This document shows, piece by piece, positions 1 through 64,000 of a stretch of DNA of 64,000 nt. The notes beneath the pieces are model-generated. The model saw nothing but the letters and a program-made list of their open reading frames with translations. It had not been told where the DNA came from and made no database searches. Source of the stretch: Prorocentrum cordatum (taxonomy: Eukaryota); assembly GCA_963575745.1 (NCBI GenBank), contig CAUYUJ010000015.1:372001-436000 (forward strand). The letters run 5' to 3'. The position numbers and the translations under genes are program-made. Numbering within the stretch: the stretch's first letter is position 1; each line of letters opens with the position of its first letter.

Positions 1-1686
1 ACCTTCGTGGTGTAAGAGTTCACGTAGTAGCTCGTGTTGTGAGTATCCACGAAAGTGGCGAGCGCGTGCCGTTCCAGGTCGCACTGGAGATTTGCGCGCG
101 CAGCGTCGTCACCGTCCACGCTCGGGCTATCGCAGTCCGCGAGCTCCTTGAAGATCTCGTGCCAGCCGGTGACTACGACGAGGTCCCACTTCGCCTCGGA
201 CGTGGTGGTCAGGTGCTGGAACCATCCCCAGTCCTCCCGGGCGCCCACCGGGAAGTCAGGGTAGCGCTGAGGGTAGAGGCCGTGGTTGTAACTGTTGCGG
301 TGCTCCTCTTTCCCCGGCGGTTCCAGCTCCGACGCCTCCATCCACAGGCGCGGGGGCAGCACCCGTCTCATGTCCTGCACGTCCACGTTGCACCGCGCTG
401 AGACGAGCGCCGCGCACTTGGTGGTGGTCTCCCCGGGGTGGAGCTGAAAGGTGACGATGCGCCCGGCCATGCCGTAGTCCGTCTCCTGGAATATCCCGAT
501 GCAGCCACGCAGCGCCTTCCCGCGCGTGCGGAGCCGGCACTCCTGGGAGTCCCCCTCCTCGGGCCACGTGCACAATGTCACCAGGTTGTAGTAGTTGTGG
601 CGGCAGATCTGCGAGCCGCGCGTCTTGTCGGAATGGTACTTATAGCAGGAGGGGCTGCAGACGTGGATGCCGCAACCGATGACGAGCTCGCGCGCGTCGC
701 GGCACATCTCGCGAATCCACTCGTCGCTCGGGAGAGACTGCTCGAGGGTGCACCCGCTGCGGTACTTCGGGAAGATGCCGGAGGCGCTGCTGGAGAGCGG
801 CCGCTGCCATTGCCTCTTGCTCTCCGCGGCCTGCTGCTCTGTCCACGTCGCTTCGTCGTCCACGGTCTCGCCGGCCTTGTTGCGCAGCGGCAGATCGGGG
901 CGAATCGCCTTGTGATACACGTCCTCCCCTCGATTTGCGGTTTCTTTGGGATCGTTGATCCACAGCTCCTGCCGCTCGATTTCGCCCTCGGCCCCGAGCT
1001 GTTCTGCCGTGGCCATCTCCGCGTTCCCGTCGGCTCTAAAGTACCGCTTCTCGTTGGGCCCGAAGGGGAGCGGCGGCACCTGGACCCTGCACTTGTTCTC
1101 GCCCCCCTGCAGCTGCTGGGGCTGCATCTCCGCGGAGCTCTGCTGAGGGGCGACGACGGCCTGCACCACCTGCCGCATCCACAGGCTCAGGCGCTCCTGG
1201 AAGCGCGCCTGGTCGCGCTGCAGCATGTCCAAGAGCACGTGCAGCTGGCCCTGCAGCAGCCAGATGAGGATGTGCGGATGCAGCGAGCCGCGGCCCTGGG
1301 CCCCGACCGGCCCGAACGCCGCCGCGAGGGGGCCGAACACTGTGGGCGCGCCCATGAGATCGGCAGCGACGCCGTCGGAAACCCAGTGCTCCGAAGGCTT
1401 TTGAACTTCTCCTCGCCGCCACCCGACGGTCTCTGGGCGCAGGCCGAGGACGTGGACGAAGAACAGCCTCATCATCAGCTCGAACACCACGGACTGGCCC
1501 GTGGGGTCCTTTGCGATACGCTGCGACATCTCGCTGCACGTGAATCTCTCCGCCTCGTTCAGGTCGTTGTCGAAGTTGTACTCCTCCCCCTGCACGACGA
1601 GGATCAGGGGCTGCTTGGTGTCGGCCAGGTTCGGGGTGACGAACTGCACGGGTGGGCCAAAACGCAGGGTATACGCCTCGCCCTCG
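1..1686 (-). pseudogene. Helitron Rep (HUH endonuclease) domain, 3'-partial
   Basis: Frame antisense to the + ORFs 438..1745 and 39..401: EAYTLRFGPPVQFVTPNLAD, DPTGQSVVFE, GAQGRGSLHPHILIWL, YYVNSYTTK (YxxxYxxK). The frame appears to run off the edge, so it is absent from the ORF track; I spot-checked it for stops rather than checking exhaustively. Confidence 0.88.
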
Positions 1687-3876
1687 CAGCTCCCACCTGT
1701 GTCCATCGGACCCGACTAGACTGGCAGTGGCCTGGCCCAGGGTGACCAGAGCTTTCCGCACCTCGTTGGGGGTGTCCTTGTCCTTGAGGATGCCGTTCAG
1801 CGTGGCTTCCCCGGTCGTCTGCTGCGCCCTGAGCTACATCTCCCCGATCATCTCTGGCGTGATGTCCGCGCAGGCGCGGGCGGCCCCGAACGCCCCAGGC
1901 TGCTTCATGAAGGTGTAGGTGCTGTTGGTCGTCTCCGTGACTCTGTAAAAGGAGTGCAGCAGGTGCACGTCGTACCAGGAGCTCCGGAAACGATTGATGG
2001 GTTCGGCCTTGTACTTCTCCTTGTCGCCGGGCACGTCGTACTCCATCTCCTCCCGCGTAAGAAGGTTCCTGATGAAGTGCGCCACGCTGAAGCAGAGCCG
2101 ACCCTCCTTATCGCCGAGGCCCCAGGCGCAGTCCCCGTAGCAGAAGTCCGTGGGCCTGGCAATCGACCAGTACTTCGGATCCCACCAGGTCTCCGCCTTC
2201 TTTGAAGTGGGCACCACAAGCCTCGCCTTTCGCTGGCCGTCTGGTCCGGGCGGTTCCTGCAAGGAGCGCGGGTCGTCCTCGGCGGGAGTCCCCGCGACTC
2301 CTGCAGGTCGCGCCAGGTCGCCCGCGTCCTCCCTCGTCTGGCAGTAGTTCGTCTCCAGCGCCTGGACACGCCAGTGCAGCTTCGCCATGTCCTCCCCCGG
2401 GGAGATCTTCCGACAGCGCGAATGGAACTCCTTGCAAAGATCTCGCAGGCGGTGACGCCCGATCTCGTCCAGCTGCATCGCCCTGTCCTCGCCTCTCTGG
2501 TCCTCGAGCCTGGACATCAGCTCGTTGGCAACCACGCGCCCCGCCTGGCTCTCCATCCTCTCGAGCATGCCCTGGAGCGCCGGCAGGGGCGCGAGCTCGC
2601 TGACGTCGTCCATGTGGTCCTCGAGGACGGACAGCCACTTGGTCAGCTCCTGCGCGTCCTCGGCGGCCGCGCCCATCTCGGCCTGCCCGCCAGTGGTGGC
2701 CGAGGCGGGCCCCTGTGCCTGCGCGACGTCGTCCAACGCCGCGTCCGTGGGGATGTACTTGGCGCAGGCCAGCATGCAGTCGGGCACGCCCGGCTGCGAG
2801 GGAAACTGGTCCACGAAGTCCGATCGGTACTGCACGCCCGGGTCATTGTACACGTAGTTGTGTTGCTTCAACAACCGCGCCTGGGCGTCGTACTCCGCCT
2901 TGTCGACGTGCAACGCCACCTCCTCCCTCATGGCTCGCAGGGCCCTCTCTTGCTTCTGCTCCTCAGTCAGGGGGATGCCCTCGTCGTCGTCGTCCGCGCC
3001 CGCGAAGACGGCCACGAACGTGTCCCTGAGCGTGTCAGGCTCCAGCGGGAAGCTCCGCATCGCGTGGTCCACGTTCCCGTTCCCGAACACGATGGCGGTG
3101 CCCTGCATGGCGTACTGCAAGAACTTCTGCCTCCAGGACTGCTGCTCCTGCCGGACGGCCTTGTCGGCGCCCTTGCTGGACAGGTAGATCTTCGCGGACA
3201 CGACGCGGCCCAGCGCGAGCAGCATCTGGCGCGTCAGAGCGGCCTTCCTCAGCAGAGGGCGGTGGCGGCCCAGCCAGAGGTCGTTCACCAGTGCCATGAG
3301 CGGCACCTGGGGACGATCGGACCATTGGTTTTTCCGGCAGTCGTCGCACACTTTCACAGGCTCCTTCCCTTCGAGCGCCTCTGGCGGCACGCGCCTCTTG
3401 TGCAAGAGTATCTTCGTGGACGTCGGCGAGCCCTCGCTGTCTTCGTGCGGGAAGTCCACGGCCGACAACATCAGCTCCTCGTGCGGTATGAGGGGCCATC
3501 GTTGGTGATACCACTCGGCCGACAGGCATTCCGCGAACTTGGCCCGGTCCTTGATGGTGCACATGTCGCCGACGAGAAACTCCGAGTGGAGATTCTCGGA
3601 CCACTGCTGCATTGCGCAGCAGACGCAGGCCTGGAAAGCGCGGGGCTCCCTCGCCTGACACGCCGCCTGAGCGCGGGCTGCCGACTCCGCCGCTTTGGCC
3701 GTCTGCAGGGACGCATCCTCCGCGGGAGCCCCCTGTCCGATCTCGCCGACGATCCTTTCGATGATCGCCGCGTGCAGCAGCTGCTTCTGCACTTCCGATT
3801 CAAGCTTCGGGGCGAACGGCTCGTCCACGGGGTCGACGGTGGCGCAGCACTGGGAGATGTGGAACCTGCGAACCAC
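1687..3876 (-). pseudogene. DUF6570-like plus Helitron N-terminal region of the RepHel polyprotein
   Basis: CVCC..LLHKRRV..CDDC..PLMALVNDLWLGRH..LLALGR..GTAIVF, then PTDFCYGD and NRFR. The same frame continues past the premature stop at 1834 into ..VRKALVTLGQATASLVGSDGHR. Confidence 0.75.
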
Positions 3877-4033
3877 TTGCAGCGGGGGCGGGGAAACTGC
3901 CGCCCGACCCCCAGATCTCCGCTGCCAAACATGCCCGAAAAACTCCAAACCCCAATCGCCAGCGCTGGCAACGATAGCGCGAAGAGAATATCCGGGGGGG
4001 GGTCGAGCGCAGTTCTCCCTCCCGCCCGCTCGC

Positions 4034-6016
4034 CTGGCGCTCCTCGGTCGGCGACGGCTGGTAGGGCTCCAGCTCGCACCGCGCCACGTACTGCGACTGG
4101 TACCACCGCTGCCCCTCGTGGACCCTGTCCTGGCGCGCCTTGACCGCCTCCCTGTTGGGGAACTCGGCCTCGTACAAGCGGCAGGTATACTGCAGCGCAG
4201 GCGCGGGGCACTGAAACCGCTCAGAGCGATCCCGAAGGCGCGCAGGCATGGCCGAGTGCCGTGGCGGCCCGCGGTTGCAGGCTCTGCGCTGCCACGCCTC
4301 CGCCAGGTGCGCCCTCAACGGATTGCCGTCGCCCTGCGCCCCCGGCCCGTCGCCCGCCGCCATGCGGACCGCGGCCGACACGGAGTGCACGCCGCGGGCG
4401 GAGTTCAGGCGCTCGTCCAGGAGCTCCGCGACGTGGTGCATGTGCCACTCCCCGCACTCCAGTCGGCGCCTGGCGTCGGAAATCTCCTCCTCCGTGACCC
4501 CGAGCGCCTCCCGCAGCCTGCCTGCCAACTTGTTTGGCCGATCGGGGGCGCGCAGGAACGTCGCCCATCGGTTGGCGCAATCGTCGCCAGCGTAGACGAA
4601 GAAGTCTGGGTAATACTTCAGCAGGTCATCGGCAACGGCCAGCGGCTCCAGCAAGTGCAAGAGCAAGAAGAGGTCGCCGCACTCCCGGCGCGCGTCGCAG
4701 GCCGCCTGCAAGCTCTTCGCGTCTCTGCTGCTGCGCAGGACAGGGGCGGCGGCGTTGTTCTGGGCGTCCTGCCTAGACCCGTCGGCGTTGTCGCCCTTGC
4801 TCTTCGGCTTCCGCCCCTGCCGGAGCACGTCCTCTGGCTTGCATCCGCGCTTCTGGTCGTCGCGGCCATCGCGGCTCCGGCCGTCTTGCCTCCCAGCGCG
4901 GCTCTGCTGTCTCCCAGCGCGGCTCTGCTGCCTATCCTGCTGCCTCCCAGCGCGGCTCTGCTGCCTGCCAGCGCGGCTCTGCTGCCATCCAGCTGCGCTC
5001 TGTTTCCCTCGGAGGCGGAGGCGCTTCCTGGGAGGGGCGCCGCTCCTCGCGGACGCCGCGGGCCGCTTCCGCGCGCCCGACTGGCTGGCGTCGCCGGCCC
5101 CGCCACCCCCCCCATCCTCCTCGGGCGCTCCGTCGAGGCCGGGGCTGCCCTCGCCGTCCGCGTCGGCGTCGCCGTCGTCGCCCGCGCCTTCCGCGCCGTC
5201 GACGACAGGCCCGGGCGGCCACGGGCACGCCTCGGCGCAGGCCGCCCTGGAGTCCACCCTCTCAAGGAAGATCACGAAGGGCATCTTGTGCTCGGTGCCC
5301 GGCGCCCACTGGACCACGCGCGGCCGATCGCCCAGGTCGTCTGCAGTGTACCAGCTGCCGTCCTCCTCGAAGTGGGCCACGAAGTGGCCCTGGGGGTCAT
5401 TCAGGACGCGGGATGGGATGGCGTCCGATCCCTCGGGCAGGATGTACTGCACGTAGGCGCGCAGGCGGTATGCGACGTCTTCCTCCCCCGCCCTCAGAGC
5501 CACCACCGGGAGCTCGCCCCAGTAGGGCGCGATGTCGCAGCCGCCGAGGAAGAGCGCCGCGCCGTCGCCCCGCTCCCATCTCTGAGGCACGTGGACCGCC
5601 AACAACTCGGGCTTCGATTGCAGTCGCCCGCCCATGGAGGCGCCGCGGCGGAGCAGCTCTCGAATGTCCAGTGTCTGCGCGCCCCCGTCGAGGAAGAAGT
5701 CCTGCGGCGACAGGGCGTCGTCGCCGTCGTCTGCCCCGTCCACGAAAGCTGGCAGCCTCAGCATGACCTCGTCGCCGCATCCTGTCTGGAAGAGACGGCG
5801 GAGACCAGGCGTGTCGTCCACGACGAACGACAGCGCCTCGCTCGCGTCCCCGCACCTTCCCAGATTGAAATCCACCCAGTGCGTTCCGAGGAACGCGTCC
5901 ACGAAGGCGTGCGGGGACCAGCGGTCCACGCGAGCGGTCGCGGGCGGCGCGCCGCCGACGTCCTCCGCGGGCAGCGGCGCCCCGCGCACGCAGGCGCTCG
6001 CCAGGGCGCGAAGCTC
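4034..6016 (-). CDS. Predicted exon 2: C-terminal part of USP/peptidase C19-like domain, linker, degenerate C2H2 finger
   Basis: FNLGRCGDASEAL (QDAxE-like box), His box YRLRAYVQY..GHFVAHF..WYTADD..FVIFLER (His ~5384-5386), and YTCRLYEAEF..RQDRVH (decayed C2H2). Confidence 0.75.
4888..4990 (-). repeat. 21-bp coding tandem repeat (QQSRAGR)n
   Basis: Repeated gcctcccagcgcggctctgct units on the + strand. Confidence 0.8.
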
Positions 6017-6170
6017 CTCGAGAGGGGGGCGTGAAAACCCTGATGTGCGCCCCCCACCCCCCAGCCCCCGCGTCGCACGAGTCGCCTTCCTCGCCTTGCG
6101 GAGGAAGGCAGGGGCCGTGCCTGAGCGAAGACAATAACGAGATTTCCCGTGCCGTCCCCCACCCGGCGTC
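6017..6170 (-). other. Predicted GA-AG intron (154 nt)
   Basis: CAG|GACGCC...CTCTCGAG|GAG. Removal joins the USP Cys-box frame to the His-box frame (EPPIVQ|ELRALA). Confidence 0.75.
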
Positions 6171-7121
6171 CTGCACAATCGGCGGCTCGCCCTCACCCTC
6201 CGCCCCCAGGAGCGCGGCGCGCGCGGCGGGGCAGTGGAGCAGGCACTGCAGGGGCGCGTCGAGGTAGCAAGTGTTGAGCAAGTTCGAGAAGCTCGGGTAC
6301 GGGTGCTGGCCGCCGCGAGATCGATGCACGGCAGGCTGCCTCCAACGATCCTCGTCGTGGACGTCGTTCCCCTCGCACCAATGCTGGTGCAGCAGCAGCG
6401 GCGTCTGCTCTGCGCCCTCGGCTCGCCCATCCTCCTGCCTCGACTCCCGCTCGGTCTGCATCAGCTCGTCGATGCGCGCCTTCAATATCTGCGCCGATGG
6501 CTGCAGCTTGGTCGACCTCGCCCACCTGCGCCACCTTTTTGCCAGGTTTGCCTCGGGCCCCTTCTGGGAGGTGGGGCGCCGCGGCCAGCGGCCGCGGTCA
6601 TCGCACCAGGCCAACACGTCGCGGAACGTCGCGGCCGCGACGTCCCGTCGGCCTCCCGCCGTCCGAGGAGTCGGGCCTCGGCGGGGCGCCGTCCCGGGAG
6701 TCTGCCGGGAGCGGCAGCCCGCGGCCGAGGCGCCTGGCGTCCGCGGACCTCCCTTCAGGCCCGATGCTGGAGTGCCGGCGGCGGCTCTCGGCGCAGGGGA
6801 AGGACGGGGCGATGGTCCTCGTTTCCCAATCACTCGGCGCCGAGGGGGCACCTCCAGCTGGCGCCGCGGCGTTTGGGGGTCCTCCCCTGGCCCCTGCGCG
6901 TGGTCGGCCCGCAGGCGGCGGAGCTCTGCGCGCTGCCCCGTTTCCGGCATCCTCACGAGGCGAGCCTGATCCGCTGTGGCAGCGGCCAGGTCGTCGCGGT
7001 CAGGACCGTAGATGCAGGGCTCGCCTGCGGCCCGCAGCCGCACGCGGAAGGTCACTGCCCCACCTCGCTCCCTCTTGACCACATTGGTCCGACATCTCGC
7101 CCCGCTGCCTTTCGGCGGCAT
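6171..7121 (-). CDS. Predicted exon 1: AP2-like and HA-like DNA-binding motifs plus USP Cys box
   Basis: ATG at 7121 (MPPKG..); FRVRL..YGPDRDDLAAATAD (AP2-like); LAWCDDRGRWP..EANLAKRW (helicase-associated-like); FSNLLNTCYLDAPLQCLLH (Cys 6267-6269). Confidence 0.7.
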
Positions 7122-7600
7122 CCGCGCGGGACCCGCTGGCGCGCGGCGGAGGCCCGTTCGCGCGAGCCAGAGACCCCCCGACTCGGGAAGGTCGTCCCGC
7201 GCGGGGAGTCCCGTCCACGAGCGGGGGTTGTCCGTCGAAGATGGCGGCGGGCGCGCGCCAGAACGCGCGGCGGCGCCTGCTCGGGCCTTCATGTTTACGG
7301 ACACGGAAGGGGGGGGGGTCGCCGGATCTCGAGTGTCTCGAAAAACTCATAGCGAACGATTTCCCCCGCACAACTCGCAAAACCTGGGCTCCTCCCAAAA
7401 CCTGTGGAACCCTCCAATCCTGAACATTCCCCCGCACCCTCCCGAAACCTCTACAACCCTCCATCTATCCGAAACCTTCCGCACTGCTCCGAAAAACTCC
7501 GGAACCCTCCCAAACCCCTTAAACCCTGCGCACTCGTCTCAAAACCTCCAGACCCCACCCATCCCTCCGAAACCGTCCACCTCCGAAACCGAAACCGTCC

Positions 7601-7601
<1 letters not shown>

Positions 7602-7663
<62 letters not shown>

Positions 7664-7705
7664 GGGCGCATCGCGAGAGGTGAGGAGGCGGTCCTCCGTC
7701 CGTCA
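7602..7705. repeat. (GAC)n tract plus ~45-bp conserved flank, copy 1
   Basis: gagagggcgcatcgcgagaggtgaggaggcggtcctccgtcc recurs after the (GAC)n at 8394-8500. Confidence 0.75.
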
Positions 7706-7882
7706 AAAACGTACGCAAGGTCAACGATACTGGCCTCTGCCTGCATCATGGAGATTTCCTGGGAGCTCTGTTGGACAGTCTTGAGGCCGTCTTGGGCCAT
7801 CTTGGCACTGTCCTGGGTCGTCTCTGTGCCATCGTGGCTCAGGAGTACCGGAGTGCCGGAAAATCCGAGAATTCAGAGGAGT

Positions 7883-8320
7883 GCCGGAAAATCCGACTAT
7901 CGCACCCGACCTATACGATTTTGCACATGTCTGAGCCTCCTCGGACTCTCCAGGGGCTCTCCGGAGGACCTCTTGGAGCAGGAGGGTTAACGGGAACCGA
8001 AAACGAATAATCAGAAGAAGAACTGGAAATCCCCAGGAGCGCCGGAAAAATCGAATATGTCAAAATACTACACAAGTTATACGGTTTTACACATATGTGG
8101 GCCTCTTCGGTGCTCTCCAGGGGCTCTCCAGGGGGCGTCTTGGAACAGGAAGGGCAACGGGAGCCGAAAACGAGCAATGAGGAGAAGAATCGGGAGTCCC
8201 CACGAGCGCCGGAAAAAAACGAATATGTCAAAATAGTACAGAAGCTATACGATGTTACACAAGTGCGGGCCTCCACAGGGCTCTCCGAGGGGCCTCTTGG
8301 AGCAAGAAGGGCAACGTGAA
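7883..8320. repeat. ~160-167-bp degenerate tandem repeat, 3 copies
   Basis: gccggaaaa..cgaatatgtcaaaata..ctcttggagca units start at 7883, 8041 and 8208. Confidence 0.75.
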
Positions 8321-8391
8321 CCTGGCGCGGCAGGGAAGCAGGGGAGGAGGAGAGATAGTGAGGGAGACAAGGAAGGGAGACAGAATACGGG

Positions 8392-8393
<2 letters not shown>

Positions 8394-8461
<68 letters not shown>

Positions 8462-8500
8462 GATGGCATCGCGAGAAGTGAGGAGGCGGCCCTCCGTCCA
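8394..8500. repeat. (GAC)n tract plus conserved flank, copy 2
   Basis: Matches 7602-7705. Confidence 0.75.
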
Positions 8501-8720
8501 CCGGCCTCCCTCCTCCGTACTCTTTCCGCCGTCCTCCCTCCACCGTCCTCAGTCCTCCGCCATCCGTCCTCCATCCTCCGTCCTCTGTTTTCCTCCTCCT
8601 CCCCCTTCCTCCTCCTCCTCATATGGTTGGGGCCGAAAACAGAACGAAAAAACACAAGATAATTGCGTTAGTGGCCCCTTACCCACAGAACGCAATGTTG
8701 AGGGACTGGTTTCAGGCGCG

Positions 8721-9069
8721 GATGGGTTACCACACGCGCCCCAGACGCAAGGGTTTCCCCCTGCGCCCGATTCGGCCGACGATGGGTTACCACCGCCAGC
8801 CCGGACGCAAGGGTTTCCCCCTGCGCCCTATTCGGCCGACGATGGGTTACCACCGCCAGCCCGGAGACAAAGGTTTCCCCCTGACCCCGATTCGGCTGAC
8901 GATGGGTTACCACCGCCAGCCCGGAGACAAGGGTTCCCCCCTGACCCCGATTCGGCTGACGATGGGTTACCACCGCCAGCCCGGAGACAAGGGTTTCCCC
9001 CTGCCCCCGATTCGGCCGAGGATGGGTTACCACCCCCGGCCCGGACGCAAGGGTTTCCCCCTGCGCCCG
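8721..9069. repeat. 60-bp minisatellite, ~5.8 copies
   Basis: gatgggttaccac..gggtttccccctg..ttcggc with an exact 60-bp period. Confidence 0.95.
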
Positions 9070-9189
9070 GCCGCCGTCGTCCTCCTCAATTCCTGTTCCT
9101 CCTCCTCACATCATGGGTCGCGCGAGTCGCCCTCCGAAGAGCACAACGGTGACGACAGCTACGAGAACTGAATATTCGTTCGGTTTCGA

Positions 9190-9557
9190 ACATGAAGCTG
9201 CGGGCCCCACAGGCGCCCCGCATGCGGGCGCAGCCGCTGGGGCCTTCGATGGAGCTCCCTGTGGGACCACAAAACGTTCCTGGGTGGGGCCTTCGGTGGA
9301 GCCCTCTATGGGGCCGTCGGTGGAGCTCCCTATGGGGCCACGAAACGCTGCCCTGGGTGGGGGAACCGCATGCGGGCTGTGCCACTGGGGAGCTCCCTAT
9401 GGGGCTACGAAACGTGTGAGGGGTGTGCCGAGAGCAGAGGCAGGGAGGGGGAGGAGGGAGGAGGGCGAGGAGGGGGAGGAGGAGGAGAGGAGGTGGGACG
9501 CGGGGCGCTGTCTCTTCAAAACGAGGACCCAACACCACAGGATGGTTGGGAAAAAAC
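9190..9557 (+). mobile_element. Interspersed repeat of the 90-bp satellite family with conserved hairpin terminus
   Basis: ggagctccctatggggccacgaaacg units ending in TCTCTTCAAAACGAGGACCCAACACCACAGGATGGTTGGGAAAAA; the same terminus occurs reversed at 26950 and 31339. Confidence 0.75.
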
Positions 9558-10590
9558 ATGACCTCGTACGCGCACAAGTTTCGCATGTCGCACTTTCTGC
9601 GCAATGCATGCGCATGGGCCGAGTTGACCCGCAAGCAGTACGCGCAGCTTGAGTACCACTTCATACGCCATTTTCGTGCAGCAGTCGGCCTGCGTTACGA
9701 TGGCAGTATATTTCAGAATGCCCCTGGGCAGCATCTCGTTTTGCGCGCTGGACAGCTCCCAGTTGCGGTAGTGACCAGACCGAGGCGCCTGCGTTTGCTC
9801 CCTGGGCTGTTCGCTGCTGCTCCGCCCGTTTTGCTTCCCCTGCTTGACGAAGCGGCCCAGGTGGCTGGGACCTGGGCCGAGCTTGCGTGTCGAGACCTCC
9901 TTTGGCTCTCGCCTCCGGCCTCCGCTCCTGGGGCTGAGTGGCCTTGCGGGCCCCCCCCCTGGCGGGTCCGCCTGGCCGGAGACCTGGGCGCTCGCGGTTG
10001 GAAATGAGCTTGCCGCCGAGCTGGGCAAGCGAATTTTAGGTCTGAGTTGTCGCGGATGGCGCTCAGCGCTTGGCACGATGAGTTTCGCGATTCGAAGATC
10101 GCCAGAACCCCCTCTTTCGCGTTTGCCCCGCTTCTTTCCTTTGTTTGGCCATGCATGGACTGCGGTGCTGTCCTCGAGTCGCGGGCAGCGTTGGCCGTGC
10201 GCCGCACGAAGGCTCACCCAAGTCTTGATCCTGAAGGCCGTATCGCCAGAGGTACACGATGCCATGCATGTCTGTATGATTTCACACACGCGTACGCTTG
10301 CTCCAGCACTTGAGGCATGGTTCGCGCTGGTGTCTTGCAAACTCTTTGGCCGTCTTGTACCTGATGTCACATTGAGATTATGAGGCTGCCAAACTTGAGG
10401 ATGCGAGAGGGCAAGCGCGCGTCGCCGCCTGCGAAACGCGAGGATAGTTGACCTAGAAGAGTTTGCCGTTCACATCGCAGATGGCGGGAGCAGTGCTGCA
10501 GCAGCTTCGCGGGCCGAAGGGCCCACGCGACGATCTTCGACAGCGCGCTCGCCAGGAGGCCTATCCTCCCAGACCCTCAGCGGATTGAGT
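9558..10590 (+). pseudogene. Decayed 3' end of a non-LTR retrotransposon (post-RT region and C2H2 fingers)
   Basis: RRLRLLPGLFAAAPPVLLPLL..TWAELACRDLLWL, then CMDCG..SRAALAV..KAH and TRCHACLYDF..(RLLQHL), broken by frameshifts. Confidence 0.6.
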
Positions 10591-12336
10591 TTTTGTTTTC
10601 AATCCGTCCCTTCCCAGCGCCGCTTCTTCATGTTGGATCGTTTAGGCCGAACAGAGGAGAGGCGCCAGGATTGAAAAGTCAGTCCGCGGGAGGATCGGGC
10701 CCTCGTCCTCGCGAAGGGCCGTCGAGCGCGGGCTCTGCAGAGCCCTTGCCTGTTTTTGCTTTTCAGGGCGGCGGCCTCCTGGGCCCCCGATGGCCCACGG
10801 GCCGCGCAGCCCAGGGCCTCAGCGGTGGAGGGAGGTTTGGCTTCGAGCGGTGTGCATCGCAGAGCTTGCGCGCTGCTCGGCCATCCTGCCGCCGAGGCTG
10901 CCGCGGCGATCCGGGCGCCCAGCGCGCTGGCGAAGCTCGGCAAGGGGCCTCTGAAGATGCGAACGTCGCGGGCCCATCACCCAAGCTTTTTGTCAAAAGG
11001 CCCATCACCCAGCCCATCACGCCGCGGGCCCAGAACCCCATGATATGTCCATACGCGCATGTGCGGCAAGGACACAGGCAGCGACGTGGGGCTCCAGCGC
11101 AAAACGAGAGAATGGTAGGTGAACGAGGGGAGAGGTGTTCTTCGCTTCTCGCTCCTCCATCCCGCTTCCCCACCACTGACTGAGGCCCTGCAAAGCACCA
11201 TCTGACGCGTTGGCAGGGCGGGCGCATGTCCACTTCGAACAGCTATACGGATGGAGGGCCGCGTGGCTTCTAAGTGTGGCTCGCGCCTTCGGGCCGCTCG
11301 CATTCATCCCAGAGGCCCCTGACCGCTGCGCGGACGGAGGCCGAGTGATTTTCAAAATGCGGTTGCCGCGTAAGCGTGGCGCAGACTGAGTCTTAGAGAT
11401 CGCAGCAGCTACACGGATGGAGGTCAGCATTGTTCACATTCAGGTGTGGGCTTGAGACCTCTTGACTTGGCATCGCTCGGACGTGTGCATCTTTTTCGGC
11501 TGGGGCCATCGAGAAGCATCCTCGACCATCGGGCCAACAAAACACGCACGAAACCGAAAAATGCACAGGGAAGGGACGTCCGAGCGATGGCGAGTTGAGG
11601 ACTGCACAACCCACCCAACCCCGGCCAGAGCCCTTTGGATCACCAGGTCAGGAGTGGGGTTCCCTGCTGGAGGTGCGGGTGGGTCTTGCTTTCCTCACTT
11701 ATTGTGTTTTCTTATGGCAAGAAGCCGATGAGTGTGTAACCGTTACACGGTTGATGCTCGGCTCTTTCCTGGGGCTCTCGCCAGACAGATCTTTGAGCTC
11801 TATGACCCTCCGCTGTTTTTAAGGTATAGAAAGTACGCATGGCGGATCCGACCCCAACACGGGGCTCTCGCGAGGATGGCAGATTCATGGGGCGCCCATC
11901 CTTCAAGGGAGCGCGTCCTGCATCGAAAACGAACTCCTGCAGTGATTACCGAGGGGGGGCTCGGGGGCGAGAGGATGGACTGCACCATCGTTGGTGCATC
12001 TTGGGCTTGCTCGGGTAGTTCCCCCTTCTCCTGCCTCCCCTCCCCGCTCGCGCGAGGGCGACTTCCACAAGCGGGTCATGGCCGCGCGGGTCCGGCAGGG
12101 CCGCTCGCAGATATCCTGCGGCTCCCGAGAGGCACCAGGCAGAAGCGGAGGAGGAGGAGGAGGAGGAGGAGGACGACGACGACAGAGATAGTTTGACGCG
12201 TGTCACCCTTCTGGGGCTTTGTGGGGCCTCTCGCCGTCAAGCCGCATCGAAATTGTGGCCGCAGCCAGCCCCAGCAGAGGTCAGCGACCCAGACCCAGAC
12301 TTCCGGCGACTCGAAGAACTCGCGCCGATTTGTTTA

Positions 12337-12509
12337 CAGTCGACCCGCAGATTAAGGATGGGCAACCTTCCCAAGGGTACCCTTACGTCCTTGCCTCCTG
12401 GGCCCATCCTTGCACACTTTCGTTGGCCGCGCCCCGCTCGAAACGCTTCGAAATGGGCGTCCAAGGCCCTTGCATCCTTATCGCGCATCCTTACTCTGCG
12501 GGTTGACTG
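12337..12509. mobile_element. MITE with ~24-bp TIRs and TA TSD (Tc1/mariner-pogo-like), copy 1
   Basis: TA|CAGTCGACCCGCAGATTAAGGATG...CATCCTTACTCTGCGGGTTGACTG|TA. Confidence 0.88.
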
Positions 12510-14944
12510 TAATTGTTTCACGTCTCGGGACGGTTTCGGGGACCGACCCCCCATCAATAGAGACATTCGGCTTGACAAGCCAGTCCCATGCAGGGGTCGC
12601 CAGGTGCCGGCGACTCGAAAAAGACAGGTCGGCAAGGGTGCAGGGAGGCTGGAAGCAGGAGAGGCGCCCGGGCTCGGTTGTGTCAGCTGTTCCGGGCCTC
12701 GGGTTCTGCTTTTGTGGGGGCCGGCCGGGGAAGCCCTGGGAAAGGGCACTCCCTCCCTCTAACTTCTCGGTGCTCCTGGCCGCTTCTGCTTTCTGGGGGG
12801 GGGGGGGGGCCCCCGCGCGCGCCCCCCCGAATGGCGCGGCGAGATCTCTGCGTTGCCGCCCGCTTGTGTTACGCCGTGGTTTGGGGGCTCCCGCAGTTGA
12901 TGGGGCTGGTGCACAGTCGGACCGAGGTATAAGATCGAGGTCGGTTCGGGGAGGGTACCCTAGTGTTCTTCTTGTTCGTTGGAGGTCCTTGTGCACCCTG
13001 GGAAGGGTACCCTTGGATGCTCTGTGTGTTTTGTCCGGCGGAGGGTCTCATGTTCTTGAGAGACGTTCTTCTGTCCTGGGTCCGACTGTACATGATGCGC
13101 CGCTGACGGCACCACCACCAGCTCTTTGCCTCCGGGTACTTCGCCTCCGGGTTCCTGTTCAAGGCGTTCCTTTTGCATGCTCTTCGCTCTCGGCACCGCC
13201 TGATCCCGGGGCTTTGCCCTCTCCTGGCCTTGACGTGAGGTCCTTCCGTCTGTTTTCCTTCCTCTGTTAATCAAAGCTGTGCGCGGCCCGCTTAGCTTCG
13301 ACCGGAAGAGGCTCGCTCTCGACCCGCGGATCAAAAAAGTGTTATGCCTTGGATGGGGGGCCACGCTTTGTGTTTTTCCGTCGACCTCTTGTTTCTTAGC
13401 CTCCCCCACGCTGCCGGCGCCTCTGCCAAAGTCTTTGTGGTTGTTCGCAGTGGGCCAGCCTCAGTGTCTGTCGTTCGTGGCCTCGCTGCGTCAGATTCCT
13501 AGTGTTTTTGTTTCGTCGGCCGATCCATTGATACCAGTTGTTTGGGCCGCCCACGCCCCTCCCAGGCCACCGCCGAAATCAATATCTTTTTTCGCTGCGG
13601 GCCAGCGTTTTACGTCGCCATGTCTGGGCCCGACCGCAGGCGGCTTGCCGCCTCCGTCGGCGCGGCGTTGTGTTCGGGCAGGCTGGGGGCCTCGCAGGAG
13701 CATGGCGGGCGCGCTGTTTTATTTTCCTCGGGGCTAGGGCCCGCTTCTGTTCTTTATTTTGCGCGGGCGCAGGCCGATGCCATTTTACCTACTCTAACCT
13801 CTTTGTCGGCTATGATTCCAGCCTCTTACGTTTCCAGCCTCCCTGTATAGAGACGAGGCGGTCTGAGCATGAGGAGGAGAAGGCGCAGGAGGACTCCTTT
13901 TGCACCTCCTCCTCCTCCTCCTCCTCCTCCTCCTCCTCCTCCTGCTCCTCCTCCTCCTCCTGCTCCTCCTCCTGTCAAGGTTTTGAACGATACAGGCCGA
14001 CTGGCGGTTCGGTACTGAAGTGGTGTTCCTGAGGATGAACGCCCACCGAAACGAGGCAGCGGACAGCAACAGCGGCAGCAAGAAGTGGCTGCAGTAGCGA
14101 CAGGGTGCCCACCTCTTCGCGTTGGACACGGCCTGACAGGCTTTTCCTGTCTGCTCCCGGGCCGTCTTGAGTGTGTATTCGGGCCGTCTGGGGGCCGTGC
14201 TGGGGGCATCTTGGGACCGTCTCAGGGCCCTCCTGGGCCATCCTGTGGCTCTCTGGGCCGTCTTCGGGTTCTCCCTGGGCCATCTCGGGGCCCTCTTGGG
14301 CCGTCTCGGGGCCCAGCGGGGGTGCGGCTGCCGCAGGTGCCCCACCGTGCATCGCATGCCGCTGGAAGCCGGGGCCGAAGTCCACGACATAGACACCCAT
14401 GAGAGAACCGTCCAGACGGACATGTCCGAAGAACAGGGCAATTGCGCGCAGCAAGTGCGAGATTGTCGTTTGCTGTCGCAGGGTTGCGGCAGCCTTCGGC
14501 AGGGGAGTGCCAACCAGTCGTGCCGACCGTGCACGTTCCGAACGAGCACCCCTGCGCGGGGGGTTCGCCGCGCCAGCGCAGAGCGGTTATCATGTCGAGT
14601 GCATCGCTGGGGTAATCGACAGCGGAGACGATGTGGCGCACGAGAACGTTTTTTGTCAGCGGGCACAAGCGAGCCGAAGCAGGTGCAGGCGCCGATCGGG
14701 CAACGGGCGGGGCTCGCCAGGAGCGAATTGGGCACGAAAGGACGCGGGGAGAGGGGCAAGAGCCTCTCAGAACGTGAAGTGCATCGCGGGCATACCGAGG
14801 AAGTGCACGAGCGGGGCGCACGAAAACAAGAGGGCAGATCGTTATTGAGGGCGGGTGTTTGAGGCCGCGGCGGGGCTATCTTGGAGACATTGTGGGTTGT
14901 CTCTGCGGGCTCATGCGGGTCACCTTCGGCGTCTGCTGAGGCTG

Positions 14945-14946
<2 letters not shown>

Positions 14947-14993
<47 letters not shown>

Positions 14994-15036
14994 TTATATA
15001 TGTGTGTACACATATACATATACAAATATATGTATC
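14947..15036. repeat. (TA)n microsatellite
   Basis: Read directly from the sequence. Confidence 0.95.
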
Positions 15037-15197
15037 CTGTACGATTTGAGAGGATCTGGAGAGTCTGAGAGTCGTCGTGTGCATAGTCAGGCCATCTTGG
15101 AAGCCGTCTTGGGCAGTTTTGTTTCTGGCGTCTCTCGGGACCGTCCGGGGGCCGTCTTGCGGGCCCTCTTAGGACCTTTTGGGGTCAGATTGTGGTA

Positions 15198-15369
15198 CAG
15201 TCAACCCGCATAGTAAGAATGGGCAACCTTCCCAAGGGTACCCTTAACATCCTTGCCTCCTCGGCCCATCTGCACACTTTCGTTGGCCGCGCCCCGCTCG
15301 GAAAGCTTCGAAATGGGCGTCCGAGGCCCTTGCATCCTTATCGTGCGTCCTTACTGTGCGGGTTGACTG
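15198..15369. mobile_element. MITE, copy 2
   Basis: TA|CAGTCAACCCGCATAGTAAGAATG...CGTCCTTACTGTGCGGGTTGACTG|TA; colinear with copy 1. Confidence 0.88.
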
Positions 15370-15466
15370 TATCTGTCGTGTTGGGGTAATTTGGGGGGCC
15401 GCCTGGGTGGCCTGCTGCTCCCCGCCCTGCTCTTGCTCGTGCTCCTGCTGTTGCTCTTGCTCCTCC

Positions 15467-15545
15467 TTCGACTACTTCAGTAAGGGTTTGCTTGGAAGAG
15501 AGTTGCAGAGTGCGCCGCCCTGCCGCAACCGCGGGGCTCAAGCTT
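15467..15545 (+). repeat. Terminal repeat A1 (79 bp)
   Basis: Identical to 21998-22076. Confidence 0.95.
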
Positions 15546-15579
15546 TCACGGGCGGGCGCACGCTTCTCGCGCGCGTCGC

Positions 15580-16056
15580 ATGCCCGACCTGCCGGTGGCT
15601 GTCGCGCACTGGGCAGGTCAGGCCACTTTCGCCTGGCTTGGATCCTGCCCGAGGTGCCCCGAGTCTGTCTGCGGCTCCCTCGTGTGCGGAGAGGTGCACT
15701 GCCCCCCGGCGCCAGCGTGCCCGCAGTGCCCCGCGTGCCCAGGCTGCCCCGGGGCCCCCGAGCCAGCCTGCACCACCCCTGCGGCAGCGCCGCCGTGGCT
15801 CCCTGGCTGGCTCGCGTCCGCTGGACTCCTGCTGCTGGGCGCGGCCGGAGGAGCTGTGGTGCCTGCCCTCGCGCTGGGCACCTGGCAGGTGTTGCGCTGG
15901 CTGACGGCTCAGTGTCCCCGCCGCGGGACTGATGGCGGCGGCGATGCCCCCACCGATACTACGACCCTGGCTGTGGCTCCGGTACCAGGGCGAGGCGCTG
16001 TACCACCAGCGGCGCGTTGTCGGGGTGCTGGCCTCCTCGGCGACTCAAGTGACTGA
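15580..16056 (+). CDS. ORF0: 158-aa Cys/Pro-rich protein with a predicted transmembrane segment
   Basis: First ATG after A1; CPRC..CPQCPACPGCP followed by WLPGWLASAGLLLLGAAGGAVVPALALGTW; overlaps the gag-like ORF. Confidence 0.6.
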   Translation: MPDLPVAVAHWAGQATFAWLGSCPRCPESVCGSLVCGEVHCPPAPACPQCPACPGCPGAPEPACTTPAAAPPWLPGWLASAGLLLLGAAGGAVVPALALGTWQVLRWLTAQCPRRGTDGGGDAPTDTTTLAVAPVPGRGAVPPAARCRGAGLLGDSSD

Positions 16057-17497
16057 CGCCGACGAGGTCATCGGCGTCTCGCCGGATGGCGACCCCGAGC
16101 AAATCGACCTCTCCGGGGCCTCGCGGGACATCGAGGCCTGGCGCTGGTCGGAGGTCTTCCGTCCTCCCCCGCCTGGTATCCCGCGAGGTCAGGTGTACCG
16201 CTTCCAGCAGGAGCCCGACGCCGCCGCCCTCGCCACGATGCGCGCGGACGCCGAGGCGTTCTGCGACGCCGCCTTCCTCGCTCGCGAGCGGGCGGCAGGG
16301 CAGCCAGCGGTGCTCCCGGCGACGGGCAGCCTGGTCGACGCCGTGTGGCCCGCGCCCGCGGCGCCAGCCGCGGCCGCCGCTGCGGCCCCCGCAGCCCCCG
16401 GGCTGCCGCTGGCGCTCCCTGGGATGGCGCCCCCCCCGGGCCCTCCGGCCCTGGGCGCCCCCGCCGCGGCCGCCGCCCCGCTGGCCCTGCTCGGAGCACC
16501 CCCAGCCGCGCTGCCTGGCGCTGCTCCACCGGGGGCGGTGGTGGCGGCCCCGCTGGCCGCCGCGGCGCCTGGAGCCGCCGCCCCGGCCGCATTCCCCGCA
16601 GCCATGGCTGCTGGCGCCCCTGCAGCTGGGGCCCCGCTGGCCGCAGGACTGGGCATGGTGGCAGCGGCACCCTACCCGGTGATGGTCACGGTTGAGACGA
16701 CGACGTACGGCCCGCGTGGGACTCCTGTGGCTCCGAACGGCACGGAGGTCATGTCTGGCGACGTCGGCATCCACACGGCTCCTGGCTATGGTGGCTGGTT
16801 GGTTCGTACGATTCGCTCCGACCAGGTGCAGGATTTCAAGGGCCTCGAGGCAGCGGGTGACGCCCGCCTCCTCAGCGTGATCGCGGTGAATGGTCAACGC
16901 TCCCGTCGAGCCTGGCGTGACGTGGCCAGCTCGCTATCCGAGATCGCCTTCCCCGACTGGGCGATAGAGGGCCCCCGCGCCACCCTTTGGTGCTGCCGAT
17001 GGATCGACCGTCGGGGCGGGGGCCCTCTCGACCACCACCGCTTCTTCGTGATGGTCCACCGCCTCCACAAGGACAGCTGGGGTGTCCCGATGCACGAGTT
17101 CGGGATGAAGGCCCTCGAGACCCTCGGCGCCTACGACTCGCTCGACCTGCCGAAAGTCGCGGGGATCGAGTCGCTGATGCGCGAAGTGCAGCTGGTCGAG
17201 TATGCGTATGCCAAGCACGACGGGTTTGCTGGGGCCAGCACCGAGGTGGCCGACGGCGACCTGAATGCCAAGAAGAAGGGCCGTGGCCGTGGCCGCGGAC
17301 GAGGAGGCGCCGCGGGCGCCTTCGGCTACCTGGACGAGCACACCGCCTTCCGGGGGCAGCGTGAGACGGGAGACGCCATGGTGTGTCCCGCCCTGGTCGA
17401 GTGGGTTGGCAAGCAAGTCGAACGCGATGCCAACATTTTAAAGCAGGTCCGAAAAGCGCGAGAAGAGCGGGCTGATGCGGGCCATGGTCCAAATTAG
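15932..17497 (+). CDS. gag-like ORF1 (521 aa)
   Basis: Long ORF with GC3-biased codons at the gag position; folded-looking N and C domains separated by an Ala/Pro linker. Assigned by position. Confidence 0.75.
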   Translation: MAAAMPPPILRPWLWLRYQGEALYHQRRVVGVLASSATQVTDADEVIGVSPDGDPEQIDLSGASRDIEAWRWSEVFRPPPPGIPRGQVYRFQQEPDAAALATMRADAEAFCDAAFLARERAAGQPAVLPATGSLVDAVWPAPAAPAAAAAAAPAAPGLPLALPGMAPPPGPPALGAPAAAAAPLALLGAPPAALPGAAPPGAVVAAPLAAAAPGAAAPAAFPAAMAAGAPAAGAPLAAGLGMVAAAPYPVMVTVETTTYGPRGTPVAPNGTEVMSGDVGIHTAPGYGGWLVRTIRSDQVQDFKGLEAAGDARLLSVIAVNGQRSRRAWRDVASSLSEIAFPDWAIEGPRATLWCCRWIDRRGGGPLDHHRFFVMVHRLHKDSWGVPMHEFGMKALETLGAYDSLDLPKVAGIESLMREVQLVEYAYAKHDGFAGASTEVADGDLNAKKKGRGRGRGRGGAAGAFGYLDEHTAFRGQRETGDAMVCPALVEWVGKQVERDANILKQVRKAREERADAGHGPN

Positions 17498-20474
17498 TTT
17501 TGGACGCACGGCGGTCGCTCCCCCTGGCGCCCGCTGTTCGCATTCTGTGGGGCTGGGCGCGCCGTGGCAGGCGCGCTTCGATTTTCTGCCAGCAGAGGCG
17601 CAGGGCCGCGCCATCATCTTCCCCTTCCTCCTGTCCTCCTCGTGCTCTGGCCATCGCGTGGCGCCTGGTCCCATGTCGAGAGCGTGCCCTCGTGATATTT
17701 TTCCCCTGCCTGTGCCGGCCTCCTCTGACCCCCCTAGGACCTCTGTCTCGCGCAAAGTTCGGAGGAGATTCGAGGTCCACCGTCAGTCAGCATCCTTGGT
17801 CTCCGAGGTGGCTTCGGTCTTGAATCAGTTACACGGTCAACACGGTTCGGACAGCGGTCAAACAGTATCGGCGGCCCAGAAGGCGTGTTTGGAGCATATC
17901 CACCGTGCGGCTCTACGATTTGGCAAGCCCCCGGCGGACCTCACCTCTGCAGGGGCCTTACGAGAGCTCCGCGTTAACCCAGGCTACTCCGTGACGAGCA
18001 GCCCCGTGGTTCTCATCAGCGAGGCCAATATCAACAGAGTTGCCCTTCCTCCTGTCGGGTGGTCACCTGCTGGAATTTTGCAGCTGGGCGGCTCCGTCGG
18101 CGAAGCCATAGTTGATGAGCTGCATGCGCTACGGCGTCCTGACCCAGCACTTGCAGATACTTCTACACCTCCTCCCAGAATTTACCACGATCCTCATCTC
18201 CGTTCTCATCCTCGGCTTTATGCGCGCTTCCTGCTTCGCCTGAGTCAGTCTAACCTTGTGACGTGGAGGCGAGAGTGTACATCCTGCGTGGGAGTCTTCT
18301 TTGCGGCTAAAAAGAACGGTGACCTTCGTTTGATCCTCGACGGGCGTCAGGCAGGCGAGCATTTCGATGAGCCCCCTCACGTTGACCTAGCTACTGGGTC
18401 GGCGTTCTCGGCCTTGGAGGTTGACGGTGGGGGGCCTATCTATGTTGGGGAGACGGACATTGAGAATGCCTTCTATGGGATTCAGCTACCTCCGGAGTTC
18501 TGGCAGTTTTTCGGGCTACCTCGAGTACGAGCTGGGGTCCTAGGTATCACTACCGACAGCGCTGGAGGCCCCTTGAGGGCCAGCGACTGGGTTACCCCGT
18601 GCTTTACCGCCGTCCCAATGGGATGGAAACACAGTCTCTGGATCTGTCAGCGTATCATGGAGTTCCGGGCCCGCACCAACACGTTGGCCTCCCCCAGTCT
18701 GGCTTTTGACGATGCGCACCTTCCTGTCCGTCTGGTTCGATCTTCCACGCAGGTATTACATACAGAGTACGTTGACAACTTCGTTGCCCTTGGCCTCTCG
18801 AAGGACCCCACGTATGCCGTGACTGACTCCGTCGATCGCAGTCTCCGAGACGCTGGGTTTCGCACCCGCGGTCCGACGGTGTCGGCTGGAGGGGGTGTTC
18901 TCGGTTGGACCTTCGACCAGGACGCCCCGACGATCGGGATCAGTCACCGCATAGGCTGGCGAATACGACTAGGGTGTCTGGCTGTCGCGGACATGAAGTA
19001 CGCCTCGGGGGATCTTGTCAGGGTCGTCGTGTCACACTTCACGTCTCGGGCTCTGCTGCGCCGTGAATTACTCTCATGTCTGCAGGCTTCGTATTCTTTC
19101 ATCGAGTCGTCCGGCCACCACACGCGTGTTCTCTGGAGCTCAGTCAAACGGGAGCTTCGTTGGTGTGCCGCGCTGATCGCACTCGCTTTCCGCGACGTCA
19201 ATGCCGCCTGGTCCCCCATGGTCTACTGCACCGACGCGTCCTGGTGGGGCGCAGGGGTCGTCAGGGGCATCCGCAGCGTCCAGGAAGTCCAGCACGTGGG
19301 CCACTATACGGAGCGCTTGCGTTACTCAGCGGCCCACGAGGCCATCCTCAAGCCACGGGACTCGGCTCTGAAGTGTTCGGTCAGCGGCGGGGTCACCGCC
19401 TCCCCCCAGGACTCCGAGATCCCGAAGGCCCCCTTCCCCGAGGTCCCAGAGTCGGTCTACGGCGGCGACTGGTCCCTCGTTATGTCCCAGAAGTGGTCCC
19501 GCAAGGAGGCCCAGGTTGTCTTGGAGGCTCGGTCGCTCGTGCTCACCGTGAAGAACATAGTTCGGAACACTCAGAACTTCGGTTGCAAGCACCTGGTCTT
19601 GAACGATTGCATGGCTCCCATTCTTGCGTTTACCAAGGGACGATCGTCGAGCCCTGGGGTCATACAGTGCTGCCGTCAGACGGCTGCCATGTTGCTGGCC
19701 TCTAACTCGTATATCGCCTGGAGATGGGCCCCATCAGAATCCAACGCAGCCGATGCCGCTTCTCGAGGTCGGGCAGGAGCTTTCCGATTCAATGCTGCGC
19801 CGAATCCAGTTGCAGCACTCGGGCCCGCGGGGCTCGAGGTCCTCCGAGATGGCTTCCTCGGCGACAGCCGTGACGGCGGGCCCGCAGCTGGTGCCGTGCC
19901 CCCTGGGCGCCCACGCCGGGGGCCTGCCCCGTGCGGAGGTGGCGCCCAACCTCCCGGCGCCCTCCTCGCGGCGCCCATGCCGCGAGCGGGTGCCCCACGG
20001 CCCCGGCGCTCAGGAGGCGAGGGCCGCCAAGCGGGCGAGGGCCATCCCCGCTGCCGCAGAGGCCCCACCGCCGCCAGGCGCCCCGACCTTCCTCGAGCTG
20101 CAGAGCGTCTCGCCGAAGGCCGCCCAGGACTACCAGACGTACGCGACGGCGTTCTACCAGTGGGGCCAGGAGCGCCACCTGCTCAGCGACATCGCGACCT
20201 CGCTGAGGTCGGCGCCGGCGATCGACCTAGCCCTCGTGACGTACATGCACGAGAAGTTCTTCGCAGGCGAGCTCTCCTACGTGCCGACGAAGCTGATCGC
20301 GGGTCTCCGCTACTTCTGGACATACCCCAACGGTGCGCCCCTCGAGCTGCCCCGCAGCTTTCGCGCCTTGACGGGCTGGAAGCGCATGGTGCCCGCCCAG
20401 AGCCGCCTGCCGTACCCCTGGGTCGCCCTGTGCCTGCGCGCGCAACACATGATTGCCGCGGGCGGGCCAGGTGA
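17475..20474 (+). CDS. Pol: reverse transcriptase plus RNase H (currently ends just after the 4-bp duplication)
   Basis: RT motifs LRLILDGR, DIENAFY, PMGW, YVDN; RNase H motifs TDAS, LEARS, LNDC, WAPSESNAADAASR. Alternative start at ATG 17673. Confidence 0.92.
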   Translation: MRAMVQISFGRTAVAPPGARCSHSVGLGAPWQARFDFLPAEAQGRAIIFPFLLSSSCSGHRVAPGPMSRACPRDIFPLPVPASSDPPRTSVSRKVRRRFEVHRQSASLVSEVASVLNQLHGQHGSDSGQTVSAAQKACLEHIHRAALRFGKPPADLTSAGALRELRVNPGYSVTSSPVVLISEANINRVALPPVGWSPAGILQLGGSVGEAIVDELHALRRPDPALADTSTPPPRIYHDPHLRSHPRLYARFLLRLSQSNLVTWRRECTSCVGVFFAAKKNGDLRLILDGRQAGEHFDEPPHVDLATGSAFSALEVDGGGPIYVGETDIENAFYGIQLPPEFWQFFGLPRVRAGVLGITTDSAGGPLRASDWVTPCFTAVPMGWKHSLWICQRIMEFRARTNTLASPSLAFDDAHLPVRLVRSSTQVLHTEYVDNFVALGLSKDPTYAVTDSVDRSLRDAGFRTRGPTVSAGGGVLGWTFDQDAPTIGISHRIGWRIRLGCLAVADMKYASGDLVRVVVSHFTSRALLRRELLSCLQASYSFIESSGHHTRVLWSSVKRELRWCAALIALAFRDVNAAWSPMVYCTDASWWGAGVVRGIRSVQEVQHVGHYTERLRYSAAHEAILKPRDSALKCSVSGGVTASPQDSEIPKAPFPEVPESVYGGDWSLVMSQKWSRKEAQVVLEARSLVLTVKNIVRNTQNFGCKHLVLNDCMAPILAFTKGRSSSPGVIQCCRQTAAMLLASNSYIAWRWAPSESNAADAASRGRAGAFRFNAAPNPVAALGPAGLEVLRDGFLGDSRDGGPAAGAVPPGRPRRGPAPCGGGAQPPGALLAAPMPRAGAPRPRRSGGEGRQAGEGHPRCRRGPTAARRPDLPRAAERLAEGRPGLPDVRDGVLPVGPGAPPAQRHRDLAEVGAGDRPSPRDVHAREVLRRRALLRADEADRGSPLLLDIPQRCAPRAAPQLSRLDGLEAHGARPEPPAVPLGRPVPARATHDCRGRAR

Positions 20475-21070
20475 TGGAGGCATTGGCCAGCATCATCACC
20501 TTCACGTTCTACCTGCGCCCCAGCGAGTGCCTGCGTCTGCAGGGGAAGCTGATCACAGCTCCTGCCCAGGCGCCTCGCCGTGTGCAGGACGGCCAGGGCC
20601 AGATGCGGCCCCTCCTCCTGCACCCGCAAGAGGGCGGCGCCACGTCCAAGACGGGCCGCGTGGACGAGAGCCTGCTAGCGGACAACCCCCTGTTCCCGTG
20701 GTTGCCGCAGGTGCTGGGCCTCCCGAAGGCCAAGTTCCCCCACTCGCTGGTCTTCAACTTCGGCCAGGCGCAGTGGGGCCGGGCCTTGAAGGGCGCGGCG
20801 TCCGCTTGCGGGCTCACTGCCCTGGGCGACCCGTGTCTGCACCGCCTCCGCCACGGAGGGGTGTCGCACGACCTCCTCTTCAAGGCTCGCACTCTCCTGA
20901 GCGCCAAGAAGCGCGGCCGCTGGGCCAGCGACCGCAGCCTGGCCCGCTACGAGCGGGGCGGGCGCATCAACGAGCAGCTGAGCCTCTTGTCCCAGGACAT
21001 CCTCATCGCCGCCGACCTGGCGGCCTCGAACATTGGCGTAACCCTCGTGAATGCCTTCCGCTCTTTGTGA
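19849..21070 (+). pseudogene. Tyrosine recombinase, frameshifted by a GCGG duplication at 20458-20465 (405 aa when repaired)
   Basis: N part FLELQSVS..DY..F..LPRSFRALTGWKR; C part YLRPSE (R), SKT (K), HRLRHGG (HxxR), GRW, RYER (Y). Confidence 0.9.
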
Positions 21071-21825
21071 AGCAGCGGGGCGTCCCCGCGGCCCTCGAGA
21101 TCTTCGCTGGCTCCGGGCACCTGTCTGAGGTTTGGCGCCGATCCATGAGGTCGGCTGGCCACCCTGTTTTCGAGATCGACATACGGCACGGGGTTGAGCA
21201 TGACATGTGCAGTAAGGCCCTGGTCAAGCTTATTCGGGGCTGGGTCCGAGGTGGGCTCGTGACGGCCGTGTTCATGGGTACGCCGTGTAATTCCTTCTCT
21301 CTTGCACGGAACCGCCCTAACGGTCCCCCGACCCTCAGGACGTCCGAGTACCCCGAGGGCCTCCCCAAGCTCTCAGACAGCTGCCGCAAAGAAGTCGACC
21401 TCGGAAACTCCCTGTGTGCCGCGAGTTTCAGTATCTTCCGTGAGTGCCGTTTGCTCGGGTGCCCAGTGATCGTCGAGAACCCTGCGAGCTCTCATCTTTG
21501 GAGACAACCCCAGGTCCTCAAGGTTCGGCAGCTTCCTGGTGTTTCAGAGGTGGTTTTCGACATGTGCGCTTTCGGCACCATCTGGAGAAAATATACCCGA
21601 CTTCTTGGGTGTCACGTTGATCTTCGACCACTGGATATTCGATGTAGAGGCAAAGGTGTATGTACGTTCACTGGCTCCCCGCATTTTACCCTGGAGATGA
21701 AAGGCTCCAAGATCGTATCAAATCAGGCGGAGGTTTACCCCTTCTCTGTATGCCGAGCCATTGCGAGAATATTCCGTGCTGCTCTAGTGCAACAACGTGC
21801 TAATAAACTTCGGCCTCATGTTTGA
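21070..21825 (+). CDS. C5-cytosine DNA methyltransferase domain
   Basis: LEIFAGSG (motif I), FEID (II), GTPCNSFS (IV, catalytic PC), VENP (VI), DMCAFG..RKYT (VIII-like); stop at 21823-21825. Confidence 0.9.
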   Translation, partial: KQRGVPAALEIFAGSGHLSEVWRRSMRSAGHPVFEIDIRHGVEHDMCSKALVKLIRGWVRGGLVTAVFMGTPCNSFSLARNRPNGPPTLRTSEYPEGLPKLSDSCRKEVDLGNSLCAASFSIFRECRLLGCPVIVENPASSHLWRQPQVLKVRQLPGVSEVVFDMCAFGTIWRKYTRLLGCHVDLRPLDIRCRGKGVCTFTGSPHFTLEMKGSKIVSNQAEVYPFSVCRAIARIFRAALVQQRANKLRPHV

Positions 21826-21877
21826 GTCCAGAACGGTGTTCGCGGAGGTTTTACTGTTCCTGGGCTTTACACTGGTT

Positions 21878-21998
21878 CGGATTTTATACAGTACTGTTTC
21901 CTGGTCTGTACGTTGTCCCCTTCCCTGCAGTCTCGGGGGCAAGCACATCCCAACACAGATCGTGTCCCTGGCGACGGAGAAAACATCTGGCCATGCAT
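21878..21998 (+). repeat. Terminal repeat B1 (121 bp)
   Basis: Matches 22126-22246 with 2 mismatches. Confidence 0.95.
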
Positions 21999-22076
21999 TC
22001 GACTACTTCAGTAAGGGTTTGCTTGGAAGAGAGTTGCAGAGTGCGCCGCCCTGCCGCAACCGCGGGGCTCAAGCTT
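21998..22076 (+). repeat. Terminal repeat A2
   Basis: Identical to A1; abuts B1 and shares one T with it. Confidence 0.95.
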
Positions 22077-22125
22077 CCACCCAACCCTCCCTCCCTTCTG
22101 TAAAGCTGGCCGAGGCATTGGCAGG

Positions 22126-22246
22126 CGGATTTTATACAGTGCTGTTTCCTGGTCTGTACGTTGTCCCCTTCCCTGCAGTCTCGGGGGCAAGCACATCCCA
22201 ACACAGATCGTGTCCCTGGCTACGGAGAAAACATCTGGCCATGCAT
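22126..22246 (+). repeat. Terminal repeat B2
   Basis: Copy of B1, followed directly by (CCT)n. Confidence 0.95.
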
Positions 22247-25200
22247 CCTCCTCCTCCTCCTCCTCGTTCCTTCTCCTCCTCTTCCTCCTCCTCCTCCTCC
22301 TCCTCGTTCCTCCTCGATCCTCCTCCTCCCCCTCCCTATTCTCCCCCCCCCCCCCCCCCCGCCGAACGCCCCCAAGCCCACGAGCCCCGATCCGATCCGA
22401 GAGCCCTGCCCTCTGCCCTCCCCTGCGGCCGCCCGCCCGCCCCCCCCCCATCCCCCCCCCCTCGGGTGCCGCACCGGCTGCCGCCCATCCTCCTGGAGGA
22501 GGAGGAGGAGGAGGAGGAGGAGGAGGAGGAGGAGGAGGAGGAGGAGGGCAGAGCCGCATGGATGTCAAGGTCCGTGGGCGGCCGAGGACTCTTTTTGAGC
22601 CTCTGCTTCATCTGCGTGGCCTTGGGCGGACGAGTGTTGGCGGCGCGCGCGGGCGGGCGTGCGGGGGGGGGGGGGGGCAGCAGGGTCCGCCTTCTGAGAC
22701 GGCGGGGGGGGGCCTCTTCGAAGGAGGCGGCGGTGGTGCCTCTCAGAGGCGATCGGCCCCTTCTCGGACGATTCCAGGGAGTCTTCGCAGAGCACAAGGA
22801 GGACTCTGAGAGGCAAGGTGCGTTCTTAGAGGGTCCCACCCTCGTCCCCTTCCGCGAGCCGTCGCCAATGGTCGCTCGGATCTGAGCAGGGGGAAAACAG
22901 GACGGGCCTTTGGGCCCCGCCTCGGGCTGGGGATCCTCACGGAGATCGGCCAGGCCCGAAGAGATGCCACGCAAACAGCTGGGTCGAGAATTCCGTTCGT
23001 GGTGTTCTCCCTGGAGGTCTCCCGAGCTCCCCGGGGGCCCCCCTGGAGATCTCTGGGCGCCCCCAGGAGGCCTGGATGCGGCCGACGACCTCCACAAGCC
23101 CAGGTCCTCTGCAATCGGGACGCTGAAGAAAGAACCGCTCTGGGTTCAGGAAGGGCTCTGGTTTCTGTAGGCCGTTCCTCAGATCTGCGTCGGGGAACCG
23201 AGTCGGGGTTCACTGAAAGTTCGGCCAACATGCAACGCCTCCCGTTCTGCGACAGTGCCCCGGTGCAACGTTGTCAGTGGCGTCGTCGAGAATAGGGGTC
23301 GGCACTTCCTCAGCTCGAATTCGCAATGGCGCTCCCGCCTAAGACGTCTTGGTGGAAGCACGAAGCGGGCCAAAGCTTTCGTAGCGCCGATGTATGACAG
23401 CAGGATGACTGTATCCACCTCCTCGCGGACTACCTGCCAGACCTTATCTGAATACCCAAAGTTCGGGTTGTGGGGGGGGGAGTACGGTTTCCATATGTGC
23501 TTTGTCAACGTTCCCCGACGCCACTCCCCCCACACTGGGAACGGAGGAAAAACCAAGAAAACACAATGAAAGACCAAAACAAACAAAGAAATCAAAGGTT
23601 GGGAGCCGAAGAACAGCCAAACACCTAAGGAATAACACCCATACAAAAAATTGTCAGATAGAATTCCCTGGTCGACCGTCAGATTATATTAGAGTGGTTT
23701 TGCTTGTTTTTGTTGCTGTTTTGCTGCTTGGGTTTTTTTTTGGGGGGGTCTGATCCGTTTTCAGTTTCGTTCGGCCTCCACAAAAGGATGCCTATTGAAA
23801 ACGCGCAAACCGCCCAGGCCTGCATCGGGTCTGGCGTCCCTCCTCCTCCTCCTCCTCCTCCTCCTCCTCCTCCTCCTCCTCCTCCTCCTCCTCCTCCGCC
23901 TCCCGCGCTGCCGCCCTCCGCCCCGGCCGCTGCCCTCCCCGCTCGCTCGCCCCTCTCCGCTCCCGCTCACCCTGCATCCCCACGGCACCCGCTCCGCCCC
24001 CCGCCTCCCTCCCCCACTCCGCCCCGCTCCCTGCCCCCCCCCCCATCCCCCAGCGCAGCGCCCCCTCTTGCTTCCCGGGATCCACAGTCAGCTCCTCCCC
24101 CCCTCCGCCTGCAGCCTGGGCTCGGAACAACGGCGGGCAGCGACCCGCCCGCGTCCGCCCGTGCCTCCCAGGGGCCCGTGCCTCCCAGGGGACGCGCTCC
24201 GACAGAAAACGAGTAGTGAGCGGGAGGGCGAGCGAAGCAGGGGACCGCCCCCCCCCCCTTCACGCTCGGAGGCCCCGCGGAGCGGAGCGGCGGCGCGCGC
24301 TCCAGCCACCGCGCGATCAGCTCCAGGCGGCGGCCGCAGGCCCGCGCAGCAGGGCGGGGAGGGGCATGGCGGCTCGAGAGGCAGCCAGTTGGGCCCAGGC
24401 GTCCCAGGTGGGCTCAGAGGATCGCGCGGCATCGGCACTGCAGCGGCGCTGCGGCGCGATCCTCCGACCCCAGTCTGCTCGAACCCCGCTGGAGAGGCAG
24501 CCGGGGAGGCACCGCGCCCGTGACTGCAGCGGCTCAGAGGTGCGCGCGCTTCGCCTGGCCAGCGCTGCGCCGTTCGCCTCCGGAGCGAGGCGAGCGGCGC
24601 CGCCCGACGGCGTCGCCATCCTGCCGCTCGCCAGGTCCAGGTCCGCCGAGATCGGCCTCGCGGGATCTCCTGGTCCGGAGGTGGCCCGGCTGCTCGCTCG
24701 TGGTGTGCCAGTCGTGGGCTGCTCGTGTGCCCTGCCCTGCTGGTGTGGGCGCTGGTGCAGATGTCAGCCGATCTCTGGCAGCTTCGGGGCGCTAGGGCCG
24801 TCGTTTCGGGGGAACGCGCCAGCGTCGGTCCCGAGGGGCCAGGAAACCCCGCGATCCCCGCCTTCGCCTCTCCGAGCTCGCCACTGGCGTCGAGCCTTTA
24901 TTTTCGCGCGCGCGTGCTCTTGATGGGGGCCCGACGGTGTGTCGATAGCTTGTGAACGCTGTGCCTATTTTGCCGGCGACCTGTCAGTGGTGCCCCGATG
25001 GTGTCCCGTCGATTTGATTGGGTAGGTGTTTTGATGGTGGCCTGATGTTGGAGCGGAGGTGCCGCGATGTTGCCATCAAGCAAGTGTGAGTTATCGAAGA
25101 CGCCTACGGCGAAAGACCGCCGCCCTCTGCCTTTTTGGAAACGCCTATGTGGCCAGACGTTGGGACGAAGTCTTGCCGAGCTGTTGGACTTTGCGTTCCC

Positions 25201-25434
25201 CCAGACATTGTGGAAACCCTTGGAGGAATCACGGCGGGAAGGGGGACATGTGGAACTATTTGGCGGGCTCTCTCTCTCTCTCTCTCTCTCGTTATCTCTC
25301 TATATCTCTTCTTATATGTCTCTATCTCTCTCCCTCTCTTTCTCTTTCTCTTTTCTGCTCTACTTTTAACTCGTGTCCTAGTGGATCCCGAATGGATGGA
25401 CTAGTTGCGCAAGTTCGAAACACATGTGAAACCA

Positions 25435-26730
25435 CTACGCCGCGGCACTGGCTGGCCGCTTGTGAATGCGCCCCACATTGGGCGTGAGCTCCGAAAGGTC
25501 CACTCTCTCATTGGCCTGGGCGTTGGCCTGGGCAGAGTGGCGCATGCGAGGCGAGAACTTGAAGGGCGCCTTGTCTACCAAGTATTCACCGAATTCGCTG
25601 ATGACCTCGTGTTCGTCGAGGCTCTGCGTCATAGCCTGCGCCAACTGGGACGTAAACGGAGCGAAGACCTTGTACATCGTCGCAATGTTGGCAACCCAGA
25701 CCGCGCGCCGACGAGTCTTGAACGCGTTCCTACAGAAAGCTTTCAGCTGCCTATGGGACGCCTCGTTGCGGGTCGTGCCATATGACATCGTCGGAAAGAT
25801 TGTTCGCAACGTGTTGTCAAACATTCAGAGTCTAATCCAGACCGTTGCGGCGCTCGTCGCGTGTTGGAGACTGCTCATCACAGTCGCCTTGCCGTCCCCC
25901 GTTTTCCTCGTGAGCATGCCGTTGTGGGCCAAGCAAATGGCGTCCGAAACCACCCACGCATAGTTTAGCTAAGCAGCGCCTCGCAGCGCGCGAAACGCGG
26001 TTTGTTTTCCATTCGACGCCTTCTCCAGCTCCAATGCGAAGTGCATCAAATCCTTACAAACGCATTTAAGATGTGGGAAGACCTCGCGCAGCTTGGGAAA
26101 AGCTGTCCAGCTCGGCCGGCATACCAGAACACACCATCTCCACATCTCTCGGCTGCTTGGCAGCGCGTTCGGGAGGGCGCGCACAATATCACGTGCATGT
26201 TCGGAAGGCGCCCCCCTCGATACTGAGGGCGTTGTTTTGCGTGGAGCCGTCAGCAAAACACGGAGTGGCGCAGGGCCACCGGCCGCCGAGCCCTGCTGCT
26301 TCTGTCCGAGCGGGACTTCATATAGCACTTCCATTGGAGACTTGTAGAATCCATCTACCTCGAGCGCTCGGACATCGCAGCTGTTCCGGCGCCGCAGCAT
26401 CACGCTCCGAATGTTGGTGTGCGCTATGGTCTTCTCGCACAGTGTGTGGTAAACACCTCTCCTCGTTGGCATCTCATGAGCTCTGTCGCCAGATCTGGAT
26501 CTGAGGAACGACGTGAGTCTGTCTGTGGCCCCCTTCGTGAGCGGGTGGATCATGGCAGCAAGGACCGCGTTGAAGCACTCCGACGTGCAATTAGATAGAT
26601 TTGACACCTTGTGGCACGCGTTAGTGTCTACGCTCAAAATGTATCGAGTGTTCGCTAGATCCACCCGCGCAGCGCCAGGGCGCGAACAGGCGAAAATGCG
26701 AAAAAGGCAGAAAATGCAACGACATAACAA
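25435..26730 (-). pseudogene. Decayed DDE transposase, MULE-like
   Basis: LEVDGFYK (first Asp), CKDLMHF (C/DxxH) and GTTRNEASHRQLK (catalytic Glu, TxxxExxHxxLK), spread over stop-interrupted ORFs. Confidence 0.55.
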
Positions 26731-26949
26731 AAAATGGCATCCTGGAAAACCGTACGGAAAAGCGGTAACAACTCAGAACAACCCATGTTTTTGCCAGTTG
26801 CTTGCCGCTAAACCTTTGGAGACACAAGGCTTTGGCACCTCAGCGTCACGAAACCACGTGTTTTCACAGGTTTCGTGGAACCAGCTGGCCAAAACCTTGC
26901 TTTCCCTTTCGCTTTGCAATTTGTTCGCATGGATTTCTTGAGATATCCG

Positions 26950-27790
26950 TTTTTCACCCATCCATCCTGTGGTGTTGGGGGTTCGTTTTGAAGAGACAGC
27001 GCCGCGCGTCACTCACTCCTCCTCCCTCCTCCCTGCACCGCCCGCATGCGTCACCCACACCCATGCCAGCATACCCCTCACACGTTTCGTGGCCACACAG
27101 AGAGCTCCACCGAAGGCCCCAGTGCCACCGCCCGCATGCGTCACCCACACCCATGTCGGCACACCCCTTACATGTTTCGGCACACCCTTCGCACGTTTCG
27201 TGGCCCCGCAGGGAGCTCCACCGAAGGCCCCAGTGCCACCGCCCGCATGCGTCACCCGCACATTTCGGCACACCCCTCACGCGATTCGTGGCCCCATAGG
27301 GAGCTCCACCGAAGGCCCCATTGCCACCGCCCGCATGCGTCACTCACACCCATTTCGGCACACCCCTCACATGGTTCGTGGCCTCGTAGGAGGAAGCTCC
27401 ACCGAAGGCCCCAGTGCCACCGCCCGCATGCGTCACCCACACCCATGTCGGCACACCCCTGACACTTTTCGGGGCTCGATAGGGAGCTCCTCCCAAGGCC
27501 CCAATGGCACCGTCCACGTGCGTCTGCCACCCCAGTTCTGGCACACCCCTGACACGTTTCGTGGCCCCAAAGGGAGCTCCACCCAAGGCCCCAGTGGCAC
27601 CGTCCACATGCGTCCGCCACACTTATTTCGGCACACCCCTCACGCGCTTCGTGGCCCAATAGGGAGCTCCACCGACGTGCGTTCGCATGCGCCCACCGCC
27701 CACCACACCTATTTCGGCATACCTCTCACGAGTTTCGTGACCCCATAGGGAATTCCACCGACGGCCCCAGTGGCTGCTTTCGCATGTGCC
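26950..27790 (-). repeat. 90-bp satellite array with conserved terminus
   Basis: ggagctccaccgaaggccccagtg units; terminus at 26950-26999. Confidence 0.85.
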
Positions 27791-29666
27791 CACCAGACGG
27801 TAAGGCTGCCGCGATCAGGGACATCCAGAGCGGTTGCTGCGGACGGGTCCTGCAGGGCGACTTGGAGAAGGCCAACGGAACAGCCGCACTTCGGGGTCAA
27901 ATTTCGTGGTGCCCAGCCTCCGCAGAGGAGAAGGAGGAGAGGGAAACAGGAGGAAAAGGAGGAAAGAGGAGGAGGAGGAGGAGGAGGAGGAGGAGGAAAC
28001 AGGTGCGACGGGGAGAAGCTTTCTTTCAAAAACAGATTCGGTCAATATCCCTCCTGTTCTTCGGGCCGCCTTCGCCACAATATCCCATGTTGCTCTCACC
28101 CATGACCAGATTGCACTCGTGCGCCCTGATCTGGAACACTTGGTCAGGTGCGAACCGGGAAACCAGCAAACGTGGACAGCTGGCGGAAGAACATCGAGTC
28201 AAGCTTTCTGAATTCTGAGCACGTGCGATCAGATCCAGGACTACGGATTTCTTGGTGTTAAGGGCAACGCAGCTGCTATAGTGCATGTAGGGGTAGTCCA
28301 AATCGTCGTCGTCGTCGTGGTAAAAGCTGGAATTGATGTGTTGGGGATGGAACGGGGGAAAGTGGGTCCAACGTTACCGTTCGCTTGTTGAAGTTGGAGA
28401 TCCTTGCACCAACCACCTGGCACCAACCTTCCGCCGCCTTTCACCTCCATGCGCGCCCATTTCTGCACCCCAGACCTATCACCTCCTGAAACTTAGCGCG
28501 CTAGCGATAGAGAGCCTGACGGAACCACGAGGCGTGCGAGTAATGGCTGGGGCGCAAACAGCACGGAACTTGGCCTTTCCGTCCATCAGGACCGTCCCAT
28601 CATTTGCCTCCCGAAGGTCCCCCAGAGGCCTCCAGAGGCCCCAAAAGGGCAGGCAGCGTCCACGAAGGGCGTTGGCATTGGCGCTGGGCGTGTTGCTTGG
28701 AAGAGGCACTTTGCCAAGTGCCACCTCCTTGTCGTCTGGTGTTTGTCTGGCTTTCGCCATCCTCGCTCCCCCACCACCCTGCTCCTGCTTCGCCGCGCCC
28801 CCCCTTTCCGAGGCAGAGCGAGCCACATTGTGGGAAAAGAGGATGAGGAGGGCGAGGGGACAGAGAAGGACGAGGAGAATTCGTGAGGGGCTGAGGCGGC
28901 GCAGTGGCTTCGTTGCACCAGGGCTCAAGCGATTGCAGCTCTGATACCAAGTCTGCTTGGTTCCAGGGGCGGCTGAAAATAAAGTTCTGTACGAATCTGG
29001 AGGGATTCGCTCTCCACCGCCGACCAAGCACGGATGGACTCGTGGTTTCGCGGCTGTCGTGTCGGCACCGTGGGAGCATTGGATTGTGTAGCCGTGTCCT
29101 GGGCGTGTGTGTTCACGTCTCGTCTGGCGTGGCTGGTGGATTCGCAGCCTAGTGACCGTCAAGCTGTAGTAGCCTATGGGTTCGCTTGGGGCTGTCTTGG
29201 ACCATCTTGGGCCTTTAGGGGGGACCTCTTCGAACATCCTGGGGCTGTCTCAGGGCCAGATTGGGGCAATCTCGAGGCCGCATTACGCCTCGGTGAGAGC
29301 CCTCAGTGCGGAAGCCAGTACAGAAGGATTTGTGCCGCGACAGACCGTCCACAATGGAAGTGGCACTGTGGGCCCAAGGTGGTAGTGCTACCAACAACTG
29401 CTCCAGTCTTAAGTATTTTCATGCTGGATTCAAGAGCCTTAACTTGTGCAGTAAGAAGTATGCTGTGAATCTCCATGGGCACCTACAAGCACAACACACG
29501 AACACATCACAGCACCTTGGTGCTCAACATTCAAGAAGCAGGCACGTAGACAGGCGCTCTTCGACCTGAGCTTCGCACTCTGTCAGCCCCACAAGTGGGC
29601 TAGCGGAATTTCCCTGCCCATCGAACTGACACACTCCCTTTATTGGAACTTTTCGTTAGTATCATC

Positions 29667-30251
29667 ATGATGCGTGTCTTGACCGCGGCAGCGGCGCTGC
29701 AGCTAGGCTCTGCCCTTGTAAAATTTCACGCCAAGGAGGACCACCTCCTGGGGAACCGCCCCGGAGCATCATCTCAGAACAACCAGGAGGAGCGTTTCCC
29801 AGAACAGGTGTTCATGACCGACAGCAAGCCGGCTGCTCAGGATGAGACAGCGGTGGCGATCGAGGCAGAGATGCTGGAGGCGATGGCCGATGCCAAGGCC
29901 CAGCTTGAGGTCCCAATCACTGCCAATGCTGAGGTGATCAACAAGGGAGAGGATGGAGTCCATGCTAGGTTGGCGCAGGGGGGCAAGGAGCTGAAGAAGA
30001 TCGAGGGCACGACCGCGATTCAGGATGAGATAGCAGCGGAGATCGAGGCAGAGATGTTGCAGGCTATGGCCGATGCTCAGGCCTGGCCTGAAGTCTCGAT
30101 TACAGGTGACAAAGTTCATGCCAATTTGGCGCAAAGGTTCAATGAGAGGAAGAAGATCGTAGGCAAGCCCGCTGCTCAGGACGAGGCAGCAGAGATCGAG
30201 AAGGAGATCCTGCAGGCCATGGCCGATGCAAGACTGGGCCCACGTGCCTAG
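29667..30251 (+). CDS. Candidate secreted protein (194 aa) with three acidic helical repeats
   Basis: MMRVLTAAAALQLGSA resembles a signal peptide; 3x QDE.A.(E)IE.E.L.AMADA; coding-like codon usage. Confidence 0.65.
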   Translation: MMRVLTAAAALQLGSALVKFHAKEDHLLGNRPGASSQNNQEERFPEQVFMTDSKPAAQDETAVAIEAEMLEAMADAKAQLEVPITANAEVINKGEDGVHARLAQGGKELKKIEGTTAIQDEIAAEIEAEMLQAMADAQAWPEVSITGDKVHANLAQRFNERKKIVGKPAAQDEAAEIEKEILQAMADARLGPRA

Positions 30252-31338
30252 GTTCCTGGCCTGACGCGCCTGACGCCGCACCCTCTGACTTCGCCGGGCC
30301 CCTGTCACAGACGGCGTACTTACAGCGATAACAGGGGGGGATTTGAGAAGGAGGAGGAGACTGGCGGCGGGACAGAGGTGGATGCTGGTGGTGGTCATTG
30401 AATCGAGGAAAAAAGTCTCGAGCCGAGCTGCACACACCACCGTCACGATCACGACGCCGCCGACGACGACGATGACGGAGACGAGGCGCACATACGAGCC
30501 GCACCAAAGCGCGCATCCGGGAAAGGGCCGAATTTGCATGGTTCGGTACGCAGCACATCGTTGAGCGGTGCTGCGGCCTCCCCGATTACGGCCCCCGATT
30601 ACGGTGCCCCCCCCTGGAGCAGCAGCCAGACACTTCGGGACTACCTTGTTGAGCCAGGGGGCGCGCTTCAGCACCTTCGACAGGGCCACCGACAGCGGAG
30701 AGCACGGCCATGGCCGACGCGTCCAAGAGCTGCGAAGCTCTAAGCGCTGCGGCTTAGAGAGCCAAGAAGACAGAGAGGCACTGAATCGCAGCGCGTGTCC
30801 GTGTGCGGCCGACGGGGCGGCCCCGCTCCCCCCATGGGTCGTGGGCAAGACCCTCAAAGCAGGAGCCCGCCCAGCTGGGGGGTCCGAGGTTTCGCCGCGT
30901 CGCCGCCTCGTTGCCGCCTTGCTGCCGCCCACTAGTGGGGTCCGTCGAGGAATCGCCGCGTCGCCGCCCGTTGCTGCCCCGTTGCCGCCCGCTGCGCTTG
31001 GGGGCCCGTCGGAGTTTCACAACGTAGCTTGCACCACGCAGATTGCATCACACAGCTTGCGCCACTTAGATTGCCTCACATAGCTCACCACGTCCACAGT
31101 GCAACAGCAGACTGCTTGGGATCCACGCTGGCTTACATGCAATGTTACGACTTGCCCCACTGCGCTGGTGAGAACTAATCGCCTCAGTTGCTCAAGCGCA
31201 CGCCTTGCAGCCCAGTGGCTCCCGCCAGGGGGGCAGCGGCGGGAGCGCAGACGCAGCGCATGTTACAAAGGATCGTGTTTCCAGGAGTAGAGACCTGGCG
31301 TCTTTTGCAGAGGTGGCCCTGGCAGTACTGATCTGGTG

Positions 31339-33212
31339 TTTTTCCCAACGATCCTGTGGTGTTGGGTCCTCGTTTTGAAGAGACAGTACCCCACGTTCCT
31401 CTCTTCTCCTTTCCCCTCTCCTCCTCCCCATCCTCCCTCCTCCAATCCCTGCTTCTGCTTTCCGCATGTCCACCAACTTCGGCACACCCCTCTCGCGTTT
31501 CGTGGTCCCATAGGGAGGTCCACAGAAGGCCCCACGACACACCCCTCAAATGTTTCGTGGTTCCATAGGGAGTTCCACCCAAGGCCCCAGTGGCACCGTC
31601 CACATGCGCCCGCCACATTTATTTCGGCACACCCCTCACTCGTTTCGTAAGGAACTCCACCGAAAGCCCCAGTGGTACCGTCCACATGCGCCCGCCACAT
31701 TTATTTCGGCACACCCCTCCGGCGCTTCGTGGCCCCATAGGGAGCTCCTCCGAAGGCCCCAGTGGCACCGTCCAAATGCGTCTGCCACACCAATTCCGGC
31801 ACACCCCTGACACGCTTCGGGGCCCCATAGGGAGCTCCACCCAAGGCCCCAGTGGCACCGTCCACATGCGTCTGCCACCCCAATTCCGGCACACCCCTGA
31901 CACGTTTCGTGGCCCCATTGGGAGCTCAACCCAAGGCCCCAGTGGCACCGTCCACATGCGTCCGCCACATTTATTTCGGCACACCCCTCACGCGCTTCGT
32001 GGCCCCATGGGGAGCTCCCCTCCCACGTTTTGTCACTCCATAGGGAGCTCCACCCAAGGCCCCAGTGGCACCGTCCACATGCGTCCGCCACACTTATTTC
32101 GGCACACACACACACCTCACACGTTTCGTGACCCCATAGGGAGCTCCACCCAAGGCCCCAGTGGCACCGTCCACATGCGTCCGCCACATTTATTTCGGCA
32201 CACCCCTCCGGCGCTTCGTGGCCCCATAGGGAGCTCCCCTCCCACGTTTTGTGGATCCATAGGGAGCTCCACCGAAGGCCCTAGTGGCACCGTCCACATG
32301 CGTCCGCCACATCCATTCGGCCCTTCACGCGCTTCGTGGCCCCATAGGGAGCTCCACCCAAGGCCCCAGTGGCACCGTCCACATGCGTCCGCCACACGCA
32401 TTTCGGCACACCCCTCACACGTTTCGTGGCCCCATAGGGAGCTCCTCCCAAGGCCCCAGTGGCACCGTCCACATGCATCCGCGACACCCATGTCGGCACA
32501 CCCCTCACACGTTTCGCGAACCCATAAAGAGATCCACCGAAGGCCCCAGCGGCACCGTCCACATGCGTCCACCACACCCATGTCAGGACACCTCTCACAC
32601 GTTTCGTGGCCCCATGGGGAGCTCCACCCAAGGCCCCAATGGCACCGTCCCCATGCGTCCGCCACACCAAGTCCGGCACACCCCTGAGACGTTTCGTGGC
32701 CCCATAGGGAGCTCCACCCAAGGCCCCAGTGGCACCGTCCACATGCGTCCGCAAGACACATACTTCGGCACACCCCTCACACGTTTCGTGGCCCCACAAA
32801 GAGATCCACTGAAGGCCCCGATGGTACCGTCCACATGCGTCTGCCACACCAGTCCCGGCACACCCCTCACACGTTTCGTGGCCCCATTGGAATTCCACCA
32901 AAGGCCCCAGCGGCACCGTCCACATTCGTCCGCCACATTTATTTCTGCACACCCCTCACACTCTGCGTGGCCCAATGGGGAGCCCACCTCACACGCTCCG
33001 TGGCTCCATAGGGAGCTCCACCCAAGGCCCCAGTGGCACCGTCCACATGCGTCCGCCGCACCCATGTTGGCACACCCCTCATGAGTTTTGTGGCCCCACA
33101 GAGAGCTCCACCCAAGGCCCCAGTGGCACCGTCCACATGCGTCCGCCACACCCATTTCGGCACACCCCTCACACGTTTCGTGGCCCCACAGGGAGTTCCA
33201 CCCAAGGCCCCA
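31339..33212 (-). repeat. 90-bp satellite array (~19 units) with conserved hairpin terminus
   Basis: Period 90 (31741, 31831, 31921); terminus tttttcccaacgatcctgtggtgttggg. Confidence 0.9.
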
Positions 33213-33223
33213 GGGAGGAAGGT

Positions 33224-33613
33224 GGGGTCAGGGTGTGGGTCAGGGTTAGGCTCCAGGGTGTACGAATAGGGTTCGGGTGAGGGTTAGGGTAGGGTTAGGT
33301 GTTAGGGTTAAAAGGTTAAGAGCGTTTAGGGCTTAGGGCCATTAGCCTCTATTTGAAGCCCGTTGGACGTATCCCACCCACCCATGACCCGTTACATACA
33401 GAACTCAACGCGTCGAGGACGCCAGTGCGATGCGTCACGCGCACTACTCACGCAGCGCATCAACCCGATGCAGCGGCGATGCGGCATGGGATCGAAGCGA
33501 CCGGTGGGTAGCTCCCCACAGCAGGTTGCCGTATCCACTTGGGCCCTGGGCGGGCTGCTCGCGCAACCCTGGCAGAGCGCTGCCCCCTGGTCCACGCCGC
33601 CATGTCTCGCAGG
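33224..33613. repeat. Degenerate TTAGGG tract plus ~290-bp unique module, copy 1
   Basis: gggttagg repeats followed by tagcctctatttgaagcccg..cagaactcaacgcgtcgag. Confidence 0.8.
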
Positions 33614-33962
33614 GGATTCGGGCCGCATGCATGGGAAACCGCATTTCCTCCCAAAATCCAAAATGGGGCTCTTGTTTGTGTTGGACACCCCGCGCAAGAA
33701 CAGGATGGAAGGAAGGAACACCTTTGTTCCTTTCATTCACACACTAACACACTGACATCATCATTGCATCATCAACACAGCATCATTTACGCACTCTTTC
33801 ACATTTACTCGACCACTTTCATGCATTTTCTTTTGACACCCCGCGCAGTCTTGTCACCTCACCCCCTCTCCTGTTCCTCACTTCGCGCGCTCAAGCACTC
33901 GCCCACCGTCATCATCATAACACCTTCAGCTTATTTCCCCTTCGTACACTCACTCAGTGCCT

Positions 33963-33984
33963 TCATCATCATTTCAATCATCAC

Positions 33985-34074
<90 letters not shown>

Positions 34075-34089
34075 TCACATCATCATGAT
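33963..34089. repeat. (CAT)n microsatellite
   Basis: Read directly from the sequence. Confidence 0.95.
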
Positions 34090-34109
34090 CAGCTCTCGCG
34101 TTTGGATCG

Positions 34110-34960
34110 TCTCGGGCGGGAGCCTCGTCTGTGAGCGAATTGCGGGAGCCTCGTTTGTGAGTGAATTGCGAAGAAGTTCCAAGCGGGACCCCCCACCCTA
34201 TGGGGCCCACAGATTATGTGTATATATGTGTACGTTATAACTAAATACATTAATAGACAACAAAAAACAGCAAAAAAATGTGTCATCGGTTTCATGTAAG
34301 TGTCGTTGTTTGGGGCTCCTGGGGCTTGAATATGGAGGAGGTATCAGGCGGAGCCTCGTCTGTGAGTGAATTGCGAGGAAGTCTCAGGTGGGAGCCCCCT
34401 CCTTATGAGGCCCGCAAGTCGTGCTTTTAATCCGAGCGGTTCATCGGCCTCTTGTAATTGTCGTCACTTGGGGGCTCCTGAGGCTTGAATATGGAGGAAG
34501 TATCAGGCGGGACTGTGAGTAATTGCGAGGAAGTCAAAACGAGCGGGCCATCGGCCTCGTGTAACTGTTGTCACTTTTGGTTTGCTGAGGGCGCGGAAGT
34601 CTTTGGCGGGAGCTCTATACTTATGACGCCCGCAGCTTCTGTTTTTGATCCGAGGCGGGTCATCGGCCTCTTGTAACTGTCGCCACTTGCGGGCTCCTGA
34701 GGCCTGAATATGGAGGAAGTATCAAGCGGGAGATTCGTTTTCGAGTGATTTGCGAGGAAGTCTCAGGCGGGAGCCCCCTTCCCCATGGGGCCCGCACTTC
34801 ATGTTCGAATCCAAAGCGGGCCATCGGCCTCCTGTAACTGTCGTCACACGCGGGCTCTCGAGGCCAGAATATGGAGGAAGTATAAAGCGGAGCCTCGTCT
34901 GTGATTGAATCGCGAGCAAGTCTCAGGCGGGAACCCCCTCCCTATGGGGCCCGCACCTCA
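34110..34960. repeat. Degenerate ~160-220-bp tandem repeat
   Basis: gaatatggaggaagtatcaggcgg..aattgcgaggaagtc at ~34328, 34487, 34706 and 34867. Confidence 0.8.
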
Positions 34961-35064
34961 CGTGCTTTCTCCGGGTCGTCTGGCGCGCGCTTTTTCTGGG
35001 TCGTCCTCCGGCGCGTGGCCGCTGGGATGCACGTCGTGCGTTTCCTCTAGGTCGTGTTCCGCAC

Positions 35065-35695
35065 GAGGAGGAAGAAAAGGAGGAGGACGAGGAGGAGGAC
35101 GAGGATGAGGACGAAGACGAGGAGGAGGACGAGGAGGAGAACGAGGATGCAGGACGAGAAAAAAAAGGAAGATGAGGAGGAGGCAGAGGGAGAACAGGAC
35201 GATGAAGAGGAGGAGGAGGAGGAGGAGAAGAAGGACGAGGACGAGGAGGAGGAGGAGGAGGAAAAGGAGGAATGCCCAAGAGGCTCTAAGAGGTCCCGGG
35301 AGGCCCTTGACATGGAGGAACAGGAGGAGGAGGACGAGGAGGACGAGGAGGAGGAGGAGGAGGAAGGGGAGAAGGGGGAGGAGGGGGAGGAAGATGGAGA
35401 CGAGGAGGAGCCGAAGGAGGGAGAAGGATAGGAGGAGGAGGGGAGGGGAGGAGGAGAAGGAGGAGGAGGAGGACGAGGAGGGAGGAGGAGGGGGAGGACG
35501 AGGAGGAGGACGAGGAGGAGAGGAGGACAGGAGGAGAAGCAAGAGGAGGAGGAGGAGGAGGAGGAGGAGGAGGAGGAGAGGAGGAGGAGGAGGGGGAGGA
35601 GGAGGAGGAGGAGGAGGAGGAGGAGGAGGACGAGGAGGAGGAGGAGGAGGAAGAGAAGGCGGAGGAGGAGGAGGAGGAAGAAGAAGAAGAAGAGG
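35065..35695. repeat. (GGA)n-rich low-complexity tract
   Basis: Read directly from the sequence. Confidence 0.9.
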
Positions 35696-35711
35696 GTTGG
35701 TTGGGGCCTAC

Positions 35712-36632
35712 GGTTTCGGGTCAGGGTTGGGGTAAGGGCTGGGGCAGAGCAGCGGCTAGGGTTAGGGCTTGGGTTTTGGATTAGGGTTCAGGGCTTAGGT
35801 TTAGGATATAGGGTTGAAGGCTTAGGTTTAGGGGTTAGGGCAAGGGTTAGGGTAAGGGGGTTAGGGTTTGGGCTAGTGGGTTAGGTCTTAGGGTTAGGAG
35901 TTAGGATTCGGATTTAAGCTTTGGAGGGCTAGGGTTAGGGTGTTAGAGTTAGCGCGCGGGCGGGCGCGCGGCGGGGCGGGCGGGCGGCGCCGCGCGGCGG
36001 GCGGGCGGGCGGGCGGCGGGCGCGCGGGCGGGCGGACGCGCGGATGCGCGGGCGGCCGGCGGGCGGGCGCGCGGGCGCGCGGGCTGGTGGTTAGGATGAA
36101 GGGTTAGGGTTTAGTGCTTAGGGCCGCTAGCCTCTATTCGAAGCCCGCTGGACGTACCCCCCCCCACCCATGACCCATTACATACAGAACTCAACGCGTC
36201 GAGAACGTCAGTGCGATGCGTCGTGCGCAGTACTTACGCAGCGCCTCAACCCGACGCAGCGGCGACGCGGCGTGGGATCGAAGCGACCAGCGGGTAGTTC
36301 CCCGCAGCAGGTTGCCGACGCACGTTGCGACGTGCTGCGCAGCTTCGCGCGTTGCTGGGGGGCCATGGGGGGAGTTCGCCCCCCGCCTCTCTTGCGTCCG
36401 TATCCATGTGAACTCTGGGCGTCCTCCTCCTCCTCCTCCTCCTCCTCCTCCTCCTCCTCCTCCTCCTCCTCTCCTCCCTCCTCTCTCCTCTCCTCCTCCT
36501 CCTCCTCCTCCTCCTCCTCCTCCTCCTCCTCCTCCTCCTCCTCCTCCTCCTCCTCCTCCTCCTCCTCCTGCTTGCGCAACCCTGGCAGCGCGTTGCGCGT
36601 GGCCCCTCGGCCCGCGCCGCCATGCCTCGCGG
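35712..36632. repeat. Degenerate TTAGGG tract plus unique module, copy 2 (with GGGC and TCC expansions)
   Basis: 36105-36316 matches 33321-33530; 36575-36632 matches 33562-33613. Confidence 0.8.
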
Positions 36633-37399
36633 GCGCCCGGCGACTCTTCGGGGCGGCCGACCCCGCCGGCGGCGCGGCGGAGGCGGCGGACGAGCGAGGG
36701 CGGCCCCACCGTCGGGCGAGTCGGGCCCGCGGAGCACGCGCGCATCGCGGAGGCGGCGCGGGGCGGCGAAGCGGTGCGCCATCTGATCAGGCGTTCGGGC
36801 CGCGCGCGCGGGGAACTTTTCCCGGGCGAGGGGCCCTGGCCGCGCGGGCGCAACGTCGAAATTCCATGAGGGGGGGGAGTGGGGGGCGCCGAAGAGGCGG
36901 CGCGAGGGGCGTCCGCATTGGGTCTTGGGGTCTCAGGTTTCTACCGCCACAGGCTTGGAGTCCTCAGTAGTTCTCAAGCATGCAGGGCGCGGGGGGTGAT
37001 TTTTTGCCGGGGGGTGGAGAAGGGGGGGGGGGGCGCGCAGGGGGGGGCGTGGAGGCGGCGAGGCGGGGGGGGGCGAGGGAGAGGGGGTGGGTGGGACGGG
37101 CGGGGGGGATGGGCGAGGGAGCGGGGGGGGGGAGAGGGGGGCAGAGGGGGGGGAGGAGAGGAATCGGAAGCAGGGGGGGGGGGGGGGGGGCGGGGAGGGC
37201 AGCGAGGGGAGGGGGTCGCCAAAGGAGGAGCAGAGTTGAGTCGCGTTTTTTTGTAGGGGCCTGCAGGCGCTGCCAAGGGGCGAGTCTAGTAGAACTTCAT
37301 AGTTTCGATGTCCCTGACCTTGCTCACGGCGCGAGCGCAGCGCAGCAGCGCGTTTCCGCCTCCGGCGATGCCGCGAGGCGGCTAGAATAGTGCAGCTGC

Positions 37400-37810
37400 G
37401 TTGCAATCGATTGCCATCCGGTGAATTGCAAGCGACTTGATTGCAATCGATTGGAGTTGCAATCGATTGGGTTGCAATCGGTTGGGCCGCAATCGATTCG
37501 ATTACAATCGATTGGATTGCAGGGGAGGGGCAGGACGGCAGGAGGGGAGGGGGGGAGCCGGAGGGGAGGGAACGAAGGGCGGGGGGGAGGGGCGGGAGGG
37601 GAGGGCGCGGAGGGAGGGGGGGGGGGCCTTGGAATTGACTGTAACCGATTGCATTGCAATTGATTGAAATGCATTCGATTGCATCGTAATCAATCGATTG
37701 GACTGCAATCGATTGGATTGGAACCCAATCTCTCGATCGTCGATCCTTGACCGTCGATCTTTGATCGTCGATCGCCCGTCCTCGATCGTCGATCGTTGAT
37801 TTTGGATCGT
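37400..37810. repeat. GCAATCGATT / TCGATCG short palindromic repeats
   Basis: 10-bp periodic units read directly. Confidence 0.8.
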
Positions 37811-39099
37811 CGGCGAAAGGGAGGGCGGCAGAACTATTCCACAGATGGCCCCGCCCGACGGGGGGCGCTGGGCCGGGGCGGGAACGGGCATCTGGAAATA
37901 GAAACGCAGCCGCAGTTTGCGCCCCCAGCCGCACAATCACTCACATCAAATTTCATTGTTTTCTCGGAGGGGGCTGCCACCGGCTTAGCCGGCAGCGCCC
38001 CCGCACCGAATGCGTGGAAACCCATGGGGGTCGAAGAAGAGCGCGTTGCAGCGCCGACTCAGTCGGCGCTTCTGCGGCCCCTCCTATCACTCCCGCGCCG
38101 CCGGCGGGCAATGCGCTAGCTGCGGCCTTTGATCGCCGCCCCCCTCCGTGCTCGCGCGCCCGGGCTGCTTCCGCGGCGCTGTAGCCCGCCAGGTCTGCGG
38201 CCGATGCCGGCGGAGCGGGGGGCGCGATGCTGGGTCCAGGCAAGCCTCAGCATCATATATTGAACCATGGCATCGGACGCCTTGGGCACATCAAGGACAG
38301 AAAGGACAGTGGGCGGAGCGCCAGACATGTAGCGGGCGCACGACTCAGAGCAAATATTATTAGGGCCAACATCAAGGCCAATGGAACACCAGGCGCCACC
38401 ATGATGACAACGAAATTTGTTACAATTACGCGTGCAATGTTAATGAGAGGACATGGCAGCGTTGGTCTGCCGAGGAATAACAGGACTACCACGGTCGCTA
38501 TCGCGCTTGTCGAAGAATTGCTGCCGGCGCGGACTCAGTCGGAGCAGCGCTGCGTGATCAAGAAGGACGGGGCAAAGTGCCCGCGCGTGAACTTGGACGT
38601 TTACTTTTGAAGCCAGGAGGTTTACTTGCGGGATATGTCCGTCCGTTTCGATTTACCCCCTATAGGGGGGGGGTCTGACGGCTGCATCGGCATCCCTTCC
38701 TTTGGCGCTGTAAAATTCCTGGGGCCTGGCGGTTGGGGGGGTCAAAGGTCTCTGGGGGGGGCGGGGGGCCCGTGGATCTCCCGGGGGCGGGTTCAAACGC
38801 TGGGCCGACACATCCCGCCGCCGGGGGAGTTGTAATTATTCTTGCCCTGCTCGCCCTGCGCCGCCGCCTCCGCGACTGTTTAAGCATCTGGGGCGGATGG
38901 CGCCGATCGCGGGCGCCGCGGGCCTTTCGGCGCGAGAGGTAATGGCGCGTGGGCCGTCGCCGGCGTCGTCGTCGCCCCTCCTCCATTCTTCTCTTGTTCT
39001 CTTGCATTCACTTATTCACAGCGTGACGGATCATAGAAAGCAAATCCTGTCAGAGATGATACCGGAGAAAACCCTCATTCTCATCTTTTTAGGGCTACG

Positions 39100-39440
39100 T
39101 GGCTATAAGGTTATATTACCATAGGTCTATATGGCTATAGGACTAGAGCTATAGGCATGTAGAGCTATAGGGCTCTAGGGTTGTGAGGCTATATGGCTAT
39201 ATGGCTATCGGACTATAGGGCTATTAGGGCTATCGGGCCACATGGCTATAGGGCTATAGGGTTATAGGGCAAGGCTATAGGGCTGTAGGACTATAGGGCC
39301 ACCGGGCACCCAGGCACCTGGGCACCCGGGCACCCGGGCACCCGGGCACCCGGGCACCCGGGCACCCGGGCACCGGGACACCCGGGCACCCGGGCACCCG
39401 GGCGCACCCGGGCACCGCGGCGCTCGGGCACCCGGGCGCG
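39100..39440. repeat. GGGCTATA then CCCGGGCA 8-bp tandem arrays
   Basis: Read directly from the sequence. Confidence 0.9.
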
Positions 39441-39659
39441 AACCCGAAATCGGCGCCACACTTCGCCGAACCATATAAATCCGCTAGGGCCCCTACGGAG
39501 GCAAGCACTGATTGGGGGCCTATCATGAGCGATGAGACCGGTGCGTTGGTTTAATCGTATCACCCCACTTGTGCCAGACACCGCATCTTCTGGCGAGTCA
39601 CTTCATCACCATCATCATCGGCATCACCATCATCATCACCACCAGCATCATCACCATCA

Positions 39660-39681
39660 TTCGTAGCCATGTTGGCTCAAG
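39660..39681 (+). other. Dinoflagellate spliced-leader (DinoSL) relic
   Basis: TTCGTAGCCATGTTGGCTCAAG versus DCCGTAGCCATTTTGGCTCAAG, 20/22. Confidence 0.85.
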
Positions 39682-41089
39682 CTGTTTCTCCAGATCTCTC
39701 GCAAGCGCCCGCGCGCACTGGTCGGCGGCGCGCGACTGGGAGACTGGCGACGGGGGGCCGCCCGCCGGCGCGATGGCTGGGCGGCCCATCAGGCGGGGCA
39801 GCGCGCTGCGCAGGAAGGAGGAGGCCGAGGTGGGCGCCTCGGCGGCTCGATCGCAGACGGGCGCGGGCACGGCGCCTCCTCACGGCCGAGTCGGCGGTCG
39901 GCAAGGCGGCCAGTGGCGGCCCAGGCTCCCGGCAGGACCAGGAGGCCGCTGCGCGCCCCGCCTCGCGCCTAGCCGCCACGGGGCGCCGCGTCCGAGGCGC
40001 AGTGCGGCGGCGGGGTGCCGCGCGGCACGCGCTGCTGGCCCGCGCCGGCGTCTCCGCGCGCGCGTCCGCAGCGGGCAGCTCGCGGACCGCTGCAGGCCCC
40101 TGCCCTGGCCGGCCGCCCTCGCCCCCAGGGGCGGCCGCGGCGCCCGACGGCGGCCAAGGGCCGCGCCGGTTGACGCCCTGCGGCGGCGGAGGCGCCCTCC
40201 AGCATTCGTCCGACGAGGACGCGGCGGCGCAGGCCGACGTCGCGGGCGGCGGCATCGGGAGGCGACGCGCCCAGCGCCACCGGCGGCGAGACGATGGTCG
40301 GGGACGACGTGACGGCGCGAGCCGACGCGGAGATCGTAGAGGCGCCCGAAAAGCACGCCCGCGCCGACGATGAGCTCGAGGAGGCGCCTGGAGAGCATTG
40401 CCAGGCTCTCGGCGCCGCGGACAGCCTCGGGATGGGCGGCGACGCCGCCCCCTCGGCCCCAGATTACCTGGGCTTCAGTTTCGGTTCCGACGATCGGCCC
40501 GAGCACGAGGGCGAGTCTCAGCTCGACTGCGCCATGCCGTGTCGTACAAGCGCCTGGACTACTGCCACAACGTCTCCAACGATGGCGATGGCAGCGACGG
40601 CGGCTTCCCATCTGCGAGCGAACTCCTGAAGGCGGCGGCAGCCTCGCGGATGGCCGTCGCAGCCGCCAGCATCCTCTTCGGCGCCTCATTCGAGGAGAGC
40701 GCGTTTCACGGGCGCTTGCCTTGGGAAGATTCGGCGGCGCGTTTCGAACCGGGGGGGAAAGGGCCCCCCGACGCTCGGCGCCGCCGATCAGAACCAGGAG
40801 CGCCCCCCCCCTCCCCCCAAACTCCACCCCCCTCCCCAAACCACCACCCCCCTTCCCAGGGAGGGGGGTTTGAACCCCCCCCCTCCTCCCCCCTGGCGCC
40901 GGCGCCTGCGGCAGACGCAGCCGCGATGACCAGAGAGAGCAAAGGGGAGGGGCGGGGGGGCCCACAGCCCCCCCCTCCCCTGGCGCCGGCGCCCGCGCTG
41001 GCGACGGCCAGCAGCGCCGACGGCGGGAACGCGGCGGCGATGACCAGAGAGGGTCCCGAGGCCGCAGAGGGGAAACACAAATTGCCATA

Positions 41090-42525
41090 TCCACCATCAC
41101 AACAACGACCACCGCCACTACCAAGCACCACACCACCACCAACCACCACCAACCGCCACAACCACACCACCAACCACCACCAACAACCACCACCAACCAC
41201 CACGACCACCACCACAACAACAAACCACCACACCACCGCCGCACCCACTACAACCACCGCGACCACAACCCACCATCACCACCACCACAAACCACCACAC
41301 CACCACCACCACCACAACCACCACCACCACCATCACCAACCCACCACCATCACCACCAACACCACCACCACCGCCACCACCACCACCGCCGCCACAACCC
41401 ACCATTACCGCCACCACAAACCACCACACCGCCACCACAACCACCACCACCACCATCACCACCAAGCACCACCACCACCACAAACACCACAGCCCACCAC
41501 CATCACAAACCCCCACACCACCACCACAACCACCGGCACCACCACTACCACCACCGCCACCACAACCCACCACCACCACCACAAACCACCACACCACCAC
41601 CACCACTACAGCCACCACCACCACCACAACAACAACCCACCACCACCGCACCCTCAACAACCCACCGCCACCACCACCACAACCGACCACGACACCACCA
41701 CCACCGCCACTTCCACCACCACCACCGCCACTACCACCACCACCACCACAAACCACCACACCACCCCCACCACAAACCACCACACAACCACCACCACCAC
41801 CACCACCGCAAACCACCACACCACTACCACCACCACCTCCACCACCGCCTCATCCACCACGTCACCACCACCACCGCCACAAGCCACCACAACCCTCAAC
41901 ATACCACAACCATCACGACCACCACCACCACAAACCACCACATCTTCCACCACCACCACCACCACCATCACCGCCACCACCACCACAAACCACCACACCA
42001 CCACCAACCACCACCACCACAACCACCACCAACACCAGCACCACCTCCACAACCCACCGCCACCACCACCGCCACGACCACCACAAACCACCACACCACA
42101 ACCCACCACCACCACCGCCACCACCACCACAGCCACAAACCACCACCACCACCACCACAAAACAACACACTACCACCACCACCACCCCACCACCCACCAC
42201 CACCACAACACACCACCACGCCACCACCACAACCACCACCGCCACCACCACCACCACCACCACCACAACCCACCACCACCACAACCACGTCCACCACCAC
42301 AACGACCAGGACAAACCAGCACACCACCTCCGCCACCACCACCCCCACCACCGCCACAATCACCACGTCACCACCACCACCACCAGAAACCACCACACGA
42401 CCACCACCGTCACCACCACCACAAACTGCCACCACAAACCACCACCACAACCAGCACTACCACCAACCACCACACCACCACCACCGCCACAACCACCACC
42501 ACCACCACAGCCCACCACCACGACC
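41090..42525. repeat. Degenerate (ACC)n tract, ~1.4 kb
   Basis: Read directly from the sequence. Confidence 0.95.
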
Positions 42526-43589
42526 ACCTCAGAGAGGCCCCAAGAGACTCCCAAAAGGCGCCCAGGAGGCTTCACAAACGCACTTCAGTGGCCCCCGAGA
42601 AAACCAAGGCACGGAGGTGGAGCGTCGTCGTCGTCGCCGCCGTCTTCGTCGACGCTCCACGCCGCCGCCGCCAGCCGCCGCAGGCGCTGGCGCCCTCCCA
42701 GAAAAGCAACTCGCCCTCTTCATCGGCGCTCCCCGCCGCCGCAACCAGCCGCTGGCGACGCGCGCTGGCGCCGGCCCGAGGAGAGGGAGAGAGGAGTAGG
42801 GGAGGAGGAAAGTTCGACCCCCACCCCCTTCATTCCAGGGGGGGATAGGGTTCTACCCCCCCCCCCTCCAAGCGCCCACAGAACGCGCTCTTTCCATTCG
42901 AGGCACCCCAGTCTTTCAGGATTACGCAGACGCGGCTCGGGACTTGTTGTCCGACGAGTGCGGCGTTTCAACTGATGGTTTCCAGGTCAGACCGGCCTGA
43001 GCTTGCGTGTCTTTAGAGGGGGGATGGACATGGATGGACACCGCGGCGTAGGTTATGCCATTTTTGTGGGTCGGCACACGCCAGGTTTCTTCCCTTCGTG
43101 CCCTTCCTGGGCTCCGCTGCGGCTCTCGGCGGCGACCTGCTTCAGGCTGCGTCGCCTTCGAGGGTGGAGGGAAGCCGTGGCGTAGGCTGTGCCCCGCGGA
43201 ACTCGGCACGCGCTTGTGTTCACTCCCTCCTGGCCGATTTGGGGTCGCTGGCGCCAGTCGCGTCTCTTGGCTCTCGCCCAGCGAGCGCGGCGCCCACCTA
43301 ACGCGGTAACCCAGGGTGGAGGGGACCCCGAGGCGTGGGCCGTGCCCACTTCGGGCTCGGCACACGACAGGGGTCGTTCCCTTTTGTTTCTTTTGGATTC
43401 GCTGTCGATTGGCGGCCGCGCGCGCTGCGCGCCACGTACCAGCTCAGACGGCTTCCGACGCACTCTGCTGGCGCTTTGTGTGTAGTCAGGTCTGAGCTGA
43501 GTCGCCGTGATTGTTGCGATGGCGAGACTGCCGCTTGGTTCGGCCGAGACGGTGGGCGCCCCGAAGGCACTCAGGCAAGTCTGCGAGGG

Positions 43590-44110
43590 CGTGGCAGGGT
43601 TCGCATGGCGCCACCGCAACCACGTCGGCCCACCCCTCGCGCGCTTCGTGGCCCCATAGGGAGCTCCTCCGAAGGCCCCAGTGGGAGGGCTCGCATGGTA
43701 CAACTTCGGCCCACCCCTCGCGAGCTTCGTGGCCCCATAGGGAGCTTCGAAGGCTGCAGTGGCACGGTTCGCATGGAGCCACCGCACACGTCGGCACAGC
43801 CCATCAGGCCCCATCACACGGCTCGTGGCCCCCAGGGGCAGTTCCACCGAAGGCCCAGGCTTGAGGGTTCGCATGCCGCCACTTCACCCACGTCGGCACC
43901 CCCCCATCCCACGGTTCGTGGCCCCATGGGGAGCTCCACCGAAGGCCCAGGCGGCAGGGTTCGCATGGCGCCACCGCGCCCACGTCGGCACACCCTTCAT
44001 CCGCTTCTTGGCCCCATGGGGAGATCCACCGAGGCCCAGGCGGCAGGGTTCGCATGGCGCCACCGCATCCATGTCGACATACCCCTCACCCGCTTCGTGG
44101 CCACATCGGG
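43590..44110. repeat. Variant of the 90-bp satellite family
   Basis: cgtggccccatagggagctc..gaaggccc..ggttcgcatgg units. Confidence 0.8.
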
Positions 44111-44743
44111 AACTGCCCCTGTTTCGTCCCACCTGGCTTGCGGCACTCGCACCCTCACGTTGTTGGGTCCTTCACTGGGATATGTGACTCAGGGTCGTGG
44201 CCGCAGGGGGCGCGGATCACAGCTTTCTACAGTGGATTGGCCCCAGGAGCGCGGGCCCATCGAGGATGTGACTCAGGAGTGCTAGCGTTGTGGAAGTCGA
44301 TTAATGGTGAGGAAACATGCAGCCCCAAAAAATCCAGATTTTTTTAATTGCCAAACTTATTCTAAATATGTGAAAACATGTTTGAATCATGTTTAGACAT
44401 GGTTTACATATTTTAACACATGTCTAATTCACTAATAGGATTATTAAAATGTCCATTGTCATGGCATCCACAATGCTAGCGCCGCGGTTTCGGGCCGATG
44501 GTGATCGCGCGTGTAACCAGAAACTGATAATCTCACCTCTTGAGGAAATGAGCAGCTCTGTACTTTGCAAACTGGTGATGGTAAAGCACGGCCTCCAAGT
44601 GTTAAGAATTGTCAAGCTCTTTCGGAGAACGTACATGTTGCGAGCTGCCTGGGTGCACTGATGAGGACTCTGCACCTCAGCTGCCGAAGTCTATGCTTTG
44701 GCAGCGGATTGTATGTTTGTTGTGTTTCGGGGCGATATCTCTC

Positions 44744-44774
<31 letters not shown>

Positions 44775-44953
44775 TTAAGGCCTGTCGAGGGCCTCTGTGT
44801 GGCATGCTGGGTGTTCCCAGGAGCGGTCTGAGAGCCCCATCGGGACATCATGGATATTCCCAGGTGCAGTTTGAGACCTTCCGTGACTTGTGCTCGCAAC
44901 GAGACGGACCCGCACCGGATACCACATTGTTGTACAGCCCAGCTGATCAAAAG

Positions 44954-45729
44954 CCAGTCTCAACACATTCGGGTGCTTCATAGAGATTCGGGCGCTTCAT
45001 AGCGGTCCTCCTCCTCCTCCTCCTGCTCCTGCTCCTCCTCCTCATCCTCCTCCTCCTCCGCTTCCTCTTTCTCTTCCTCCTCCTCCTCCTCCTCCTCCTC
45101 CTCTTCCTCCTCCTCCATCTCCTCCTCTTCCTCCTCCTCCTCCTCCTCCTCCTCCTCCTACCAGGCGGGGTAGGGGGGGGGGGCGGAAGTGAGAAGAAGG
45201 AGGAGGGGAAGGGACGAGGGAAGCGGGAGGAGGTAGGATCGCGGAGGCAGGAGGAGGATGAGGAGGAGGAGGAGAAGGAGGAGGAGGAGGAGGAGGAGGG
45301 AGGGAGCGAGCGAGGGAGGGGGGAGCAAGGGAGGAGGAGCAGGAGGAGGGAGTAGGAGGGGCAGGAACAGGAGGAGGAGGAGGAGGCGGAGGAGGAGGCA
45401 AGGGAGAGGGAAAAAGGGTTGGAGGAGGATGAGGATGAGGAGGAGGAGAGGAGGATGATGATGAGGAGGAGGAGTCCTGCTACTGCTGCTGCTGCTGCTG
45501 CTTCTCCTCTTTCTCCTCCTCCTCCTCCTCATCCTCCTGCTCTTTGCTCCTGCTCCTGCTGCGCCTCCTCCTACTCCTGCCCCCCTGCTCCTCCCCCTCC
45601 TCCTCCTCTTCCTCCTGCTCCTCCTCCCTCCTCCTCCTCGTACTCGTCCTCCTCCCTCCTCATCCTCGTATTCCTCCCGCGTCTCCTGCTCCTGATGCTG
45701 CTGCTCCTGCTCCTTCTCCTGGCCCCGAT

Positions 45730-45760
<31 letters not shown>

Positions 45761-47022
45761 TTCGCATGCCCTGTTCACGTATGTTGGAGGTTTCGTGTGT
45801 TGGGAGGTTTGTGGTATTGGGGAGTTGGTGCGTTGAAAACTCGTGCGTCGACCCCTCGTGCTGGGGCTTTTGCCCCTCATGCGTTGACCACTCATACTAG
45901 GGCTTCGACCCATCTTACCTCATGCGTTGACCTCTCATGTCATGCTGGGAGTTTGACCCCGCATGCGTCGACCTATCATGCTGGGGCTTCGGCGCCTCAT
46001 GCGTTGACCCCTCATGCAGGGGCTCTGGCCCATCTTACCTCATGCGTTGGCCCCTCATGCTGGGGCTCGTACCCCTCATGCGTTGACCCCTCATGCTGGA
46101 GCTTTGGCCCTTCATGCGTCGACCCCTCATGCTGAGGCTTCGACCCCTACTACCCCGTGCCTTGACCCCTCGTGCTGGGTGTTATGCCCCTCATGGGTTG
46201 ACCCCTCATGATGGGGTTTGTACACCTCGTGCGTCGACCCCTCATGCTGGGGCTTTGGTTCCGCTTACCTCATGGGTTGACCCCTCATGCTAGAGTTTGC
46301 ACCCATCATGCGTCGACCCCTCATGCTGGGTCTTTGTCGCCTCATGACTCGACCCCTCGTGCTTGGGCTTTGGGCCCTCTTGCCTCATGCGTTGACCCCT
46401 CATGCTGGGGCTTGTACCCCGCATGCGTCGAACCCTCATGCTGGGGCTTTGGCCCCTCATGCGTTGACCCCTCATGCTGGCGCCTTTTGTCCCGCTTAGC
46501 TCATGCGTTGACCCTCATGATGGGGCTTGTACCCCTCATGCGTCGACCCCTCATGCTGGGGCTTTTGCCCCTCATGGATTGACCCCTCATGCTGGCGCCT
46601 TGGTCCCGCTTAGCTCATGCGTCGACCCCTCATGCTGGGGCTTGTACCCCTCATGCGTTTACCCCTCATGCTGGGGCTTTGGCCCCTCACGCGTCGACCC
46701 CTCATGCTGGGGCTTTTGCCCCTCATGCGTCGACCCCTCATGCTGGCGCCTTGGTCCCGCTCAGCTCATGGGTTGACCCCTCACGCTGGGGCTTGTACCC
46801 CTCATGCGTTGACCACTCATGCTGGGACTTTGACCCCTCATGCGTCGACCCCTCATGCTGGGGCTTCGGCCCCTCTTACCTGGTGCGTTGACCCCTCTTG
46901 CTGGGGCTTGTCCCCCTCATGCGTTGACCCCTCATGCTGGGGCTTTGGCCCCTCATGCGTCGACCCCTCATGCTGGGGTTTTACCCCCCATGCGTTGATC
47001 CCTCATGCTGGAGCTTCGCCCC
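44954..47022 (+). repeat. Left arm of long inverted repeat (TCC/GGA tracts plus CCCCTCATGCTGGGG satellite)
   Basis: 44954-46787 is colinear with the reverse complement of 59234-61139. Confidence 0.88.
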
Positions 47023-47059
<37 letters not shown>

Positions 47060-47261
47060 TGGCACCGATCCTCCTCCTCCTCCTCCTGCTCCTGCTCCTC
47101 TTCCTCCTGCTTCTGATCCTGCCCCTTCCCTCTCCATCTCCTCCTGCTGCTGCTGCTGCTCCCCATCGCCTTTTTTCTCTTCCTCCTCCTCCTCTCCTCC
47201 TCCTCCTCCTCCTCCTCCTCCTCCTCCTCCTCCTCCTCCTCCTCCTCCTCCTCGTATTTCC

Positions 47262-47385
47262 CTCGGGATTTGCCGGGAAGCTCAGGGGGTGCCCGCCCCG
47301 GGATTTGCGGGGAAACCCGGGGGGGCCCGCCCCGGGATTTGCCGGGCTCAGGGGAGGCCCGCCCCGATTTGCCGGGAAGCCCAGG
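47262..47385 (+). repeat. ~33-bp GGGCCCGCCCCGGGATTTGCCGGGAAGCCC satellite, left part
   Basis: Resumes in the same orientation at 57019. Confidence 0.85.
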
Positions 47386-47806
47386 CTGATACAACTGGCT
47401 GGACTTGAAACACATATAGAACATGAAGTCTTACAAAAAACAGTTACGGAACTTATGATTCTAAGTTTTTGTGCGAGTTCAAACGAACTTGTAGGTATAA
47501 AACTAAGTAAAATAAGTTCCATAAATTCTGGGGCGCTGTTTTTGGGATTCAGCGGGCGCGATATCACTCGCGAAAACCAAGTCCAACTCGTGAACATAGA
47601 GCTCCTTTTGATATCAATGGCCCAACAGGAAACCCTCCCCCTGTCGGTGGGGTTAAAGGTTTTCCCCCTCTTCCTCCTCCAGCGGGTCGTCCGCTTCACT
47701 CCGACGTTTTGGCTCAGACGTGCCGCCCCCTTGTTTATACTTAGTGGCTCGCCTTTGGCTTGTCAGCGCCCCTGGCATGGTTTCACAAATTTGGGATATA
47801 TGGAAC

Positions 47807-48388
47807 ATGGCCGAAGAAGGGCCGATCGAGCCCCTTCCCATTGAGTGGCAGCGGGCGTGCGCTTACCAACCCGTTGGATCGAGCTCCGACATGCCCACGC
47901 CCATCTCGCTCAGCAGCGACCCTCAATACGTTCGCGTCTCCTGGGGTGCGTCAAGTTCGAGCGGCTCGGGGTCCGCAACAGTCCATGGGCCGCAATATGA
48001 CATCGATGGTTGGGCCCCCGACCAATTCGCAGCTGGAGATCTCCACGGTTGGGCCCCCGATATTTTCGCAGCTGGACATGCACAGGAAGGCCCCCTGGCT
48101 CCTGAATATGGTCGTGGCCCCGATGGCCCCCTGGCTCCTGAAGATGGTCGTGGCCCCGATGCACCCGTGAGTGAGGCGCAGCGGCCGAAAATGAACAGGA
48201 AGGGCAGCGGAGTGAAGCGTTGTAGGCCAGGCCATCCTGACGGACCTCGCTGGGGCACCCGCGGAGGCACAAAAAACGAGAATGTGCGGTGGCATACCGC
48301 CAAAGCGCGTGCTGAGAAGCAGGGCCGTCTTAGCGAGTTTCTGTTGAACAATCCGAAGCCCAAGAATTCTAAGGGGCTCCAACCATAG
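47807..48388 (+). CDS. Orphan cargo protein with basic C-terminus
   Basis: ATG at 47807 (or 47777); short internal duplications; RWGTRGG..WHTAKARAEKQGRLSEFLLNNPKP. Confidence 0.5.
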   Translation: MAEEGPIEPLPIEWQRACAYQPVGSSSDMPTPISLSSDPQYVRVSWGASSSSGSGSATVHGPQYDIDGWAPDQFAAGDLHGWAPDIFAAGHAQEGPLAPEYGRGPDGPLAPEDGRGPDAPVSEAQRPKMNRKGSGVKRCRPGHPDGPRWGTRGGTKNENVRWHTAKARAEKQGRLSEFLLNNPKPKNSKGLQP

Positions 48389-49333
48389 ACATCTAGCTGG
48401 CATCGTGATTCGGTTCCCGCTGCACGCAGGCAAAAACACACACCATCATGATCATCATCACCCACGCCCGCTCCACTCACCCAGGCTCGCCCGCCCACCA
48501 CGTGCGTTTTGTGCCACCCATGTGCCCATATGACTGTGCCGATGGCGCGTCCTGCTTGGGCCGCGCGAGGGCTCCAAGAAGGCTCTAGTTTGTTGCGGGT
48601 GCTCTGGGTGGGGGGGGCATCCCTGGGTTCGCCCTGGCGCAACCTGGGGGACTCCTGACAGCGTTGCACCCCCTAACAAAAAAAAACTGCGCGAAACCGC
48701 TAGGGGGACAGACGTGCAACCATGAGGGAGGGCACACGCGAAACCATATAGGGGGGACACACGTGAAACCACTAGGGGGCGTCTACGTATCCCTCTCTCA
48801 AGCTCTCTTTCCCTATCCCTCTCTCTCTATATATATACATATATATATCGCAATATATATATATATATATATATATATAGATTTGTATATATATATCCCG
48901 ATATTTGGGCGGGGACGGGGCGGAGACGGATGAGACCTCGAGGGGGCGTAGGGTTCTCATCATTCCGGGCACCCGCCGTGTGCCCACCCAGGCGTGTTGA
49001 TGGCGATGATTGGGGGCCCAGGCTATTCTTCGCACTATGTGGGCTCGTTGCGGGGGTATAGTGCTTGAGGGTTCGACTGGGACAGCCTCATCCCCATCCT
49101 AACTCGTCGTGCTCGTTGTGAGTGATTCTCCTCCTCCCCCGTCCTCGGCCCTCCCCCGTCATCGCCCCCACTCCCCTTCTATCCCCCACGTCTTCCGCCT
49201 CTTCGTCAGCATCGTCCTCATCGTCCGACCCACGTCTCATCCTCCACCTCCCATCCTTGCGCATCCTCCGTTGCGTCCTCCAGTGCACCTTCCGCCCTCC
49301 CCTCCAGCGGCACGCCCGCTATAGGCTCGAGAC

Positions 49334-51074
49334 ATGGCGTCCCCAGGGACATCGACCCGCATTCGGGCTAGGCTGGGGGCAATACGCATCTTGTTGCGCG
49401 ATCTCGTAGGAACACCCCAACACAAGCCTGTGTCTCAGACGCAGGCTACTGCGGTCATGGCCTTGATCAAGAAAGACGGGCCGCAGCTATCCTCGGAGGA
49501 GAAGGCCCACCTGACGGCCAGGGTTGGGCAGGTGTATTTCTTTGAAGGTCATGACGTGCCAATCATGGAAGCGCTGGCTGGCCTCGACGACGTTGCAAAC
49601 GGGCGCAGCAGCAAACGCAAAATGGGCCAAGACTACCGTCCTTTCCTTGCACACATTTCCAGGGCTGGCTGGTGCAGGCTTCTGGGAGATGAAGTGCCTG
49701 CACACGCGGCGCTCAACATTCTCGTTCAACGCATCATTCGCCTAGGCGGGACCAGCCCGCGCGAATACAGCATGAAATTTGTGACTTCGACGTGGATGTT
49801 CATTACAGATGAGAACGTGGACCAGCTGAATTACTGGGCCAAGAAGAAGAACCTGGAGCATGTAAAACGAGAATTTCGACGACAAGCGGATAAGGCGCCA
49901 GCGCCACCCGTCTTCATTCAAGATCTTCCAGGATCTCCAGCCGAGTTGCTGACCAAGTTCCCGCAGATATGCCACCTGGCTTTCGCAGCTGAGGACGTGC
50001 CATCAGCGTGCCCGCTGGACTTGAGGAAGCTCCGAGAGCTCGACGACTCCTACACATGCCGCGGGGGGACGACTCCTCATCGCGGCGCGGATAGCTCTGG
50101 AGCCATTTGCACCCGTGACAGCGACACCAGCAGCAGCATGGAGCGGCTCATGATGCAGCAGATGCAGCAGATGAACTTCCTGGCGCAGCTTGCAGCACGT
50201 GCGATCGGACATGGTGGTCACGGCCCAGAGCCACAGGATCTACTTAGGAGCGCGAATTTCGATGCCTTCGATGCGCCTCGTCGGCCATCCAGGCACCGAG
50301 CACTTGCAGCGGGCAGCGGCTTTCAAGAAGTGCATGGGGCAGCGGCAGGCGATTCAGCAGCCGAGGCGCCAGCGGCAGCAGCACGCCCTCCACCTGTCGA
50401 AGTACTGGCTTTGCTGCCGCCCCGCGCTGCAGAGCAAGCAGATGGCCAAGCAGGGCAGTCTCAACCAGCTGCCGCACCAGCAGGCGTGCAACAACTATGT
50501 GACGTGTCAGGCCCGCCACAGATTGCGCCTACAAGCGGGACTCCATCATTCCCTCCTGTTCCTGGTCATCAACTTCCCGCTCGTCCGAGGGCATCTCTTT
50601 GTGCGAACGCGCAGCACGCGATGGATGTGATGCAGCGGAAGCGGGATGACGCGAAGCAGAGGGCGGCGATGAAGAGACCTGCCGCTGCAAAGCCTCCAAT
50701 CGCCAGTGGAGGCGATGCCGACGAGGCCTACGTCGAGGACGGCGATGAGGCTCCAGCCACGACCACCCCCCCCCATGAAGAGGGCCAAGCCTGCAAACAA
50801 TAGCCCCGAACAACACAGTGCAAAAGGAGAACCACGAGTCGCCTTGAAAGCTGGCAAGGCGACGCAGACGCTCGCCAAAATATCAGTCGAAGATTTCGTC
50901 GGGTGGAGCTCGAGCGACAAAGACCGCACCAAAAATGCTTTCGCCTCGGCGGCGTACGGCAAGGCTAAGACTCGGGCTCTTGGTGCCAAATGGCCCAAGG
51001 AGAAAGCGCTAGACCTGGCGCGCCAGGCCTGCAGGCGCGCCGCGGCAGTCTACGACGCCAACTGCGCAGCCTGA
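49334..51074 (+). CDS. Orphan cargo protein, frameshifted at the C9 run 50766-50774
   Basis: A 489-aa ORF with a helical N domain; the +1 frame supplies a natural-looking C-terminus (..AFASAAYGKAK..ARQACRRAAAVYD). Confidence 0.7.
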
Positions 51075-51909
51075 CCATTTTGGCAGCTAGCAATGCATGG
51101 CAGTCCTGCTTCCTCACCTTTTCGTCCATTTACATCTCATCCAGCCTCTCTCCTCACCCCTCCTGCCCCATCCCCCTCCCTTCATCCTTCCACCATTCGT
51201 TCCTTAACATCTCATCCTCCTCATTCCCTTTCTCTCCCCGTCCTCCCCCCCCGTCCCTCCCTCCTGCCCTATCCCCCGTCCACGTATTCCTTCGTCTCTA
51301 CTCCACGTCCGTGCCGGCACGTTTTCGCCAATTGTATTTTGCATGCTCTCGCTTTGGGGCAGCGCTAGGGGCTAGTTGCAATCGTCGGAGGCGCGACGCA
51401 GACAACGGCGCGACTGGAAGAGATCCTCTCTGGCGGCCTTTGGGGGATCAGAGGAACAGGATGAGCATGGCGAGGAACGAATGGGGGGAAAAGGAACACA
51501 AAGGAAAGATTAGGGAAGAAGAGTAGGATGAGGAGGATGAGGAGGATGAGGAGGAGGAAGAGGAGGCAATGGTAGGTTAAGGCGGGAAAACAACGATGGG
51601 CGGGTAATGCCACGCGATGGGATGTTTCGGTCAGTGCCAGGCGATACGAGGCTAAGGCCAGGGCGAGAGACCCCAAGAGCCACCAAGAACGCCCCAAAAG
51701 CCACCAAGAGAGCCCCCCAAAAAAGAGACCCCAGAGGTTCCCAATAGGCCCTAGAGGTTCCCAACAAGGCCCAGCAGTCCCCCTCTTGCCCACTACCAGC
51801 TTTCTGCCCCTGAAAAAGCCTTAGTGGGCAAGATCTGTTTTGGGTGTGCTTGGGGGCCATCTAGACACCTCCCCCCCCCCCCAGGGGCCCCCGAGAGGCC
51901 GCGCGGCCG

Positions 51910-52235
51910 CGTCAGCAGCGCGTTAGCAGCGCGTTAGCGGGGCGTTAGCGGTGGCGTTAGCAACATTAGCAGCTGTGTTGCTAACGCGTTAGCAACGTTA
52001 GCAGATGCGGTGCTAACGGGCTGCGAATTGTTGCTAATGCCCTTGCTAATGGTGCTAACGGTTAGCGGCTAACGCTGCTAACGCCACCACTCGATACATT
52101 CGCATTAGCAGCAATCCGTGCTAACGGTTAGCAACGTTAGCACGGGTGTTGCTAACGGTTAGCGGCGCGTTAGCAAGATGTTGCTAATGCCCTTGCTAAT
52201 GTTGCTAACGCGTTTGCTAACGACCTGCTAACGCC
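51910..52235. repeat. GTTAGC/GCTAAC mixed-orientation repeat cluster
   Basis: Dozens of TTAGC and GCTAA motifs. Confidence 0.85.
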
Positions 52236-52344
52236 TGTCCTCGCCCTGTTCCTCCACTCCTCCACCCCCAGCGGCTTATCCGCTGCAGCGGCTCAAGCTG
52301 CCGCATCTGAGAGCTACCGATCGCGCCTTACTCGCCAATCCACC

Positions 52345-54276
52345 ATGGCGAGGCTTGAAGAAAACGACTGCGCCATCTGTCAGGGCCCTCTCGAAGATGG
52401 CTCTGGCGAGCCAATCCACGCGATGATGTGCGCCCACCGCTACCACGCCTACTGCGTGAACACGCTCTGCGAGACGAATGGCTGCGAGCTGCTGGACGTG
52501 GAGTGCCCCTTGTGCAAGGAGACGGGGCAAACGCTCGCAGAGAGGGAGAGGACTCTTTTCGGAGACGGTGGCGCGCTCGACCACGACCCCGCCCTCGACG
52601 GCGGCCAGATCAGCAGCGACGACGGAGAGCCAGCAGCCGAGGAAGATGACGAGCAAGCTGCTGGCGGGCCAGCTGATGACGACTCGGACGCGCCGATCTC
52701 GAGGCGGCCGAGTCGTCGCGTCTTGGGGGGCCCCATCATGCAGAGCCTCGCCGCTGGCGCAGCGGCTTCGGCCAAGGGGAAGGGCAAGCGCTCGAAGGGC
52801 AGGGGCAAGGCCAAGGCCAAGGCCAAGGCCAAGGACCAGGCCAAGGCCAAGGGCCAGGCCAAGGCCAAGGGCCAGGCCAAGGCCAAGGCGCGCGCGGCAG
52901 CGCCTGAGCACGACGAGGAGGCCCCTGAGCCACGCGAGGAGGCCGCGGGGCCAGACCTTGAGCCGCCGCCTCCGCCACCTCCAGCACCAGGTCCACCTCG
53001 GCCACCTGCGGCGCCTGATCAGCCACGGCCTCCTGATGCTCAAAGGTCAATGTTGTCGACGGTCCCGAAGTTCTGCAGCGAGTGCCGCCTCTGCTGCATG
53101 GACTGCGGCCACGAGGTGCAGCGCCACGAGGGCATCCGCCTGAGGAACAAGGCCAAAGGCATGTACCAATGCAACAGGTGCAACACCCACCTGTCGCAGC
53201 TGGGCCAGGAGTTCGGCAAGGGCCTGACGGGGAAGATGGAGTACATGAGTCCAGATGCGAGGAAGACCTTCATGAGCGACATTCGGAACATCACCAGCGG
53301 CAAGGATGTCTTTGCTAAATTCAAGGAGATGAGCAAGAACTACGAGGCCCACGAGGAGTTCTACGCCGAGGGGGGCGAGTTTCTCCCCCTCAGCGTGTGG
53401 GCGACGAGAGGGTTCGACAGGGAGCGGATCGAGCAGAACAGCAGGCCGAAAGATATTGAGGAGCACGAGGTTGTGGGAACCACATACAGGGTCCCTATCC
53501 GCAGCTCTGGGATCCGCGGCCATAAAGGCAAGGCAGAAGAGAGCGTCGGGGAAGCGGAGCACGACAAGAAAAAGTTCAAGAGCAGCGATGACCCTGGGCA
53601 GGCTAGCGGCTCTGCGGGCCAGAGCACTGGCGCGAACGGCAGCGGCGCCAAGGCGAAAGACAGCGGCAACAGCGACAGTTCCAGTTCGCCCTCGAGTTCC
53701 AGCAGCGATAAGCACAAGTCCAAGAAGGCCAAGAAGAATAATAAGGCAAAGAAAGCCAAACAAGAGAAGAAGAGGGCCGCGAAACAGGCCCAGAAAGAGA
53801 GGGAGCACGCCAAGAGAGAGAAGCAGCTGGCCAAAGACAACGAGAAGAAAAACAATCAGCAGCTCAAGATGGTCGATAGCCTCTACGATCCGATGAAGGA
53901 CCTCAAAAAGGAGACGGAGAAAATCGTCAGGAACCCCAATTTCGGCGAGTTGAGGCAGCGCGTGCGCGACAACGTGGAGAGCAGCAGGAAGCTGTTGAGG
54001 GATATCATCTCGGACTTTGACGGGGTGAAGGCTGGAGAGACCGACGTCACCATCCGCCACGTGAGCGACGCCAGCAAGGCGAAGGACGCCCCTTCTACTC
54101 CACCTCCCTCGCTTTTAAAAAATACCTCATCCTCATGTCCTCCTTCTTACCTTTCCCCCTCCTCCTCCTCCACCTCCTCCCCCTCCTCTTCCTTTGCGCA
54201 GGAGCTCATCAGAGACATCAAGCGCAAGAACGATTCGGTGGAGCAGCTGCTGTCGATCGGCTCGCGGTTCGACTGA
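52345..54276 (+). CDS. RING-H2 zinc finger protein with a second Zn ribbon and Lys-rich coiled coil
   Basis: CAIC..CAHRYHAYC..CPLC (C3H2C3); CMDC..CNRC; probable in-frame intron at 54085-54201. Confidence 0.85.
   Translation: MARLEENDCAICQGPLEDGSGEPIHAMMCAHRYHAYCVNTLCETNGCELLDVECPLCKETGQTLAERERTLFGDGGALDHDPALDGGQISSDDGEPAAEEDDEQAAGGPADDDSDAPISRRPSRRVLGGPIMQSLAAGAAASAKGKGKRSKGRGKAKAKAKAKDQAKAKGQAKAKGQAKAKARAAAPEHDEEAPEPREEAAGPDLEPPPPPPPAPGPPRPPAAPDQPRPPDAQRSMLSTVPKFCSECRLCCMDCGHEVQRHEGIRLRNKAKGMYQCNRCNTHLSQLGQEFGKGLTGKMEYMSPDARKTFMSDIRNITSGKDVFAKFKEMSKNYEAHEEFYAEGGEFLPLSVWATRGFDRERIEQNSRPKDIEEHEVVGTTYRVPIRSSGIRGHKGKAEESVGEAEHDKKKFKSSDDPGQASGSAGQSTGANGSGAKAKDSGNSDSSSSPSSSSSDKHKSKKAKKNNKAKKAKQEKKRAAKQAQKEREHAKREKQLAKDNEKKNNQQLKMVDSLYDPMKDLKKETEKIVRNPNFGELRQRVRDNVESSRKLLRDIISDFDGVKAGETDVTIRHVSDASKAKDAPSTPPPSLLKNTSSSCPPSYLSPSSSSTSSPSSSFAQELIRDIKRKNDSVEQLLSIGSRFD
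54085..54201 (+). other. Predicted in-frame GA-AG intron (117 nt)
   Basis: AAG|GACGCC..pyrimidine-rich..GCGCAG|GAG; translates as an out-of-place Ser/Pro run inside a helical region. Confidence 0.7.
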
Positions 54277-54732
54277 CACGAGGGTGTTTTGTTCCAGGGC
54301 AATCGCAAAACAATTGTATTCCACGCTTCTTTGAATGAGTCAGTGAGTTGCGTGTTGAGGACGCGCGACGGCCCAACTCACCGTGCCACTGCAACTGTTT
54401 TAATCAGAAAGCCCGGGCTGAGAGACGGTGAAAATCCAGAGGCCTCGGAAGGGGAGGGTCCAGGATAGAATAGGAGGATGATGCAGGATTACGTAGGGGA
54501 TTAAATAGGATTACATAGGATGATGCAGGATTAAATAGGATTACATACGATGATGCAGGTATTGCGAGGAAGCAAGACAAGGGTGAGGTGAGAGGATTAC
54601 ATCATTGCCATCAACCGCATAAATCGCCACCATCATCACCATCACCATCACCATCTTAACCATCAGCGATACCAACACCACAACCATCACCATTGCCATC
54701 ATCAACATCTCGTCGCAGCGGCTTTTCCGCTG

Positions 54733-56715
54733 GTGGCTCATGGCCCAAGGGCGGGAGCCAAAACGTTTGAGGTGGCAATCAGCTCTTCACGCGGGGGCAC
54801 TTCCCTTCATGGCCTGCGTTCGCTTATCTCTAAGATCTCTGGGGAGACAGTTGGGACATCAACTTTGCGCGAAGCCAATCAGACAATATTTGAAAAAGTG
54901 CGCTCTGACACGCAATTCAACTTGAAGGATGGGACGCCCTTCAAATGGGAGAAAGCCCATCCAGCGCTAGCGCTCCAGGAAATAGTTGCCGCGCCCCCTG
55001 ACTTACAGGAATGTTTCGCGAAGGCCCTGCGTCGTCATCCATCCTCCTTAGATTCTCGGTGGAAGCTTATTCTAGCCATGGACGAATACACGCCAGGCGA
55101 CAAAAAGAAGCCCAAAAACCTACGAAAGCAGATGGTTGTATCTTTTTCGTTTCTACAGCTAGGGCCGTCCGCACTATGCCATGGGGCATGCTGGACAACG
55201 TTTGCGACGCCGAGGTCAACTATAATCCAAAAGACTCCAGGGGGGTGGTCATCACTGCTCAAGGTGCTGCTGAGAGACATTGTAAATGGGCAGCTTTCTT
55301 TTGGCGCTGCAGGCGTACCCCTTGCAATACAAGGGCAGACAACGCTGATCTTCGCTGACGTCGGAATGATCCTCACAGATTTAGACGGGCATCGAATGGT
55401 GCATGATTGGATGGGCGCTGGCAGCCACAAACCATGTCTTCTATACACTAATTGCTGGAAAAAACGGTTGCCACTGATCCCAGGAGCTTTCGATATTTGT
55501 TGCACCGAGTTCGAAAACTTTACCCAGCTAGATACCGACACAATGGTCGAAACAATGGCATTTATGGTTGCATCCAAACATGACTTTGACAACGGGTTAA
55601 TGGGAGTAGGAGAGTTCAAAGAGTTGGAACAAGGCATGGGATTGCATCCAAATGAGCAGGGGATTCTTGCTGATCATGAGCTGTCCCAAGCTTTGGGCAT
55701 TGCTGAAATTTATCGTTCGGACTGGGTTCACGACTTCCTACAACACGGTGTGTTCGCCAGAGAATGCACGGCGTTCGTTCGAGCGTGCGAAGAGAAGGCG
55801 GGCCTGGAATTCTCGATGTGGGCTGATCTGATGAAGTCCGACTGGAGGTTCCCGCGTAGCCGAGGAGTGAAAGCCTCGCAACTACACGAAGCCTTTGTAT
55901 CGCATAACGATGAAGAACATCGCTCAGTAAAATGCAAAGCATCAGACTACATATGTCTATACATGATGATGAGACATTATGTAGAATGCGATTTGCTAGG
56001 AGACCCAGACCTGCAGAAAGAAAGTGAATCATTTGTATCGGCTTGTCTAGTTTTAGATTTGTTGCTGGAGGCAAAGCGAGCTCCAGAGACGGGGCTCGCA
56101 AACATCACGCTAGAGCTGAGGCGGGCATTGAAAGATTTCCTTGGTAAACACAAAGAAGCGTACGGAGACAGATATTGGCTTCCAAAACATCACCAGATGC
56201 TGCACATACCTTGGCAGATTGATCGAGATAAAATGATTCTGGATATGTTTGTGGTGGAACGACTCAACTTGAGAGTGAAAGGACTCGCAGAGATAATAAA
56301 AAACACCCAACGTTTCGAGCATTCGGTCATGTGTTCTCTGTTGAGCAAACATCACAACCAAGTGGTGGACGGAATTGTTGGACTCAGAGACGGTTTGATT
56401 GGAGGCACGAAGCCTCTGACTGGGTTTCCCGATGTAACACTGGCGCGCCAAGTGTGTTTCGAAGGCAAGCAATTCCACATTGATGATATCGTGATTTTCG
56501 ATGATTCTGCAGGCATGGTCATCGCATGTGCACAAGAACATAACAACTTGTTTCTAGTTGTCCGCAGCATGCTTCCGACGGGCGAGAGAACTCGCTCGTC
56601 TGTCTGGTACACTTTAGGGGAAGGCCTCACTGCAGTCAGTTTGCGGCACGCGTTTGCTGCCAATGCTTGGTACAATGTGGATGGTGCTGTAAATCAGTAT
56701 GCTGTCCTCCTTTAA
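54733..56715 (+). CDS. CACTA/En-Spm (CMC)-type transposase
   Basis: LILAMDEYTPG, LTDLDG..GAGSHKPCLLY, SDWVHDFLQHG, LPKHHQMLH..FVVERLNLRVK. The true start may be ATG 54740, with a 1-nt loss in the G run 54793-54797. Confidence 0.8.
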   Translation: MAHGPRAGAKTFEVAISSSRGGTSLHGLRSLISKISGETVGTSTLREANQTIFEKVRSDTQFNLKDGTPFKWEKAHPALALQEIVAAPPDLQECFAKALRRHPSSLDSRWKLILAMDEYTPGDKKKPKNLRKQMVVSFSFLQLGPSALCHGACWTTFATPRSTIIQKTPGGWSSLLKVLLRDIVNGQLSFGAAGVPLAIQGQTTLIFADVGMILTDLDGHRMVHDWMGAGSHKPCLLYTNCWKKRLPLIPGAFDICCTEFENFTQLDTDTMVETMAFMVASKHDFDNGLMGVGEFKELEQGMGLHPNEQGILADHELSQALGIAEIYRSDWVHDFLQHGVFARECTAFVRACEEKAGLEFSMWADLMKSDWRFPRSRGVKASQLHEAFVSHNDEEHRSVKCKASDYICLYMMMRHYVECDLLGDPDLQKESESFVSACLVLDLLLEAKRAPETGLANITLELRRALKDFLGKHKEAYGDRYWLPKHHQMLHIPWQIDRDKMILDMFVVERLNLRVKGLAEIIKNTQRFEHSVMCSLLSKHHNQVVDGIVGLRDGLIGGTKPLTGFPDVTLARQVCFEGKQFHIDDIVIFDDSAGMVIACAQEHNNLFLVVRSMLPTGERTRSSVWYTLGEGLTAVSLRHAFAANAWYNVDGAVNQYAVLL

Positions 56716-57018
56716 TTAAAATGCATTGCGCATTAAGCACATCACAGTCATTTGTAAGTCCACTACAAGTGACATAAGTTACATATAAGTTCCATAAGTT
56801 GTTGTATGCATATACGCTGTATGTTCGTGTCTTGCACATGTACGCACAAACATTCATCATGTCACTTGTGCCCACCGCGATGTAACTTACACCACATACG
56901 CTACAACAACATTACTTGCTGCACTTTTAATGAACTTCGCTTAGATTAAATAAGCTTGAGGAGCCCTCAACTTAAGTTGTTATCCTCCTTCTCCCTCATC
57001 TGCAACCGAATGTATCAG

Positions 57019-58050
57019 GGGGGGCCCGCCCCGGGATTACCCGGGAAGCCCGGGGGGGCCCGCCCCAGGATTTGCCGGGAAGCCTGGGGGGGCCCGCCCC
57101 GGGATTTGCCGGGAAGCCCGGGGGGCCCCGCCCCAGGATTTGCCGGGAAGCCCGGGGGGGCCCGCCCCGGGATTTGCCGGGAAGCCCGGGGGGGCCCGCC
57201 CCGGGATTTGCCGGGAAGCCCAGCTGGGCCGGGCCCTGCCTTCCCTGCAACCCCGGGTTGTCGGGAAGCTCAGGGGGGGCCCGCCCCGGGATTTGCCGGG
57301 AAGCCCTGCAGGGGGGCCGAGCCTTCCCGAGGGAGGCCTTCCCCCCGGGTTGCCGGGATGCTCGGGATGGCCCGCCCCGGGATTTGCCGGGAGGGGGGCC
57401 CGCCCCGGGATTTGCCGGGAGCTCAGGGGGGCCGGGCCCTCCTGAGGGAGGGCCCCGCCCCGGGATTTGCAGGGAAACCCGGGGGGGCCCGCCCCGGGAT
57501 TTGCCGGGAAGCCCAGCTGGGCCGGGCCCTGCCTTCCCTGCAACCCCGGGTTGCTGGGAAGCCCGGGAGGGCCCGCCCCGGGATTTGCCGGGAAGGGGGG
57601 CCGGGCCCTCGCCGAGGGAGGCCTTCCCTGCAACCCCGGGTTGCCCGGGTGCTGGGCCTGCCTGGCCATCGGATTTGCCGGGATGTCCAGGCATGTCGGC
57701 CCAACATGCCCGCGCACCCCTGCAACCCTGGGTTGCAGGTGTGCGCGGGCATCTTGGCCCAACATGCCCGCGCACACCTGCAACCCTGGGTTGCCGGGGT
57801 GCTCGGGCCTCCCTCGCGATCCCGAAGACGCGGTGGGCGGAGATGTCGGGTCGCCCAGGATGGCCCGAGCACCCCTGCAACCCTGGGTTGCAGGTGTGCG
57901 CGGGCATCTTGGCCCAACATGCTCGCGCACACCTGCAACCCTGGGTTGCCGGGGTGCTCGGGCCTCCCTCGCGGAGATGTCGGGTCGCCCAGGATGGCCC
58001 GAGCACCCCTGCAATCCTGGGTTGCCGGCGTGCTCGGGCATCTTGGCCCA
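57019..58050 (+). repeat. 33-bp satellite (right part) grading into CCTGCAACCCTGGGTTGCAGG hairpin repeats
   Basis: Read directly from the sequence. Confidence 0.85.
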
Positions 58051-58058
58051 ACTTGCCC

Positions 58059-58771
58059 TCTGGCCTTGGTTCGAGGCTCTTTGGCTCGAGGATCGAGCCT
58101 CGAGGATCGAGGATCCAGCCTCGAGGATCGAGCCTCGAGGATCCAGGTTCGAGGATCTAGCCTCGAGGATCGACCCTCGACGACCGACGACGACGACGAC
58201 GACGACCGACGACGACGACGACGACGACGACCGACGACGACGACCGACGACGACGACGAGCCCGAGGCGTCTTCGGAAGAAACGCGTTGTAACGGGCGAC
58301 GCGCGCGGGTCACCCGTTACGGTTCTCTCGAGGCCGTTTTGGGGGCCTCCTATTGCTCCTTCGGGGCCCTCCTCGTCGCCACGGCATGGACGCAGCTCGA
58401 ACAACTCGTGCGTTTGGACCTCGGGAGGGGTCCAGGGGCCCTGTTTGAGGAGCCTCGAGGATCGAGCATCGAGGGCCGAGGTTCGAGGATCGAGGTTCGA
58501 GGCTCTCTGGCCTTCGAGGCGCCCTCCGCGTCGCCACGGCATGGACGCACCTCGAACAACTGGTGCGTTTGGATCCCGGGAGGGGTCCTGGGGCCCGTCT
58601 TGAGGAGCCTCTAGCCTCGAGGATCGAGCCTCGAGGATCCAGGCTCGAGGCTCTCTGGCCTTGGTTCGAACCTCGAGGATCGAGCCTCGAGGATCGAGGA
58701 TCCAGCCTCGAGGATCAAGCCTCGAGGATCCAGGTTCGAGGATCTAGCCTCGAGGATCGACCCTCGACGAC

Positions 58772-58817
<46 letters not shown>

Positions 58818-58824
58818 CGACGAC

Positions 58825-58882
<58 letters not shown>

Positions 58883-59233
58883 CGACGACGACCGACGACG
58901 ACCGACGACGACGACGACGAGCCCGAGGCGTCTTCGGAAGAAACGCGTTGTAACGGGCGACGCGCGCGGGTCACCCGTTACGGTTCTCTTGAGGCCGTTT
59001 TGGGGGCTTCCTATTGCTCCTTCGGGGCCTTCCTCGTCGCCACGGCATGGACGCAGCTCGAACAACTCGTGCGTTTGGACCTCGGGAGGGGTCCAGGGGC
59101 CCTTTTGAGGAGCCTCGAGCCTCGGGGATCGAGCATCGAGGGCCGAGGTTCGAGGATCGAGGTTCGAGGATCGAGGTTCGAGGCTCTCTGGCCTTCGAGG
59201 CGCCCTGGGCGTCGCCACGTCATGGACGCACCT
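58059..59233. repeat. Two tandem ~600-bp units: CTCGAGGATC repeats, (GAC)n and a hairpin core
   Basis: The core at 58259-58552 is repeated at 58920-59233. Confidence 0.85.
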
Positions 59234-61139
59234 AGCATGAGGGGTCAACCCATGAGCTGAGCGGGACCAAGGCGCCAGCATGAGGGGTCGACGCATGAGG
59301 GGCCAAAGCCCCAGCATGAGGGGTCAACGCATGAGCGGTACAAGCCCCAGCATGAGGGTCAACGCATGAGCTAAGCGGGACCAAGGCGCCAGCATGAGGG
59401 GTCAACCCATGAGGGGCAAACGCCCCAGCATGAGGGGTCGACGCATGAGGGGGACAAGCCCCATCATGAGGGTCAGCGCATGAGCTAAGCGGGACACAGG
59501 CGCCAGCATGAGGGGTCAACGCATGAGGGGCCAAAGCCCCAGCATGAGGGTTCGACGCATGAGGGGTACAAACCCCAGCATGAGGGGTCAACGCATGAGG
59601 CAAGAGGGTCCAAAGCCCAAGCACGAGGGGTCGACTCACGAGGCGACAAAGCCCCAGCATGAGGGGTCGACGCATGATGGGTGCAAGCTCCAGCATGAGG
59701 GGTCAACCCATGAGGTAAGCGGAACCAAAGTGTACAAGCCCCAGCATGAGGGGTCAACCCATGAGGGGTATAACCCCCAGCACGAGGGGTCAAGGCACGG
59801 GGTAGTAGGGGCCGAAGCCTCAGCATGAGGGGTCGACGCATGAAGGGCCAAAGTCCCAGCATGAGGGGTCAACGCATGAGGGGTACGAACCCCAGCATGA
59901 GGGGCCAACGCATGAGGTAAGAGGGGCCAGAGCCCCAGCATGAGGGGTCGACGCATGAGGCGCCAAAGCCCCAGCATGATAGGTCGACGCATGAGGGGTC
60001 AAACTCCCAGCATGACATGAGAGGTCAACGCATGAAGTACGAGGGGCCGAAGCCTTAGTACGAGTGGTCAACGCACGAGGGACCAGAGCCCCAGCATGAG
60101 GGGTCGACGCACGAGTTTTCCAAGCACCAGCTCCCCAATACCCCAAACCTCCCGACGCACGAAACCTCCAACAGACGTGAGCAGGGCATGCGAGCAGCAG
60201 CAACAGGAGCAGGATCGGGACCAGGAGAAGGAGCAGGATGAGCAGCATCAGGAGCAGGAGAAGCCGGAGAAATACGAGGAGGAGGAGGGAGGAGGACGAG
60301 GACGAGGAGGAGGGATGAGGAGCAGGAGGAAGAGGCGGAGGAGGAGGGGGAGGAGCAGGGGGGCAGGAGGATGAAGAGGAAGCGCAGCAGGAGCAGGAGC
60401 AAAGAGCAGGAGGAGGAGGAGAAAGAGGAGAAGCAGCAGCAGCAGCAGCAGCCGCAGCAGCAGAAGTAGCAGGACTCCTCCTCCGCATCATCATCCTCCT
60501 CTCCTCCTCATCCTCCTCCTCTTCCTCCAACCCTGTTTCCCTCTCCCTTGCCTCCTCCTCCGCCTCCTCCTCCTGCTCCTGCCCCTCCTACTCCCTCCTC
60601 CTGCTCCTCCTCCCTCGCTCCCCCCCTCCCTCGCTCCATCCCTCCCTCCCTCCCTCCCTCCTGTCCCTCCCGCCCTCCTCCATCCTCCCAATTCCCTCCC
60701 TCCTCGCCGTCCCCGTCTATCTACTTCCCTCCTCCTCCTCCTCCTCCTCCTCCTCCTCCTCCTCGTCCTCCTCCTCCTCCTCCTCCTCCTCCTCCTCCTC
60801 CCTCCGCGATCCTACCTCCTCCCTCCTCCTCCTCCTCCTCCTCCTCCTCCTCCTCCTCCTCCTCCTCCTCCCTCCGCGATCCTACCTCCTCCCTCCGCGA
60901 TCCTACCTCCTCCCGCTTCCCTCGTCCCTCCCCCTCCTCGTTCCTCTCACTTCCGCCCCCCCTACCCCGCCTGGTAGGAGGAGGAGGAGGAAGAGGAGGA
61001 GGAGATGGAGGAGGAGGAAGAGGAGAAGGAGGAGGAGGAGGAGGAGAAAGAGGAGGTGGAGGAGGAGAAGCAGGAGCAGGAGGAGGATCGCTATGAAGCA
61101 CCCGAATCTCTATTAAGCACCCGAATGCGTTGAGACTGG
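59234..61139 (-). repeat. Right arm of long inverted repeat
   Basis: Reverse complement of 44954-46787. Confidence 0.88.
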
Positions 61140-62869
61140 GCTTCAAGCAGTCGACCCCCCATTCGCGTGTCGTCGTTGTCGTCGTCGTCGTCCTCGTCGT
61201 CCTCGTCGTCCTCGTCGTCCTCGTCATCCTCGTTGTCGTCGTTGTCGTCGTCCTCGTCCTCCTCGTCGTCGTCTGCCCCAGCCGTTGCCCCTTGGCATCC
61301 CGCTGCCTCCTCTCCGTCATCATCCCATCGACGACCTCCCGATCCCGCCGTCACCCAGTGTCACCAGCAGGGGCGCAGAAGCAGCGCTCCGCGGCCTGGG
61401 CTGTTCTGACCAGACCAGCAGGGGGCTGTTCTGATCTCCTCCGTGGCGCGACGGTGACGTGACCGCGCCTCGCGCTGCGCGCAGCGCGAAGCGCGAAGCG
61501 CGAGGTCGGGACCCTCGCTGCGGGTGCACCTCGACTTTCGGTGCGGTGCTTCGCTCCGCGTGGCCCCCATCGTGGCGCGCGGCGGCCTCCGTGGCCCCCT
61601 CGCGGATTTTCGGCGCGGCGCTTCGTGGCCGTGGCCTCTCGGTGCCGGGTTTCGGCGTCCCGCAGCAAGTCCCGCTGGGTCTCCAGAGGCATCCGGAGGT
61701 GACCGGGCGTCCCCAGCAGCCTCCCCGAGGCCGTCGGAGGCCCAGCCGTCGCCAGGGCGTCCAGAGTGGCCCCTCTGCCGCGACGCCAGGCCTCGGCCAC
61801 CTGCGCCCCTCTGCCCGCCCCCCGGGGTCCATGTCGATCTGACGAGATGAGACACCGGTTCCGGCTGGCTCGATCGGATTAGGCGATCCAATGCGGCCAG
61901 GGATTTGAGCGGCGTAGGTTTGCATCCGGGCGCAGCCGATTCGACTCGATCTCGGCCCCGCGCTGGCCGATGCAGCCCGGTCCGAGGCACGGTCCGAGCC
62001 GCTCCGATGTCCCGACCCGGCTTCCGACCCGAGTTCCCGAGTACATGCTGGCCGATGCTGGCCGATGCTGCCCCGGGCCCATCTTTCTCCTCTCCTCCCT
62101 CGGCCGCTGCGGCACGAGCGCAGGGTGACGCAGCGCCGCCTGCGGCGGAGTGCCCGCGGCGGCGGCGGCGATCTCCAGGGACGCCTCCGCGCGCCCGCCC
62201 GGGGTCCGCGGGGGGGGGGGTCTGAGCAGCGCCACGGTCCACCGTCGCGTCTGCGGGGCGGCAAGGCTCTGGGCCTGCGCACAGGCCCCCAGGGAAGTCT
62301 GGGGCGGTCTCAGTGCCTGGCGCCGGCGGCGCCCCCTGGACGCCTGGCGCCCTGGGCGCAGGCTTTTGGAGCAGCAAAGAGGCCACCGTAAACGCACAGA
62401 ACGGCCCGGGTGAGCAAAAGCTGCCCAGGAGGGCCTCAAGAGCGCTCGTCGCAAGACGGCCTGAGGGTTCCAAGAGCCTCACAAGGGGCATCAACAGAGT
62501 CCCAGTTAAGAGAGCACCTAGAAGCCCCAGAAGCGCATCAAGAAGTTCCGACGAGTGACCACGAGGACCAGAAGTCCCGAAGGATTTCAAAACATCCCTG
62601 CAGCAGCTGCAGCGGCGGCGGCGACAGCAGCAGACGCGGCGACAATGGCGGCACCATCACCATCACCACTGGCAGCAGCACCAGCAGCAGTAGCAGAAGC
62701 AATGGGAGCAACGGCGGCGGCAGCACCACCAGCATCATCAGAGGAGCAGAGGACGAGGGCCTCAGAGGCCCCTTGTGGGTGCAGAGGGTTCAGGAGGTCC
62801 TTGGATAAGATTTACACATATATATATACACACACGCATTTTTTATATATATATATATATATCCCAAAC

Positions 62870-63940
62870 AGTGCTTGCACTGGGGATTTGTCTGCGAAGG
62901 AACTGGGCCTGCGGGCCGCTCTTGCCGCCATGTAGCTGCCGTCACCGCCTCGTCGCCGCCCGTCGCCGCCCGTCGCCTGGGCCTGCCGGCCGCTCTGGCC
63001 GCCATGTCGCAAGCGTCGCCGCCTCGTCGCAGTCCGCCTTCTCGCCGACCGCTTTGCATTGCTTTGCATCATTTTGCATTGCTCTGCATTGCATGGCATT
63101 ACTTGGCATTGAGTGACATTGTTTTGCATTGGTCTGCGCTGCTTTGCATGACTTTGCATTTCTTCGCGTTACTGTATTTTTTATTGGTTTGCGTCATTGC
63201 ATGGCAATTGCACTATTTTGGAGTCGCATTGCATTACGCTGTTGTAAGCTGATTGTGTTGCTCTGCACTGCTACGCAGTGCTCTGCATCGCGCGACATTG
63301 ATTTACACAGCTTTGCACCGCTTTGCTTTACCTCGCATTGATTTTACTTCCTCAAACATTTCTTGCACTTAGGGTGTCGCACCTGCCGTGAAAAGAGCTG
63401 GGCCTGCGGGCCGCTCTGGCCGCCATGTGGCCACCGTCGCCGCCTTGTCGCCGCCCATCGCCGCCCGTCACCCGAGCCTGCGGGCCGCTCTGGCCGCCGT
63501 GTGGCTGCCGTCGCCACCTCGCCGCCGCTCGTCGCTGCCCGTCGCCTGGGCATGCGGGCCGCTATGGCCGCCATGTGGCCGCCGTCGCCGCCTCGGCGCC
63601 GCCCTTCGCCTCGTCGCCGCCCGCTTTGCATTGCTTCGCAGTGTTCTGCATTGCACTGCTTTGCTTCACGCTGTATGGCTCTGCGTCTTCTTGAATTGTA
63701 TCCCATGGATTCGCACGTGGTCGTGACAGTGTGTTCTAGATGTATTACACGATCTATTGCATCACATAGCTTGCACCACCTACATTACACCACATCGATT
63801 GCACTACGTAGCTCTCACCGCATAGATTTGACTACGTAGTTTACGCCACATGCGTTGCACCACACAGATTGCACATGGCACCGCATAGCTTACACCTCGG
63901 ATATTGCACCACATAGATTGCATCACATATAGTATGCTAG
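62870..63940. repeat. Duplicated GC-rich module plus TTGCA pentamer tracts
   Basis: 62903-63080 resembles 63397-63665; similar sequence occurs at ~30890-31100. Confidence 0.65.
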
Positions 63941-64000
63941 AACGCACTGTTTGGGGTCAGCGCTGCCTAACACGCATATTTACGTTTTCAGATATAGCCC

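Follow-up and report, generated by a model that had tools for sequence, protein, structure and literature searches.

The locus analyzed here raises the question of whether a complete tyrosine recombinase (YR) gene is nested, in another reading frame, within one long ORF that joins a polymerase (Pol) with a reverse transcriptase (RT) domain and an RNase H (RH) domain to a methyltransferase, or whether the Pol frame is open across the YR gene only as a by-product of base composition. The locus is part of a 64,000-nt stretch of Prorocentrum cordatum DNA (contig CAUYUJ010000015.1, positions 372,001 to 436,000, forward strand; hereafter the window, to which all coordinates refer). The element found in it is very probably a split-direct-repeat YR retrotransposon of dinoflagellates, the intact members of which nest the whole YR in a spacer of Pol.

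Organization of the Element

The 6.8-kb element was found to occupy positions 15467-22245 of the window and to carry split direct repeats in the order A...B-A-B:

15467..15549, + strand: split direct repeat A1, 5′ end of the element (98.8% identity to 21998-22080)
21878..21997, + strand: split direct repeat B1 (98.3% identity to 22126-22246)
21998..22080, + strand: split direct repeat A2, pairing with A1
22126..22245, + strand: split direct repeat B2, 3′ end of the element, pairing with B1

The order A1, coding region, B1, A2, B2 is that of Ngaro/PAT-type elements and was present in the window as well as in relatives (A...B-A-B in L007, L034, L037, L046, and L014; B repeat pairs also in L022, L030, and L073). 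The inverted termini and internal complementary region of DIRS1-like elements were not found, the termini being direct repeats, and the inverted repeats detected between 14800 and 22800 (25 of 39 listed) were low-complexity stretches of the flanks, made of TCC/GGA or CCC/GGG and TA. The left flank of the element is a CTC/TCC-rich microsatellite and the right flank a TCC microsatellite.

The element contained a gag-like ORF, an RT-RNase H ORF, a YR in two frames and a C-terminal methyltransferase-like domain, and its closest named proteins were from P. cordatum (95% identity to one P. cordatum protein). The first two of these are:

15905..17497, + strand: gag-like ORF1, frame 2 (530 codons between stops; middle part rich in Ala and Pro)
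17673..19790, + strand: Pol RT and RNase H domains, frame 0 (ATG 17673 agrees with the start of the relatives)

ORF1 showed no Pfam match, but in many related loci tblastn matched its C-terminal half (aa ~260-523) to an ORF that precedes Pol (E down to 8e-58). The blastp and tblastn alignments of Pol to its long relatives start at residues 8-13 of the relatives. The RVT_1 match was weak and below threshold in the window (E 0.072); E values of 9e-6 to 1.4e-3 were obtained for four of seven related Pols. Eleven relatives aligned with the window at RT motif A, at motif C (Y-V-D-N in the window), and at the RNase H motif WxPSExNxADxxSR; throughout the family, motif C reads Y[VA]DN, not YxDD. RT and RNase H are thus carried in one Pol ORF, as in YR retrotransposons, with the RT motifs and the DEDD-type motifs of RNase H conserved in the 12 aligned sequences. 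A protease domain was absent from every ORF searched.

The Tyrosine Recombinase Gene

The YR was found in two parts that lie in different frames:

19792..20457, + strand: YR N-terminal half, frame 1 (alignable to the N-terminal halves of 16 intact YRs; frame 0 is here the first part of the Pol spacer)
20465..21070, + strand: YR C-terminal catalytic half, frame 2 (Arg in YLRPSE, Lys in SKTG, RHGG, RGRW, and the Tyr of ARY; stop 21068-21070)

The catalytic columns R, K, RH, W, and Y were at least 90% conserved in the family alignment (A4). Sequence profiles were of little help: Pfam gave no usable match for the YR or methyltransferase among the window ORFs, PF00589 matched none of seven related YRs at E 0.01 or better, Ndc10_N matched the N-half weakly (E 0.0011), a YR profile searched against PDB sequences returned no recombinase (the sole match, E 0.088, was irrelevant), and phmmer searches of the window domains against PDB sequences gave no match. 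The AF2 model of the YR of relative L034 (pLDDT 81) matched Cre (E 8e-7, TMt about 0.6, over ~330-350 columns), and also XerH and lambda Int. The conserved catalytic columns together with this fold identify the protein as a tyrosine recombinase rather than a DDE integrase.

The sequence-only reading had placed the start of the YR at ATG 19849, giving 405 aa. This ATG exists and the arithmetic fits, but ATG 19792 (MLRR...) agrees better with the conserved ML[PRK]R of the relatives, and the frame-restored YR of the window may accordingly be a protein of 424 aa rather than 405 aa.

The GCGG Duplication in the Window Copy

Frame 0 was open from 17442 to 20474 (first ATG 17475), frame 1 from 19603 to 21825 and frame 2 from 20453 to 21070; the ORF list agrees with the frames described before. 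The YR and Pol-methyltransferase frames are both broken at one site:

20458..20465, + strand: tandem GCGG-GCGG, GCGGGCGG, with one 4-nt copy extra

Leaving out 4 nt had been predicted to restore a 405-aa YR and to fuse Pol to the methyltransferase in one ORF. By arithmetic only, this gives 1448 codons from ATG 17475, 1382 from ATG 17673, and a YR of 405 from ATG 19849, as predicted. In the family alignment the two YR halves adjoin without a gap at the duplication site. The sister copies expected to lack the duplication were found in public sequencing runs: the 4 nt were missing from three contigs of run X1 and from the single contig of X3. By contig depth, which is no measure of copy number, the shorter form made up 31.7 of 42.6 in X1, 5.6 of 5.6 in X3, and 0 of 3.4 in X2, the comparison being one of contigs.

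The window copy is therefore predicted to be inactivated in both the YR and Pol-methyltransferase by a single GCGG duplication; one 4-nt slip would suffice for both genes because it sits in the YR/Pol overlap. That the 4-nt difference stems from faulty assembly or sequencing of the window, and not from a real mutation of the copy, is improbable. The duplication does lie in a short low-complexity run, GCGGGCGGGC, and most of the X1 depth is without the 4 nt, but roughly one quarter of the depth in X1, as well as the lone X2 contig at this site, matches the window, so that both forms seem to be present as DNA, as far as contigs can tell. Among the 40 contig variants listed, 11 fell in the overlap (19840-20941) and none of these created a stop in either frame, a number too small to speak on constraint.

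The C5-Methyltransferase-Like Domain

Downstream of the YR, the following domain ends the element's coding region:

21040..21825, + strand: C5-cytosine-methyltransferase-like domain, frame 1 (motif I FAGSG, motif IV TPC, motif VI ENP, Cys/His cluster; stop 21823-21825)

This domain had been labeled a DNMT, and the label was upheld as regards fold and motifs. Among 36 sequences, G24 was conserved in at least 90%, and C83, E146, and P148 were invariant; the domain profile matched DNMT2 over motifs I-IV (E 0.0021). The AF2 model of the window domain (pLDDT 93.3) matched M.HhaI (Z 12.6, rmsd 4.2 Å over 200 residues), DNMT1 (Z 12.2), and DNMT3A (Z 11.3), and the best matches obtained with Foldseek and VIA-align were all C5 methyltransferases (50 of 50 among the matches listed). 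Both the fold and motifs I (FxGxG), IV (PC), and VI (ENV-like) of C5 methyltransferases are thus present. The domain is, on the other hand, a remote one to which PF00145 is blind in the window copy, no match being found at E up to 10 and the Pfam family threshold not being passed; across the family, 4 of 36 members matched at E 1 or better (best 0.019). The structural matches do not part Dnmt3 from bacterial or Dnmt1-type enzymes. The domain accordingly folds, in the model, as a cytosine methyltransferase and carries its motifs, and its activity on DNA is putative.

Database relatives of the domain numbered 5393. It was present in 68 long proteins, including gene models named Symbiodinium kawagutii (Skav216249, 1378 aa) and Polarella glacialis; for none of the 68 was a PF00145 match on record. 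Five stretches were matched in a scan of viral contigs with the window domain, none of them a relative. A second architecture was also seen, in which the same domain stands at the N-terminal end of a Pol-like ORF of ~988 aa (MTase-...-RH); one relative of this kind passed PF00145 (24.6 vs. 22 bits).

Nesting of the YR in the Pol Frame

Removal of the extra 4 nt would connect Pol to the methyltransferase through the spacer, read in an alternative frame of the YR, the second part of the spacer being:

20462..21039, + strand: Pol spacer, second part, frame 1 as it now stands (shares its bases with the overprinted YR C-half; the spacers of P0025 and other long relatives align to it)

This part contained no stops (1.93 expected). 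The window YR has a GC3 of 0.91, its Pol frame is expected to contain 2.74 stops, and 4.5% of 2000 synonymous shuffles were stop-free. The earlier caution that high GC3 makes stops rare in this frame is valid for the window alone, and the stop-free Pol frame of the window is by itself weak evidence and not significant.

Related loci were searched for with a 5-sequence alignment (A3) as query, and 35 of 80 metagenome loci showed RT, YR-C, and methyltransferase matches. In 17 of the 35, a single ORF began at the RT start, or at the contig end, and continued to the end of the methyltransferase, while the +1 frame contained an intact, nested YR ORF, and in 29 of the 35 the methyltransferase-frame ORF covered all of the YR homology. 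The YR frame was +1 relative to the methyltransferase frame in 44 of 51 loci, +2 in five and 0 in two. The 17 loci used for shuffling were picked for a continuous ORF, so that 17 of 35 (whole ORF) and 29 of 35 (YR region) are the unselected figures; they are diverged and metagenomic, mostly of 49-57% GC, with a YR GC3 of 0.54-0.86. Across the YR, the Pol frame was free of stops in all 17, as predicted for intact relatives, against 4.7-19.3 expected from synonymous shuffles. None of 1000 shuffles was stop-free in 15 of the loci, and the fractions in the other two were 0.004 and 0.001. The third frame contained 10-30 stops, matching expectation. Over the shared bases the YR is intact, the Pol frame has no stops and the third frame is rich in them, a pattern that indicates both coding frames to be held open by selection. 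Unlike the window alone, the relatives settle, at the level of sequence, that the open Pol frame is more than high GC3.

These comparisons bear directly on the view that the open frame is a by-product of high GC3 and that the methyltransferase is a separate product that either has a start of its own or arises through frameshifting where the YR ends. The low stop expectation and the stop-free shuffles of the window are what this view would predict, but the 17 relatives already contradict it, and so do the 44 of 51 loci in which the methyltransferase keeps to the RT frame and trails the YR by one frame. The start codons speak on both sides. In the window, no in-frame ATG was found in the methyltransferase frame between 20900 and 21130, the alternative starts being GTG 21067 and two CTG codons. 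The claim that the methyltransferase has no ATG near motif I consequently stands for the window but does not extend to the family: an in-frame ATG was present 12-42 nt (at most 45 nt) upstream of motif I in 5 of 11 intact relatives, where separate initiation is possible, but was absent within 45 nt in the other 6, and within 300 nt in two. Many database entries are stand-alone proteins of ~250 aa, which would suit a separate product but could also be gene-caller truncations (P0005 starts at the GTG of the window). Taken together, we consider a GC3 by-product very improbable.

A single RT-RH-linker-methyltransferase ORF, as had been proposed, was also found in proteins. Nineteen of the best 150 matches to the domain were proteins of 1309-1461 aa, all 19 with RT-RH at the N-terminal end and the domain at the C-terminal end. 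Three chains, P0072 (948 aa, a gene model named as partial P. cordatum), P0149, and P0008, have the YR in frame; they were considered as a third architecture and set aside, and are taken as frame-spliced gene models or shifted copies. In the relative L025, RT-RH runs into the YR frame, as one frameshift would give.

The spacer measured 384-427 aa and was coextensive with the YR (383-426 aa). Mean pairwise identity rose from 0.189 in the spacer to 0.335 in the YR, 0.40 in RT-RH, and 0.44 in the methyltransferase domain, and the spacer was rich in G, S, R, A, and P. The third codon positions of the YR had diverged as much as those of the RT and methyltransferase domain, and because this divergence is near saturation a test for amino-acid constraint in the spacer has little power. 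With that proviso, amino-acid constraint was not detected in the spacer, which seems to be selected only for the absence of stops.

A spacer of this kind would also suit a long ORF that is translated with the spacer as mere passage, the methyltransferase being released post-translationally or the ORF being open mainly to escape mRNA surveillance, without tethering to RT as the selected function. The second architecture agrees with this, since a domain at the N-terminal end of the ~988-aa ORF implies that it need not keep one set place relative to RT. Against it stand the lack of a protease domain in any ORF and the conservation, in frame, of a folded and catalytically complete domain, which is most simply explained by co-translation with Pol; we therefore regard it as unlikely.

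Comparison with Known Systems

The published systems closest to this element were compared on the basis of the available portions of the papers. A cytosine methyltransferase in Pol has been described for dinoflagellate DIRS-like elements, SymbioDIRS-Dnmt3 of Symbiodinium (de Mendoza 2018, PMC5890265), so that the DNMT-bearing DIRS elements mentioned in the sequence-only reading are indeed in print; methylation of the cDNA on synthesis is a proposal of the same paper. According to its available text, SymbioDIRS-Dnmt3 has A-coding-B-A-B repeats, a divergent RT barely visible to Pfam, a DNMT together with RT in the Pol ORF, and a YR in a separate ORF, and these features were all found here. Two coexisting domain orders are likewise described there, as here (RT-RH-...-MTase and the ~988-aa MTase-...-RH). 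The SymbioDIRS-Dnmt3 DNMTs were detected with PF00145 and placed in the Dnmt3 clade (PMC5890265), whereas the window domain gave no PF00145 match, and the hosts are Symbiodiniaceae there and Prorocentrum-like here. The family is likely identical with SymbioDIRS-Dnmt3, as judged by comparison of features. In the text and readable supplements of PMC5890265, the word overlap is used only for transcription and for a plot, and YR overlap or nesting does not appear.

Of 28 annotated DIRS1-like elements, half are reported to show a long overlap of the YR ORF with Pol (Piednoel et al., 2011, PMC3266345). As presented in the available part of that paper, these elements resemble the present one in a Pol methyltransferase located after RT-RH and in a YR ORF that may overlap Pol in another frame. 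They differ in that their YR catalytic domain lies in the non-overlapping 3′ end, whereas the whole YR including the catalytic residues is inside Pol here, in that their methyltransferase is a Dam-like adenine enzyme and not of C5-methyltransferase fold, and in that their termini are inverted repeats with an internal complementary region and not split direct repeats.

Ngaro-like and PAT-like elements share the split direct repeats A1...B1-A2-B2 and the order gag, RT-RH, YR, according to the available portions of PMC9210276 and PMC3783388. In some Ngaro elements, the same sources place a further enzyme ORF, for an SGNH hydrolase, after the YR, and they describe overlapping ORFs in Ngaro of Xenopus; unlike in Ngaro-like elements as described there, the extra enzyme is here fused to Pol via the alternative frame of the YR. 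A literature search, with the figures and the largest supplementary file of PMC5890265 outside its scope, found no description of complete YR nesting in Pol. Within the accessible parts of these sources, a methyltransferase in Pol and a partial Pol/YR overlap are thus already known, and the complete nesting is the new part.

Proposed Organization and Significance

Intact members encode three products: the gag-like ORF1, a long Pol, and a complete YR. The long Pol, of about 1380-1500 aa, consists of RT, RNase H, a spacer of ~400 aa, and a compact C5-cytosine-methyltransferase-like domain. The YR (~400 aa) lies wholly within the spacer in the +1 frame, with its own ATG just past RNase H and its stop at the first methyltransferase residues. 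It is probably the older, sequence-constrained reading, and the spacer frame would be kept stop-free so that ribosomes translating Pol reach the methyltransferase. While every structural prediction of the sequence-only reading held, its functional part is conjecture: production of the fusion protein we infer from the selection against stops, and the domain may methylate new cDNA, as earlier proposed for SymbioDIRS-Dnmt3. The YR may have an mRNA of its own, which might be trans-spliced or subgenomic.

As to origin, we tentatively suggest, at somewhat less than even confidence, that the spacer is a de novo "bridge": an ancestral Pol would have been extended through a pre-existing YR in the -1 frame and captured a downstream methyltransferase, the spacer having since then been selected for the absence of stops alone, with an intact YR nested across Prorocentrum, Polarella, and Symbiodiniaceae. 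If so, the YR needs an internal start on a separate mRNA, perhaps a spliced-leader trans-spliced one.

Such an arrangement would be a large and statistically clean case of complete gene nesting in eukaryotes, with ~1.2 kb read in two frames, one constrained in sequence and the other only open. It would offer a retrotransposon a route to fuse an acquired enzyme to its polymerase without moving the essential gene in between, and it explains the loss of two genes by one 4-nt slip. Gene callers that forbid overlaps split or truncate such ORFs, and as the domain is nearly invisible to Pfam, PF00145 screens may undercount methyltransferase-bearing elements in dinoflagellates. The nesting also makes internal expression of the YR a testable question in organisms with mRNA trans-splicing. 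A search of the whole window with Rfam returned no family at the gathering score. A spliced-leader-like 21-mer at 39661-39681 speaks, like the P. cordatum protein match, for the host.

Organization of the element and the 4-nt duplication

The RT-RH region, the spacer and the C-terminal methyltransferase-like domain (frame 1, 21040–21825) were shown to form a conserved single ORF, with the whole tyrosine recombinase (YR) gene nested in its +1 frame; the spacer is the Pol-frame reading of the recombinase bases. The element, found once in the window (GC 0.51–0.72 in 2-kb bins), extends from 15467 to 22245 in CTC/TCC microsatellite surroundings, and its direct repeats show the A1...B1-A2-B2 order of a "split direct repeat".

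Features of the element (ORFs are stop-to-stop, from the ORF listing; repeats are from self-comparison)
15467–15549 = 21998–22080, +, direct repeat A (98.8% identity)
15905–17497, +, gag-like ORF1
17442–20474, +, ORF in frame 0
19603–21825, +, ORF in frame 1
20453–21070, +, ORF in frame 2
20458–20465, +, GCGGGCGG, tandem 4-nt duplication (sequence)
21878–21998 = 22126–22246, +, direct repeat B (98.3% identity)

The frames, ORFs, duplication and ORF lengths claimed in the sequence-only reading were all recovered by the ORF listing and coordinate arithmetic, and every sequence statement in it was correct. In the window copy, the 4-nt tandem duplication shifts the frame of both genes. Without these 4 nt, arithmetic gives a Pol-methyltransferase ORF of 1448 codons from ATG 17475 or 1382 codons from ATG 17673, and a recombinase of 405 codons from ATG 19849. 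The 405 aa claimed for the recombinase hold for that ATG; in one difference of detail, ATG 19792 (MLRR...) fits better to the ML[PRK]R start conserved in related recombinases.

Contigs of four public sequencing runs with at least 85% likeness to 15400–22300 were compared with this region at contig level. The four letters at 20458 were missing from three contigs of run X1 (depth 31.7/42.6) and a single contig of run X3 (5.6/5.6), as had been predicted for sister copies, and were present in the contig of run X2 (left out: 0/3.4). Because of this distribution, the duplication is considered private to a minority of copies.

A 662-nt contig of X3 (depth 4.6) joined 21809–21997 to 15467–15939, going back 6531 from B1 to A and the 5′ internal sequence. 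This is what circularization or tandem arrangement of the element predicts; alternatively, the assembly could have run through the 83-nt repeat. Directly upstream of the element, a 176-nt sequence (15196–15371) is repeated directly 2.9 kb farther upstream (12335–12511) with 91.6% identity, and may be a different repeat family or fragment. Simple repeats around the element (14947–15020 and 22246–22560) include a (TA)n tract ~450 nt before it, CTC/TCC runs to its left and right, and a GGA run spanning 22495–22547. The gag-like ORF1, for which no Pfam match was found, has a long Ala/Pro-rich low-complexity middle, and relatives share only its C-terminal half (aa ~260–523).

Conservation of the nested arrangement in diverged relatives

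Among the best 150 protein matches, 19 were 1309–1461 aa long with the methyltransferase-like domain C-terminal. All 19 matched the frame-0 RT-RH of the window at the N-end, starting beside Met 17673, and some, such as the database match P0025, aligned continuously from the frame-0 into the frame-1 part of the spacer in the window. Long fused proteins also included entries named Skav216249 (gene model from Symbiodinium kawagutii), Polarella glacialis and Symbiodinium sp. CCMP2592, and PF00145 was on record for none of 68 long proteins with the domain. The best named domain matches were Prorocentrum cordatum gene models (95% identity across 41% of the domain).

A metagenome scan detected 80 loci with 28–43% domain identity, except for L001 (92%). 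RT, recombinase-C and methyltransferase matches were found together in 35 loci, and in 17 of these a single ORF reached the methyltransferase end, beginning at the RT start in 13 loci and at the contig end in 4. All 17 contained a complete recombinase ORF nested in the +1 frame. The 19 long proteins and these 17 loci bear out the claim that Pol and the methyltransferase share one ORF in intact elements. The methyltransferase-frame ORF covered all recombinase homology in 29/35 loci. Relative to the methyltransferase frame, the recombinase was in +1 in 44 of the 51 loci with both matches, in +2 in five and in the same frame in two.

In 11 full-length elements, Pol was 1377–1503 aa and the spacer (384–427 aa) was coextensive with the recombinase (383–426 aa). 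The recombinase ATG was located directly downstream of the RNase H motif WxPSExNxADxxSR, in most loci 0–42 nt past a stop in its own frame, and its stop from 77 nt before to 97 nt after methyltransferase motif I. No in-frame ATG had been noticed close upstream of motif I in the window, and indeed none was found at 20900–21130 in the methyltransferase frame. Among 11 intact relatives, five had an in-frame ATG 12–42 nt upstream and the other six had none within 45 nt, two of them none within 300 nt. Since only 5/11 contain such an ATG, separate methyltransferase initiation is, judging from these sequences, not a conserved option.

Three public dinoflagellate gene models, P0155 (1800 aa), P0072 (948 aa; a single chain with RT, YR and methyltransferase) and P0222 (1907 aa; named UPF1 and carrying the methyltransferase-like domain), contained element pieces merged across frames or with host genes, and are likely annotation artefacts.

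Stop deficit across the recombinase gene

For the window YR (GC3 0.91), 2.74 Pol-frame stops were expected, and 4.5% of the synonymous shuffles (n = 2000) lacked stops, in agreement with the earlier caveat that high GC3 makes stops rare; the open Pol frame in the window alone is barely beyond chance. The 17 single-ORF relatives (YR GC3 0.54–0.86), which were selected for continuity (unselected figures 17/35 and 29/35), contained 0 Pol-frame stops compared to 4.7–19.3 expected from shuffles. The remaining copies bore indels or stops of the kind seen in decay. Stop-free shuffles were 0/1000 in 15 loci; in L046 their fraction was 0.004, and 0.001 in L003. In the third frame, 10–30 stops were counted, near expectation. 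Overall, the interpretation given in the sequence-only reading is supported in its structural part.

Mean pairwise identity was 0.189 for the spacer, in which G, S, R, A and P abound. The recombinase encoded by these bases reached 0.335, RT-RH 0.40 and the methyltransferase 0.44. Recombinase codon third positions, which are spacer first positions, were as diverged as third positions of the non-overlapping domains (closest pair: 0.581 vs 0.553 and 0.597, near saturation). The spacer shows constraint on its freedom from stops only; no amino-acid constraint was seen, in a test that is weak because of this near-saturated divergence.

The methyltransferase-like domain, the recombinase and the RT

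Pfam searches of the element ORFs gave a weak RVT_1 match (E 0.072) and Ndc10_N in the recombinase N-half (E 0.0011), with no match for the C-terminal domain, and PDB sequence searches with the window domains gave no matches. For the C-terminal domain, phmmer detected 5393 relatives at E ≤0.001, including 125 at E ≤1e-30. In a 36-sequence alignment, motif I glycine G24 was kept in at least 90%. C83 (the Cys of motif IV), E146 and P148 (Glu-x-Pro of motif VI) and a C176/C202/C208/H215 cluster were invariant. The domain profile matched DNMT2 across motifs I–IV (E 0.0021). The AlphaFold model was confident (pLDDT 93.3, pTM 0.91); among the Foldseek matches listed, every one was a C5 methyltransferase (best E 1.1e-4), as were all 50 entries listed by VIA-align, including M.HhaI (Z 12.6; rmsd 4.2 Å, 200 residues), DNMT1 (Z 12.2) and DNMT3A (Z 11.3). 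Sequence and model thus indicate a compact C5-methyltransferase-like domain with putative catalysis. PF00145 matched 4/36 family members at E ≤1, and none of seven related Pols at E ≤0.01; the domain is therefore labelled "C5-methyltransferase-like".

The two window YR halves aligned gap-free and end to end with 16 intact relatives, and the YLRPGE Arg, the SKxG Lys, RH, the RGRW Trp and the RRY Tyr were each retained in ≥90% of rows. The YR model of the intact relative L034 (pLDDT 81.1) matched Cre recombinase (E 8e-7, TM ~0.6 on target), a match not recovered by sequence-only searches, and also XerH, Tn1549 Int and lambda Int.

RT motif C (18780–18800 region) reads Y-[VA]-D-N instead of Y-x-D-D in the window and in 11/11 aligned intact relatives. 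Family-wide, another residue takes the place of the second Asp in the usual catalytic pair, although near-identical family copies are numerous.

Relationship to described elements

SymbioDIRS-Dnmt3 elements are described as having A-coding-B-A-B repeats, a divergent RT, a DNMT in the same Pol ORF as the RT, a separate YR ORF and two structures differing in domain order, and methylation of cDNA upon synthesis was proposed (De Mendoza et al., 2018; PMC5890265). Two domain orders were likewise found among relatives of the window element. In the second, an ORF of about 988 aa (range ~985–1027 aa) carries the methyltransferase-like domain N-terminal and RNase H C-terminal (loci L040, L048, L051, L053 and L065; also L042–L044, L058, L064 and L066), with ORFs of ~430–490 aa and ~600 aa upstream, one with a CCCH zinc finger. 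The recombinase profile found no YR in these loci, and one of the ORFs passed the PF00145 threshold (24.6 vs 22 bits). Because of these shared features, including the second structure, the window family is probably SymbioDIRS-Dnmt3 or a close relative.

The text and readable supplements of PMC5890265 do not mention a YR/Pol overlap. ORF overlaps among YR elements are noted generally in PMC3783388 and PMC9210276, and a 2026 preprint on Dam-bearing elements places DAM and integrase typically on separate ORFs. Full-text literature searches yielded no account of a YR nested in full. The element falls into an already known group, the DIRS-like retrotransposons with a methyltransferase in dinoflagellates; complete, conserved nesting of the recombinase within a stop-free spacer represents, as far as checked, an undescribed variant.

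Proposed expression

Ribosomes translating Pol would continue through the spacer to give a fusion protein, and its methyltransferase-like domain may act on element nucleic acid while reverse transcription proceeds or afterwards, as already suggested in print for SymbioDIRS-Dnmt3. The recombinase would initiate at its own AUG; as this is located >2 kb inside Pol, it would need an mRNA of its own or some mechanism of internal entry. A spliced-leader acceptor is one candidate route to a recombinase mRNA in a trans-splicing host.

Elsewhere in the window, TCGTAGCCATGTTGGCTCAAG (39661–39681, +) showed 2/21 mismatches to the dinoflagellate spliced leader (0 expected in 100 shuffles). This 21-mer could be a leader relic from a retroposed gene, or belong to a leader gene.
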